A stretch of DNA of 63,872 bases, counting the filler, from Aduncisulcus paluster (Eukaryota): assembly GCA_024181965.1 (NCBI GenBank). It is 6 parts of 6 records of this genome, joined end to end, with 100 filler letters (N's around TTAATTAATTAA, not from the genome) between each part and the next. Parts side by side here need not be neighbours in the genome. Positions count along the whole stretch, not along the records: positions 13,314 to 38,045 come from BQXS01011092.1; 5 more parts are not named here. The stretch is one strand, 5' to 3'. Of this stretch, positions 1-63,872 are shown piece after piece (position 1 is the first letter of the stretch; the number at the start of each line of letters is the position of its first letter). Below the pieces are notes generated by a model. It did not search any database and was not told where the DNA came from. It worked only from the letters and a program-made list of their open reading frames with translations. Both the position numbers and the translations under genes were made by a program.

Positions 1-1
1 T

Positions 2-436
2 CATCAAGAAATTATCTTCAGACAAGACATCATCCTCAAAAGAAGGAGGGTAGATAAGGTAAAATATGAATTAGGACAGAGAGTCCTTGTTGTGAATGAA
101 AACAAAAGGAAAATGGATGCGACAATGTTGGGACCATTTAAGATATCAAAGAAGATAGATAAATTCCACTACGAGATCGAGATCACGAAGAAAGTGCACA
201 AAGTTGTACATGTGAGTACCCTGAGAGAATTTTATGGGAACCAAGAAATAGACTTGGCAGAAAGGTTTGACGGTAGAATAATATCAATTATCGAACATAA
301 AAAGACTGCAGATGGCATTCTATATTTGGTAGAATGGGCGATTGGTCGACAAAAAGCGAAATCGTGGGAAAAAGTTGATGTCGTGGGAGGATTAGAAGTT
401 TTCAAGAGTTATATCATTGAAAATAAGTTAGATTAA
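2..436 (+). mobile_element. 3' end of Ty3/Gypsy pol (integrase GPF motif + chromodomain), 5'-truncated by window edge
   Basis: Frame is open from base 2. 'YELGQRVLV..MLGPFKI..HYEIEI..VHKVVHVSTLREF' is the integrase C-terminal GPY/F module. 'IISIIEHKK..ILYLVEW..KSWE' is a chromodomain. Confidence 0.8.
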
Positions 437-544
437 TATAATCTTATAAATATTTTTTAATAGTTTTATATTTATTTTTAAAAAAAAGAGAGAGATAGGT
501 AAGGACACCTGTTTACATCGAACTATTGAAGAAAAAGAGGGTAG

Positions 545-643
545 TGTGGCAATAGAGCATTGCCGGAATAGCTATCAGGATTATATATATGAGTAAATTG
601 GCTTACGCTCAAGGATTAGTGTTGTTATCAACCACACACCACA
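545..643 (+). repeat. Putative 99-bp 3' LTR preceded by a polypurine tract (528-544)
   Basis: GAAGAAAAAGAGGGTAG is followed directly by TGTGG...CCACA (5-bp inverted termini), downstream of the pol stop. Confidence 0.7.
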
Positions 644-668
644 GAAACAATGAATTTATTAAATAAAT

Positions 669-741
669 TGGTCGATCTGGGGCTCGAACCCAGGACCTTT
701 GGCTTATCAGACCAACGCACTACCAACTGTGCAAACCGACC
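669..741 (-). tRNA. tRNA-Ile, anticodon GAT
   Basis: Reverse complement is GGTCGGTTTGCACAGTTGGTAGTGCGTTGGTCTGATAAGCCAAAGGTCCTGGGTTCGAGCCCCAGATCGACCA. Acceptor stem GGTCGGT/ATCGACC, anticodon arm TTGGT-CTGATAA-GCCAA, T arm with GTTCGA. No intron and no encoded CCA tail. Confidence 0.93.
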
Positions 742-1039
742 TGAAGGAATATTTTCATAAAGTATATCCAATGAATGAAAATATTAAAGTTCCTCGAAAA
801 TTGATTGCTATAAGAGATTTATCTTTAACATGGTATTGATATATTTTTTTTTAAAATTATTTTTCGTTGAAGATCCTAGTCCAAATTTTTGAATAAATTC
901 TTGATTCTTTGGATTATATTACTAATAAAATTTGAATAAGTAAATATAGATGCGTGATAATTTATATTTCCGGTTTAAACTAACTTCTTCGTTATGAGAA
1001 GGAAAACATTATTTTAGAAATGGATTTTGTTGATTCTCT

Positions 1040-1897
1040 ATGGATTTTATTAAAGTATTTTTTTCGATTTCCCTATTCTTTTTTGCCTTTTCAGTAGTTT
1101 CTGCTGCTGACACTTCATTTGAATGTGATTTGTGCTATTTCCTTGTGGAGGAACTTGAATCCCGTTTCCTTCCTGGAATGACTGAATCTCAATTCGTCGC
1201 TGAGTTCGAGAGTCTTTGTAGTGAAATTCCTACTTTCTTCGAGGTTGCTTGTGATGCTGAAGTTGAACACTATGCTCCTATCATTTATGAAGGTCTTCAA
1301 GCTCATTTAGAACCTGAATTTATCTGTGATTCTATCCACATGTGTAAAGAAGAAGTTGTCAACATGGTTTATTCAGTGGATGCTCCCCAGGGTGATGATG
1401 TCACCTGTGAGGTCTGTGAGATCATTGTTGATGCCGTTGAGGAAGCCTGGTTACCCACCATCACATACCAAGAACTCTACAACACTATCATGAACGACAC
1501 TTGCCGTAAGCTCCCCCACATTCTTGAGATTGCTTGTGAAGCCGAGGTTGATGAGTACTTGCCCGAGATCTACTCCATGATGCAGAATGCCGTTGCCCCC
1601 AGCACTATCTGTGGTTTACTCACCCTCTGTGAGTCTACTGCTGCTCCCGTTGAGTCCTCCTTCGAGTGTGACCTTTGTGAGTTCCTTGTGACCGAGCTTG
1701 AGGAGCGTTTCCTTCCTTCCATGACCGAAGAGGAATTCATTGCCGAGTTCGACAGTCTTTGTGACGAGATCCCCACTTTCTTTGCCATTGCTTGCAAGGC
1801 TGAGGTTGACCAATACGGTCCCACTGTTTACCAAGACCTTCAGAATGGTTTGGAGCCCGACACCATCTGTGATGAGATTCACATGTGTGCTTACTAA
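1040..1897 (+). CDS. Secreted saposin-like protein with three SapB domains
   Basis: Signal peptide, then three C-x2-C...C...C...C-x5-C units ('FECDLC..SLC..AC..IC..IHMC'). Very acidic. Confidence 0.85.
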   Translation: MDFIKVFFSISLFFFAFSVVSAADTSFECDLCYFLVEELESRFLPGMTESQFVAEFESLCSEIPTFFEVACDAEVEHYAPIIYEGLQAHLEPEFICDSIHMCKEEVVNMVYSVDAPQGDDVTCEVCEIIVDAVEEAWLPTITYQELYNTIMNDTCRKLPHILEIACEAEVDEYLPEIYSMMQNAVAPSTICGLLTLCESTAAPVESSFECDLCEFLVTELEERFLPSMTEEEFIAEFDSLCDEIPTFFAIACKAEVDQYGPTVYQDLQNGLEPDTICDEIHMCAY

Positions 1898-2551
1898 GTT
1901 TTTGTTTTGATTGTCTTATTTTATTTTATTTGTCTGTTTTTCTTTCACCTTTAATTATAAATTACTTTTCTCTTGGATTATTGTGACGTTGAACAATCAG
2001 TTTCCCAAGTTTCTGTCCTTTTCAATTTGATCGCGGACCTATAAGGCCTTTATTGGCATAATAAATTTTGATTTGATTAAAAATAGAAAAAAGAAATAAA
2101 ATCATTGTTTTTATTTATGATAATTATGTTGTTCTATACTCGTATTAGAATCCAAAAACGGACACTGTTGATTCTGGGAGAACGCCCATCCGCAGTCTGC
2201 AATTCTTATTCTTTCTTTTTCGAGCGATATAAATTGACATCGTATAATCTGAATGTTAATATGTTACAGGGAGGGCATCCTCGAAAATGAGTCGTTGAAA
2301 ATATGAGTATACAAGCTTTTTGATGAGACAGACATAACCCTATCATATTGAGCTTTTTTGCACATATTTTTGACATTATATCATCCCCAAGTTGTTATTA
2401 TTCACTATAGTATGTTTTTGACGTGATGTTTGTGCTGATTTCACTGATTAACGGTATCAACATATTTTCTGGACGGAAAAGTGTGGATGTCACTCTCAAT
2501 ATTTACAAACGCTTCTTACATATCTTTTATTTAGCTTAACCCATTTTATTA

Positions 2552-3797
2552 ATGTCTCAGCCCCTAAAACCTAAACCAGAACCTTTCTGCTCAATTGGTG
2601 AGCTTCAAAGATTGTATTTTTCGATCTTGACATCGATTAACAAAAACTTGGAAATTTTTTATAGTGGACCCATATCTCATGAATCGTACGATTTGTCTTT
2701 CGAGCCCGGGCATGATCAGGCACCCAGATTGCCCTTTGAACCTCTGCCATTTCCATCCGAGTTTCTTCCACGTATATGGGCCACCTTCGATGAATTTGCT
2801 GGATCTCCAAAGAATATTCTATCTCATCGAGCGCACTTTGAGATTTGCTTTGAATTGATCTCATTATATTTTAGCCATGTGATTAAAGGTTTTATTTGGT
2901 TATCTTCCGATTTTGTATTTGATTGTTTTGATTCATTTATCAAATCACGTTCCATCGATTGTTCCTGATCTTTCACCCAAATATGATGATGTGTATATGA
3001 ATTGTAAAATTGATTCCATCTTTGATGTTATCAAATACATTTCAAATGTATGTTCATATATTTCTTCCTCTCATTTCTCCAACCTTCTCCACGCTATTCC
3101 CATGATATCTATGATCCCTTCTCTTGAAACATCTTCATCCCCCGATTCTGACGGGTTTATGTATGCTTCTCACATTTGTTCTGGAATGGAAATGGTGCAA
3201 ACATTAAGAACTCATGAAGAGAAAAGAATTTGTTTTGATGATTATGATGATTTGGATGACGTGTGGAATGATATGTTTGGAAAAGAAAAAATAATAGTCG
3301 ATAAAGAAAGTGGAAATGTCATAGTTACACGAGAAAAAATGCTGTATTACAATATTATCACTGGAGAAGAAATACAGATCTTCAAGAAATGTCTCAAAAA
3401 TGGTCCATTATGTTGGGTTAGCAGACAAACTAACAGTTATTTAATGGATGAAGAAGAAAAAGATGGGAAAGATTCACCTTTTTTCACATGCCATCCATGC
3501 CATCCACGCCGAGTCAAACACTCTTCTCTCATCCAATACACTCCTCCTCAACATTTGCTTGTCCAGATGTCATTCGATGAGGAAAGATCTTTGAGACAAT
3601 CGGTGTATGATCTGATCGAACAAACAGGATGTGGCGTTGAGGCTTTGTTCGATGACAGGGTACCATGTTGTTCATTCGAAGGGTATGATCAAGATGCGTG
3701 GAGGGAAACGATGGAAGATATACATGATGAGGAGGAAGAGGAATATGAAGAGGAAGATTCCTTTCGTTCTGAAGAAGATCCTTCAGATTGGTTATGA
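2552..3797 (+). CDS. Hypothetical protein split into two overlapping ORFs (2552-2968, 2913-3797), probable frameshift
   Basis: Two coding-like ORFs overlap in different frames. I found no plausible GT-AG intron bridging them. Confidence 0.4.
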
Positions 3798-4617
3798 AAA
3801 GGTAGTGAAAGGGTGTCGGAAAGAGTTTAAAGTGCAACTCAAGTTGTTATTCCGATATGAAAGGTGTTTATGGCTTCATTTGGTGTTCTCATGTCCATTG
3901 GGCTCGAATTTTTTCTGACCAAAATCTATTTTTAGAATTTCTAAAAATAGACTCCCAAAATGTTTTTCTGCGAGTTTTCATGATTTCGTTGAAGTTTTGT
4001 GCCTTATTATGAAGATGATTGACAGACATGTATTGAAGAAAAAGTAGAAAAGAGAGAGAAGATTTGAACATGGGGAAGAACCACCGAATATGTTATGAAA
4101 AAGCATGAAAGGGTGTCGGAAAGAGTTTAAAGTGCAACTCAAGTTGTTATTCCGATATGAAAGGTGTTTATGGCTTCATTTGGTGTTCTCATGTCCATTG
4201 GGCTCGAATTTTTTCTGACCAAAATCTATTTTTAGAATTTCTAAAAATAGACTCCCAAAATGTTTTTCTGCGAGTTTTCATGATTTCGTTGAAGTTTTGT
4301 GCCTTATTATGAAGATGATTGACAGACATGTATTGAAGAAAAAGTAGAAAAGAGAGAGAAGATTTGAACATGGGGAAGAACCACCGAATATGTTATGAAA
4401 AAGCATGAAAGGAGATGATATTGAAGATTAACTCAAGTTGTTATTCCGATATGAAAGGTGTTTATGGCTTCATTTTGAAGTTTTGTGCCTTATTATGAAG
4501 ATGATTGACAGACATGTATTGAAGAAAAAGTAGAAAAGAGAGAGAAGATTTGAACATGGGGAAGAACCACCGAATATGTTATGAAAAAGCATGAAAGGAG
4601 ATGATATTGAAGATTTC
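3791..4617. repeat. ~300-bp tandem repeat (two near-identical copies plus a rearranged partial third)
   Basis: 3791-4090 recurs at ~4092-4390 (identical 60-aa antisense ORFs at 3889 and 4189). An internally deleted copy follows at ~4391-4617. Confidence 0.9.
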
Positions 4618-5382
4618 CTGTTCAGGAAATGCACTGGAAAAGGTGATTACACTTTAATCTCACACTTGAAATCGTGATAAGCTTGCAACTACATTAATCT
4701 TAATAATTCTACCTCCAAGACGAATAAAAGATGAACAAATGACAAGCACAACTTGATTGAAAAGAATCTTTTCAAAATTGTTGAGATTTCAGATTTCTTG
4801 GACCCCAAAGTTTTACAAAAGCAGACCATTTTTACTTTTTTAAATGGAATGTGACAATCCCAAAACTAGCTAAAACTTGGAGAGATTCTTCAAGAACAAT
4901 CAATCCAGGCTCAAATATCAAATATCAAGAAAAAAGAATGATTATAACATTTCCCTAAGATATCCTAGCATGAGTGAGCTAATATAATTTCCAAATATTC
5001 ACCGAAATAAAGCATTCAACCGAATTCAACCAGAAATACTTCAAACCCCAATCAGTAAAAGCTGCACTACACCGAAAATAAACAACGATTTCTCTCAAAT
5101 CATCCAATTCACACTACATATAGAAAATGAAATTCTAAAAATAGATTTTCTAAAAATAGATTTTTCATTTTTCACTTGTTCTTTTTCTTTCAAAATCACC
5201 TTCTTTTTAATTCTTTTTTTCAAATCCCAAGCCTTCAAGCTGCTCCAAATATGAAAAACAATTGAGTGTTGATATATCATCCTCTTGTATTTGTCCAGTA
5301 TAGAACAGTATTGTTATCATCTGTTGAAAAATATAATCGGAGCTTTGACATTTGTTGTTCATTCAATGAATTGAACTTCCAT

Positions 5383-6180
5383 TTATGACTTAAACTCAAG
5401 CCCATTAACGATTGAACATCCACAGTCCAAAGCAGACCATATTCCTTTTCCTCTGATTTCACACGAGACAACATTGGACAGATCGATCAGAAAAAAATAC
5501 ATTTCCAACCATAGAGTGGGTTGAACACACTGATATCTCTTGACAGACACCGATTCGTTTCTTGCATACACACTATCCAAATCTATAATACAAATGATAA
5601 TCAGATATCTTGATTCAAAGATAATAACAAACAACAACATACCGAAGCTTTGGATATTGCATCAAACAAAGTCTTTTTCACTCTGTTCTCTGAGAATACG
5701 CTCTTCTATGACCTCTTCTCGAACGAACATTAACCCTTCGATGGGACAGGATCCAACATGTATATCCCTTCCACTAAGCTCACACCGAATAACATCAGCA
5801 CAATCAATATGGAAGTAATGCCATTCATACTCGTTTGAAGGCTATACAAAGTCTCCGGTAACACCTTTTCTTTGCTTGCCACTATCTCCGTACAAAGAAA
5901 AGCAGAGGGATCGATGACCAAAATCCTCATGAATGCAAATATATGCAGAACACATTGATGAAAATTGTACATCAAGCCGAGAGAAATTCACACCATCCTC
6001 CTCATTTAACATAATCCGGACTCAAGAAGTCCTATCAAATAAATCAGATTCGGCACCATTAGTTTCATCAATGCCACTACAACGAGCAACATCAATGGCA
6101 ATAATATCAGGTCTAATCCTAGAGATAGGAGGATTTGAACGATTTCCCGCACAAATGAAGCTGGATCGAACTAAAGCCAT
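5383..6180 (-). pseudogene. Pseudogene of a lineage-specific repeat-domain family (two domain copies)
   Basis: A single frame from ATG 6180 carries in-frame stops at 6024 (TGA), 5844 (TAG) and 5664 (TGA). The motif is repeated: 'YEWHYFHIDCADVIRCELSG' and 'LEMYFFLIDLSNVVSCEIRGKGIW'. Confidence 0.6.
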
Positions 6181-6820
6181 CTCCAATTATAATTATGAAA
6201 GAATTAAACCTCAATCCACTTAAAATTACAATTGGATTGCACTCAAAAAGGTGGATAGAGACCAAGAGATCCTAAAAACGCCATAAAGCGAATATCATTT
6301 ATTTATATCAATAATTCGGGGTGAACATTATCATAAGGGTGTATTTGGCCGAAGGAAAATTCACAAAACCTTAGAGAAAAACATTCGAATCATGTTTTGC
6401 AGTTTTGTCCCTTTTCATACTGTTGGCTGATATTATAACAAAAATAATATGTCATTATATCGGCAAATGTGTTAATGTAGACCAATGCTTTCCCCTGAAG
6501 CTCCGATTTGGGCTGAAATCGAGAAATTGATTCGAGAAACAGAATTCTTTGACATAAAACTTTTTTCTATTCGATATTTTTCAATTTAAAAAACATATTA
6601 GATCGAAATAATCATTGATAATTTCATTTTTTATCTCCGAGTATTTTTATTGAGCAATCATTATCGCGTTTTTTGTGGAGTCTCCTCAGAGAATCAATTT
6701 GCCGTACTCAATATTTATCCCCCATAATAACTTCATGTTTGCTTACCACTAGAATTAATTATCACTGTTCAGGGATTATTTTGCCCTTCAACAATTAATT
6801 ATTCGTTTACTAATTTAAAT

Positions 6821-7597
6821 ATGGCTTCCAAGTGTTCTGATGAAAAATTCAAATTTGTTTTCCCTTCGGACGATGTTTCTAAATGTCTTGGCTATCAGTT
6901 TGGCAACCCTCTCCGATCATCTAAGAAGCATATGATCCCCTTTTCCAAGGATAAAACCATATGCTTGATCCCATCTTCTCAACGATTCCATCCAGGACCT
7001 CCTCCCAGTGCCACGCATCCTCCCAGTGCCATGTATCGACCTCCTACTCAAAGCTATGTCAAACATCAACTTCATCCTCCCCATATACTGTACTATACTA
7101 GTGTTCCGACCTTCTCTTTGTGCCCCTATGAACGATCTATCCTGCATGAGCTCTGTTCACGCCCAAGTCCTGATGCCCGTTCATTTCTGAATGCATCCGT
7201 CTCCTCCCTTCCATCCTCAAAGTTCCTAGCCGTTGCCAAGAATGTCCTGAGCTTCAAGTTCAAAGAACATTGCCGAGAGACATCGTTATCCAATTCCAAT
7301 TCTCAGACAGAGTCCAAACCTGGAACCAATCGTATTTACCCCCAAAATGAGGGCGAATCGTTCTGTTCATGGTTTGTGCTGCTCTTTATCCGTCCATCGT
7401 ATCCCATTGACCGTCTTATAGAGTGGAGTCGAGACACTCCCGCACAGATCCACAAACGTTTCTCGTTCTGGAGGAAGCATGGAGTCCCGCAATTCCTTCG
7501 GGGCTTTCTCAGACGGTATGCCAGTGAACGTGGGGTCAATGCAAAGGATATCAACACAATGCTCTTTGGGGAGCTCAACGAAAGGAAGGGAATGTGA
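6821..7597 (+). CDS. Hypothetical protein
   Basis: 258-aa ATG-started ORF, higher GC than its flanks. No recognised motif. Confidence 0.6.
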   Translation: MASKCSDEKFKFVFPSDDVSKCLGYQFGNPLRSSKKHMIPFSKDKTICLIPSSQRFHPGPPPSATHPPSAMYRPPTQSYVKHQLHPPHILYYTSVPTFSLCPYERSILHELCSRPSPDARSFLNASVSSLPSSKFLAVAKNVLSFKFKEHCRETSLSNSNSQTESKPGTNRIYPQNEGESFCSWFVLLFIRPSYPIDRLIEWSRDTPAQIHKRFSFWRKHGVPQFLRGFLRRYASERGVNAKDINTMLFGELNERKGM

Positions 7598-8761
7598 GAG
7601 TCCATGGATCAAGATTATCCATGGATTAAGATTATTACCATTGTTCTCTTGCCTGTCCGAGTTTTATGATTATGCTATATCATTAAGTTTTATAATAATC
7701 AATTCGCTTATGTTTGAGTTTATGTGTTTGAGTAATGTCCAATCAAAACCATATGCTCTAACCAAGCATTCCTTTCTTGGATATCTTAACATGATCATGA
7801 TGTTAGTTTTGTACTATGGCACAGTAGAGTGGAGTCCTAGAGAATGGGATAAGAATGTAATGAGAAAAGGCAGTTAAATTCAATGGAAATTAAAAGGAAA
7901 GAGGAAAAGGGAAGAAAACGAGATCGTATGAAATATACTCTATACTGTACTGTACTTGCACTGTTTAGAGAGAGAAGAGGAGGGAGAAGAAGAGAGAGAA
8001 GAAGAGAGAAAAGTGTGTGAGTTAAAGAGCTCCTCAATTAGAGAAACTAACGCGTTTTCCTTGATCCTTACAAAGTCGAGGCGTTGGATTTTGTAATATC
8101 CGCAAGAACGGGAAATTCACTTGATACTGAGCCAAAGGCGTTAACGAGGATTGCCGAGAACAGTAAGATAAGAGGGTATGCTGCGAAGAGGAAGAAGCGT
8201 GCCGCTAAACTGAAACTGTTGACAGATAATCCGGATGACAACAAAGATACGAAGAATACGGTGATCTTTGTTGTCGTCCCTGAGGAGAAAGGCTATGACA
8301 TTCCAACAACAAAACCGCAGAAACGTTCGAGTGGAAATCAACGCGTTTTCCCTTGATCCATGGTCCTTGTGTTAACTTGGTACAATTTATTAAAGTAAAT
8401 CGGAGCAATATAATCTATAAATAGAACATGAGAAATACATGTAAAAACCAGAGTGTCCCAAAATTTTGAATTCGAATAAAATATAAAAATAATTATCCTA
8501 ATAAAAATATATTGATATTTTGGAATACCAAATTGAATTATTTCCATTAATTCCCGTTTTACCCCTGCACTACATAGACAGTTTATTTTAAAATTTCTGT
8601 TAAATAGATTCTTGTTAATAAAGTAAATAAACGCTATTCCTACCAATGAAATTGAACTTCCTCTGGAATTCCAGAAATTGTCAAGATCATCAAAGCGTAA
8701 ATGTCATGTATTTTTCTCCTGTTCAGGAAATGCACTGGAAAAGGTGATTACACTTTAATCT

Positions 8762-8861
8762 NNNNNNNNNNNNNNNNNNNNNNNNNNNNNNNNNNNNNNN
8801 NNNNNTTAATTAATTAANNNNNNNNNNNNNNNNNNNNNNNNNNNNNNNNNNNNNNNNNNNN
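8762..8861. other. Artificial contig linker (N-TTAATTAATTAA-N); also at 13214-13313, 38046-38145, 56729-56828, 60858-60957
   Basis: Identical 100-bp construct with a six-frame stop cassette. Genes are cut off at each one. Confidence 0.97.
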
Positions 8862-10269
8862 TATTGAGAAGGGCAACAAGGATAATGGCAACAGGATACA
8901 AAGCCAAAATGATGAATCCCCAGTACACCTTGATGTTTTTCATGAGAGAACCTATACAACCGACAGAGATAACAACAACCCAAATAGTGATGGTTTCGGC
9001 AGCGTAGGTCCAACATAATTGATCATAAGAAGCCACAAGACACAAGAAAACACCAAGACAAAGAGTGTTGTTCATGATAGCAGCACCATAACAGGCTGAG
9101 CATGTCATACTAGCACTCTTCTTGGTCTTTTTGCTTGCAAATTGGATTGAAGCGATCAATTCACTGAGATTTGAAGCCATAGGAGTGAAAATGAATGAGA
9201 TATAGAAAGGGTTGGACATACCAATCTGAGTGGAGAAATCTGACAGAACATCACAACAAGGATCAGAGAATAATGTCACAATAGCAACACCGAGGATCAT
9301 CAAGAAGAGAGATTTACCAAGAATAGAGTCCTTGGAGGGTTCTGTCACTTTGATTTCACCAGTGGCTTCGTCCACGCTTCCCTCTTCTTCCTCGTCGCTT
9401 TTCTTCTTCTTGGCGGCAGCTTCGAGCTTAGCATCAGCGGAAGCATCAGACTTCTTCTTCCAAAGACGTCCAAGAGCAAGGACCTTGTCATCAGAAATGG
9501 TTGGCTTAGGTTTCTCTTCCTCTTTCTCTTCATCGGAGTTGCTAAGAAGACCAGTAGTCTCAGAGGCTTGTTGAGCCATGTTCTTTTCCTTCATAATGGC
9601 CATGAAAGCATTGAGTGATCTCTTCAATCTCTCTTCCTTTTGGAGTTCTTCTTTCTTTCTCTCGGAGGTATCGGTATTAAAGACACAATACAAAAGATAA
9701 CCAATCAGGAACATAAAACACACAACAGCTCCAACAATACAGTAGATTTTCTCATCACCATGGCATTGGGAGTCACCCATATAGAGGAATCCAGGGATCT
9801 GAACAATAAGGAAACAAGCACTAGAAATGAGCATGAGACGGGCATTGATTGGAACGTCATCCTCAACAGAGATACCTTGTTCCTTGGGTTTGAATCCATT
9901 ACATCTACGGTCACGGGCAACACCCTGGCCACTAAGCTCACAACGTCCAACAAAAATTCCACATGAAAGTGCAATTGTCAAAAGCATGGTGGTGGAACCA
10001 GCAAGAGTTCCAAGACCAACACGAACTTGATCAACAACTTCATTTGGATCTCCAAGAGCAGAAGCAATAATCATGGCACTGTCAGGAACAGCTCCGAGCA
10101 CAGGAAGAAGGGCTCCTCCAACAATACTGGGGTTACTAATTTCAAGCAAAAGCTCACTTCCATCGGCAATCATGGAACTACCTTTTCCAAGAATAACACC
10201 ATAAACAAGCATCATGAAGAGGGATCCAATCCAACTATCGGATGTTGGCCAAATATCACTAAATCCCAT
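8862..10269 (-). CDS. Na+/Ca2+ (CaCA) exchanger family protein, C-terminus cut by linker
   Basis: Two TM bundles with alpha-repeats 'LPVLGAVPDSAM..GTLAGST' and 'FTPMASNLSELIAS..YGAAIMNNTL', separated by a charged loop. Confidence 0.88.
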
Positions 10270-10785
10270 TCTTATCTATTTTATGTGACAAGAAAACAGC
10301 AACCTATTTCTTTCCCAAATCTGAAATCCTAAGAATAGAACAATATAATGGGTTTAAGAGAGTAAAATATTTTTAAAAAATAACTAGAAATAAAATAACA
10401 AATGGCATTAACTGTTTGTAATGACATTGTGAGTCGTATTGCAAATTGCAATATCTTCCGATTTATCATATTATCCAAATAATATAATTCGTTTTTTACA
10501 TTATATCTGGATTTTATTGTGAAATATCCCATTCATTTATTAGAATGCATAATGAACCTTCTTCTAGGATTGACCCTTGTTTCAGGATTGATGCATTCTC
10601 CCAATAATTGTAAAAATATGCTTCTATTCTTCTTTTCAATGCAATAAAGCTGTGATTCACAACAATTTCCATGCACATTGGCCTTAGAATTCTCGAATTT
10701 CGAACGGATTTTTTCAAGAAGATTTCTTCGCGCCCAAACTAGCCCACAGCATATTACAATACTGTGTACTAAAAATTAAAATAAT

Positions 10786-11850
10786 ATGCAATTATCTGAG
10801 CTAAAATCACCTAAATCGCCTCTCTCCCGGGAAATGGTCCAAGTTTCCAAGAGTGAAGTGCTATCTTTGTTAATAATATCCAGAAAATTAAAGGAAAATT
10901 ATCCAAATGATCGAGATGTCTCGAAATTATATCATAGTTTGTCTGTGATCTCTGACAGTTGTCACAAATCCCCCTCTAAAGTTCCAAAATTAAGTGCATC
11001 TGATTTAAAAAGTCCAGAAGTCGAAAGTGGATCTCTTGAATCCCCACAATTAGATGGTATTTCTACTCGTACTCGTCGTCAAAGTGGGATTGCCAGTGCT
11101 ATCCTCGTCACTCCTCCAGCTCCCGTTAAAGGTCTCTCTCAACCTCCAGTAAGCTGTAAACCTGCTGGCAATAATGCTAATAATGATAATGAAGGAGTTG
11201 CTAGAACCCCATCTCAATCAAAAAGAGTATCAGTGATGATTGATAGCAAAGTGGTTGCTTCCTCGACTCACGATAATGGAAATGCAGTCGAAGAAGTTAC
11301 TCCATCTGTTCACTCAAAATATGATAAAAAACATACGAAAAATGATGAGGTTTTGGATCGTGGGAAAATGGCATTACTGAAGGCAAAACGTTTGCTTTCT
11401 CAGCACGGAGCCAAGACCCCAAGCAGCGGTCTTATTGTTGGCAAGAAAAGTAGCATTTCTGTGAGACCTGGGCGTCCATCTTCCTCAATGTCATATCGAC
11501 GTGGCAATCCAAAGACTCCCTCACAAACACATCGTTCAAGTGGAGGAACAGCAGGCCTTGGATCAGCAATGCCTTCTCGTCATGTCTCAACATCAATGCA
11601 TTCTGTATCAAGACAAACACCTCGCTCAACGAAAAGGGTTGTTGTGTCTTCTCATCAGACTCCTGGAGGAGGAAAACACAAACTCACTGCCTCATTTCAA
11701 AGATTATCTCGGCGTGGAGCTACATTAAGTAGTTGTCGAACGGTTTCGCTCGGATCTCGTCGTACTCCTGTATCATTATCAAGAACGCCTATGATGAGGG
11801 GTAATGAAGATTTTAGGAAGAGAAATGATCCAAGCGATCTTAAAAAATGA
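10786..11850 (+). CDS. Hypothetical Ser/Pro/Arg-rich low-complexity protein
   Basis: 354-aa ORF with many S/T-P motifs. Confidence 0.7.
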   Translation: MQLSELKSPKSPLSREMVQVSKSEVLSLLIISRKLKENYPNDRDVSKLYHSLSVISDSCHKSPSKVPKLSASDLKSPEVESGSLESPQLDGISTRTRRQSGIASAILVTPPAPVKGLSQPPVSCKPAGNNANNDNEGVARTPSQSKRVSVMIDSKVVASSTHDNGNAVEEVTPSVHSKYDKKHTKNDEVLDRGKMALLKAKRLLSQHGAKTPSSGLIVGKKSSISVRPGRPSSSMSYRRGNPKTPSQTHRSSGGTAGLGSAMPSRHVSTSMHSVSRQTPRSTKRVVVSSHQTPGGGKHKLTASFQRLSRRGATLSSCRTVSLGSRRTPVSLSRTPMMRGNEDFRKRNDPSDLKK

Positions 11851-12082
11851 ATAATTTTGTTTATTCTTCATTATTGATAATAGTTTTCTTTATTTATATG
11901 ACGGCAATAGTTGGAATAAACATGTCTGTTGGATGTTTGTTGGTTTATCAAAAGAAATAAATTAATTTTTAAATTCATATTGTTGTAAATAGATTATATG
12001 ATATTTGTTTGCCCATTTATTTATATGAATAGACTATGTTCCCCCGACTTATCTCCAATCAGCGCTTTTGGCTCACCTTCTG

Positions 12083-13213
12083 ATGTCTGACGCACCTACG
12101 GTTAAGAAAGGTGATCATCGTGATTCAAGAGAGATTATTATGAGTAATATCTTCCTCGAAGAGTATTACAAACATTTCCTTGGAGAAGAAGAGTTTTCCA
12201 AGTTAATGAAATCGTTGAGAACTCAATTACCTCAAACATTTAGAGTTAGTGAACTTAGTACTTATGGTAAGACTGGTGATGCTTTTGTTAAAGTCTTTGA
12301 TGAGACCTATGCCAAACCTATGGCTTCTCTCTTTTCTGATAAGGAATGGACAGAGAAACAGAAGAAAAAATTCTCAGATATTGATGTTTCACAATTGAAA
12401 GGTCCCTTTTCTCTGCCTTGGGCTCCCAACCAAAGAGTATGGCAGATAGATTGCTCCAAGACACTCATCCGTCGTCATCCTCATCTCAAGAGACTCCACC
12501 AAATTCTCACTTTGACTCATGATTTAGGTTTAATCACTCGTCAAGAGGCTGTTAGTATGCTCCCCCCAATGTTTTTGGATGTGAAGCCTGGACATTCTGT
12601 TCTTGACATGTGTGCTGCTCCTGGATCTAAAACCACTCAATTAATTGATTATTTACATAGTACTGGAACCCAAGAACAAGTTAGTCAAGGATTATTGATT
12701 GCGAATGATCTCGATTTGAAACGTTGTTATGTTTTACTTCACAATGCTCTCCGGGTGAAATCTCCTTTGTGTGTTGTGACAAACAACGATGCATCTGAGT
12801 ACCCTGATATCAATATTCCCACATCTGATGGGTCTACCTCCTTACTTCGTTTCGATCGTATCCTGTGCGATGTTCCTTGCAGTGGAGATGGAACTATCAG
12901 GAAATCACCAGATGTATGGTGGAGATGGTCTCCTCAACACGCATTCTCCTTGCACAAGATTCAGTTAAAGATCCTATTGCGTGCATGCCGTATGCTCAAG
13001 GTCGGTGGGCGTGTCGTGTATAGCACTTGCAGTATGAATGTTGTTGAGAATGAAGCCGTGGTGGCAGCTTGTCTCCGTGCCACTAAGGGTAGAATGAGAG
13101 TTGTTGATGCCAGTGGCACTCTTCCCGATCTTAAGAGAGCCAAAGGTCTCACTGATTGGGATTTGATGCTTACATTTGATAAGAACGATCTGGACAAAGC
13201 TGAAGAATCGGAT
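12083..13213 (+). CDS. NSUN2: tRNA (cytosine-5) methyltransferase, NSUN2/Trm4 family, 3'-truncated
   Basis: Motifs 'RQEAVSMLPP', 'VLDMCAAPGSKT', 'FDRILCDVPCSGDGT' and 'VYSTCSMN..ENEAVV'. First ATG is at 12083. Confidence 0.93.
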
Positions 13214-13994
13214 NNNNNNNNNNNNNNNNNNNNNNNNNNNNNNNNNNNNNNNNNNNNTTAATTAATTAANNNNNNNNNNNNNNNNNNNNNNNNNNNNNNN
13301 NNNNNNNNNNNNNGGATGAATTTCCAATCGGAATTTAATTTGTATATGCTCTCAGGGGGAAAAAAGAAATGGACGGAGTGTATTGTTCCTGATGTGATGG
13401 AAACCATATTATGTTAGTTGACTCCGCTGATATCAAAACCTCTGCAGGTAGAAAAGCTTTATTGGAGAATGTTACGAGTTTATTTGTCTCAAAGAATGTG
13501 GTAGAATTTTATCGAAGACTCGAGCAATGTATAAAATGGAGAATTCTCTCACGATGGATGCGTATTTGCGATACATTTAAAACTTTAAGAGCATCTCAAA
13601 GCAATTCGAAGGGCTGGTATCTCACAAAAGAGTGTTGACCAAGTTTATCAGTGGGTTATATACTGAGTCTTTAAGAAGTGCTGTAATGGCCAGTCTGGAT
13701 GAAAAAGATAAAGAAGAGGATCTGAAAATTGGGTTGCGAGCAAGTTTATTAGTGTAAGAATATTCAAAGGGTCAGGTTCCCTGCATATCAATCTCCCTGA
13801 CATTATTTTATTTCAGTAATAACTTAAATAAAAAAAAAACATCGAAAACGCTCCAGCATTGGTTTTCATTTGAGCGATATTTGGCAAGATTAAAATCCAA
13901 TTTATGTCTCCCATCACTATACTTGATACAATCACTTACACCACCACTACTGGTCAGTAACCTCATACACTAGAGGAAGTGAAACACGTCATTC

Positions 13995-14300
13995 ATAGAA
14001 AAGCTGGAGCATTGTTTGCGTGGTTGCAAATTTACAGTATTCACTGACCATCGGAATTTACTAGCTATGGAAAGAGCTGTTGCTCAATAATAAACTAAGC
14101 CAAATTTATTGTTTATACAGATGGATTGATGATCTATAAATAGAATCATATGAGAATCATGACAAGAGCTAAATCTCCAAAGGTTCAAAGATGGCACTTA
14201 TTTTTGAGAGATTTCGATTTTGAAGTGGTACATGTTGCTGTAAAAGATAGTGTTGTCCCGGATGCATTGTCAAGAGTTGGTTATGAGGAATTAAGAACAT
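13995..14300 (+). mobile_element. Decayed Ty3/Gypsy RNase H fragments
   Basis: 'LEHCLRGCKFTVFTDHRNL' (~14004-14060) and 'KSPKVQRWHLFLRDFDFEVVHV..VVPDALSR' match the intact pol at 17334. Confidence 0.75.
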
Positions 14301-15964
14301 TGATAACGATTGAAAATAATGAATTGTTTACTAAGGTCATGGAAAACTCATTTCAGAGTGGAAATCAAGAAAGATCATTCTGGAAGTCAGCAACGAACTG
14401 GGACCAAGACTCGGTCGTGATCTGATCGAGAAAAGGTTGTATAATTTCCTCGGATAAAAGACGCTTTGAGATCATATAATATAATAATAGTTCAATAATA
14501 TTATTGTCGAATACTTTTTAAATCAAATTTATAAAAAAATTATTAAAATAAAACGTGACTCTTATCTAAAAATAGATCATGAGAATCTAACACTGGGGTG
14601 GATTTGCTTCCTTTCAATGTCCGGTGCTTTTACCGCACAGTTATTTCCCAAAGAAAAACTCACATCCCACCTTATACGTAAATTGAGTGAACTTAAGGTT
14701 GATAAATCTAATCTTAAGTTTTATTATTACTGATCGAGAGCCACTCATGGAGAGAGTTGCATGTGATTTAGTCGCTGAAATCAGAAGACCGGGATTTACC
14801 CCAATTCGATGGAGGTTTTCATGCCTTTTGCATAATATGGTATTTTTGCATGATTTCCAACGCAGGCTCACCAATAAGTACCAGAAAACGAGTTCGAAAA
14901 CATCTTGGGAACAAAGTTAAAGAAAGGGTGGTGTATGCTGTTCTCTTCGGCAAACACAAATGCCCAGAGAAAACCGAGTTTTTTCGGAAAAGATTGGGAG
15001 AAGAACAAGACAATATGGAGGCTACAACAGTCAAATTCTGGGCCACACACCTTTTTGGTACAAAAACAAAGATTATCAGAGAAAGAATGGAGAGAGCTTC
15101 TCTATTATGCCATATGGCATCACGGGCCATAGAATTGGCACAATTGGCAACAAAAATGCATGATAGGTTCTTAAATCAATATTTATTGGCTTGAGGTTAT
15201 TGTGGACATTATTACGAAAAGAAAAAGGGAAAGAAAAAGGACTTCACTGCACAATTGTCAACAAAAATGCCTTATAAGCTTTTAAACCAATATTCTTTTG
15301 AGGCCGTAGTGGACGTTATAACGAAAAGAGAAATGGAGAGAAAAAGGACCTCGGTATAAACGAAGAGGAAGAAAATGTGATTGATATTTGGAAGAAGAAG
15401 ATCGCCTCCAGTCCATTTTCTAACTTAAGTACTTCCATATCCGTAACAAAAGGGATTTCATATCAAATCCAGCAATATGCCAGGCGCTGGGCCGTAGCGG
15501 CGAAACGACTACAAGGAAAGATTCCGATATGTCACTTGTCGACAAGACATTTCCCAGTGAAAAACAGTCAAAAAACTAACATGCCGAAACAATTGAAAGG
15601 CAAATTAAAAGGTTCCAAAGGAAATACTCTACTACTAAAGCAAATGTACATGTCACGACTGACGGCGTTTCGGCCTCTGTGACCATTTACAGCAAGGCAG
15701 TGACAACTGGCACTGTTGGTTGTTCGGTGATTTCTTGGGATGGCCTAAACACCAAGCGACTTTCGTATTCTTGTACTAAGAATACAATTCTGATAAAACA
15801 GCCAAAAATCCATAGACCAGCTCCTTCTATTAATCAAATTTCATTTAAGCATTTATCATCAGAAGAGTACGAGAAGTGTTGGATCTTCTCACCAGTCTAT
15901 TTATAGATCACTGTTTAGCCGGCCTTTTATTAGTAAATTTGACGCAACCATTACAATATTAATA

Positions 15965-16300
15965 TTGAAAATGGCAAAAAATTCTTCTGTGTTAATAGTT
16001 ATTACCGCAGAAAAAGCTCAGAAGCATTTTAACATACATCCAATTTGTTATACTCCTCTTCGCTGGTCCAGTTCTATTGAAACTCTACAAACCATATATG
16101 ATGATTGGGAGAAATATCGCAACGAATTTAAATTTATGGCCGATTCCCCACAAAAGACAACTTTGATTAGATATTTCCACAACAAGCAATTGAAGTCTAC
16201 TCTTAAATTTTTATCCGAGCACCTGTTCCCAATTGCAAGATTAACAATGAAAGTATTACAGTTTGATTCAAATGATTTAAATGTTTATTATGTTTTAAAA
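15965..16300 (+). mobile_element. hAT-like transposase relic
   Basis: 'TPLRWSSSIETLQTIYDDW...FLSEHLFPIARLTMKVLQFD' resembles the hAT RW-S block and the downstream LQ motif. Confidence 0.5.
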
Positions 16301-16396
16301 CATTACTCAAGTCTAGGGGGGATCAAAAACGTGGCCAGAGTTAGTGGATTCTGTTATTCTAACACTAATCTCAGATTTATCCAAGGTTACCAACTT

Positions 16397-16500
16397 TAAG
16401 AACATGGTGTTTCGAAAGTTCCGTTATCTGAGCGTATCACATCAGGGAAACCGTAGCGAAGAAAAATGGCTTCAAAATATGTTTGAACAATTGTATTTAT
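16397..16500 (-). mobile_element. Integrase core fragment
   Basis: Minus strand reads 'TIVQTYFEAIFLRYGFPDVIRSDNG'. Confidence 0.7.
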
Positions 16501-16559
16501 AGTATGGGATGTGCACGGTATCCATGGTCTATTGTATCCATACGCTTGCAATTCTTTCG

Positions 16560-17100
16560 ATGACACTCTTCATCAGTGGTTATCGATCGGTAATAAATGA
16601 AGAGATATTCGATTCTTTAATCCCCAATTCAATAAATTTATCTCTTAGAAATCGGGCTAATGATTCAGTTGGGGTTGGTAAAGTTCTTTCAATCTGATCT
16701 GGGAAACACGCTAAAACCCAAGTTATGTTCCTAATTATTGTTGAAATTTTCTCATTGGCTCGAATAGTGCCTTATTTTTTTTCAGCTCGTCGTTCTTCAT
16801 AATTTCATGAGCCATTTGATTTTTGAAGGAAGTCGAATCTCTTTTTTGAATGCACCAAAATACAATTCATCCTTCTTTTTTTCAATATTAATGTAATCAA
16901 TGGCGTAAGTGCCCGTTTTGTTTTTAATAAGTATCCCTAAAAGATTTTTCCCACATGTTCGGCATTTGTCCATTATTATCGAATATTGTCCACATAATTG
17001 TGATTTAATCAATTCTTCTTTATAGGATAAAGTTACTCTATGCAGTGAATCATATAATGTCGATGGATGAAGTCTAATTGGGTCTGCGAATAAAATAATA
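16560..17100 (-). mobile_element. DNA-transposase relic (hAT-like N-terminal catalytic part)
   Basis: 'QYSIIMDKCRTCGKNLLGILI' and 'KFIELGIKESNISSFITD' resemble the first and second Asp motifs of hAT transposases. Confidence 0.4.
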
Positions 17101-20100
17101 AATTTAATCAACAAGGTAATGCTCGTGTAGCAAGGAGGAGTAAAGAGATCAGTAAGTACCTGCCACAGATTGAACGAGAATGTCTTGATGGACTTCTTGA
17201 ACTCCGTAATTCGTGGGGTGGTCCTGCTCTCAGAATTTACTCTCCTGCTTGGAAGGACGAAGCATACACGTGTGCGTGTCAGCGTGCAGACTATGCTCGA
17301 CATTGTGAAGAACTTGGCGAGAAACGTGTTGAAGTGGCCTATGGAAAGCGTAGAGCTGCTAGTCCAAAAGCTTCAGTGAATGTAATTGGTGTGAATAAGG
17401 ATCGTAGTCCTGTGAAAAGGGAAGAGCCTTCTTTGAAGAGAATGGTGCCTCTAGAACGTGAAGTTCTGCAACAAGAAGCAGAAATGTGGGCAAGTCCTTC
17501 TCCGGAACATGGACCACATATTCAAGAAGACGATGTCCAAACGATGAAGGATAAGGAAACTAATCAGATGGATAATATTATGCTGATTGATGGTGTGTTA
17601 GAACAGACTGAATGGCAGGGTCGGTCCAGTGGTACGGGTGTGACAGCTGAAAAATGGCCAATTGAGTGCCTCACTGGTGAACAACCGTTCAATGCTCGAA
17701 AGCCTGACATGGTGTCAAATTGGTACCCTGGAATCCCCAGTTGTGAGGTGGTCTATCATGAACTTGAACCAGATGGTGGTGCTTATGATTTCGACAAGAA
17801 AGTGGTTGCTGAAAACGCGAAAGTGTTGTCAGAAAAGCCTGTGGTACATTGTATGGCGATGTCTTCTGGTGATGACAAAGACTCTGGTGTTGTAACGGTT
17901 CGTGTGACGATCCTGAGCTCTGGAAGTTCGAAACAAGTGAAGTGTTTATTTGATACTGGTTCCGATATTTCCCTGATTAGTGAGTCGTGGCTCAGAAAAG
18001 TTGGTTATCGAGTTGATGGAAGCAAAGATGGAATTCCTGCTGGAAAAGCTGCTCGTCTCTTCGATAATGCTGTTGTCAAAGCTGATAAACCTTTGGTGAT
18101 AACAGTATTTGGTGGTGGTCAAGTCAAAGCAACTCATTATATTGTGTTGAAAACTCGGATAATGCGTGGTGAGGGACGAAACAAGAATCAGTATACGACT
18201 TTTTGTGGTTATATAACTTATTGGTTATCATCTTGGTTGGGAAGAGAAATTCCTTTGATCATTGGTCGTGATGGGATGTCAGTGATGAAGCTGAATCTCG
18301 ATGTGATTGACATGAGAGCTTGGCGTACATCTAGTGATCACACGAAGGAGATCGAGTCTGTGTTGAAGCAACTAACAGATAAGGTGAAATCTGGTGATAT
18401 GGTGGAGACTGATGATCAGTCAAAAGATGATAAAGTGATGGATCTTGGTGATGATCCAAGAGTTCAAGCGACTTTTCAAGTCATGGGTGACGACATTGCT
18501 GAAAAAGTGGACGACGTGGTTCGTGAAATGGAAACTGTAACTGTTAATGACATTAAGAAATTCGGGAGCTCTGTTGCAAGAGTAAACGAAACTAAATGTT
18601 ATTTGCGGTTGATAGTGGCAATGTTAAAGTCGGTTGATGGTTTATTTGGTGGGCTGGACTCATGTCCTGCGAACGTTGGGAAGTTCAGAATTGATCTGAC
18701 GAGTCCTGATGTTGTGGTAAGTGAGCCGTTTCGGAGGATAAGGCGTGACTGGGCCCAAGAGATATATCAGCAGTTGCTGGAAATGGAAAGAAAGAAGGTC
18801 ATCCGACCCAGCACGAATGAGTATCACTGTGCAACTGTGATCGTCCCAAAGAAAAACGGAAAGTTGAGGCTTTGCGTGGATTATCGTCCTCTGAACAAGG
18901 TGACAAAAGGTATGGGGCAGGTGCTTCCTGTTATTGACGATTTGTTTCAATTACTTGGTGGAACAAAATATTATGCAGTGCTTGATTTGACAAGTGGATA
19001 CTGGCAGATTGAAGTCGAAGAATCCAGTAAGAAGTTCACGAGTTTTGTGACACAATTTGGTCAATACGAGTTTAATAGACTCCCCTTTGGACTGAAGAAT
19101 GCACCCCCATTCTTTCAGGAGTGCATGAATAGGGTATTGACTGGATTGATTGGTATGGTATGCTGTGTGTATCTAGATGATATAATTGTGTTCTCTGATA
19201 CAATGATGGGGCTCTTAGTGAGTTTATTGGCGGTCTTAATAAGACTTGAACAGTTTAACTTGAAGGTTAACCTGGAAAAGACAATTATTGGTGCAAAGGA
19301 AGTCGAATTCCTTGGTTTCATGATAAGTGAAGATGGAATTCGTCGGAGTCCTAAGAAACTGGAGGCCCTGAAGAAATTCAAGAGGCTAAGAAATGTCAGT
19401 GATGTGAGAAGTTTTCTGGGGACTGCAAACTATTTGAAGAAGTTCATCCCAAAGTATGCTGAGAAAGTGAAACCACTGACAGCTATGGTGGGTAAACATG
19501 GTGTATTTAAGTGGACTGATGAAGTCAAGAAGGCCATCAGTGTAGTAACTCAAGACTTGGAGAATGGGTTGTGCCTCGAGTTCCCTCGTCCTGATGCGGA
19601 ATTGCATTTGTATACTGATGCAAGTTTATGTGGAATTGGTGGTGTGTTGGTGCAGTTCGATCCTAAGGATATAAAACGTGAAAATCCTGGTATTGTCGAA
19701 TTCCTGAGCAGGACATTGTCGGCTCAAGAGCAGAATCAGACTACGACCGAACGTGAAGCCTTAGCTGTGTTCTTCTGCATATGCAAGTGTGAGTTTCATC
19801 TTCGTGGAAGGAAATTCTGGGTGCACACTGACCATAAGAACTTGAAATGGATTCAGAACACGAAGAGTGCAAAGGTGGAAAGATGGAGAACGTACTTGAG
19901 TGACTTTGAGTTCGAACTCGAGTATATTACTGGTGCAAAGAATGTGGTGGCAGATGCGTTGTCGCGTATTGGTCATCTACCCAAACCATTGAAGCCTGGT
20001 GAAAAAGTTAAAGCTTTAAGTAATGATGAAGCTGATGCTGAGATATTGAAATGGAGACCGGAACATGTTGAAGCGAGGGCCACTCCATTGGTTGGTGAAT

Positions 20101-21869
20101 ATCCTGATATTGAAGTTCGTGATTCGATGATCACAAGAAAAGCTGGTGAAGACTTTACTCCTGTGGTAGTAACCTACTTGAAGGCTGGTGAACAATTGTT
20201 ATCTCCTGGTGCTCATGACTCTGATGAGAAATGGATTGAAAAGATCAGGAAGAGCCAAAGGAAGTATATGTCGAGCGTGGTGTTTAAAGATAAAGACGAC
20301 GATTTCTTGGCTGAAGTCGACGGTAAATTGGTGATCCCCGATAATGATCATGAATTGGTGACCGAGATCATGACTGCTGTGCATGATGACCCTCTTGCTG
20401 GTCACGTGGGTATTTCGAAGATGCTTGAAGGTATCAGAAATAATGGAATCTACATTCGAAATGCACACATTTATGCAAAGGAACATGTAGATAAGTGTTT
20501 AATTTGTCAACGACTGAGAGCTCGTTTATTGGTGAGACGAATGATGAAAAGCACTTCGAATAGTCAACCTTTTGATACTGTGGCGGTAGATACAGTTGGT
20601 CCAATCATGGTGAGTAACAGTGGAAATCGGTATTTGGTGGTTATGGTGGACATGTTTACTCGTTGGACTGAGATCGTCCCAACACAGACAAAAGAGGCTG
20701 TTGATGCAGCTCAGGCGTTGATAGATGGCATTTTCGGTCGATTTGGACTGCCGCGGGTGATCCAAAGTGATCGTGGTGGTGAATATGTCAATGGTGTAAT
20801 CCGTGAGTTGTATACTCGCTTGGGTATAACTCAGCACAAAGTGTTGGCTGCTCGTCCTCAAGCAAATGGTATGGTGGAACGTGCAAACCAAGAAGTTATC
20901 AGACATATTCGCATTGCGTTGGCAATGATTGGCTATAAAGATGACTGGGAACATGCAATTCCGATGGCCCAGTATGTTATCAATACAACAAAAAATCGAA
21001 TGACTGGTGTCTCTCCTTACGAAGCTTTATTTGGTCAAATTCACAAACCAACTCGTGGAAGCTTGTTGAAGTGGAAAGATAAGGAAGGAAAATCTGATGT
21101 TGATATTGATGATATTGGTGACGATGAACTCATGAATGAGTATGTGAAACTGTTGAAGCAGGATGTGTCTTTAATTCATTCGGTGATGAAGAAAGCAAAT
21201 GAAGAAGCAACACTGAAGCGGGATAAAAAGATAGCTCCAGCAGTTGATGCCTTCAACAAACAAGTGGAAAAACGATTAATTCATGGTGTTCAGATTGAGC
21301 GTCTTGGTGCTGACGATGGTCCTGCAAGAACACGTTTGGTGTACACTCCTGGAAGTTTTGTGATGTTAAAACCCAGAACAAAAGTATCACACAAGTTCTC
21401 GTCGAGACTTATTGGTCCTTGGTTGGTCGAGAAGCATAATGTTGAAACGGAAACATTGACTTTGCGAAACATCAATGACGACTCTGTGACCAAAGTTGCA
21501 GCTGACGTGGTGGTGCCTTTCGATGATTCTCATGCGACATGGGAAGAGATGAAAGCAGCAGCAACTATGGATAAAGAAGATTATATCGTCGAGGAAATCT
21601 TAAGCCATACACGGAATAGTGGAGGAAGATTTGCTGAGAAAGACAGATATTTATTTGAAGTGAAGTGGTTAGGTTATGACAAGACTGATATGCAGCCGTG
21701 GAATAACTTGGTGGGCAATACTAGTTTCGTTCAGTATTGTAAGAAAGACAAGAAACTTAAAGCTTTGTTTCTTGATAAGAAGAAAGGGCGTAACACACGT
21801 GGTAGAAAGAAGAAAGATTGGCAGGAAGAAGAAAGTGAAGAGACTAGTGATGAGTCTTATCGTGGTTGA
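17094..21869 (+). mobile_element. pol: Ty3/Gypsy chromovirus-type polyprotein: protease, RT, RNase H, integrase, chromodomain; gag 5' part missing
   Basis: Frame is open from 17094. LFDTGS (protease), LCVDYR/YLDD (RT), YTDAS/TDHKNL (RNase H), H-x6-H...C-x2-C, VDTVG/QSDRG/NGMVE (integrase), GPW, and YIVEEILSH..VKWLGY (chromodomain). Confidence 0.97.
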
Positions 21870-23847
21870 GTCTTTCTGTGTTGAAATGTGGTTTATTAAA
21901 TTGACATCATGACATGATGTGATGAATATTTTGAAGAGTATTTCGTTTTACTCGTTGGAGTAAATGGAATAAGTTGTTGCTTAAATTATATTTTGGTGTC
22001 GATTGAGTGGATACTTGATTGATAATGGATAAACGTTGCTGCGGATATCATATGTGGAATAAGTTGTTGCTTAAATAATTTTTTTCTGTTGGTTTAGATG
22101 TATAAATCATATCTTCATCATGGCCGGATGAGCTGAAGATAATCAAGTGGTGCTTTTTCATATCATGGATCTCGGTTTAATCGTATCCAAAAACATTATA
22201 TGAGTAGTGATGATTCTTTTGAAGGATAGATGTGAATCTTGGTGACGATCAAGTGGTTTATTACATTGGAATCGGATCGTAATTGATTTCTCAGTAATGA
22301 TTGTGGTGTCTAAGTTCGATGGATGAAAGCACGTAATATGTTCTTGGTGATTCTTTGGGTGAAGTATTGTGTACTTGTTATGATTATAATACATATTGGT
22401 GAACGGTAAATGGAAATCTTACACGAATACTGATTTTCATTCCTGAATGGAGCATGATTGTGGTCATGAAGCTCAACATTTTGATGAATGTTTCACTTCG
22501 AAAAAAGAAGGAGCTGGAGGTTGGAATGAATATTCGAGAAGATTTAAAGTATGATTGGAGTCATAAACGGAATATATGGACTTTATTGGGTGCTTGAAGG
22601 TACTCAGTATAGTGATGTGGTGTAAAGTCGATCTCAGGGGTGTCGAAGCACAGCGGATACTTGAAGGTAGTGGTTTGGTGTTGGTGGACACTTGGTGTTT
22701 TGGTGTAAATAGTGTTCTTTTTATCCAGAAGAGCTGGTTTTGGAACAAATTGTGGTTGGTTGTTGCTGATCTATGCGGTCGGTTGTTGCTGATCTATTTC
22801 CTGATGTTCACTTGGTGAACTAAAGTACGTGCAAAACGAATGGTGAGAACATCAGATGATGACATTGGTATGATTGCTCGTGTTTCCCTGAAAATGAAGG
22901 TGGCTGAGCCTCGGGTTTGGAGCAGATTGGGTGAAAGGGTTTTTCCCACAGGGTTTCCCTTAGTGTCGAGATCGCAATGATTTGGGAAATGTTGTTGCAT
23001 TATGGTGGTGATGTTGAAGCATTTGGGTGATCAGCATATGGTGGTGTTACGCATACGACGGTTATACACATCATGGACGATGCATCTGGGGAATGTCGCG
23101 CCTCTGGATGTTGTTACGTCTCATGAGTTGTAACTAAGACTGAGTTGTGGTGATTATGGTCTTTGCTATTGTAGTAACAAAGAAGAATGGACCGGTTGAA
23201 GCCGAGAATACAGCTTATATGTGGTGAACTCAGTGACTGTTGGACATTTATCTCCATGAAGAGTTTGGTTTGACAGTTATGGTGTTGGAAAGGATGAGAA
23301 GTTTTATCTCTGAGAAGAGTTTTTGTCTCACCTTAATACTCGCATGTACAGTGTGTGGTGTCGGATGTTGAAGCATCTCGAATGTGGTGTGGTCTGGGTT
23401 GTGTGATCCTTTGAAACGTGGATTGCCCAGTAGTGGTGCTTGGAGCTGTGGGTTTTATTTCCAACGGTGTGGTTTTCCCATATGGAGCTCGTGGTGCGTG
23501 AGTTTACTGCCCTAGTGGTGCACATGGGGTTCTCACGTCGTATGATTGTGGTCATACGTATAATAGGTCGGATTTTTCCCTTGATCCTATCAAGGTTTTG
23601 TCTGGTCTTGCACTCAGTGCAAGACTTGCAGAGATGGTTGAAGTGCATTTGATGATGCACATCACGATCATCTGCGTTTAATTTTTGAAGAAGAGTGATC
23701 GCTTCGCAGTTTGATCAGCTACGCTTAAATGATAATAGATATGAGATAGTTTAATGTCAATGCTTGAGAATTTTCTTTGGTGTTCAGTCTCTGTGGTGTT
23801 TGTGGTGTTCGTGCTTGCAAGCAACCCCTCGAAAGGAAAGAGCTGGG

Positions 23848-24053
23848 TGTGGTGACTGTTTTAAAATTCTGCTAACATTAACATATTTCTATTTATAAAA
23901 TTATATTTATTTATTATTTATATTTTATTCGTTATTTTATTTGATATTATTAATATTTTATCATTTATATTTCGACTCACTCCGATCGCTCGGATTCTAA
24001 TAAATTGGGTTACGTTTAACGTTAATCATCGGTATTCCCAAGGTAATACCACA
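23848..24053 (+). repeat. Putative 206-bp 3' LTR of the 17094 element; PPT at 23831-23847
   Basis: GAAAGGAAAGAGCTGGG is followed by TGTGGT...ACCACA (6-bp inverted termini). The GT-rich composition ends at this point. Confidence 0.75.
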
Positions 24054-24106
24054 CCTCCTTTCGCAAATTTTTTTATATTGTTCTAGCATCGATTTCCACC
24101 AAATCT

Positions 24107-24270
24107 TTGTATATCGAATTGGAGACAATTTATTCCAGATTATTTCTCGATGAATTGTGCACGAAATTAAGAGAATATTCAGGAAGAAAAATATCGGTCA
24201 GTCAAATGCATACTTTTCTGCATTGTGCCTTAGGATACGCAAGGAGAAAGATAACAGCTCATAGTAAACA
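24107..24270 (+). mobile_element. Tc1/IS630-like transposase HTH relic
   Basis: 'LFLDELCTKLREYSGRKISVSQMHTFLHCALGYARRKIT' is a typical second HTH of IS630/Tc1 transposases. Confidence 0.6.
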
Positions 24271-25873
24271 AAATTTTATATCTGCAACCGGCCAACTATT
24301 GTATTTTCATGCACAAATTCAGGAAAATCTTGAGATATTAAGCTCTAGAAATTTGAAATCGCGAATTTTCAATATCCGGATTTTTTTTTTTTTTCGAGAA
24401 TGGGTAAAAAGAACAAATAATATATAGGTCCTTTTTTAACCAGAATTTCTCCCACAGGTATTGAGGAACTCTGTACCTGTGGAAAAGGTGGTTTCGCCAC
24501 CTGTCAATCGTAAGAATTGACGGAGATTCTCCATATGTTTTGAAGAAACTTCTAAAAGATGGTAAGGCCGTTGTCAAAGCGTGACATAAGGAGTTCTATA
24601 TCCAAATGATGTTATCTACCAAATGTTTGCACCGCATGTAATAATAATAAATTTTGCTCACGGAATTATTTTATATTTTATTTTATCATAGTAATATTAC
24701 TAGGTATCGCTAAATGGCAACTATTCAACCTCCAATACTAGAGAACACAACGAACTCTTTTTTCAGTAAAACATAAGTTCAACATTATGGAAAACATAAG
24801 ATGTACTGATATGTAATCCGCTCCATATTGTAGTGATGACATATATGTTATACATCTAAAAATATGTGTTTAGCGCAAGAATTGTGTTATATAATAAATC
24901 TATTTTACTATAAAAATTGAATCTTAATTTATTAAAAACAGAAAAAACAAAATCGTTGGGGACCCCCTTTTTAAACATTGTAAGATAGATTCAGGGGGGG
25001 GGGGTCATCGGGGGGAGCAGGAATCGGAGCAGGAACAAAATAAAATACAACCCGAGACCAATCTTCCTATTCGTCATCGCATTAGTACTCCGAGTAGAAG
25101 GAGCCCTTCTTGTATCTTACTCTCATTCCCGATCTCTCATCAGTATCTTGATCTGTATACAGACTTATATTCATGCCTCAACTGTGAATAATCGACAAAA
25201 AGATATGTTCACAATGGCAAAAACGATTGAGAGATTAGGGAAGGATATCGAAACCTTGAAATGTACTGAAAAGCCTGCGATTCCTCCAAGCCACAGCTCC
25301 AGATAAGACAATCATGATCTTGAAGAAGACAAACATGAGCAAAAATCACGGGATGATATGGACATAAAAGATCTCACCGAAATTAAGGGAAAGATGCATT
25401 CTCCCGGAACGAGACCCTTTATTTTGGAGCAACACAACCATTTTGCGAAATTAATGTTAGATAAACTATTGAAGAGAGAAATATCTGAGAAGTTCTACTC
25501 TGAATCATATTCATCATTAGAAAAATCTGATATCGATGCTGGACTGATGAAATTGGCAACAGTCAAGTTACTGGTGAATAAGTTTGTATCACAAGCTGAA
25601 GAAATTAATGATATCATTAAGCTTTATAACGTGCGAAGAGAACTTATAAAAGAAATCAAATACTCATATTATTGGTATACTCTATATATATTACCTCTTC
25701 CCCGACTATTCACAACATTTCCAAGTGCCACTTCACAACAGTGTTGGATCACTTATCACCGTTTCAGGCTATTCCCGATGATCCTTATAGCCCAATGGCA
25801 TATGAATTACATAATACTTATATTCAATCCGCTAGAATAGCTCTTACTATTGAAACCGAACCCATTCATTTCC

Positions 25874-26131
25874 CTAAATTTGCTTTAATCTCTGATTATA
25901 CGAGATTTTGTATTCAAAATGGGATTCCCCAATAGTTATATGTCCCATCATTATTTTCATGGATGGCGTAGCGACTGGAAAGCTTGGACATACATCATTT
26001 TCTATTGTTATCTCATATAGATGGCGCTTGATCTCTCGGTTTACCCTCTCCACTGCCCCATTTGATTGTGAGTGAGCTGGGGTAGTTACTTGGTGTTTGA
26101 CGCCAAAGGTGTCCCAGAGATGGTCAGTCAA
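25874..26131 (-). mobile_element. Integrase core fragment
   Basis: 'FGVKHQVTTPAHSQSNGAVERVNREIKRHL'. Confidence 0.75.
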
Positions 26132-26764
26132 GAAACATGCAAACTGTAATCGAGAGCCTCAATGACGTATCTTTCTTCCTTACTAGCACTATTGGGCTGA
26201 CCCAGTCGCTTTCTGATCGTGTAATATGTCCATCTTCAAACAGCTTGTCCAGAGTTTCCTTGGTTATTTTCATGAGGGGTGGTGAGAGGAATGTGTCTTG
26301 CTCTTAATGGGGATCTGATCCTCATCGATGAGTGAGATTTCGTATGGTTTCAATTTAGATCCATTAAATATCTTTGGCCAAGGAGAGAAAAATATCTCCC
26401 TCTTTTTTCTTGGAGAGGATCATGGAGGGGTTTCGAAACAAAATGATTTTTGGAAGTCTTACTTATAGTTCTGCTTCCCATAATTGAAGCCAGAGAAAGA
26501 GATGGGAAAGGAAGAGAAGAGATTCTACAGTTGGCTCTATATACAACCCTAATCATTCAAAGCCTCAATAGTTTGAATCCGAGTGATGAGGAGGTCCGTC
26601 TTTGCCAATCAATCATGAGAATGAGAAACAACATCATTAGGAACCAAGGAATTGATACAACCTTGTATGTACACATGGAGGAAGCACATTATCATCAATT
26701 CATTAAAATTGGGGACCCATGCAATTAGACGAATCAGGAGATCATGCCGAGAGAAGGCAACGGT

Positions 26765-27306
26765 AAACAAAATAATTGCCCAGACTGATATAATCAAGCT
26801 TCATTGTATTCAACACAAATCTATGGTGCAGAGTGACCATGATATAACAAGATTCAGACGAAATCATTCTCACTACCTTAAGGCTTACAAAGCAGCAGTA
26901 GAAATCCATCAATTAGAAAGAACACCATTCTCCCTCACTTCCAGTCGGTTTGAATCGAGAGAGATCATTCCTTTAGTATTAAACCGAGCCGACTCAATTC
27001 ATTGGAAAAATCTTATCGGATGTCANNNNNNNNNNNNNNNNNNNNTAAACAAAATAATTGCCCAGACTGATATAATCAAGCTTCATTGTATTCAACACAA
27101 ATCTATGGTGCAGAGTTACCATGATATAACAAGATTCAGACGAAATCATTCTCACTACCTTAAGGCTTACAAAGCAGCAGTAGAAATCCATCAATTAGAA
27201 AGAACACCATTCTCCCTCACTTCCAGTCGGTTTGAATCGAGAGAGATCATTCCTTTAGTATTAAACCGAGCCGACTCAATTCATTGGAAAAATCTTATCG
27301 GATGTC
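26765..27306. other. Duplicated flanks around a 20-N scaffold gap (likewise at gaps 30164-30183, 46043-46062, 55500-55519)
   Basis: The ~200-450 bp before each gap is repeated after it, in two cases with one SNP. Typical of unmerged overlaps. Confidence 0.9.
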
Positions 27307-28549
27307 ACTATTGATGTCCTAGCCGGGGATAGTTCTCTTCCTCTTGTCTATTTTTAGCCCTTGAGAAACTCACCAAGTAGAGGCTAATATTACGTACAGA
27401 GTGGAACCAAAATCCGTATCGAGGGTGCACAAAAAGAAAAAGAAGATGGAAGGAAAAAGATGAATGATGTGTATATACATTATTCAAAGCTTAGAAACAG
27501 AAAAAATGAAGCGGAAAGGAGAGAGTGAAAATCCTGCAACTGGAATGTTCTCATTTGGAGAGAAGCATTCAACTTTCTGATGACTCATCATATCATATGA
27601 AGAATGACTCTTTGGCAGAATGTTCTGCAGCAAGCGTTAAAAAATCTGAGTCAGATGGTGCGGAAAAGAAAGATATCAAAGTCCAAGAAATTAAGGAGAA
27701 ACAACCAAGCAATGAACAAATGGATGGTCGCCCTTGGTTTTCCTTTTTTCATTCAGTATCGTGATCAAAATGGAGAAGATGTTAGCGATTCAATAAATTT
27801 GTTTCACAGAGTCCAAAACTCAGTGAATCCATTGATGATATTGTGAAGAGTAAGCACGATCAGTATTGTTTCTCGAAGGCCTCAACGGTACAGTACAAAG
27901 TACTATTACCACGAGAGAATCTAATCCCTCTATTAGTACTACTATCCATAGTATGTCTTCTCAGAAACAAAGTACTATTACTCCGAGAGCTTTGACATTG
28001 ACGATTACGAGAAAAGATAAGGTCCCAGTAATCTCGGATAGCATAGATCCCGGAAGGGCTGCCCTATCGGGGTGCAAATCTATTAGAAGTTTTTGGTGAT
28101 TTATTATGGGAAAAGGTTCTAAAACAAAAATGGTGAAAGCTACGGACGTTTCTTCTGGTGAAATTCCTAAAGGAAAATCAAAAGTGGGAAGGGAGAAATC
28201 TGGTGTGATTGTCGACGTCCCTGGGGATGGTTTGATCGTGGAACATGAACCTAGTGAAACTAAAAGTCATGAATTAGGTAGTGAAGTAACTGGATCACCT
28301 TTTACGATGGTGTAAGGCGTTCGAGTAGGAAAGAACAAACGAAGCAAATGTCAAGCAAGAAACAGAAAAAAAGTGCTTAACCTCCTGTCACCCCACGGAT
28401 TAAAACTATTAAGGAAACATCTAAAGAAAAAATTAAAAGGTGTGGCGATTTTCGCTTTCGTGAATCTTTGAGATATACAAACATGGTGTAATTAGATACA
28501 TAGAAGAGCATTCCGATCGATTATTGGATGAAATTCAAGACATCTATCA

Positions 28550-28620
28550 AGCTTCTGCTTCATTGATGAGACCGGGATAGATAGCAAAAGTCACCGTAGT
28601 GGCTTCGCGGTAGAACAAGC
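28550..28620 (+). mobile_element. Tc1/IS630 transposase first-Asp motif relic
   Basis: 'CFIDETGIDSKSHRSG'. Confidence 0.55.
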
Positions 28621-29939
28621 CCTTTTTTTAAATATATTTTTCGTTTTTGTAAAACCTTATCTTTTGTTCCGTTACTAACGAAACTAAATTTTTAGTTTTT
28701 GTTCGTGTTCACCAGAGTAAAACAAAGTTTGTCTACTGGAGATCAACAAGTTCGTTATCTTATCACATATTCGCAGCCACTAAAAATACAAAATTGACTT
28801 AGAATGAAAAGAAGAGTAAGAGAAGCAGATATTGTAGCCCTGACTCGTAAGGTTGGGGTGAGAAAACTATATGAAACTCGCCATTCACAACATCTCCGAG
28901 AAAAGGCTGAAAAAACAACAGAAATAATAGTATTTGCTATTAGATTTATTGTTTTTACTTTATTTTTTATTTCAATAATCCCAAAGGATTATTTATCAAG
29001 TTTTACTTTTGTTATGGCCGTTGACCTACTTTGTGGGAAGGCCCTAACCAGGAATTGGAAAGGGATTTCCACAGAGACAAAGGAAATCATATTACGATGG
29101 CCACAAATTCTCGGGTATTGGGGAAAATGGCCCAAGTTCTTGAATTCAAAAAAACTTTCATATCAAATCATGAGATACTCAAGAACTTGGGCCATTTGTG
29201 CCGAGACTGCCTTCAGAGAGAATGATAAAAGGTTGAAATCTACTGTACTACCATGGAATTCGACAAGGGCACAAGAACTGTTTCGGTCAAAATATGCTCT
29301 TGTGCCTTTGTCGAATTCCTCTACTCGCCATATTTATCCACAATACAATCTCTCGGCCAGGGGAAGGTCATTAGAACGTAAATTTACGACACAGTTTAAA
29401 AAAATAAGCCCGTTTATTTTAAGTTAAATATTATATTTTTATATTATTATAATATCTAGACGCCAAGATACAGGGGTTACACGTGGAATAATGCAGACTG
29501 TTTCTATCAGGCACTTCTTGTGGCTATGGGGTTTGACTAGGCTCTACTACCATACGTCATATTGATAATGAACAAAAGTTCATTCAGGTTAAGGCCTCAG
29601 AGAGTCCTTTGAAGTTGATCAAAGATCTTCTTCAAAAGTCTGTGGAAAGGCTTCCCAGGCCGGAGAAACCCCGTTTGGTGCTGCTATATGCGACCCACGG
29701 CTGGTATCCTCTGGTGGAGGTCTCTTACAAGTTGGTGCCGGAAGGGGAATGTGGCACCAGGCGTCTTGGATTCGATAGAATCCACGGAATTGGCCACAGC
29801 CAAGGATAACAGCCATAGCTATATGATCTGTAGTATTGAAAAAAAGAAGAAGAAGACTTCTTCCAGCAAGGACAAAGCTGCCCACAAGGAGCAGGCAAGG
29901 ATGAAGGCATCCAAAGATTCCACCTAAGAACTATCAGCC

Positions 29940-30610
29940 GCTACTTAAAGCTGAAAGTCTAACAAGAAAGGTAATGAAGTTGTTGGCAAAATGACACAGA
30001 TTGATCCCGGAAGAGTTGTAGTATTCGGGATTTCATTTGTTTTTTTGGGAGAGAAGATATGATAAGACCATGACCAAGCAGATCGAAATTGGAAACTAAC
30101 GCGTTTAGGATCCCCCTTGGAAAGAAAACTGCTCGATTGGAAAGAGAAAGTTGCCAAGAATCCNNNNNNNNNNNNNNNNNNNNCAAAGATTCCACCTAAA
30201 AACTATCAGCCGCTACTTAAAGCTGAAAGTCTAACAAGAAAGGTAATGAAGTTGTTGGCAAAATGACACAGATTGATCCCGGAAGAGTTGTAGTATTCGG
30301 GATTTCATTTGTTTTTTTGGGAGAGAAGATATGATAAGACCATGACCAAGCAGATCGAAATTGGAAACTAACGCGTTTAGGATCCCCCTTGGAAAGAAAA
30401 CTGCTCGATTGGAAAGAGAAAGTTGCCAAGAATCCTACAATCAATCAATGGATGGAGTGGGTGTTGTGCGGAAAGCGAAAAGTAGTATCCTGGCTATCAA
30501 AGCCGCTATTATTAATGCTCCGAGAATCCAGAGAGTACAATTTAAGTGGATTTGGGAACAGATGTAAAGTCAGAAAAAGGGTAATGGAAGGGCTTTGTAG
30601 GAAAGATTGG
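29940..30610 (+). pseudogene. Fanzor/TnpB-like relic (RuvC-I region to bridge helix), with stops and frameshifts
   Basis: 'KMTQIDPGRVVVFGISF' (Asp codon at 30275; artefactual copy at ~30003) parallels 'LIGLDPGRVMQFGVA' at 34350. A later segment reads 'RIQRVQFKW..QKRVMEGLCRK'. Confidence 0.5.
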
Positions 30611-30617
30611 GTTTCAG

Positions 30618-31215
30618 GTGGACAAACCAATCTTTTCTCTTGATTATCTCCATATGGAAAAGAAGGGAGTCATTTCCACATATCTAAACTTGACTCTGTT
30701 CTTTCTTCGGAGAGTTCGAAGAAGCACAGCCTACGCACTCCGCATCATGAATTGGCGTTTATCAACACTAGGACTTCCTCCAGTCCATAAAGATGATGTG
30801 AAGAACTGGGAAGGCTATCATCTTTCTCTTTTCCTGCACTTATCTCCGCTGATATTAGGATATTTGGTCTGTAACCCAAAGGTATTGGAATTGTGGGATA
30901 CTACAGAATACTACATGTGGTCCCTATTTAAGCTCAAAGATATATCTCATGCGATGGTTATTGAAAAAATTATCAAGAAAAGTCGACGGATATTTCTAGA
31001 GCTCCATCAAGAAAGATATGCAATGGAATTGGAATTTGGAGAAGAAATAACTCCATTAATTAAGTCTCTCATGCTCCATTCCTTTGCGGCTCATCTTGTT
31101 GATCAATTTTGGCTCCATGGTGGTCTCCAGTTGGGGGGGATACAAGCATGTTCGAATCCAAACATCGCGAAGTGTCAACCCTCATTCGGAGCACATCAAG
31201 CCAAGGGGATACAAT
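30618..31215 (+). mobile_element. CACTA/CMC-like (EnSpm/Plavaka-type) transposase C-terminal relic
   Basis: 'KNWEGYHLSLFLHLSPLIL..LHSFAAHLVDQFWLHGGL', then a frameshift in the G-run at ~31133-31139 into 'DTSMFESKHREV' (catalytic-Glu-like block). Confidence 0.5.
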
Positions 31216-31229
31216 GGAACGTATGAAAC

Positions 31230-31380
31230 GACTACGTATATCATCCTCAACAATGCCAAGATCCATCACATGGGTGATGCCATCTTTTTGGCTGAGTCGC
31301 TGAACATTGTGTTAATCTTCCTTCCAGCCTATTGTCCGTTTCTAACCCCAATAGAATACATGTTCAGTTCCATTGAGTGA
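31230..31380 (+). mobile_element. Tc1/IS630 DDE_3 relic (second Asp to Glu region)
   Basis: 'YIILNNAKIHH...IFLPAYCPFLTPIEYMFSSIE' is a degenerate DNA..H / P.YSP.LNPIE. Confidence 0.75.
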
Positions 31381-31833
31381 AATGGCTCATCATACGAGAG
31401 TTGATTCCATCTATGCACAACAAAGAGTAGGAGCTTTGATGCATTACTGTTTTCTTATTATAAAAGTGTTCCATATTGTAAGAGATTAGAGAATGATTGA
31501 TTAGAAATAACCTTATATATCAATCAATTTTAGCTCAAATTACAGTACAAGATGATTCTTGTGGGGAAGATTTCCTCTACATCGGAGGATATCTGATCTG
31601 TGTTGTAGCTGATTCTCCCCAAAGGGCAAAGAATGGAACGGCAACTAACATCCCAAGGTGGATCTCATCTATATCGTCTCTGTTCAGCAACAGGGAGGGA
31701 TCTTCTGTACGGAATCCCAGGGACCAGAGTAGAAGTCAGCTCAAAGACGACTTAATTTGGGATGAAAGATTGGCCTTTGATTCAGTATTTCACCAGGTAC
31801 CAGATGTGATGCATCCTGAGACTTGAGAAACAT

Positions 31834-32493
31834 ATGTTGGAATTCCTTGAGCTTATTCTCCCAAGGGACAAACTTGTTGTTCTGAAGGGAAGATGTAAGG
31901 AAGCAAAGATAGAATATCCAATCTCTGGGTCATCAGCAACAAGGCTAAAGAAGTTCCTCGTCTGGTTTGGAGAGAAAGAAACCAGTTTAATCTCAAAAAG
32001 GAGAATTCAGACTCTTCTTTCTAAAGCAGAGAGAAGCTTTCGAGGGAAAACTCAACGAGATGAGGAAAAACTCCTAATAGAAGAGTCTTTGAGTGTGATG
32101 AAGATTCACATGGAAGTTGGGGTTCGGAAATGTTTTTCATTATATGCTAAATATATTGGAAAACTTCCATACGTTTCAAACGTTCTAGCAGTGGATGAGA
32201 TTCTTCCCTTATTAACTGAACATAGGAAGTTCTTTGTTCCACTTTGGTGGATGTTCAGAGAAGGGGAAAGTAATGTTGAACGGAACCCAATTACTTTGTC
32301 TTCATCCATTCATAACTCACTTGCACTATATTGTGCTGAGTTATGGATCTCCAATACTGACACAGCCAGCTTTGAACGAGCCAACAAAAGACCCAAGAGA
32401 GTGATTGGTTCTGTTCGAACTGTTAGTGTTGATAGAGGAAGATGCAGATACCTCAAGACATCTTTCTGTTACTGGCGATCATCATCTTTCTGA
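31834..32493 (+). mobile_element. Possible second CMC-like transposase C-terminal relic
   Basis: 'IHNSLALY..NTDTASFERANKRPK' echoes the 'DTSMFESKH' block of the 30618 relic. Confidence 0.35.
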
Positions 32494-32605
32494 TATCTCG
32501 AGACCTCTTTCCGTCTATAGCACATGGGTGCCACTCTAGACCATACTCAAGCAAAAATATGGTGTCAAAGCGCTTGTCTGGACAGATTGGTATTGTCCTA
32601 ACGAA

Positions 32606-33454
32606 TTGTTTGGCCAACTGTTGCACAGGGAAAGGGAAAATAATTTAAGTGAAATAAGATCGTTAAGAGGAAGAGAAAGTAGAATATCAATAACTTCGGT
32701 TCATGAACATGATGTTGTAACTAGTTCGGAAATTACATTGGAAATGGATTTCGGAGCCATTTTAGGTCCAGATTATGCGGAAACTAATGTGCAAGAGACT
32801 GAGGTTCAGGCTCAAGTTGAGGACCTTATCCCTATTTCAGGATATTGTATTCCTCATAGCGCTGCTGCCCATGATGATACAGCAAATGGATATTTGTATT
32901 TTGATGACGTCTTTGCATTTATATGTGACGAAAAACAGCGGAATCTAAATCTAAACATGAAAAGCTGTACATCACGGCACCCATGTGTTTGCTGTTGCTC
33001 TGATCTCATTAGTGACCCTACCGCACTAGGATGTGAACGAACTCCAACCACCCATACTGTTGACACAGGAAAGAAAGGCCCGCCATTGTTTCCTCATGAG
33101 TCATCACAACTGTCATCATTTCAACTATTCAAACATCAAACGTTTGATATTCTACACAGTTGTTACAAATCCCAAGTTTTACGGTCTTTGAACGCCCTTT
33201 TTGATCGAGTGGTTTCAAAAATGGGATATACTGCAATATATTCCATTCTTTACGAGAGGATCCTGGAGGGGTTTGAGACAAAGAAGTTTTTGGAGTTTCT
33301 GCTTATCTTCAATCTGCCATTGGTCGAAAGTGAGCAGAGAAGGTGTCATATCGACGACAAGAAGTTTGTATTGGACATTTCTATCTTCACCACCCTTGTC
33401 ATATATGGAATGAATGACGATTCAGTAACTCATGAGAAAGTTGCATTCATCTAA
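32606..33454 (+). mobile_element. CACTA/CMC-like transposase core relic
   Basis: 'AFICDEKQRNLNLNMKSCTSRHPCVCC' (D...C-x2-C) followed by 'FDILH', the D / CxxC / D-x-H arrangement of CMC-type transposases. Confidence 0.5.
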
Positions 33455-33486
33455 GGAGTTATGAGAATTATTTGAAAAGAGAATAA

Positions 33487-34850
33487 TTGAAATTGTATAT
33501 AAAGATGATTACAGTCTTTACAAATTTCAGTGTGAATGCCACTCTACATCCTTTTCCAAACACCTATAAAAATCTTTTAGATGACCGCAAAGAAATGTTA
33601 ATAGATAGATTGAATTACATTATAACCGAAGAATATCGAGCCAAAATAGCGAGAAAAAGGCCAGAATATCCCTCAAAGCGATTAGTAGACGATGTTAGAT
33701 TTTGGATGGAAAAGACCTATGGAATGACTATGGAAGGAGACGCGTCTGATGAACAAATGATTACAGAAATTATACACCAATTAATTATTGAAGAAGATGA
33801 AAAAAGGAAACAAGAAGAAGAGGAAGAGAGAATTAGAATTATTCAAGGTGGAGGAGAAGTTGAGGTGCCCGTACTCCCATTTTCTGGCCTCAGTGCTCAC
33901 TTGATTACTGAGGCCAGAAAATGGGAGGTAAATGCCCTCCAAACATTTATAAGGAGGGTAAAAAGGGAATTTGGGATGAATGTATATAAGTTTTCCCCTG
34001 AAATGGGTGAAAAGTTAAAAAAAAGGTCCCGGCGGATTCCTAAGAACTGCCTCTCTCTTCCTCCACTAAATTAAGATACGTTACTGTTAATACTAATAGA
34101 TTATCAAAAATAGTGGGGGAAGAGGGGAAAATTGTCCTAAAAAAACAAAGGAAGAGACTCCTACGGAAATACGCCATAAAATCATTCAAGAAACAGACAT
34201 CAGTTTCCACTGATGGTGTCAGTGTTTCCATTACGAATTACGTAACGGGATTACTCCTTGAACTTCAAGTTGGTTTTGAAAACCAACAAAACGGTAACCT
34301 ACAGAGCATAAAAATGAGATATCCCACCAGGACGAAGAAATTCATGCTCATAGGGTTGGACCCCGGGAGGGTAATGCAATTTGGGGTGGCATTGTTGGAA
34401 TGGGATGGCTGCAGCTTCCAAAAGACACTTTCTTCGGATAAAAAGGGAGCATTCCTCCTGAAAAAACCCAAGTGGTTTATGGGAGTTGCAGCCGATGAGG
34501 AGGATGCTCATATAATCCCTATGAAAACCGGCCCCGATGTAAGATTCAATTTTTCAAAGTCGAAGGCCAAAATTAGGTTTGAAAACCACCAAAGAAAATT
34601 GTCCCATATGCAAAAATTTGCCTCTAAACTGAGTTCTGAGGCTAAAACAAGATGTGGTCCGTGTCAGTGTTTCCATCACAAATTACGTGGTGGGATTAAT
34701 ACACTGTAAGGGAAAAAAACAACTTGTTGAACTGAGTGGCCCACTACCGAGCATCAAAATGAAATATCACACTAGCACTAAGAAATTCGCGCTCATTGGT
34801 TTGGATCTTGGGAGCGTAATGGAATTTGGGGTGGCATTATTGCAATGGGT
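33487..34850 (+). pseudogene. Fanzor1-like RNA-guided nuclease relic (frameshift at ~34040, truncated before RuvC-II) with a tandem partial duplicate
   Basis: Motifs in order: 'SGLSAHLITEARKWEVN..F', 'LPLSSSTKLRYVTVNT', 'STDGVSVSI' (34209), 'LIGLDPGR' (Asp 34359), 'KAKIRFENHQRKLSHMQKFASKL'. A second copy 'VSVSITNY..LIGLDLG' lies at 34654-34850. Confidence 0.68.
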
Positions 34851-35908
34851 CGTATGTGTAGGGGTTAATACCCTGCGATCTTACGCTTCTAGTATATCCG
34901 ACACAGATTATTTTCTTCCATACATCCAATTGCCTCAGACTACGTATATGTACAATACGGTAACTCACTCACCAAATATATCCACAAACTGAAACTTTCT
35001 TGACATCCTGTTATTTAGATATTTAAACCATGTATGTCTTGCCCACCCACCCACCCTACATACATGACTTTTGAAGTTTCTAGAGTCCAACAACTTTTTG
35101 AATCACTAATCCAAACTCACATGAAGCACTAAACCAAACTCACATCGCTCTCTCTCTCAGATATCAGGAAAATATCAAAGAAGAACCCCAAGACTCGAGA
35201 GAAAGTTTACTGCTGCAAAAACAAGATCCCAAATTAACCAGAGCAAATCGATTAATTAATCAACCAACCGACAGTGATGAATTGTATCTATTAATATCAG
35301 AAAAAAGGGGGATAAACAACGATGGAATCTTCTTTGATATCACACGTGTATCCACTCGTGCTTCTAAACATTCTATCCTTCAGAGCCTCAGCAGAGACAT
35401 GCAGAAGATCGGACTTTGACTTTAATTGAATGATTGAACTGGAATCTGTACCGTCTGACATGTCCTTCATGGACCTGGAAGATGATTCTTCAGAAACTCC
35501 AGAAACAACATGAGATGTCGTGTGAGAAAAGTCAAGTTTGGGGATAAAAACTGTATATTGAACACTCGTTTGTGAACCTTTACGGGATAGTCGGATCACA
35601 TGTGACACGATAATAAAGAAACTAACTGTTCCGTCATAGTTATTTCCATTTTTAGGGAAGTAACTATGTTCTGATGATCAAAGGAATGGCGAGGAATATA
35701 TATTTTCATTTGGTTTGACCAGGGATAGGAAAAGGCATGGATATTCGAGACGAAGAGGATGAGTTGGCAGAGAAGGGTGGAACTTCTGAACAGATATTAC
35801 TAATATATAATATAATCATTAGTAACGATTGTGGAAGGAAGATTGGCCAGACATGAAGGGACTGTTTTGGCTGGGTTTTATTCCATATCAATCACACAAA
35901 TATCACAA

Positions 35909-38045
35909 TTACTTCATTACAATAAAGTCAAGGATCATCTGCTTAATTGTTCTGATAAGTTCTTGGTATGGAGGGAGAGACTCGGCAATTGCTGAGAGTT
36001 TCTTAATGATTTCTGTTCCATCAGAGTCGATATCCTTCACAATAGCAACCAATTCCTCATCTTCCTTCTCCTCATCTTCCTCCTCCTCAGCACCAAGCAC
36101 ACTGTCTCCAATAATCCTTCTACTCTCTTCCTTCTCTTCACGAGTCCTCTTTAAGTTCTCAAGCTTGTTCACAATACACACGAGAGCAGTGCTCCATAGA
36201 CCTGTTAACTCCTTCACAAGCTTCTTACGCTCAGTTTCTTCTCTTAGTCTCTCTTCGTCAGATCTCAATTTCCCATTCATTTCAGTCAATTCATCAATCT
36301 CGGCATCAATATCCTTCAAGGAATCAATAATATCTCCTTTCTTCTGTTCCTCGGCATACAAGGTTTTCTTGGCTTTGTGGATATCTGAAGTGAAGTTGGA
36401 AATGGCCTTCTTGGTCTCAGCAACAGTCATTCGGGCAGTCGAGGAAGAGCGTGAGCCCAAGGAAGAGCGAGAGGAGGAAGAGGAGGAAGAGGAGGAGTAG
36501 GTTCGTGCAGGACGAGGAACAACGGCCCCACGTTTGATTTGACCAAGTTCGTCACTCAAAGCTTTGTCTCTCTTCTTCTTTTCCATGGCATCACGTTTCT
36601 TCTCCGAAGCTAACTTTTTCGCCATCCCTTGTTCAATTTGTTTCCATTGTGCCTTTTGATATTTCTTGATCTCACGGAGTTTCATCTCCATAATGTGAAC
36701 TTCCTTTTGCATCTTCTTGATGTCAGCCTGACCATGTTTTGGATCGGCAACCTCCATCATTTCCTTTGTAATGCTAATGGCACGCTCAAATTCTTGGATT
36801 CTCTTCTCTTCATCAATCAGGGATTTTTCAAGATCATCTCTTTCTTTCTCTTTATCTTTGATACTGCTCACAAGTCGCTCACTTTCAAGCCTCTTCTCTT
36901 CAAGCTCACGGCTATCCTCACGCGTTTTACGGGCAATCTCATCACCAAGATCGGTGATGGAAGAATTAATGCTTGCAATCAACTTTGTTTTCTTCTCAAT
37001 GGACCGAAATAGAACATCGATCTCACGTTTGGTGTATAAAAGTTCACTCTCACGGGCTTGAACGTCACCTTCGAGACGCTTGACCTTTTCTCTGAGGATA
37101 CGAAGCTGTTCTTTAAATGTTCTCTGCAAAGTATGAGCATCTTCAATGTCCTGAGTCTTGATAACAAACTCACGCTGCCGTTTCAACCACAATTGCTCTG
37201 TCTCTGCATTCTGTTCGCGCAACGACTTGATCTCTCTAGTGAGGTTATGGATTGTTGCTTCGAGGGGTCCGACGTTCTCCTCTGTCTTATTCTGAAGAAG
37301 GGCAGCAACTTGTTTGTTGAGACGATCAATCTCTCCAGCTCTCTTCTCTATCGTTCTATCCTGTTTGGATATACGCTCCTCATACTCTTTCACGACAGCT
37401 TCTTGCTTATCGATTTCTGTCTGGACAATCTCAAGACTCTTGAGCAAGGTGCTGATACTGCCTTCATAGCGGATCTTGTCAAGTTTGGCCTTTTCAAACT
37501 CATTCTCGGCAGATATCAGAGAGGCACCAATGGAATCGATGTCCTTACGAGCACTGGAAATGTCTTGCCTCGAGGAAGAGGCTTCACGGTGTAAGAAAGA
37601 ACTCTCAGAGGAAATGGTGGCAATCTCTTCTTCCGTCTTTAATCTTTGGCTTTCAATGAGGGTATTTTCACGTTGTAGCTGTTCAAGTTTCTTGTGGGTG
37701 GACGAAAGATGTCTTTTTTCAGCAACTATCTGTTCTTCAACAGCCTTCGTACTTTCAAGGGTCTCAGCAATAGCAGCGTCAACTTTCTCTTTTTCTTCCA
37801 TTAAACGTTTGAGTTGAGAGTCAAGAAGGATCGCATTTTGCTCAAGTTCATGTGTTTCGGCGGTTATTTGCATCCTTTCTTCTTGAACCTTCTGAACATT
37901 ACTTCTGGTCCTTTCTAGTTTATGAGTGAGGACTATAAGCTCACCTTCAAGCTTTTTCTTTAATTTAAGCGCAGAATCTATGTCAGAATTACGATTTTCG
38001 ATGGCTTTTAAAAGAGAATTGAATTGGGATTTATATGATTCAATA
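35909..38045 (-). CDS. CCDC40: Coiled-coil axonemal ruler protein, CCDC40-like; 5' end cut by linker
   Basis: Long coiled coil with 'EENVGPLEATIHNL..EQLWLKRQREFV' and 'GQADIKKMQKEVHIMEMKL', which are CCDC40-type motifs. Confidence 0.75.
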
Positions 38046-38145
38046 NNNNNNNNNNNNNNNNNNNNNNNNNNNNNNNNNNNNNNNNNNNNTTAATTAATTA
38101 ANNNNNNNNNNNNNNNNNNNNNNNNNNNNNNNNNNNNNNNNNNNN

Positions 38146-39656
38146 CTTACAGAATCACTCATATTGAAAACCGATTGCAAAGTGACAAGAGGCCTTTCAA
38201 ATAGGCATAAAATATCATCATTAGGCTCAGATACAGATGGAGAAGAGGAAGGGACAAGGGATATGGCTTTGCTGAGGGAATGAAGTGTGGGATCTTTCTG
38301 TTTTTGGCGTTGTTCTATCGGAAAAGGTGATATTTTGTCACCAAAAGAAGAAAACTCCTCGCTTTTTTTAGACATTGAACGATGTTGTGGTCTAAGCAGC
38401 ATTTGAGCATCATGACTTGACACATGATGGTCTTCTGATTCATGGAATTCTTCCTCTTCTTTCCTTTTGCGAATTATCGGGTGTATTTTCTTGTCTGGAG
38501 TCCCTTCGATATCCTCTTCTTCCTCATCTTCATCTTTTCCCGTGACTTCGGTGGATTCGCTTCCAATGACGACTACAGACGATTCGTCGTGCGCAGATGG
38601 ATTCTCTGAGTCAGGATGTTTGTTCAGGTTGTCAGAAGACTTTTCATGACCAAATACAACATGGGAGACCATCTTTCGCCGAGTTCTCAATGCTCTCGAG
38701 CCTTCATGAGTAGTGTCATCAATAATGCTCTGAGAGGAACTTTTGGGAGGTTTTTCAATCTGTTTTGCTAATATTTTCTCTTTTTTCTCGATTTGCCTTT
38801 CACCACTTTTTTGGTCTTTTTTTCCGGCATTCAAACCGGCCAAAAACTCGCCACTTATCTTTTTCTTGAGGAATATCGGATAAACAGAACCCGATTCGGT
38901 TTCATTTTTCTCTTCTTCCTCCCTTTCTTCCTCAGATTTAACATAGACTCGCCCTTTCTTCCTGACATATTTCACAGAGGATTGTGGAGGGATCGTACGT
39001 TGAGAAAGGTCAGACATACTGACATTTATGCTTATACTACTCCGTTCTAGAGCTATTTTTGACTTTAATAAAACCATTTCTTCCTCCAATCTTTCTTCTC
39101 CTTTTCCAAGCGATAGATAGAGATCAACAATAACTATCAACTTAAGATGGAGCATTTCATCGACAACAACTCCGATTTTATGGATTAACGAACTGTGAAC
39201 GAATAGAATCTCTGCTTTCGACATCATCATTACCTGGAAAAGAGCATCTGTCGATAAAGTTAGGGGAATAATTGATATAGAAAAGTTAGATATGATACAT
39301 GAATTTAAAACAAGATCCATTTCAGGAATATTAGGGGAGAAGATTGCAGCATTTGTACCACAATCAAGTTTTAGTCTATTTTTAAATGCATACGCCAAGT
39401 GAAGTATTTTTCGTTTAATCTCAGCATATTTCATCCATGTATAACAATCTTGGACCCCAGGATTTAGGATTGTTTTCTTGACAGTTTTTTTGACAGGCTC
39501 TTTCGCTATCCCAACAGGACGCTTAATTGGAGGGATAGCAAGGCATTGATTCACTGAATATGTGTCAAAGCTGGAAAGAATTAGGTGATTCAGAGTTGGA
39601 AATCGATATTCATCGATAAAAGGTTTTGTGGACTTGGGTAAGACATATGAAGACAT
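38146..39656 (-). CDS. Long-chain acyl-CoA synthetase-like N-terminal region with a long charged insert; 3'-truncated
   Basis: 'YTWMKYAEI..AAIFSPNIPE..IPLTLSTDALFQVMMMSKAEILFV..LKLIVIVD' resembles the ACSL N-terminus. Confidence 0.55.
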
Positions 39657-40236
39657 AGATCAATAATATTCTCAAATACGTTGAAAGAAATAAATGGATA
39701 AATTTGAATCTAACTGATAAAACAAAAGAAATTCACTTGGCAGATGGTGGCTTGTCAAAATCGTTCATATCATGTCTCATATTCTTACCAAGAACTCAAT
39801 TGTCAACAGAAAATCCATCATGATTTAATATCGTAACAAGATATAACACTTATTTTATACTCTTTGTTGAGTGAAAAAATCGCATTCACCAAGATATAGG
39901 AAAAACTGGATTAATGGGAAAATTTAATGGATACATTTAATAATCTTGCAAAAAAGAATTATAAGATTTGATATAAATAATAGATGATTTGTTTTATACG
40001 TTTCATCTCTCTCTATTCATCCAAAAAACTATATTCTTTGAAATTGGAGGAACTAGTAATCATCTAGTAAAACTACATCATTTTTAGATAAGCATGTGGC
40101 ATTGAAATATTATTTCTTTAATTTAAAAATCTTCGAAATAGTTTTGAAATTCCAGACGAAAAAAAATTGAAAGTACATAAACAAATCTTTACTATTTATA
40201 GAAACTATATCATATATATTTATCGGGTAAACTCAA

Positions 40237-41778
40237 TTACTCTTCAGAAGTAGTGATATCACGGTAGATGGAAGGCATACGAGCAAGAACAGCAATAGCG
40301 AGTTGGAACTCTCCGTAACTGATACACTCACCGAGACAGTGACAATTCTGCTCACATCCAGGACCCCAACCGATCATAGCAGGGTGGGTGTAACCAGCCT
40401 TGTGGATCCATCTCTTCTCCTCGTCAACCTTGTGCTCAGTGGTCTCACGGATGGGAACACCAACACCATCAGTGCTGAAAACGAAGCATCCGACGTATGG
40501 TTCACGCTTGATGATATGTTTAGTACGTTCTAAGATCTCTTCAGGGGCACGTTCAGTGATCTGACTCTTGTAAGACTTGACAAAGGCATCAACAGCAGCA
40601 TGGTCTTCAGGGGTCTCCCATGACATGTAGACTTCCTCGTTGTTGGGGTTGTAACCCTTCCAGGTGAGTTTCTCGTACAATGGGATACGCACAGTGACAG
40701 TGAGACCAGCTTCACGAGCGGCAGCAACACTAGGGAGACCTTCAAGATCAGCAACACACTGATCGGGGGTTTCTCCAACAGTTGTTCTACGGTCAAAGCG
40801 GTAAACAACCCGCTGAGGCACAGCACAAAATGAGGGTGTATCAACATGACAGTGAGAAGCAGTACGAGTACCCTTTCCGAGGAACTCATGATCCAAGATT
40901 CCTTCACCTCTGATAACCTGATCAGTGGCTTCAGCAAGGATACGACTACCCCATTCAACAGGATTCTTACCCATATGAGGCATAGAACCGTGACAAGACT
41001 TTCCAATGACCTCAAGTTCAATTTGCATACGACCACGCTGACCTCTGTAGATACCAAGCTGGCTTCTCTCAGAGTGACCAGTACCCTCAGTAAGAACAAT
41101 AAGATCAGGAACAAGGGATTGTTTCCAACCAGATTCGGGGAGAGTGTGAGTGAAGTAGTAACGAGGACCAGCACCATCATTGTCTTCCTCAGCAGTGGTA
41201 CCAACGGAAATAATGATAATGTTCTTCAAAGATCCAAGAGATTTGAGTTCGAGAAGGATTTTGGTGGTGATAACTTGGGAAACAACACCAGAAAGTTGGT
41301 CAGCAGATCCACGACCAAAGATAGTACGGTGCCACTCCTTTTTCTCAGGAACCCAACCAATACATCCCTTAAGAGCTTCTTCTGAAACTTTTTCAGGATC
41401 AGTAAGACCCTTAAAACAGTCAATTCCTTCTCCGATAACATCCTTCCAAGATTCAGGCAAGGGATCAACGGTATCGGTGTGACCATCGAACATAATAACC
41501 TTCTTTTTCTCTACGGGGAATCCATCGTCGTGGTCTTGAACGGTCCAGACAATGTTTCCATATTCGTCAAACCAAACATCTTCTGGCTTCTCGACGGCAC
41601 CAATCTCAACGATCTTCTTCTTGAGGTACTCAAGACGGGGACCTTCATGGTTACTCATACCACATTCAGGATCTTCTTTGTAGTGATCTTCAGGAATTCT
41701 GATACACTCTTTGAGGATTTCAACAGCAAGAGGGTTGTATTTAGCAGCTAACTCAGCGATTTTGTCGTCAATATTCAT
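40237..41778 (-). CDS. M20-family metallo-hydrolase, YgeY-like
   Basis: Motifs 'FDGHTDTV', 'GRGSADQ', 'EEDNDG', 'IYRGQRGRMQIE..GKSCHGS', 'FSTDGV' and 'GWGPG.E..CH'. Confidence 0.85.
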   Translation of the reverse strand: MNIDDKIAELAAKYNPLAVEILKECIRIPEDHYKEDPECGMSNHEGPRLEYLKKKIVEIGAVEKPEDVWFDEYGNIVWTVQDHDDGFPVEKKKVIMFDGHTDTVDPLPESWKDVIGEGIDCFKGLTDPEKVSEEALKGCIGWVPEKKEWHRTIFGRGSADQLSGVVSQVITTKILLELKSLGSLKNIIIISVGTTAEEDNDGAGPRYYFTHTLPESGWKQSLVPDLIVLTEGTGHSERSQLGIYRGQRGRMQIELEVIGKSCHGSMPHMGKNPVEWGSRILAEATDQVIRGEGILDHEFLGKGTRTASHCHVDTPSFCAVPQRVVYRFDRRTTVGETPDQCVADLEGLPSVAAAREAGLTVTVRIPLYEKLTWKGYNPNNEEVYMSWETPEDHAAVDAFVKSYKSQITERAPEEILERTKHIIKREPYVGCFVFSTDGVGVPIRETTEHKVDEEKRWIHKAGYTHPAMIGWGPGCEQNCHCLGECISYGEFQLAIAVLARMPSIYRDITTSEE

Positions 41779-42150
41779 CGTAGATTACGAAAAGGTTACA
41801 AAAATCAAGAGAAAAAATTTTGACTTTGTTCAAAAAATGATGCGTGAGTAATCATTGAACATGTGGGAAATTCATTGGGAATAAAATGACCTTGAAGATC
41901 ATAATTATGATAACTGATCAGTATGAATGAATAAATCATTGGATGGAATGCAGGCGAAAGTTCAATTTGTATCTAGAGCCCAAATTAAAATGCCAAGTCT
42001 GATTAATACGTCTAAAATGATCGGTTTAATCAGGAAGCTATGAGATTATGGTAATAATTTGGATGAAATCATCTAGAATAACGAGAAGCTGTTTTTGGCG
42101 GCAGTAACAAAATTTTTCTCCAAACTTTCTTTTCAATCATTCTTCAATTG

Positions 42151-44529
42151 ATGTTGCCTGCTTCGAATAACTCTATTAAGGAGGATAGAAGGCGATGTGG
42201 ACTGGAAAGACCATTCTCAATCCCTTTTCTTATTGGAGCTTCAGTTTATTTTTTACTCGGCTTTTTCTTCCTATTTTGGGTTGTAAGTGCCTTTCATAAA
42301 TATATTGCCATCCCTATTTTTATTGTTAGTTCCATTCTTTGGTTGCTACCAGGGATTTTCTCTGTTATCGTTATGTATATTGATCCAGTGGATGAATTGA
42401 TTCCAAAATACCCAAATTTACGAGAAAGATTTGTAATTTCACATGGGATTGAAGGTCGGGACTATTATTGCGATAAATGCCATTGTCATGTTGAAGCAGG
42501 AACAAAACACTGCTGGACATGTAAAAAATGCGTTGTTGGTTTTGATCACCATTGTGTATGGTTAAATACATGTATAGGAAAGCATAATTATCATTATTTT
42601 TGGTTATTATTAAATACATTCGCAGTTTTTATTGTTTACGATTTATCTGTTAGCATTGCTCTTTTATTTGTCGCTATTTTTGTCGATAATGCATCCTCAG
42701 CTTCAATAACGGACGATAAATATAAATTCCCGCTCTATTTCTTCAATGACAATCTTGGATTATATATTGGATTCGGAGTTGTTCTTCTTCTCAATTGTTT
42801 GTTTATATTTTCTATATTTAGTCTGCTTGCATTCCATGTAAAACTGAGAAAGATGGGGAAAACCACATATCAAGCTGTCAAAGAGCGAGAGCTTGAACAA
42901 GTCGAGGAGTCTGATTCTGATGAGGGCAGTGAACAACGGGGGCAAGAGAATCCCGAGGCTGATGAATCTGCTCTAAGTCCAGATGTCCACCAAGTTGTGA
43001 AAGGAGATAGTGACAGTCCTGACTCTGACAAAAAGAAGAAGAAGAAGAATAAGAACGCTAAATCCTCAAAGAATTGTAAGAAAGGTTCCAAGAATGTTCA
43101 AGAACCTGAGCATTGTTGCTGTTTCAGTAGCTTTGGCAATGATCTATTCACCACACGTGCCCAGAAAATGTATCCCTGTCTCTCTCCTCCTACAGCTGAA
43201 TTAATGCTATATACGTGCACATGTGGCAAAGAACTTAAGCGAATGATAGAGAGATCACAGAGTAATGCAGATCAGACCCATGGAACCCATGGAACTGGAA
43301 CCGGGAAGGGGAAGGGCAAAGAAGTCCTCCCTGACAAGAAGAAAGGAGAAGATTCGGGCAAGACAAAGTCAGGGAAACCTAAGAAAGATGAGGGAGAAAA
43401 AGACACTTCAAAGGAAGGAAAGAAAGATATTCCTTCAATAACCACTGATAAAAAGGATACTGGTATTGCATCCCACCCCCCTGCTTCCGAGAGTGCCACT
43501 GAGTCTAAACCTAAGCATAAGAGAACTCTATCACATACATTATCGTGCAAGGACGACGTTGGAGAGGAATCGAGTGAGATTGCCTCCGTTGATGACCATG
43601 AAATCCCTGGGACATCCAATGAACTGGAGTCGCTTGATGCTGTTGAAACAGTGACATCTGCGAAGTGTGGACTCTGCGGCCTTGGTAACAGAAGCAAACT
43701 GGATGCTGTGCTTGACTCCTTGGAGAGAGAGGAAGGACAAGTACAAGGAAGTCTGGATCAGATCGATCATGGGAAGAGATCTGATGATGCCAAGAGGAGT
43801 GATATTGATCCCAGTCGTTCATTCACACACTTCGAGCAAGGATGGACGAAGAAAGACAGGGCAGGTAAGAAGAGAATATCTGTTGAGATGAGTGAATCTC
43901 GATCCTCTTTGCCTTCTGCAACACCCCATACCCCTTCAGTGATCAGAGGACCCAGTAGTGCTCGAGAAATGATAACAGCTACATCATCGACACCTCAGAT
44001 CCAACTTTCTCATGTGAGTGCTGCTGTTGAGAGTGGAGCTATGAATGATTCCTCCTTCGATGATGATGCATCAGATGTTCGTGTGAAGCATTCCATAGAT
44101 GATACAATCGGTCAAGGAAAGTCAAGAAAGGGATGGAAATGGAGTTCTTTCTCACTCAGACCTAAACCCAAGAAGGTCCAAGAGCCGGATTCTTCGGTGC
44201 TTTCTCATAGTGTTGGTAGCATTCCTGTCCCAATATCGTCGTCTGAGAAAAGCATAAGAGGTTCTTCTTCATCAAAGTCATCAGGTACTTCCAAAATATT
44301 GCCTCCAATATCTCCAGCGATCCACCCAGAGGTGGGGAAAGTTATTTTTAGACGCTTTGAGAAAGATGAGGAAGAAGAGGAAGAGGAAGATTCTGCTGTC
44401 GTATCCATCTCTGACGATCAAGGTGAAGGTATTGATGGGACAAAGGAGAAGGTTGATGCCGTTAAGTTCTCAATGTGCTGTGGGAAATCATCGTTTATGG
44501 ATGATATGCCAGCTGAATTGAGTGAGTAG
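42151..44529 (+). CDS. DHHC palmitoyl acyltransferase with a long disordered C-tail
   Basis: Four TM helices, 'CDKC..KHCWTCKKCVVGFDHHCVWLNTCIG..NY' and 'TTY'. Confidence 0.92.
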   Translation: MLPASNNSIKEDRRRCGLERPFSIPFLIGASVYFLLGFFFLFWVVSAFHKYIAIPIFIVSSILWLLPGIFSVIVMYIDPVDELIPKYPNLRERFVISHGIEGRDYYCDKCHCHVEAGTKHCWTCKKCVVGFDHHCVWLNTCIGKHNYHYFWLLLNTFAVFIVYDLSVSIALLFVAIFVDNASSASITDDKYKFPLYFFNDNLGLYIGFGVVLLLNCLFIFSIFSLLAFHVKLRKMGKTTYQAVKERELEQVEESDSDEGSEQRGQENPEADESALSPDVHQVVKGDSDSPDSDKKKKKKNKNAKSSKNCKKGSKNVQEPEHCCCFSSFGNDLFTTRAQKMYPCLSPPTAELMLYTCTCGKELKRMIERSQSNADQTHGTHGTGTGKGKGKEVLPDKKKGEDSGKTKSGKPKKDEGEKDTSKEGKKDIPSITTDKKDTGIASHPPASESATESKPKHKRTLSHTLSCKDDVGEESSEIASVDDHEIPGTSNELESLDAVETVTSAKCGLCGLGNRSKLDAVLDSLEREEGQVQGSLDQIDHGKRSDDAKRSDIDPSRSFTHFEQGWTKKDRAGKKRISVEMSESRSSLPSATPHTPSVIRGPSSAREMITATSSTPQIQLSHVSAAVESGAMNDSSFDDDASDVRVKHSIDDTIGQGKSRKGWKWSSFSLRPKPKKVQEPDSSVLSHSVGSIPVPISSSEKSIRGSSSSKSSGTSKILPPISPAIHPEVGKVIFRRFEKDEEEEEEEDSAVVSISDDQGEGIDGTKEKVDAVKFSMCCGKSSFMDDMPAELSE

Positions 44530-45190
44530 GAATTACTCACTTAAAAGATAAAAGAAAAGTCTTCCCCCATATTATCTTTTCTTTTTCGATACTACGAATA
44601 AGAACTCTTATTAATATAAATTATCTTTAAAATACACATATCATATATAATATTTATATATATTATATCATTTTCTATCAGCATTTATTTAATTTTATTT
44701 ATCTTTTTGGATCAAAATGGTGTTCTGAGTCTTCTACATTGATAGCAATAATGAGGCTTCACAGAGTTTGCATTCTTAATAATCTTGAGATATTATCTCA
44801 TTTTATCTTTATATTTTAGAGAAATAATAATAGAATAGGACTTCTTATGACTTTTTTATGCTCTGACAAACCTCTGTCAGTGCCACTGATTGTGGTTCCT
44901 GTTTTCTGTATTTTTTCCAACATAAATTGGAAAACTGTGGGCATAAAATAAATTAATTTGAAATTGGTTGTCAATTTTACATTATTTAAATTGCTATTTA
45001 CCAGTGTCCTTGAAAAATTACGAAAATGCATGCAAAAGGGAGCTGATTTTGTTACTTGATTTGCCAAATCGTTTAGAAAATAGATTTATCTATATCTCTA
45101 AACTTGTAACCTATCGATATTTTATCTTAATCCTTGTTAAACATCAGTTGAATTTAACGTTTCGTTTATCCTTGATTTTCCCCATTAATT

Positions 45191-47221
45191 ATGAAGGATT
45201 CAAGCCATCTTGATGAAGAAAGCTCTGAAAAAATCACAGACGCCCCTGTAAAGAAGACAGAGAAAAAGCCTTGGAGTGAAATCAAGAAACTCATTAAATG
45301 GCGTGAGACTATCGGATGGAGTTTTGTTGATGTATCTAATTCAACTTACATCACACTCATGACTTCACTATATAACGCATATTTTACAAATACGGTTGCT
45401 GGAAGCTCTGATATCAGCAACACTATTTTTTCAGTCTCTCAGGCCATTCCCACTGTCCTTGTTGTTCTCATATCTCCAGTTCTGGGAGCTTTCATTGATT
45501 TACATGGATATAAATTATTCTTTTTGACAATTACCGCCATTCTTTATTCTCTTGCATGCATGATGCTTGTTTTTGTAAAACCCGGTGATTACGTCTTTGG
45601 AGCCATTCTTATTGCCTTTGGAAGATTCGGTTTTGGAATGAGTGAAGGCATATGTGCCTCATTCTTGCCCGATTGTGTCATTGACCGTGAATGTGTCAGT
45701 ATTGTCAGTGGAATTGGTTGGGGAAGTGGCTACTTTGGAGGTGGAATCGTTGCCTTATTGTTGATTTATACCGTTATTATGGGTTATGAAGACACTGATC
45801 CTGATTTCCCACAGAGGATGCAATATGCTACCCTTCTGGGTGGTTGTTTGGCTGCCGTTTTCTTTATTCCGGCAATCTATGGTCTGTGGCACATCAGACA
45901 TTCAGGAGAGGACATGAGAGATGCTGAATCTGGCAAACTGGACCAATCTGTTGAAATGAAAGATTCTAAGAGAAGAGCAAGTACCCTTGGAAATCAATCC
46001 GATGGAGAACCAAGAGTAGAGGGAAAAGAAGAACAAGAAGAANNNNNNNNNNNNNNNNNNNNTGGAGCCATTCTTATTGCCTTTGGAAGATTCGGTTTTG
46101 GAATGAGTGAAGGCATATGTGCCTCATTCTTGCCCGATTGTGTCATTGACCGTGAATGTGTCAGTATTGTCAGTGGAATTGGTTGGGGAAGTGGCTACTT
46201 TGGAGGTGGAATCGTTGCCTTATTGTTGATTTATACCGTTATTATGGGTTATGAAGACACTGATCCTGATTTCCCACAGAGGATGCAATATGCTACCCTT
46301 CTGGGTGGTTGTTTGGCTGCCGTTTTCTTTATTCCGGCAATCTATGGTCTGTGGCACATCAGACATTCAGGAGAGGACATGAGAGATGCTGAATCTGGCA
46401 AACTGGACCAATCTGTTGAAATGAAAGATTCTAAGAGAAGAGCAAGTACCCTTGGAAATCAATCCGATGGAGAACCAAGAGTAGAGGGAAAAGAAGAACA
46501 AGAAGAACAAGAATCTGAAGGTATTTGTGCTACATTTTCGAGCACTTTCAAGCAAATCTTCCACACGATCAAAGTTGTCTTCAAAAACCGTGATCTTTCA
46601 TTTTATTTTGCTTCATTCTTTGTGTTTATGATTGGTATGACCGGTGTGATCACTTTTATTGGAGTCTTTGCTACTGACGTTGCTGGACTCGACAGTGGTG
46701 ATCTCACTGTGATGTTTATTATTATCCAGACCACTGCTGCACTTGGAGCTTTCTTCTTCAGCATGTTGGAAATGAAGATTGGTGGAAAACCTGTTGTGAT
46801 GATCTCTTTAACCATCTGGTCCATTGGACTCATCTTGGTCCTAGGTTCAAAATTCTACTGCGGTTGGTTCGACTGGAGTATGAAAATATGCTTCCTTATT
46901 CTCGTTCCTGCCGTTGGATGTGCCATGGGTTCATTGCAATCATCCTCAAGGTCCCTCTTGGCCATCCTGACACCTAAGAAATTATCCTCGGAGATGTTTG
47001 CCCTTTGGGAGTTTGTAATTGCCATGTCTTCACTCATTTGTTACGTCTATGGTCCTCTTGCCGACGCCACTGATTCCCACATTATTCCAGGATGTGTCTT
47101 TGGATGTGCTTTCGTCATTGGTCTCATTCTCATGGCTCCAGTGGATGTTAATAGGGGTAAGGCAAGGGCAAAGCAATGGCAAAAGGAACTTATGGAACAA
47201 TCCAACGCTGTCAAGGCCTAA
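45191..47221 (+). CDS. MFS transporter, Atg22/UMF1-like (internal duplication is an assembly artefact)
   Basis: 'GWSFVDVSNSTY', 'SPVLGAFID', 'VSGIGWGSGYFGG' and 'QSSSRSLLAILTP..EMFAL'. About 12 TMs after removing the duplicate. Confidence 0.82.
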   Translation: MKDSSHLDEESSEKITDAPVKKTEKKPWSEIKKLIKWRETIGWSFVDVSNSTYITLMTSLYNAYFTNTVAGSSDISNTIFSVSQAIPTVLVVLISPVLGAFIDLHGYKLFFLTITAILYSLACMMLVFVKPGDYVFGAILIAFGRFGFGMSEGICASFLPDCVIDRECVSIVSGIGWGSGYFGGGIVALLLIYTVIMGYEDTDPDFPQRMQYATLLGGCLAAVFFIPAIYGLWHIRHSGEDMRDAESGKLDQSVEMKDSKRRASTLGNQSDGEPRVEGKEEQEEXXXXXXXGAILIAFGRFGFGMSEGICASFLPDCVIDRECVSIVSGIGWGSGYFGGGIVALLLIYTVIMGYEDTDPDFPQRMQYATLLGGCLAAVFFIPAIYGLWHIRHSGEDMRDAESGKLDQSVEMKDSKRRASTLGNQSDGEPRVEGKEEQEEQESEGICATFSSTFKQIFHTIKVVFKNRDLSFYFASFFVFMIGMTGVITFIGVFATDVAGLDSGDLTVMFIIIQTTAALGAFFFSMLEMKIGGKPVVMISLTIWSIGLILVLGSKFYCGWFDWSMKICFLILVPAVGCAMGSLQSSSRSLLAILTPKKLSSEMFALWEFVIAMSSLICYVYGPLADATDSHIIPGCVFGCAFVIGLILMAPVDVNRGKARAKQWQKELMEQSNAVKA

Positions 47222-47443
47222 TGTAAAATTTGATTCTTTTGAAAAGATTTTTTGACTGATTTTTTTCAATATTTTATCGTATATATCTTCCATTTTCTCT
47301 ACAAATGTATCCAGCAAGTAAATTTATTTACAAATATATTTTTTTATTATTATATGCCAAATTATTTCAAATGATTCAGATTCTAGATGTTTAAATCTAT
47401 GTATTTTGTTATTTCTGTTTTTTCTTCCGTGCACCATGAAATA

Positions 47444-50400
47444 ATGGAGCAAACAATAGATGAACTTAAAGAAATTCAATATACAATAACATCACAGTTA
47501 TTGACAACTCAAGAAGAGGTTACTCGACGAAAAGAGGTACGTCAGCTTGGCTTTTCCATTATCTCTATTTTTACGCTATTTTATCGATTTATTTTAAGCT
47601 AATTTTACTATAATCATCTTTTTTGACTGAAAATTTTTTTTAAACTATACAAATTATTAAATTTTTTACCCAATCTGAATTTTACAGCGAGAATCAGAGC
47701 TCGAAAGTACAAATACAGCATTACTTATAAAATTAGAAGAAGCTTCCGGTGTTATTGAAGAGCTTAAGAAAACTGTTGAAGATGAAAAGCTTGCTCGTCA
47801 ACAGCTGGAAGAACAACAACTTAAACTTAATTCAGAAATCGATATGGAAATGGCACAGCTTCAAGAATCAATAAGCGAAGAGACAACAGTATTACGGAGT
47901 CAAGTTGATAAGCTTCGTGAAGATAATTCAAAGCTTCATGAAGAAATATCTTTTGCCATTGCTGAGAAAGAAAGGACAGAAAAAGCCTTAAATGATACAA
48001 TAACACTGCTCAGAGGTGAGTTGGCTGATGCCCATAGAGAATCTCGGGTTGATTTGAGACGAAAAGATGCAACAATGAGAGCTGAACTCGAAAGAACAGT
48101 CACCGAAAAAGAGGATAGGATAAGATCCCTCCAATCTAAATTAGAACGAGCCCGTGAGAAAGTTGCCGATAGGGAATCGTCGTTACGTGATGCAGAAGAT
48201 CAACTGGCCGAACGTCAGCAATCATTACTTACTGTAAGGGAGACTCTCGCCTCCTTGGAAGGGGATGTTCAGGCCCAAACCTCTAATTTGACCCGTCTCC
48301 AAAGTCGTCATGAAGAGATTATGGATAATGTTCGAGAGTTCACCTCATCCCTTTCCTCTTCTGCCTCTTCCTTGCATCGCCTCACCGAGCGAGTCATCCT
48401 TGACAGTGGAAGTCAGCTTGAGAGTGGATTGAAACGCATGAAGAGTGAGCATGAAGCACAGGAACGTCTTGTCCTCGAAGCAAGCACTCGTGCACGGAAC
48501 ATCCACATCTCTCTTGAGCGTGAGAAGAGCACACTCTCCCGCGAGTCTCATAGAGTACGTGAAGAGTGGATAAAAGACCGTGATGCTTTCTTACACACAC
48601 TCAGATCGATGGATGATAACACCCAGCAGAGAGTCAGGGAAGTTGCGGGGGAATTGAGTGCTACCAAGGATGAACAAGCCATCTTACACGCCAATCTTGA
48701 GGTTAGAGCTCGTGAAATTGTCGAAATGAAAGAGAGATTACGCTTTTTGGAGTCTAATAATGTCAAACAATTGGCAGAGGCCGCAGAAATGAATAGAGAT
48801 TTGCAAGAAAGGCTTGTCCGAGAGCATGACCGTGTTCAAATGGTTGAAAAATCTTACTCGGAAGTCGTGAAAGGTGTTAAAAGTGGCAGTAGGCAGATGG
48901 ATGACGTGAAGAGGCTTCAAGTCACCTTACGGCAGAGTCTTGAACGTCAAACAACGCAATTGGCTGAGCTTGACAGTGTTTATCAAGCATCTTTGGCAGA
49001 AGTTGAGCATGAACGGCAAGAAAACGAGAAAATGTCTCAGCAAATCATTGAATATCAGGAAGAAATGAGACGGGAGATGGAATCTGCTCTTTCACGCCAT
49101 TTCACAGTTAGCAAGAAGCTTTTGGATGATGAGAAACAGAAGAACAAAGAACTTGAGCACCACAATACTAGCCTTATGACTCAACTTCAGTCTGTCGAAA
49201 GCAGTTTACAACAACAAGTGTCTGAGGTTTCTGCAGAAAGAGATAGATTATTGAAAGAAATCACAGAGCTGAAGGCAAGGCCTGAAGTCACGAAGGAAGA
49301 GCAAGAGAGAATGCTTGTTCAGGATGAGAAAATGACGTTCCAACGTGAAAGAATTGCCCAGCTCGAGGAACAAATCGAACGGCTCCACCATGACCTTGAT
49401 TCTTTGATCGAAGAGAGAGAAGGAGAGGATAAAGCTTCCTCAGTGGAGATCCAATCACTGAAAACACAGACAACTGAGCTTGTTTCTCAGCTTGAGAAAG
49501 TTCAAAAAGATGTTGAAATTACTGTCGGTGAACTCGAGAAAGAAAAGAAGAAATTGTCATCCACATCTGCCACTCTAATTACCCAAATGCAAGAACTCCA
49601 GAATGGAGCTCTAAAAGTGGAAAAAGATAAAATCGCTGCAGAATCTCGTATTGTTGTGTTGGAGGAAGAGAACGCTGATCTCTCGAGACAAAACAATAAT
49701 AACGAAACCATTTTGGCAACCCAAAAAAGACAACTTGAGAAACTCGAGTCTCAACTCTCCAAACTCTCCTCAGAACTTCGTGTGTCACGTGCAGAAGCCG
49801 TCAGGAACAAACATAAGACGGAAGCCGAGAAAATTGCCGAAACCACAGCCGGTCTTGGGCATGAATCCTTGAGTCGTTTGCGTGAACGTGAGAAAGAGGC
49901 CGAAGAAGAAGAGATTGCCGGAGAACGGATGCGTAAGGATTCTTCTGGGAGTGCCATCTCTTCCCACCTCTCTCGGAGAGATGATAGGGGCAGTGTAAGT
50001 AGTGCTCGGGGCAGCACAATCTCAACGGCTGCATCTGATTCTCGGCCGGTATCTCATCTGGGAACAATCCCGGCTGTAGGCGGTATGTTTACCGAAGACA
50101 GGGATCGTCTCTCAGCAAGATCTGCCAAGGATGAAGAAATATCCCCCGTTGTTAGTGTTCCAACCGGTCACAGACCGGTAACTGCCGGCCTTAAATCCCC
50201 CGTGAGTCCCTCTTCCTTTGCTGGTGACGAGTTCGATGCTTCGGTGGATAGTCCTGGGTTGACGGATGAATATGATACCTCTATGCCTCCTCCTCCGTCT
50301 CTTCCCACGTTTGTCATTGAAAAAGAGGGCAAAGAGGATGTGAAGCAGGAAGAGGCCACCGTTGGAGACGGAGAACATGGGTTGGCAACCAAGCATTCCT

Positions 50401-50789
50401 CGTCGGCAATCTCATCGGTTTCTGCCGGTTCACCGACATCTTCTAAAATTAGCGCCACTTCCTCGATGGCTGGTGGAAAAGGGAAGGAAAGCAGGCCTGG
50501 GAGTGGGGCTTCAAGCTTGGTTGGGGCTAAATCTGTTGGATTTGTACCAGAGAAAGATAAGGAATCCAGAGCCGATGAGTTGAGAAAGAAGATGATGGAA
50601 AGACGGGAACGGATGAAGAAATCGTCTGCTAAATCCGCAATAGGAGTGGGTGGAAGCTCATCTAAAGGTGGAAAGACAAGTAGTCGGCTCATGGATCGTC
50701 TGCAATCACGGTTAGGTAAAAATAGAGCTAGACCTGGTCTTACGAGCACAACTATCAATAGAAATAAGAAATTAGTGGGTGAAGAATGA
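47444..50789 (+). CDS. Large coiled-coil protein; two exons (47444-47536, 47688-50789)
   Basis: A phase-0 151-bp intron GTACGT...TTTTACAG joins 'MEQTIDELK..RRKE' in frame to 'RESELES..' and the 47844 ORF. Confidence 0.78.
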
Positions 50790-51162
50790 TCAATTATGAG
50801 ATTTTGTTGAAATTATATCATTATTATTGTACTTTGCAGAATGGCAAAGATTCTTTGGTTTGTTTCGAATCTTTGCTCAATCAAGTAAATTAATCAATTT
50901 TTTCTGCTATCTTGTTTAGAATTTTTAATTTATGAGTTTTTTATGCCAAAAAATGCTGGTTTTAATTATGAATTAATGAGATAATTCGGAAATTTGGAAA
51001 TGAGCGACATTTTTTATATTAATTAGAAAGTATTGGGAATATTGGCAAATAAATTTTTAATATGGTGCAAAGATATATTTATTTTTGATATTTTGCATGA
51101 AAATTGATATGAATTCAACGGAATACCAAAATAATATTTCGTCTTCCTTTTTTTCGTTACAA

Positions 51163-54054
51163 ATGTCAGGAATCCCACTGAAAGTAGGTGACCCCGGATG
51201 GGAGCTGGTCGAATATCAGCTTCGTTTGGCGTGTGTCACAACTGATATCATTATTACTTCCATTCATGATGTTCGCGGAGATGCTAGGCAAGCTTCTGAA
51301 GATTCCATCGTCTGGTTACCCACCCATACAACAGATCCTTCTAAATTAGATTCAAGACCTGTCAAAGTTTTTAAAAGAATTAATCTTGCAAATACTCCTT
51401 CTCATGGAGGTCAGTATGAGTTCTATATGTGCTCATCCCCTTCTTCTGACAAGGCATATTGTATGGAAGGAGAAGAAAATGTCCGTAATACCAAACTTCC
51501 TGATGGTTTCTCCTGTATATATCAACATATTCCTTCTTTTGTTTCTCCAGCTATATCGCAAAGAATTAAAGCTGCTGAGCAAGATATTAGAGCACCTTTA
51601 CTTCAAAATGGTGAAGAATCTCTTATTTTATCGGAAGCTTTAAAAGAAATGAAAGAAATTCATGCCGACAGATCACTTCGGGATATTTCTCAATCTGCAT
51701 TGGCCGCTTTATATGGTGGAGAGGTTACTTATCCTTCTGGTGGTGCTGTTACCCCAATGTTCTTGGTTTCTTTCACTGTGGATCAAGATAGGAGATTAAA
51801 AGAGTCATTGTGTGATAATTGTAATGAAAGAATAGCCACTCTGTATTGTGATTCCGATAAAGCCAAGTTATGTCCTGAGTGTGATGCCCATATTCATTCC
51901 GTATCCCGTATTGCCTCGAGACATAAGCGTGTCCCTCTTACCGATCATCCTTCTTTCTTTGGGAATTGTAAGCACCATCCGGATCAAGTATGTACTCACT
52001 ATGACTTTGAGCTTGATTGTGCTCTCTGTGTTAAGTGTAAAATGGAAGGAACTCACGCCGTTGGTGAGAATGCCACACATAAACTCGTAGAACTGAAAGA
52101 AGCATATGATCAAGCCAAGGAGGCCAGTACAAAGCAAGATAGAGGTATTTCATCAAGGTGCAGTCAGCTACGGTCCCGTTTGCGCGAAGTTGATGAACGT
52201 ATGCGTGAAGTCTGCAGAAATTCGAAAGAGATTGAGGAAGAGCTTTTTACCATTGTAAGAAAAGCTGTAAATTCTCTCAGGAAAGCCACTTCCAAGAAGA
52301 TTGCTCTTCTCATCTCCGATGAACTCCGTCTCGAGCGTGATCTCATTGATATCGGTGTATCCGAACAATTCCTCCAAGTCGAGAAAGAAGAATTGAATCC
52401 TGTTGAATTTATGAGGATGTGGAAAGAGCACCAACGTCTCCGTGATAAAGTGCGTGAGAAATATGATGATGAGAAGTCCATGGGCTCCTCTTCGTTCATT
52501 TCGACCCTTGCCGACACCTCTATCCAGGGTCATATTGCTGTGTTCAGCAATGGTCAGATATGTGAGGATGACGAGGGCCATCATGGGGATGATCACCCCC
52601 GTGCTTCCACGCGTCATGTCCATATTCAACAGCCTGTCCAACAACCTGTGCGTCGTGCTTCCCCTCGTCCCCATACCAGTGCTTCTCTCGCAGAGGTCGG
52701 GAGTGCCGCTGTTCATTCTGCCGCCCCCATGACTGCCGCCACTAACCCCCCACTTCAATCTCCCACTTCAACCATACCAGAGTTCTCAATGCCTGTGTGG
52801 GATGAGCCCCTTGAGGAGCACAGAGAAGAGCGCAGTGATATTGGTACAAGTGGATTTGGAGACTCTGGGTTTGGTTTTGAAGGAGCTGGAGGTGGATTCA
52901 GGGCTACTCTCTTCAAGAAGAGTAAGAAGAGGAAGAGGGGATCTAAAGGAACCCTTGGTGGTCCAATGCACTCATCCGCTATGTTTAACTCAACCATAAT
53001 GGCTGATGATATCGCTGTCGAACAAACCCCTGCCTCCCAACTTACAACTGAGGAACTTGGTGCTGCTGGTCCTCATCAAAAACTCGCCTCTATGTCCTCC
53101 GCTGAGAAATCGGTCATGCAACGTCGTTTAGGAGCTCAGAAAGATGGGACAAACGCTTTCCGTTCATTTGGTGAGCGTTTTGCCACTATGGCGAAGAAGA
53201 AGAAAGATGAGAGAGACGAACAAGAACGCGTTGAAAGAGAGAAGAGGGAGAAGGCTGAGAGTGTTGCAGCTGATCGTAGGGTTGGTGAGTCAACACGCAC
53301 AGATGACGATGATCATTTGTTCTCTACTACTGTTGGTTCTTCACGTGGACCTGTTGGAGCTCCTCGTCTGCCCAAACAACCTAAAATGGTTGCTCACAAG
53401 CCACCAACCTCTTCTTCCGTATCCATGCCTGCTCCGGCAGCTGACTTTAGACACGCTCGTCTCACAACCGAGGCCGAGGCCCGCCGTCAACAAATGCTCA
53501 AAGCTGGAGTTCAAATCAGCAGTCAGCCTTTCGTGGATTCTTCTATTCTCACCACAAGCTTTGCCCAATTGTTATATTTCTCCCTTCCTTATGATTTTGC
53601 ACCCATTACCCTCAATCTTTACAATAGCAAGGACTTTGGTATGAATTTGCAGACTTTGCAGGCTGTTTCTAGTGATAATGGCGCCACTTGCATCATTATC
53701 AAGTGTGGGGAGCGTGTATTCGGTGGTTTTGCCTCTCAATCGTGGAGTATGGATGGTAAGCCCTTTGGCGACAGCAATTCCTTCCTTTTCTCTCTCGACG
53801 GAAACTTCAAACTTAAATGCAAAACCCATAGAGACGCTATTCCTCAGTATGGAGATAGTACTAGATTGTCTTTCGGTGTTACAGACCTTGTATTGGCTGG
53901 CGAAGAGTTGGAATCTTGTATCAGTGAAGTAGAAGATTCATATACCATTGGACTTGAGCCAGGGTCCGTTCAAGCTCAAACGTTGCTCGCTGGAAGGAGA
54001 GAATTTCAGCCTGATGCCATCGAAGTCTGGAAATTTAGTATGCCCCATGAATGA
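51163..54054 (+). CDS. Tandem B-box zinc finger + coiled coil + C-terminal TLDc domain protein
   Basis: B-boxes 'CDNC..LYCDSDKAKLCPECDAHIH..H' and 'CKHH..LCVKC'. TLDc motifs 'VFGGFASQSW..GDSNSFLFSL..FGVTDL..IEVW'. Confidence 0.85.
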   Translation: MSGIPLKVGDPGWELVEYQLRLACVTTDIIITSIHDVRGDARQASEDSIVWLPTHTTDPSKLDSRPVKVFKRINLANTPSHGGQYEFYMCSSPSSDKAYCMEGEENVRNTKLPDGFSCIYQHIPSFVSPAISQRIKAAEQDIRAPLLQNGEESLILSEALKEMKEIHADRSLRDISQSALAALYGGEVTYPSGGAVTPMFLVSFTVDQDRRLKESLCDNCNERIATLYCDSDKAKLCPECDAHIHSVSRIASRHKRVPLTDHPSFFGNCKHHPDQVCTHYDFELDCALCVKCKMEGTHAVGENATHKLVELKEAYDQAKEASTKQDRGISSRCSQLRSRLREVDERMREVCRNSKEIEEELFTIVRKAVNSLRKATSKKIALLISDELRLERDLIDIGVSEQFLQVEKEELNPVEFMRMWKEHQRLRDKVREKYDDEKSMGSSSFISTLADTSIQGHIAVFSNGQICEDDEGHHGDDHPRASTRHVHIQQPVQQPVRRASPRPHTSASLAEVGSAAVHSAAPMTAATNPPLQSPTSTIPEFSMPVWDEPLEEHREERSDIGTSGFGDSGFGFEGAGGGFRATLFKKSKKRKRGSKGTLGGPMHSSAMFNSTIMADDIAVEQTPASQLTTEELGAAGPHQKLASMSSAEKSVMQRRLGAQKDGTNAFRSFGERFATMAKKKKDERDEQERVEREKREKAESVAADRRVGESTRTDDDDHLFSTTVGSSRGPVGAPRLPKQPKMVAHKPPTSSSVSMPAPAADFRHARLTTEAEARRQQMLKAGVQISSQPFVDSSILTTSFAQLLYFSLPYDFAPITLNLYNSKDFGMNLQTLQAVSSDNGATCIIIKCGERVFGGFASQSWSMDGKPFGDSNSFLFSLDGNFKLKCKTHRDAIPQYGDSTRLSFGVTDLVLAGEELESCISEVEDSYTIGLEPGSVQAQTLLAGRREFQPDAIEVWKFSMPHE

Positions 54055-54705
54055 TTTTTTTATGAACATTATTAACAAACCCCATTTATATTACAGACCT
54101 TGCTATTATTAGTGTTACTCGATTGCCCATAAAGTTTATCGTTAGGTCTCACCTCTGGCTTCCTTTAAGGATAGTATGCCACCAGAACTTAATCAGTAAA
54201 ATGTATGACTTGTCAATATGCCAAATTGGTTCAACAACGCATTTCTTCATGGGTTGAATTGTACAAGAAGTGTCCATTTAAAAAAATTACTGTTTTTTCT
54301 TGCAATTGAAGCACGACGGGTTCTTTTAATGCCCATAATTATCTATTTATTCTATATTTCGAATTGAGGGTTTTAAAAAATGTGTTATGTCATGTTTATG
54401 ATCATTATTTGAGAAGTTAAATGCTTTCTTAAGAATATCCAAATCCTGGCTTATTCATTCACCATATTATGTCGGATCAATCCAAATATTCTAAAATTGA
54501 CGGTTCTCGGGATTATCTTGTGGCTAGATCTCATAGTAATCGAACCGCCACCCTATCTGACATCTATATTGTTCGACGAAATAATCATTGGTTGATTTTT
54601 GAATAGTTTCATCATATAGGCATTTTTTTCTGTCATCACATGATTATATAATCCTATTTTTTTTGTATTTTGCATATATATTTTTGTAATTATTGTTATA
54701 AGCGA

Positions 54706-55251
54706 ATGCGGATTTTTGGGAAAGTTATTTTCGATTATGGAGAGAGATTTCACTTTTCAGATATTTTCAGAGGACCTTATCCTGTTGGATGTTCTGGTCT
54801 ATCTGATATTGATGTATCTAAGACACATGCTGCCTTTTCAAAAAATCACAATAACCATCATTTATATAATTTTTTGAGAGGGGAAGGTATTTTATGTTTC
54901 TATCCTAATTTACATCTACCATTTATTGTCCCACATTCTATAAGTGAAATCGTTATTGGTCATCATGGTTGGCCATATGGAATCAAGGAGTTCAATGCTA
55001 CGTTCACTACATATGATGGAAGAGAGATTATTAAAAATTATCAGATGCCTGCCATGACGCCTTACCATTATTTTTGGATAGAGTTCCCAGTTTTCATTTG
55101 TGATGTTGTTGCTTGTGATATTCATGTTGTTTCTTCCTTGGATGGAAAGCATGATAATGTTCATTTGAATGGAATTAGGTTCTTAGTTGATAGTTGGGAA
55201 CATGACATTGAGTTTGAAATGGATAGATTGTCTCTGGAGCCATGGTTATGA
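54706..55251 (+). CDS. Hypothetical protein, lineage-specific domain family (related to 5383-6180)
   Basis: 'FLRGEG..LHLPF..FTTYDGREIIKNYQM..FWIEFPVFICDVVACDIHV..GIRF' shares the family pattern. Confidence 0.65.
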   Translation: MRIFGKVIFDYGERFHFSDIFRGPYPVGCSGLSDIDVSKTHAAFSKNHNNHHLYNFLRGEGILCFYPNLHLPFIVPHSISEIVIGHHGWPYGIKEFNATFTTYDGREIIKNYQMPAMTPYHYFWIEFPVFICDVVACDIHVVSSLDGKHDNVHLNGIRFLVDSWEHDIEFEMDRLSLEPWL

Positions 55252-55532
55252 ATTTATTATTATCAAGGGATTTCTGAAGGAATCTCGCTTCTAATTCACA
55301 TGGATTATTTCATTTTGGAGATCAATACCGTGTTTAATAAACCAAACCCCACCAATGGAATGAGAAACATCACTAATGCAGCGATTGGATATAGTGAAAG
55401 ACAAGAAATAAATATCATCATGTAGAAGAATATTACAAATTCATCCGGATGGTCATTCAAACAAACTTCCAGTTTAAGTTCATTTAATGGCTTTGCCCCN
55501 NNNNNNNNNNNNNNNNNNNTAATTCACATGGA

Positions 55533-56723
55533 TTATTTCATTTTGGAGATCAATACCGTGTTTAATAAACCAAACCCCACCAATGGAATGAGAAACATCA
55601 CTAATGCAGCGATTGGATATAGTGAAAGACAAGAAATAAATATCATCATGTAGAAGAATATTACAAATTCATCCGGATGGTCATTCAAACAAACTTCCAG
55701 TTTAAGTTCATTTAATGGCTTTGCCCCGATCATTTTGGCAAGAAATTCGTTCCAAAGCAAACGAAAGATTGAACTGATCCCACCTTTGTTCCACAATGTA
55801 TCCAATCGGAAAGGATGCATTTCTGTAATCACTACCTTTCCAAGAAAAACGATTGCTACAAAAAAACAACACAAGAGAACACAGACAACTCCTGACAAAA
55901 TCCATCCAAAACATTTCCACCCATAGAAAACAAAAGAATTCACGATTGTTTCACTCATTGAATATTTGGATAATGAGGAAACCTCTTGTTGAATATTACC
56001 TATTTTTAGGACATTCTCAAAAGAGTTCATCCATAGATTTAAATTTAAATTTGTTACCTTTGACTCTGAGGTTTCATCTTGCTCAGAATCAATAGAGAGG
56101 TCGATATAGTGATTATCGGAATAAATATTCCCATAGCAGCGTTCTATCATACTTTGGTTATCCATAGCGAAAACAGTATTGCTATTATTATTATAATCCT
56201 CAAAAAATGAAATATCTATTTTTGGACACTTGTTCGATGTCACCTTAAAATGCTGTAAATTGAAAGTTAACTGCATTTCACTCGATAGTTTTCCAATTCC
56301 CTTGGCACCAATTTCCAAAGTTCTCTCGATTTCTGCAACTTCTGCCTTGAAATGTCCTGTCAAGATGAACAAGGCATAACACACCACACAAATCCCAAGA
56401 CTAAGAATGATTACTCTGGTGGAATTGTCGTTTAGCAAGCCTTCAATTCTGGAGATTAACGCAGAACAATAGGGGTATATGAAAAATATCTGGGCAAAAA
56501 AGAAGAAAATGGCGGACAAATAAAGCGATAAGTTGTATAAATTCTGGAAAATTAAAATACCATTGACTCTCCCACCCCAATAAAACAAAGAAATCAACAC
56601 AATATTATATAGCATCAACAAAACGCATAATAAAACAAATATTTTGCCACAATTACCCTCATCAAAATCATCATATCGCTTAAACCCGCCAGGAATGGTG
56701 ATTGGATTGTTGACCTGAGACAT
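55533..56723 (-). CDS. Multi-pass membrane protein of unknown function
   Basis: 396-aa ORF with several hydrophobic segments. Confidence 0.65.
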   Translation of the reverse strand: MSQVNNPITIPGGFKRYDDFDEGNCGKIFVLLCVLLMLYNIVLISLFYWGGRVNGILIFQNLYNLSLYLSAIFFFFAQIFFIYPYCSALISRIEGLLNDNSTRVIILSLGICVVCYALFILTGHFKAEVAEIERTLEIGAKGIGKLSSEMQLTFNLQHFKVTSNKCPKIDISFFEDYNNNSNTVFAMDNQSMIERCYGNIYSDNHYIDLSIDSEQDETSESKVTNLNLNLWMNSFENVLKIGNIQQEVSSLSKYSMSETIVNSFVFYGWKCFGWILSGVVCVLLCCFFVAIVFLGKVVITEMHPFRLDTLWNKGGISSIFRLLWNEFLAKMIGAKPLNELKLEVCLNDHPDEFVIFFYMMIFISCLSLYPIAALVMFLIPLVGFGLLNTVLISKMK

Positions 56724-56828
56724 GGTTGNNNNNNNNNNNNNNNNNNNNNNNNNNNNNNNNNNNNNNNNNNNNTTAATTAATTAANNNNNNNNNNNNNNNN
56801 NNNNNNNNNNNNNNNNNNNNNNNNNNNN

Positions 56829-58590
56829 TTTTCAATTCTGAATCCGTATGTCTTCTCTTACCAGACTTCTTGCTTGTCTCTTCCTTTCCTCTTCCTTCTC
56901 TCTTCTCCTTTTTATGCTTTGTTGGCTTTGTTGGCTTAGAACCTCCACTGGAAACCTCCTTCTCCTCTTTCTCCTCTTTCTTCTCCTTTTTCGTATATAA
57001 CGACTTATGTTTCTTTTCAGACATTTTCAACCCTAACCTTGAGGATCTATCAGCCTTTCTTTGTGTTGTTATTACTCCTCTTCCGGCTAACTTCCTCCTC
57101 TGTCCATGTCTCAATCCCCTCTCCCTATGAAGCCATTCTTCCTTCTTTGCAAGCATCCATGATGGTACTTTAGTCCCACTCCTTTCAAAGACTTCTAGTA
57201 AGTTCCCTAATAAAAAAACATCGTCTTCAGTGAACATTGTAACACACGTTCCCTTAGTCTGTCTTCCACTTCGTCCAGCTCTATGGACAAGAACTTCCCT
57301 GCTCTTGGGAGTGTCGTAGTTAATCACTGTGTTAACACCCTTGAAATCTAGACCACGAGCAATCAGATCAGTGCAAATCAACATCCACACAGAACCTTGG
57401 TGGAATGCCTTCAAAATAGCCTCTCTCTCTGCGTGTGAACGTGACCCATGGATCGTCTCAATGATATGTTCATCATACACAAGTTCTGTGTAGAGTTGGG
57501 CAGCTCTCTCCTTAGTGTCAACAAAAACAAGAGTTGGAGGTGATAACGAGGGGAGTAAATTACGGAGATATGTCAGTTTACCTTTTTCATCACCACAGAA
57601 GACAAGCTTATGGTCGACATTCTTGGTTGTGGCACATTTGTCACCAATGTCAACACGGACAGGGTCACGGGTAATGGACAAGGCAAGTGCAGAGGCCGTG
57701 GAAGACATGGTGGCAGAGAAGAAAGCTATTTGGATGGGCGTATGTGAGATATGGAACATGTGTTTCTCCTTTTTGCTCAGTTTCTTCTCTGCTTTCTTCT
57801 GTTTCTTTTCAGAAAGAGCAGAGAACTCAGTCATTGCATCGATCCTACGACGCTGTATTGTTTGAATAGATTCCATCACTTCATCCGTCTGTTCAATGAA
57901 TTGTTTATCCAAAAGTCGGTCAACCTCATCAAGAACAATGTATTCAAGGGTATCAAAAGATATTAGTTCGGAACGTAATAAATTGATTAAACGAAGGGGA
58001 GAACTAATTATAACATCAGTCTTCTTGCCTCTCTTAAGCATTTTAATTCCAGGACAATCATAACTCTTTAAACAAGCAACTGTAAGATCACCATATTTCT
58101 CATCCGAAGAGGGGTTCTCTTTGATAGCTGTAAGCATAATCTCTAATTCATCTCCAATCTGGGACACCAATTCCGCAGTAGGAGCAAGAATAACCGCCCG
58201 AACTCCAAGTTTAGAATGGGATTGGAGTTTGGCAATTAAAGGAAGTAAAAAAGCACCTGTTTTACCACTTCCAGTCTCAGCTATAGCAATAATATCTCTA
58301 TTTTCAAGTGCAGACGGAATACAAGCAGCCTGGACAGGGGTTGGAATAGTCCATTCCTGTTTAGTGATAGCTGGTAGCAACCATTCATATTTTGAAATTA
58401 AACTCTCAAATGATAACATAATTTCAGATCCTTCTATGTCAGATTTTATCCCTAAATCTTCTTTAATAGTAGATTGATCCTTCTTCTTATATAAAACCGT
58501 TTCTGAAACAGCTAATGACCCACGAGCCTTTTTAGGCTTTAATTTGCTATTTTTGGCGAAGGTGATACCCTGTGTAAGTTGCTTCCACAT
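56829..58590 (-). CDS. DDX52: DEAD-box RNA helicase, DDX52/ROK1-like; C-terminus cut by linker
   Basis: Q motif 'PTPVQ', 'AETGSGKT', 'DEVD', 'SAT', 'PPTLVFVDTKERAAQLY.EL', 'VWMLICTDLIARGLDFKGVN' and 'HRAGRSGR'. Confidence 0.88.
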
Positions 58591-58900
58591 CTTAAAACCT
58601 CACGAAAATGCTGATTTGATTTTCAGAGAGAAAATATGCGGCAAAGATATATAATTCAATCTATTTCTGATTTAACACGAAATAAGAAGGCATAAATATA
58701 TTAATAAACTTTGATATATATAGAAATCTATGTGATAATTAGAGTCGATCTCTTCCCGGCTCATTTAGCTGAAGGGGAGAAAACATTTATCTGAATCAAC
58801 ATTAACATACCATCAACACCTACTTTATTCCCACAAACCTCGAACTTACAATCAAATAGAAAATCGGACCAAGAATTTCGATTTGCACACCAAATTTCAA

Positions 58901-60857
58901 ATGAATGAACTCGTAACTCAGGCGATAGAGCTGAGTCAAAAGGAAAGGGCAGCATTTGAAATGGCTTCAAGCGCTGCAATATCCCAAAATCCCGAAGAAT
59001 TGGGAAAAGACTTCGAAATCCTTCGTACTCGTTGTCTTGGGGTTATAGAGGAGAAAGATATCATAATATCTTCATATAAATCCGCATTGACGACTAAAGA
59101 TGATGAATATGTAACATTAATACGAAAGAATCAAGAAGCTATTAAAGAAGCATATAAAGGAACCAGAGAAACCATTTTGAAAACGATTGCAAAGTTTAAG
59201 GAAGATTTAAAAGATTTAGAAGAAGAATTAGAGAGAAATCGTATTAAAGTTATGAAGGAACAAAGTGATCAGATTACCAGTCTATTGAAGAAAAGGGATG
59301 AGTTAGAAGACAAATTTTTAGAACAACAAAAAACTGGAGTATCTGAGTTCCATGATAAATATCACCAAAAAACAATAGAAGAAGCTGAAGAGTATTCCAT
59401 AGCCAAAATTGAATTAACAACCCAATTAGCCTCTCTTGAGCAGGAATTGGAGAGAATCCGTGGTGTCTATACTCTCAATGCTGAGAAACTTCAATATAAT
59501 TATCGTATTCTTAAGACTCGTGATCATGACAATGCTATTGTGATTGCCCAACAAAAGAAGAAGATTGCCAGGATTCGTGATCTCCTCTCTGAGTTAACAT
59601 CACGTCACAAGAAAGCTGAGCATAATTTCAAGCATACCAACGCACAACTCACATCGGAGTACAGAGCTCTCACCGGACACTTGAGAACTGTCCAAACCAA
59701 GCTACGTTTCTTTGAAAAAGCTGATGCCATCCGTTTCGAAGAAGTGTGGGCCCTTCACGAGGAGAATGTAGCCTCTCTTCTCGAGAAACTTATAGCTGCC
59801 GATCAGAGTATCTCAGAACATGTATTAGGCTATTCTTGGATTCCACCCCACATTCCTGCCTTAAGACCTGAAGGAGTGGGCAAAATGAGGAAAGAACGTA
59901 TTCAGATGTTGGCCAAAGCAGGAAGGAAAGATGGGTCTGATAAAGCTGAGGGATCAGGCTCTGTTAATGTGCTTGGTGCCAACCATATCTTTGCTTCCTC
60001 TTCATACCATCCAAACCTGTGTGCCGCTTTGTGTAGAGCTATCTTACAAGAGGCTGGTTTCCTGTCATTTGATAAGCTCAGTGGTGTTCTCCCTTCTGGT
60101 GATAAAGAGAAAGATGGTGAGAAAAGTTTGCTGGAAGAAGAATTAGAGAAAGAGAAAGAGAAAGAAAAGGACAGTAAGTTGGGTGGAGATAAGAATGCTG
60201 ATAAATTGAGCGATGTTCTTGCTCAACTCGGTGCTGGTCTCCCCAATTCCTCCTCTGAAGTCTTCCAGAAGAAGGTTAGCAGTATGCTCAGTGTGCTTGG
60301 TGTTGTCGATGGGAATGGATTTGACGCATTGGTGGCTCACATCACGACTTCTCCGCCACAAGTTCCCGAAGAAGTGAAAGAGATGGAAAGAAGAGAGGAA
60401 GAGTTGAGAAAGAAGCGTGAAAGGAGAGAAAGACGGCGTCAGAGAGAAGAAGAAGGTTGGTACGATGAAGAGGAAGAGGAAGAGGAAGAAGAAGAGGAAG
60501 AGGAGGAAGAGGAGGAAGAGGAAGAAGCCACAGTCGAATCTGGAGTTTCCTCCATGTCTGTCTGTGTAGATGCTCTTTGTGCAGAGGCTGTACATGCCGT
60601 CTTGATCCCTAAGGTTGATCTCGTGAAGAAATTAGGTGTCTTTGTCCGTGAGCAGGCCAGAATCACTGCCACAGAGGCTAGACAAGCTGCGCGACAGGCT
60701 GAGGTCCAGGCTAGACGCGATGAAGCACAATTCTGGGACGATTTAGGGTCTGTAATCCCCGATGGAAAAGTGAGAGTGTGGAAATCACTTGAATCTGGAC
60801 TACAAAAACATTTATTGACTCTCCAGGCTCGTGCTAAGCTTGTTGAAGAAAATGAGA
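58901..60857 (+). CDS. DRC1: Dynein regulatory complex protein 1 (CCDC164)-like; start uncertain, 3'-truncated
   Basis: 'LEQELERIRGVYTLNAEKLQYNYRILKTRD..N..IAQQKKKI' and 'FW..L..VIP..KVRVW..LE..L'. Frame is open from 58769. Confidence 0.82.
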
Positions 60858-60957
60858 NNNNNNNNNNNNNNNNNNNNNNNNNNNNNNNNNNNNNNNNNNN
60901 NTTAATTAATTAANNNNNNNNNNNNNNNNNNNNNNNNNNNNNNNNNNNNNNNNNNNN

Positions 60958-61248
60958 ATTCCTCAGCTCCCTCAAGATATTTCCTCGACTCTTGGTTCTG
61001 ATGGCGATCCAATAGCAAGTATAATTACAAGAAAGAAGAAGACAAAGAAGACAAAGAAGACTAAGACATCTGAAAGTGAGAGGAGAGAAGAGGATGCTGG
61101 CGATAAACATAAGAAGGGAAAGAAAGTGTCAAAGAAAAAGAAATCCAAGAAGGGGAAAGGTGACAAGGCTCTCGTTGATGGTGACCTCGAATTACCCGCG
61201 ATCAAATCCCGTAAACGAAAGAAAAAGAAGAAAACTTCAAAGCCTTGA
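60958..61248 (+). CDS. Lys-rich C-terminal fragment of an unknown gene
   Basis: Open frame from the contig start to TGA 61248 ('..KKTKKTK..KRKKKKTSKP*'). Confidence 0.55.
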   Translation: MPQLPQDISSTLGSDGDPIASIITRKKKTKKTKKTKTSESERREEDAGDKHKKGKKVSKKKKSKKGKGDKALVDGDLELPAIKSRKRKKKKKTSKP

Positions 61249-61584
61249 AAAAATAATTATTCATGTTTTTAATGGTTTATTCTTTTCAGGTTGTTTAGAA
61301 TATCGGAAATGGATCATTTTTATGATGCCTGATCTAAAAATAGAAAATCTAAAAATAGAAATTGTCGGAGGAATATTCGTTTATTATCTCTAAAAAAAAG
61401 CTTATTTGTTGAATTTTTGTTGCTTTCTGGCGTTATAATATTCTCTAGAAATAAACTATAACATTCTCACAAACTCTGATCCAACGAAAAGTGAATAATC
61501 ATAATATAGGTCTTCTAGATGTCATACAAGCCTTTATGCCCCTTTTTGATAGTAAAAAAGGTATTCAGATGGCATCAGAACTCA

Positions 61585-62868
61585 TCAAAATACTCTCTTG
61601 GGATACTTTTCATAGAGAGTATCATAAGGAGGTTCAACCGTTTCTATTTTATATTTATCTCTCTTTTTCTTGACAATAACTCCAATTCCATGTTCTTTTG
61701 TCATGACATATTCCCCGATTTGAAGTGGGATCTTTGCAATGTCTGAGCAGGAAAGAAGTTTGTATGAATGAGGAAAACATTTGATATGGAATCGGTGATC
61801 ATCCTTGAATCCAAGGTGATGAAGAGTCAAAGTACATTGATTTGATATGGGATCCAGACTTGAGTGGTCAAGAAGAACATAAACAATGCCAGAAAGACAG
61901 GGAGGTGGTGGATCTTGGATGATTTGGATGAAAGAGAGAGAATGAGGTAATGTGCATGAATTAATAACAAAGTCTGGAGATCTTAGATACTGATAACAGA
62001 CTTCACAACTTAGTTTGGGAATAACATGTCCTGAAACACTATCCCCAGAGATTTCTGAAGAAGAAGAGGAAGGAGAGAAGGGACATTTCTCAAAACAATA
62101 TCCTCCCAAACTGGATATGGGTATGATGCATGATTTATCTAAAGATTCTTTCGAAATACAATGAACAATTCCCATTTTGGCATCTATTTTATCTATTCTC
62201 ATTGATATTCCATCACATTCATCAGGAGGAGAATCCATTCTTTTGTGGAGGAGCATTCCAGGATGTATTGGTAGAACCTGGGCAAGAGGAATAATCATAA
62301 CCTTTGGAGAAGAAGCATCAAAAGATCTGACGCAGAGAGAAGAAGATGAAATCTTCGAGAGTAGTTCAACACATATTCCATTGTCTTTTCCAATTGTAAG
62401 ATCAGAAGAAGGAAAAGAAGGAAAATATATTTTTAAATGCTTAATATCCAGAATAGTATCAAAAGAAAAGGATGAAAAGATATCAATTGGAAGCTCTGAA
62501 GATAGGGCGGGAATAATGTCTGGAGAAGCGTCTGAGGTGGCCAATTTATATTGTTTTGTGGAAGAAGGACATATGTGGTCATGAATACTTGACAATAAGA
62601 GTTTAGAGGAGCATACTGAACACTGTACCATAATGTGAGCAAGAGGAGCCAATCTTGTGCATTTAGATACATTATCAAAGAAAAATCCCCTATCAACTGA
62701 ACAAAATGGACATGATGTAAGATGTTCAATGCATTTTTTATGAAAAATATGCGATCTGCAACAATTTGGAGTCACAATGGAATTGGTAGCAAAATAACCA
62801 CACACTGGACATCGAAATTCATCAGCAATTTCTTTTAAGGATGGTTCTACTACACTAAAATGTTTCAT
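61585..62868 (-). CDS. RING-finger protein
   Basis: N-terminal 'CPVC..CC.SHIFHKKC..CPFC', followed by a 'CSVC..H.H.C' finger. Confidence 0.75.
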   Translation of the reverse strand: MKHFSVVEPSLKEIADEFRCPVCGYFATNSIVTPNCCRSHIFHKKCIEHLTSCPFCSVDRGFFFDNVSKCTRLAPLAHIMVQCSVCSSKLLLSSIHDHICPSSTKQYKLATSDASPDIIPALSSELPIDIFSSFSFDTILDIKHLKIYFPSFPSSDLTIGKDNGICVELLSKISSSSLCVRSFDASSPKVMIIPLAQVLPIHPGMLLHKRMDSPPDECDGISMRIDKIDAKMGIVHCISKESLDKSCIIPISSLGGYCFEKCPFSPSSSSSEISGDSVSGHVIPKLSCEVCYQYLRSPDFVINSCTLPHSLSFIQIIQDPPPPCLSGIVYVLLDHSSLDPISNQCTLTLHHLGFKDDHRFHIKCFPHSYKLLSCSDIAKIPLQIGEYVMTKEHGIGVIVKKKRDKYKIETVEPPYDTLYEKYPKRVF

Positions 62869-63257
62869 AAAATGAAATTAAAATATTATTGGAAAATTTC
62901 TGGTATTGAATTGAGCGATAGGTTGCAAATCAGTTTGACACAAAACTAAAACGTAAGTGAAGACAATAATAGAATATTATAGAAATATAAACCCCTAAAA
63001 GTAAAAGAAAGGAAAAATATTATTTGAAAAAATACTATTGGACAAGAAAGAGGCAAAATATTTCTATCGGATTATCTAGCAATATAATTGGGTAATAGTC
63101 ATATTGATTTGAATTTTAACTTTATTTTAAATAAGAATTGTCGATTTTTCTTTTTCATATTAAAGTAGAGTCTATTGTTTTACTTGATTCTTCATTATTT
63201 TTGCCATTACAAATTTGAAAATTAACTTGAAGTTATAAACATATTTTAAAAGATGTT

Positions 63258-63872
63258 ATGATTTATTCTTCAGTGGAAAATATTGATATTTCTTCCTTAG
63301 AAGTATTATATCCAATTGATATCGATAATGTTCTCCCTTTTGATCATCTCAAAATTGTTCAATATAACCATGAACTGTGCAAGTGTGATGGTTTTTATTT
63401 TGATGGTGATTTTTCACGATTTTTAGAAGGCGACTTCACCTTAAATTTTGATTTCATGTCACTTCCCTTCCAGAAAGAACATTCAATTGAATCCTTTCAA
63501 ATTGAAATAGAACGTGATTCGCTCCCTCGGGATATTATTATTATATTTCATGTATCAATGGGCGTTGTAGCATATATTTTACGATTTCCACGGAAAATAT
63601 ATCAATCTTACCAATTCGAAATTCCAAAATTGAGTAGCTCCCAATGTGAACTCATTTTATTGAAGGCATGGAAAGGATTTTCGACTTGTTCTATTTCTAG
63701 GTTGAATATTCTCATCTCCGACTCTGACCTCTCCTCTCTTGAGTGTGAATTGGCCAAAAAAATGGAGTTTAGAAGAGAGAATAGTTTATCTGGATTATTA
63801 ATTCGAAAGTCTTTTTCACATCAACCTCCTGTCCCCTTCACTCTTGTATCTCAAGCTCTCCGTGATACCGCC
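63258..63872 (+). CDS. Hypothetical protein (possibly the same lineage-specific family), runs off window
   Basis: Open frame from ATG 63258 to the window end, absent from the ORF track. Contains 'FLEGD..FDFMSLPF..QCELILLKAW'. Confidence 0.6.
   Translation, partial: MIYSSVENIDISSLEVLYPIDIDNVLPFDHLKIVQYNHELCKCDGFYFDGDFSRFLEGDFTLNFDFMSLPFQKEHSIESFQIEIERDSLPRDIIIIFHVSMGVVAYILRFPRKIYQSYQFEIPKLSSSQCELILLKAWKGFSTCSISRLNILISDSDLSSLECELAKKMEFRRENSLSGLLIRKSFSHQPPVPFTLVSQALRDTA

Follow-up and report, generated by a model that had tools for sequence, protein, structure and literature searches.

A probable decayed Fanzor1 gene fragment in a transposon-rich region of Aduncisulcus paluster

The region between positions 33505 and 34881 of the DNA analysed here, a stretch of 63,872 nucleotides from Aduncisulcus paluster (hereafter, the window), is very probably what remains of a Fanzor1 gene, now a pseudogene. 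Among the RNA-guided RuvC endonucleases of the TnpB/OMEGA family, which are carried in DNA transposons, Fanzor1 proteins form the branch found in eukaryotes and giant viruses. An earlier note on this DNA had described the locus as a decayed, non-functional Fanzor1 copy, and our results agree with that description: the core of the fragment aligns collinearly with Fanzor1 over 125 columns, its reading frame is broken, the C-terminal half of the protein is absent, and several copies are present. The features of the locus and of its surroundings are the following.

15302-15903, + strand: second decayed fragment of the same family, found by protein comparison (E 2.6e-4) as three collinear pieces
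31060-31377, + strand: Tc1/mariner-type DDE transposase fragment (Pfam DDE_3, E 1.3e-8, 35.2 bits against a cut-off of 28.6)
33505-34040, + strand: upstream ORF piece (P0001), 189 aa to the stop at 34072-34074, within ORF 33487-34074
33874-33927, no strand assigned: DNA palindrome inside the upstream ORF, with a 21-bp perfect stem and a 12-nt loop
about 33886-33948, + strand: motif G-L-S...A-R-K-W...N...F, in the frame of ORF 33487-34074
34017-34043, + strand: frame break read from the sequence: an A8 run, then a TAA stop in the frame of the downstream ORF
34047-34427, + strand: Fanzor1-homologous core (REC end, C-terminal part of WED, RuvC-I), from hhalign and HMM searches
34047-34094, + strand: motif LPLSSSTKLRYVTVNT (LPL...YVTVNT), in the frame of ORF 34044-34709
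34209-34232, + strand: motif TDGVSVSI, in the frame of ORF 34044-34709
34350-34370, + strand: motif IGLDPGR, in the frame of ORF 34044-34709
34569-34631, + strand: motif KIRFENHQRK..QKFASKL, in the frame of ORF 34044-34709; candidate arginine-rich helix remnant after RuvC-I (IRFENHQRK...), from a weak local HMM match
34661-34881, + strand: partial direct duplicate of 34216-34436 in the third frame (VSVSITNY...IGLDLG...), from DNA and protein comparison

The five motifs that the earlier note had listed are all found on the + strand of the window, in the order it gave. The residues of its patterns are present as well; the dot counts in two of them are off by 1-2 residues, so these patterns should be read as schematic.

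Homology of the core to Fanzor1

The reference profile was reached through the fragment itself. A DNA pattern that combined DG..VS with hhGhDPG, both taken from the fragment, was scanned over 2.9 million viral contigs and returned 10 loci, only 2 of them with in-frame spacing. Both in-frame loci are intact giant-virus ORFs, of 626 aa and 650 aa, that carry a C-terminal NTSK-C..C...C..C...RDING and Pfam PF07282, and among their relatives PF26935 (DUF8286) is precomputed on 29 of 35. A 34-sequence alignment of these relatives, here termed A3, matches the solved Fanzor1 structures 9cf0 (E 2e-93), 8gkh (E 1e-89) and 9cer (E 5e-82). In A3, the T, D and G of TDG and the D and P of DPG are invariant or nearly so, which bears out the 'TDG.sVS' and 'GxDPG' signatures that the earlier note gives for Fanzor1. 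The blocks PLR...IDT, TDGxSVS and hhGhDPG are probably what Pfam DUF8286 models. The PF26935 model apparently lay outside the Pfam set that was searched, as it was unreported on protein P0007 though precomputed on the 84%-identical P0029, and a literature search found no paper naming PF26935 (DUF8286).

Aligned with A3 by hhalign, the core (P0002) reached a probability of 91.2% (E 1e-6), with query residues 2-128 placed on profile positions 252-401. The value rose to 93.8% (E 1.7e-7) when three window fragments were used together as the query, and to 94.1% with a larger Fanzor1 profile. An HMM of 39 Fanzor1 sequences ranked ORF 34044-34706 first among 1460 six-frame ORFs (E 4.1e-5) and fragment 15580-15903 second (E 0.028), the next ORF having E 1.2. 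Scored by hhalign, the 79 window ORFs of at least 100 aa gave 50.3 for the core, 26.5 for the second fragment and 20.7 for the best unrelated ORF.

The individual blocks fall where Fanzor1 has them. LIGLDPGR is aligned on the 'vgvDPGk' columns of RuvC-I, and the Asp encoded at 34359-34361 occupies the column of the catalytic RuvC-I Asp (D383 of SpuFz1). TDGVSVSI lies on 'TDGvSvSi' of the WED domain, 41 residues from RuvC-I, where 40-50 are expected. At the REC end, LPLSSSTKLRYVTVNT is aligned on 'PlR..I.idt' (query 2-28, profile 252-278), a match that is weak when taken alone and in which the Arg is replaced. Masking both scan motifs leaves the collinear REC-end block as the best alignment (P 0.079), and residues 1-55 alone give P 0.022 against the profile. 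Pairwise identity to the recovered Fanzor1 sequences is only 21-35% over 72-139 aa. A protein-atlas embedding search, made before any motif had been selected, placed DUF8286-carrying clusters at ranks 1-3 (score 0.96), DUF8286 being carried by 11-21% of the members of the nearest clusters; this lead is weak, because its recognition value of 2268 is just under the 2300 mark.

Much of the score arises by construction, because the pattern that led to Fanzor1 came from the fragment itself. The highest hhalign score among 60 full shuffles was 21.5, against 50.3 for the real sequence. Shuffles that preserved the motifs had a mean of 34.0 (sd 6.9), and one of 100 reached the real value; the contribution beyond the motifs is thus modest (z about 2.4). 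The specificity of the motif pair was also seen in metagenomes, where the pattern scan gave 32 in-frame open ORFs with at least 150 aa after DPG. An HMM built on the C-terminal part of Fanzor1 only matches 27 of the 32, and in all 27 of these, not all of them independent since several are near-identical, T precedes DG, as it does in the window. Of the five ORFs without a Fanzor1 C-terminal match, those scanned comprise two reprolysin-like peptidases, a repeat protein and an ORF that belongs to no family.

Direct searches with the fragment were blank. Pfam at E up to 10 gave nothing usable and no TnpB model, its sole trace being DUF460 over residues 88-124 (E 0.045, below cut-off), and NCBIfam, TnpB models included, gave no match. 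The PDB, searched by sequence and by the three-fragment profile, returned chance kinase matches or none. A phmmer run against 1.84 billion representatives retrieved nothing but the 111-aa ORF of the window itself and a tandem-repeat protein; the latter was rejected as a relative, being spurious on inspection. A word-indexed search for longer proteins found none. Close relatives, sought by pattern, gave 98 matches in metagenome contigs and 28 in viral ones, none of which was confirmed. Structure prediction, also proposed in the earlier note, was of no help, as the AlphaFold2 model of the core from a 3-row alignment had a mean pLDDT of 31.8, with every residue below 50, and was unusable.

Frame breaks, lost parts and neighboring relics

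The frameshift that had been placed near 34040 is present in the window as a frame change bounded by the A8 run (34017-34024) on one side and the stop codon (34041-34043) on the other. A different state of the site is seen in contigs from two public runs, at all depth there: A>G at 34018, with an additional AA after 34026. This state likewise keeps both ORFs in different frames.

Upstream of the break, the stretch of the ORF at about 33790-34040 is common to the second fragment, being collinear with 15302-15679. The upstream piece had no match in the PDB. It showed no similarity to Fanzor1 either, whether compared alone, as a 2-row profile or against the larger profile, or with an X bridging the break. 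The pattern 'GLS..L..A...N..F', listed in the earlier note, lies in this dissimilar piece and is not supported as part of the Fanzor1 match; part of it is a DNA palindrome, the arms of which encode PFSGLS and TEARKW. By a wider count the palindrome has 26-nt arms that are 92% complementary; it folds at -25.2 kcal/mol (z -8.8), none of 200 shuffles folds as well, and it is absent from the second fragment (15302-15903). The upstream ORF is presumed to be the N-terminal part, now diverged, of the gene from which the core descends.

Downstream of RuvC-I, the basic helix of the earlier note is poorly supported. Its best match in the Fanzor1 HMM is at the collinear place, positions 392-400 ('lryTakqrr', the YT..QR position), but the match is weak (-1.5 bits, E 0.028, a single sequence), and the candidate lies about 50 residues farther from the DPG motif than in Fanzor1 relatives. 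The rest of the nuclease is missing, as the earlier note had said of RuvC-II, the zinc finger and RuvC-III. The C-terminal HMM, run over the 1460 six-frame ORFs, found no RuvC-II Glu, its best match (E 0.2) being at an unrelated place. Neither this HMM nor Pfam matched a [TS][TS]-x-x-C4 zinc finger (TNB, PF07282), and by the same HMM RuvC-III 'RD.N' is absent from the window. A C..C.C at 34653-34670, at the end of ORF 34044-34709, was considered as a zinc finger and rejected, as it is the duplicate read in the wrong frame.

This duplicate, which like the second fragment had escaped the earlier note, repeats 34216-34404 at 34661-34849 at the DNA level, with a period of 445 and 83-87% identity, and extends to 34881 as protein, with 55.6% identity over 81 aa (E 1e-17). 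In hhalign it was aligned at profile positions 373-386; its TDG motif is disrupted and its DPG has become DLG. The second fragment, 18 kb from the main one, keeps TTDGVSASV, has lost the GLDPG stretch by deletion and is spread over two frames. At least three Fanzor1 fragments occur within 64 kb, and one paralogous contig was found in the reads.

The ancestor was presumably an active guide-RNA nuclease. It would have been disabled, in an order that we infer, by the shift of frame in the A8 run, near 34020, by the partial duplication with its 445-bp period, and by the loss of everything downstream, that is, the RuvC-II Glu, the TNB zinc finger, the RuvC-III Asp and the guide-RNA-coding 3' region. 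Because of these three changes, guide-RNA binding and DNA cutting are impossible for the fragment. What is left corresponds to SpuFz1 residues of about 265-400, comprising the last REC helix and strand, the C-terminal half of WED and the first RuvC strand.

The neighbors of the two fragments are a Ty3/gypsy polyprotein, the DDE_3 fragment and unassignable ORFs. The DDE_3 fragment is located 2.1 kb upstream of the main fragment on the same strand, and no convincing terminal inverted repeats were found to bracket the region. The neighboring ORFs 31810-32493 and 32540-33454 had no family match; a relic paralogous to the end of ORF 32540-33454 lies at 26429-26623.

Alternative readings and the host

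The motif hhGhDPG also starts Holliday-junction resolvases, and the motifs might have come together by chance, in unrelated or decayed non-coding sequence, or derive from a different RNase H-fold protein, for example a resolvase. The blank direct searches, with DUF460 as the only Pfam trace, would fit such an origin, and so would the occurrence of the motif pair, without the leading T, in unrelated bacterial proteins. We nevertheless consider it very unlikely, because three motifs are collinear at family-typical spacing, one of them outside the selection, and because the core tops the 1460 ORFs under an HMM that also picks the independent second fragment. Moreover, all 27 testable ORFs with the full TDG are Fanzor1. 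A better match to a different RNase H-fold family, the outcome named in the earlier note as speaking against Fanzor1, did not appear: no family of RuvC/Cce1-type Holliday-junction resolvases was matched in Pfam at E up to 10, and the PDB gave no match.

The gene could instead be alive, if the break were an assembly error or a tiny intron; the locus would then encode a truncated, domesticated, Fanzor1-derived REC/WED nucleic-acid binder without nuclease activity. The break does lie at a homopolymer, exactly where the run contigs differ from the window, and databases list the 111-aa ORF of the locus as a predicted protein; introns, too, are described for Fanzor genes (Jiang et al. 2023, PMC10530073). 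However, both sequence states are out of frame, and the ORF runs out into the scrambled, incomplete repeat, which is itself in a third frame. Residues that matter have decayed (PLRRS reads LPLSSS, and the duplicate has DLG), the second fragment was broken in other ways, and the surroundings consist of other transposon fragments, so a living gene appears extremely improbable. A further possibility concerns the origin only and is compatible with descent from a Fanzor1 gene, namely that the fragment arrived in an endogenised giant-virus segment and not in a cellular DNA transposon. The first intact relatives did come from giant-virus metagenome bins, and viral spread of Fanzors has been proposed by Bao and Jurka (2013, PMC3627910); yet the surroundings of both fragments showed no viral gene, and identity to the viral ORFs (23-33%) is no higher than to other Fanzor1 sequences, which makes viral entry very unlikely.

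Under the preferred reading of the locus as a Fanzor1 pseudogene, the fragments would represent a small, old family of Fanzor1-bearing elements, left to decay in a flagellated eukaryote within a region rich in transposons. The fragment is inert itself, yet it records past multiplication of such elements in the genome. A bolder version, to which we give some but rather little credence, sees in them what is left of a deeply divergent Fanzor1 lineage particular to the host, with no relative that phmmer could detect in the 1.84 billion representatives, with an N-terminus unlike that of the recovered Fanzor1 proteins and with intact guide-RNA-programmed members in this genome or in a sister species. 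If the host is a metamonad, as the earlier note supposed, Fanzor1 would be placed in a supergroup that receives no mention in the searchable Fanzor papers: a full-text literature search, which did not extend to supplementary tables, found nothing for Fanzor with metamonad and only a single, unrelated paper for Fanzor with trichomonas. The fragment is a useful data point, because the range of hosts in which Fanzors occur is still being mapped. On the host itself, a DRC1 homologue has a Chlamydomonas chain as its best match, while the atlas gives animal clusters, and neither places the host.

Dead copies that have lost the C-terminal half can be picked up by the N-terminal signature PLR...IDT, TDGxSVS and hhGhDPG. 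One Fanzor survey applied hmmsearch to ORFs of more than 100 residues, with profiles that its methods passage does not name (PMC10530073). If these profiles rest on the C-terminal half, as we assume, such relics are missed, and past Fanzor activity may be undercounted.

Comparison with known systems

The closest comparison is with the solved Fanzor1 proteins of Spizellomyces punctatus (SpuFz1, 8gkh), Parasitella parasitica (9cf0) and Guillardia theta (9cer), which have the same blocks, 'PLR...I.IDT', 'TDGxSVS' and 'hhGhDP[GN]', in the same order and with the same spacing as the fragment. For SpuFz1, an offset of 394 in 8gkh_P was used, checked on K312, R315, R317, Y345, R268, S269, R291 and R407 as given in the part of the structural report relied on here (PMC10432273), the same source that identifies D383 as the catalytic RuvC-I residue. 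On this numbering PLRRS is at 265-269 (REC), TDG is at 328-330 (WED), and D383 is the Asp of DPN. Unlike these proteins, the fragment is frameshifted, partly duplicated and left with no guide-RNA region, and of roughly 640 residues no more than about 130 can be recognised. Its N-terminal 189 aa have no similarity to Fanzor1, the REC residues R267/R268 are replaced by Ser, and it has no counterpart of RuvC-II (E541), of the TNB zinc finger or of RuvC-III (D606).

With the prokaryotic TnpB proteins (IS200/IS605, IS607) and Cas12, the fragment shares, via Fanzor1, the WED-RuvC core and the Asp of the first strand, and its intact relatives carry PF07282. Of the defining TnpB/Fanzor motif, D-X(125,275)-[TS][TS]-X-X-C4-X(5,50)-RD in the passage of PMC3627910 that describes it, the fragment keeps only the first Asp.

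The interrupted locus

An earlier note described a decayed Fanzor1-like nuclease relic at 33487-34850, and the five motifs that it listed are all present on the + strand in the stated order, from 33886 to 34631.

Open reading frames and motifs seen in the sequence
33487-34074, +, P0001, the upstream ORF piece (189 aa, first Met at 33505)
34044-34709, +, P0002, the ORF with the Fanzor1-homologous core (221 aa), in a frame different from that of P0001
34633-34992, +, P0003, an ORF in the third frame
from 33886, +, G-L-S...ARKW...N...F
34047-34094, +, LPLSSSTKLRYVTVNT
34209-34232, +, TDGVSVSI
34350-34370, +, IGLDPGR
34569-34631, +, KIRFENHQRK..QKFASKL

The frameshift proposed near 34040 is real and can be placed between an A8 run (34017-34024) and the TAA stop at 34041-34043. 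In two sequencing runs of one sample, ~80% of the sampled words were present, and contigs of both runs match 34032-34788 exactly. At the frame break, the run contigs carry A>G at 34018 and an additional AA after 34026, at all depth there; when this state is applied to the window, the two ORFs remain in different frames. One contig is ~91% identical to 34032-34173, after which it skips to 34812, and represents another copy with a different deletion. At 33300-33540, the run contigs show several substitutions and small deletions relative to the window, at all depth, a pattern that might reflect alleles, paralogues or a local assembly error in the window.

A duplication absent from the earlier note was found downstream, where 34216-34404 recurs in direct orientation at 34661-34849 (period 445, DNA identity 83-87%), the copy extending to 34881 in protein comparison (55.6% identity over 81 aa). 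A zinc finger at the cysteine-rich end of P0002 was considered and rejected, since this stretch is the duplicate read in the wrong frame.

No similarity to Fanzor1 was found for P0001, whether compared by itself, in profile form or joined across the frame break with X; Fanzor N-terminal halves are described as highly variable (Bao and Jurka 2013, PMC3627910). P0001 does belong to the same repeat family as the second fragment, a decayed piece at 15302-15903 (+), because its residues ~95-189 are collinear with that fragment. The upstream 'GLS..L..A...N..F' motif is present, but part of it is made by a near-perfect DNA palindrome at 33874-33927 (21-bp stem, 12-nt loop, -25.2 kcal/mol, z -8.8), which is not present in the second fragment (~15.4 kb), and it lies in an ORF lacking Fanzor1 similarity.

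Identification of the family

Direct searches with the fragment returned little. Its sole trace in Pfam, at E up to 10, was DUF460 (E 0.045); NCBIfam gave no match, and PDB gave chance kinase matches by sequence and none by profile. Among 1.84 billion representatives, phmmer recovered just the window's own 111-aa ORF and one tandem-repeat protein, judged spurious on inspection. The AlphaFold2 model (mean pLDDT 31.8) was discarded. In a protein-atlas embedding search, the top three clusters (score 0.96) were short fungal hypothetical proteins, 11-21% of which carry Pfam DUF8286; this lead is weak, as its recognition value of 2268 lies just below the tool's 2300 mark.

The family was reached by scanning viral contigs with a back-translated pattern (DG..VS, followed after 103-133 nt by hhGhDPG). 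Eight of the ten loci found were out-of-frame or contained stops, while the other two, both from giant-virus bins, lay in frame within intact ORFs of 626 and 650 aa, with the cores NTDGKTVSV...LIGIDPG and KTDGYSVSI...LIGVDPG, C-terminal ends of the form NTSKKC..C...C..C...RDING, and the Cas12f1-like TNB domain (PF07282) on both. One of them, P0006, matched Guillardia theta Fanzor1 in PDB (E 1.3e-6). Of 35 relatives from the protein collection, 29 carry PF26935/DUF8286, linking the atlas lead to the same family. An alignment of 34 relatives (A3) matches the solved Fanzor1 proteins of Parasitella parasitica (9cf0, E 2.1e-93), Spizellomyces punctatus (8gkh, E 1.1e-89) and Guillardia theta (9cer, E 4.9e-82), and the family is therefore Fanzor1. 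Across the A3 columns the T never varies, and the D and G of TDG, like the D and P of DPG, hardly do; the signatures 'TDG.sVS' and 'GxDPG' given in the earlier note are accordingly genuine Fanzor1 features.

By hhalign, 125 collinear columns of P0002 and A3 could be aligned (query 2-128, profile 252-401), with a probability of 91.2% and E 1e-6. A query profile of the three window fragments (the P0002 core, its duplicate and the second fragment) reached 93.8% (E 1.7e-7), and a larger Fanzor1 profile 94.1%. When the window's 1460 six-frame ORFs were all ranked with an HMM of 39 family sequences, filters off, 34044-34706 came first (E 4.1e-5) and 15580-15903 second (E 0.028), all others having E >= 1.2. 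By hhalign over the 79 ORFs of at least 100 aa, the fragments scored 50.3 and 26.5, and the best unrelated ORF 20.7.

Part of this score arises by construction, because the scan pattern came from the fragment itself; three controls bound this circularity. With both motifs X-masked, the best alignment still placed LPL...YVTVNT collinearly on 'PlR..I.idt' (query 2-28, profile 252-278, P 0.079), and residues 1-55 alone gave P 0.022, the LPL...YVTVNT block not being part of the scan pattern. Motif-keeping shuffles averaged 34.0 (sd 6.9), with 1 in 100 as high as the real 50.3, and full shuffles reached at most 21.5 (n=60).

The third control showed the motif pair TDG + DPG to be itself diagnostic. 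A metagenome scan yielded 70 loci, 51 with in-frame spacing, 44 open between the motifs and 32 with at least 150 aa past DPG. An HMM built solely from the family's C-terminal columns matched 27 of these 32 ORFs, a count that overstates independence because several contigs are near-identical. T precedes DG in all 27, as in the window, and in none of the five non-matching ORFs, four of which were assigned by Pfam to reprolysin-like peptidases (two), a repeat protein (one) or no family (one). Eight metagenome contigs (L011, L024, L025, L027, L052, L058, L059, L079) carry Fanzor1 ORFs with VSTDGVSVSI, the window's own octapeptide included; compared over 74 aa, they share no more than ~31% identity with the window fragment. 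Introns or breaks are suggested by the start of these ORFs only 35-63 aa ahead of the motif.

Status of the copy

The fragment was placed on SpuFz1 (Spizellomyces punctatus Fanzor1) through the MBP-fusion chain 8gkh_P, whose numbering is offset by 394, as checked at eight positions that Saito et al. 2023 (PMC10432273) mention: K312, R315, R317, Y345, R268, S269, R291 and R407.

Landmarks on SpuFz1
265-269, REC, PLRRS; R268 and S269 touch the guide-target duplex (PMC10432273)
328-330, WED, TDG, between R317 and Y345
383, RuvC-I, Asp of IDPN; D383 coordinates magnesium in the RuvC site (PMC10432273)

The recognisable part corresponds to about SpuFz1 265-400, namely the REC end, the C-terminal part of WED and RuvC-I. 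The proposed basic helix fared less clearly: its best local match is the collinear YT..QR block (R407 in SpuFz1), but the score is just -1.5 bits (E 0.028, single sequence). The stretch lies ~50 residues farther from DPG than in the family and is consistent with a putative remnant of that block.

RuvC-II, the TNB zinc finger and RuvC-III, which the earlier note could not see, are absent, since the C-terminal-column HMM matched nothing in any window frame (best E 0.2, at an unrelated place). The N-terminal-column HMM likewise had no match in any frame (best E 0.81, also unrelated). The 3' region for the Fanzor guide RNA is also missing from this copy. Compared with the family motif D-X(125,275)-[TS][TS]-X-X-C4-X(5,50)-RD given by Bao and Jurka 2013 (PMC3627910), the fragment keeps the first D only.

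The locus is very probably a Fanzor1 pseudogene fragment, and the view of a decayed, non-functional copy is borne out by the profile and HMM matches, the frame break and the missing C-terminal half. The ancestor would have been a transposon-borne, guide-RNA-directed RuvC nuclease; the present copy can neither bind a guide nor cut. Chance motifs, or another RNase H-fold family, would fit the blank direct searches and the DUF460 trace; given the alignment that persists under masking and the window ranking, this is very unlikely. A truncated derivative that still functions faces a frame break that persists in both sequence states and is extremely unlikely. Entry with an endogenised giant virus, in whose bins intact relatives occur, bears on origin only and is very unlikely in a region of abundant transposon debris.

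A full-text literature search, with survey supplementary host tables outside its scope, returned no paper on Fanzor with metamonads, the group to which the host may belong, and only an unrelated one with trichomonas. The Jiang et al. survey (PMC10530073) screened ORFs of > 100 residues with hmmsearch; a relic without the conserved C-terminal half would go undetected if, as we assume, that half is what the profiles were built on.

Genomic surroundings and host

Transposon debris is abundant between 14 kb and 35 kb, and broken ORFs without an assignable family occupy much of the remainder of this region.

Annotated neighbours in the window
17094-21869, +, Ty3/gypsy-type polyprotein ORF, uninterrupted, 1591 aa (RVT_1, RT RNase H, integrase zinc-binding, rve)
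31060-31377, +, Tc1/mariner-type DDE_3 transposase fragment (E 1.3e-8), on the strand of the Fanzor fragment and 2.1 kb upstream of it
58769-60853, +, DRC1 (dynein regulatory complex protein 1) homologue (PDB 7ju4 chain, E 1e-55)

The Ty3/gypsy ORF is apparently intact and may represent a young or active LTR retrotransposon. Capture of Fanzor1 by Mariner and other transposons has been described (Bao and Jurka, PMC3627910); no terminal repeats that would connect the DDE_3 and Fanzor fragments were found in the region. Just upstream of the Fanzor fragment, a 304-aa ORF (32540-33454) has a decayed paralogue of its C-terminal end at 26429-26623 (tblastx E 2e-7). The two represent a further repeat family, unclassified and unmatched in Pfam and PDB.

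Five pairs of 44-N runs, the two runs of each pair exactly 12 bases apart, occur at 8762-8861, 13214-13313, 38046-38145, 56729-56828 and 60858-60957, and four 20-N runs at 27026, 30164, 46043 and 55500; several long ORFs are interrupted, and the N runs look like masking or scaffolding gaps. Host sequence has long uninterrupted ORFs and ~38% G+C (window), and the encoded DRC1 homologue shows the host to be a flagellated eukaryote, one that builds motile flagella.
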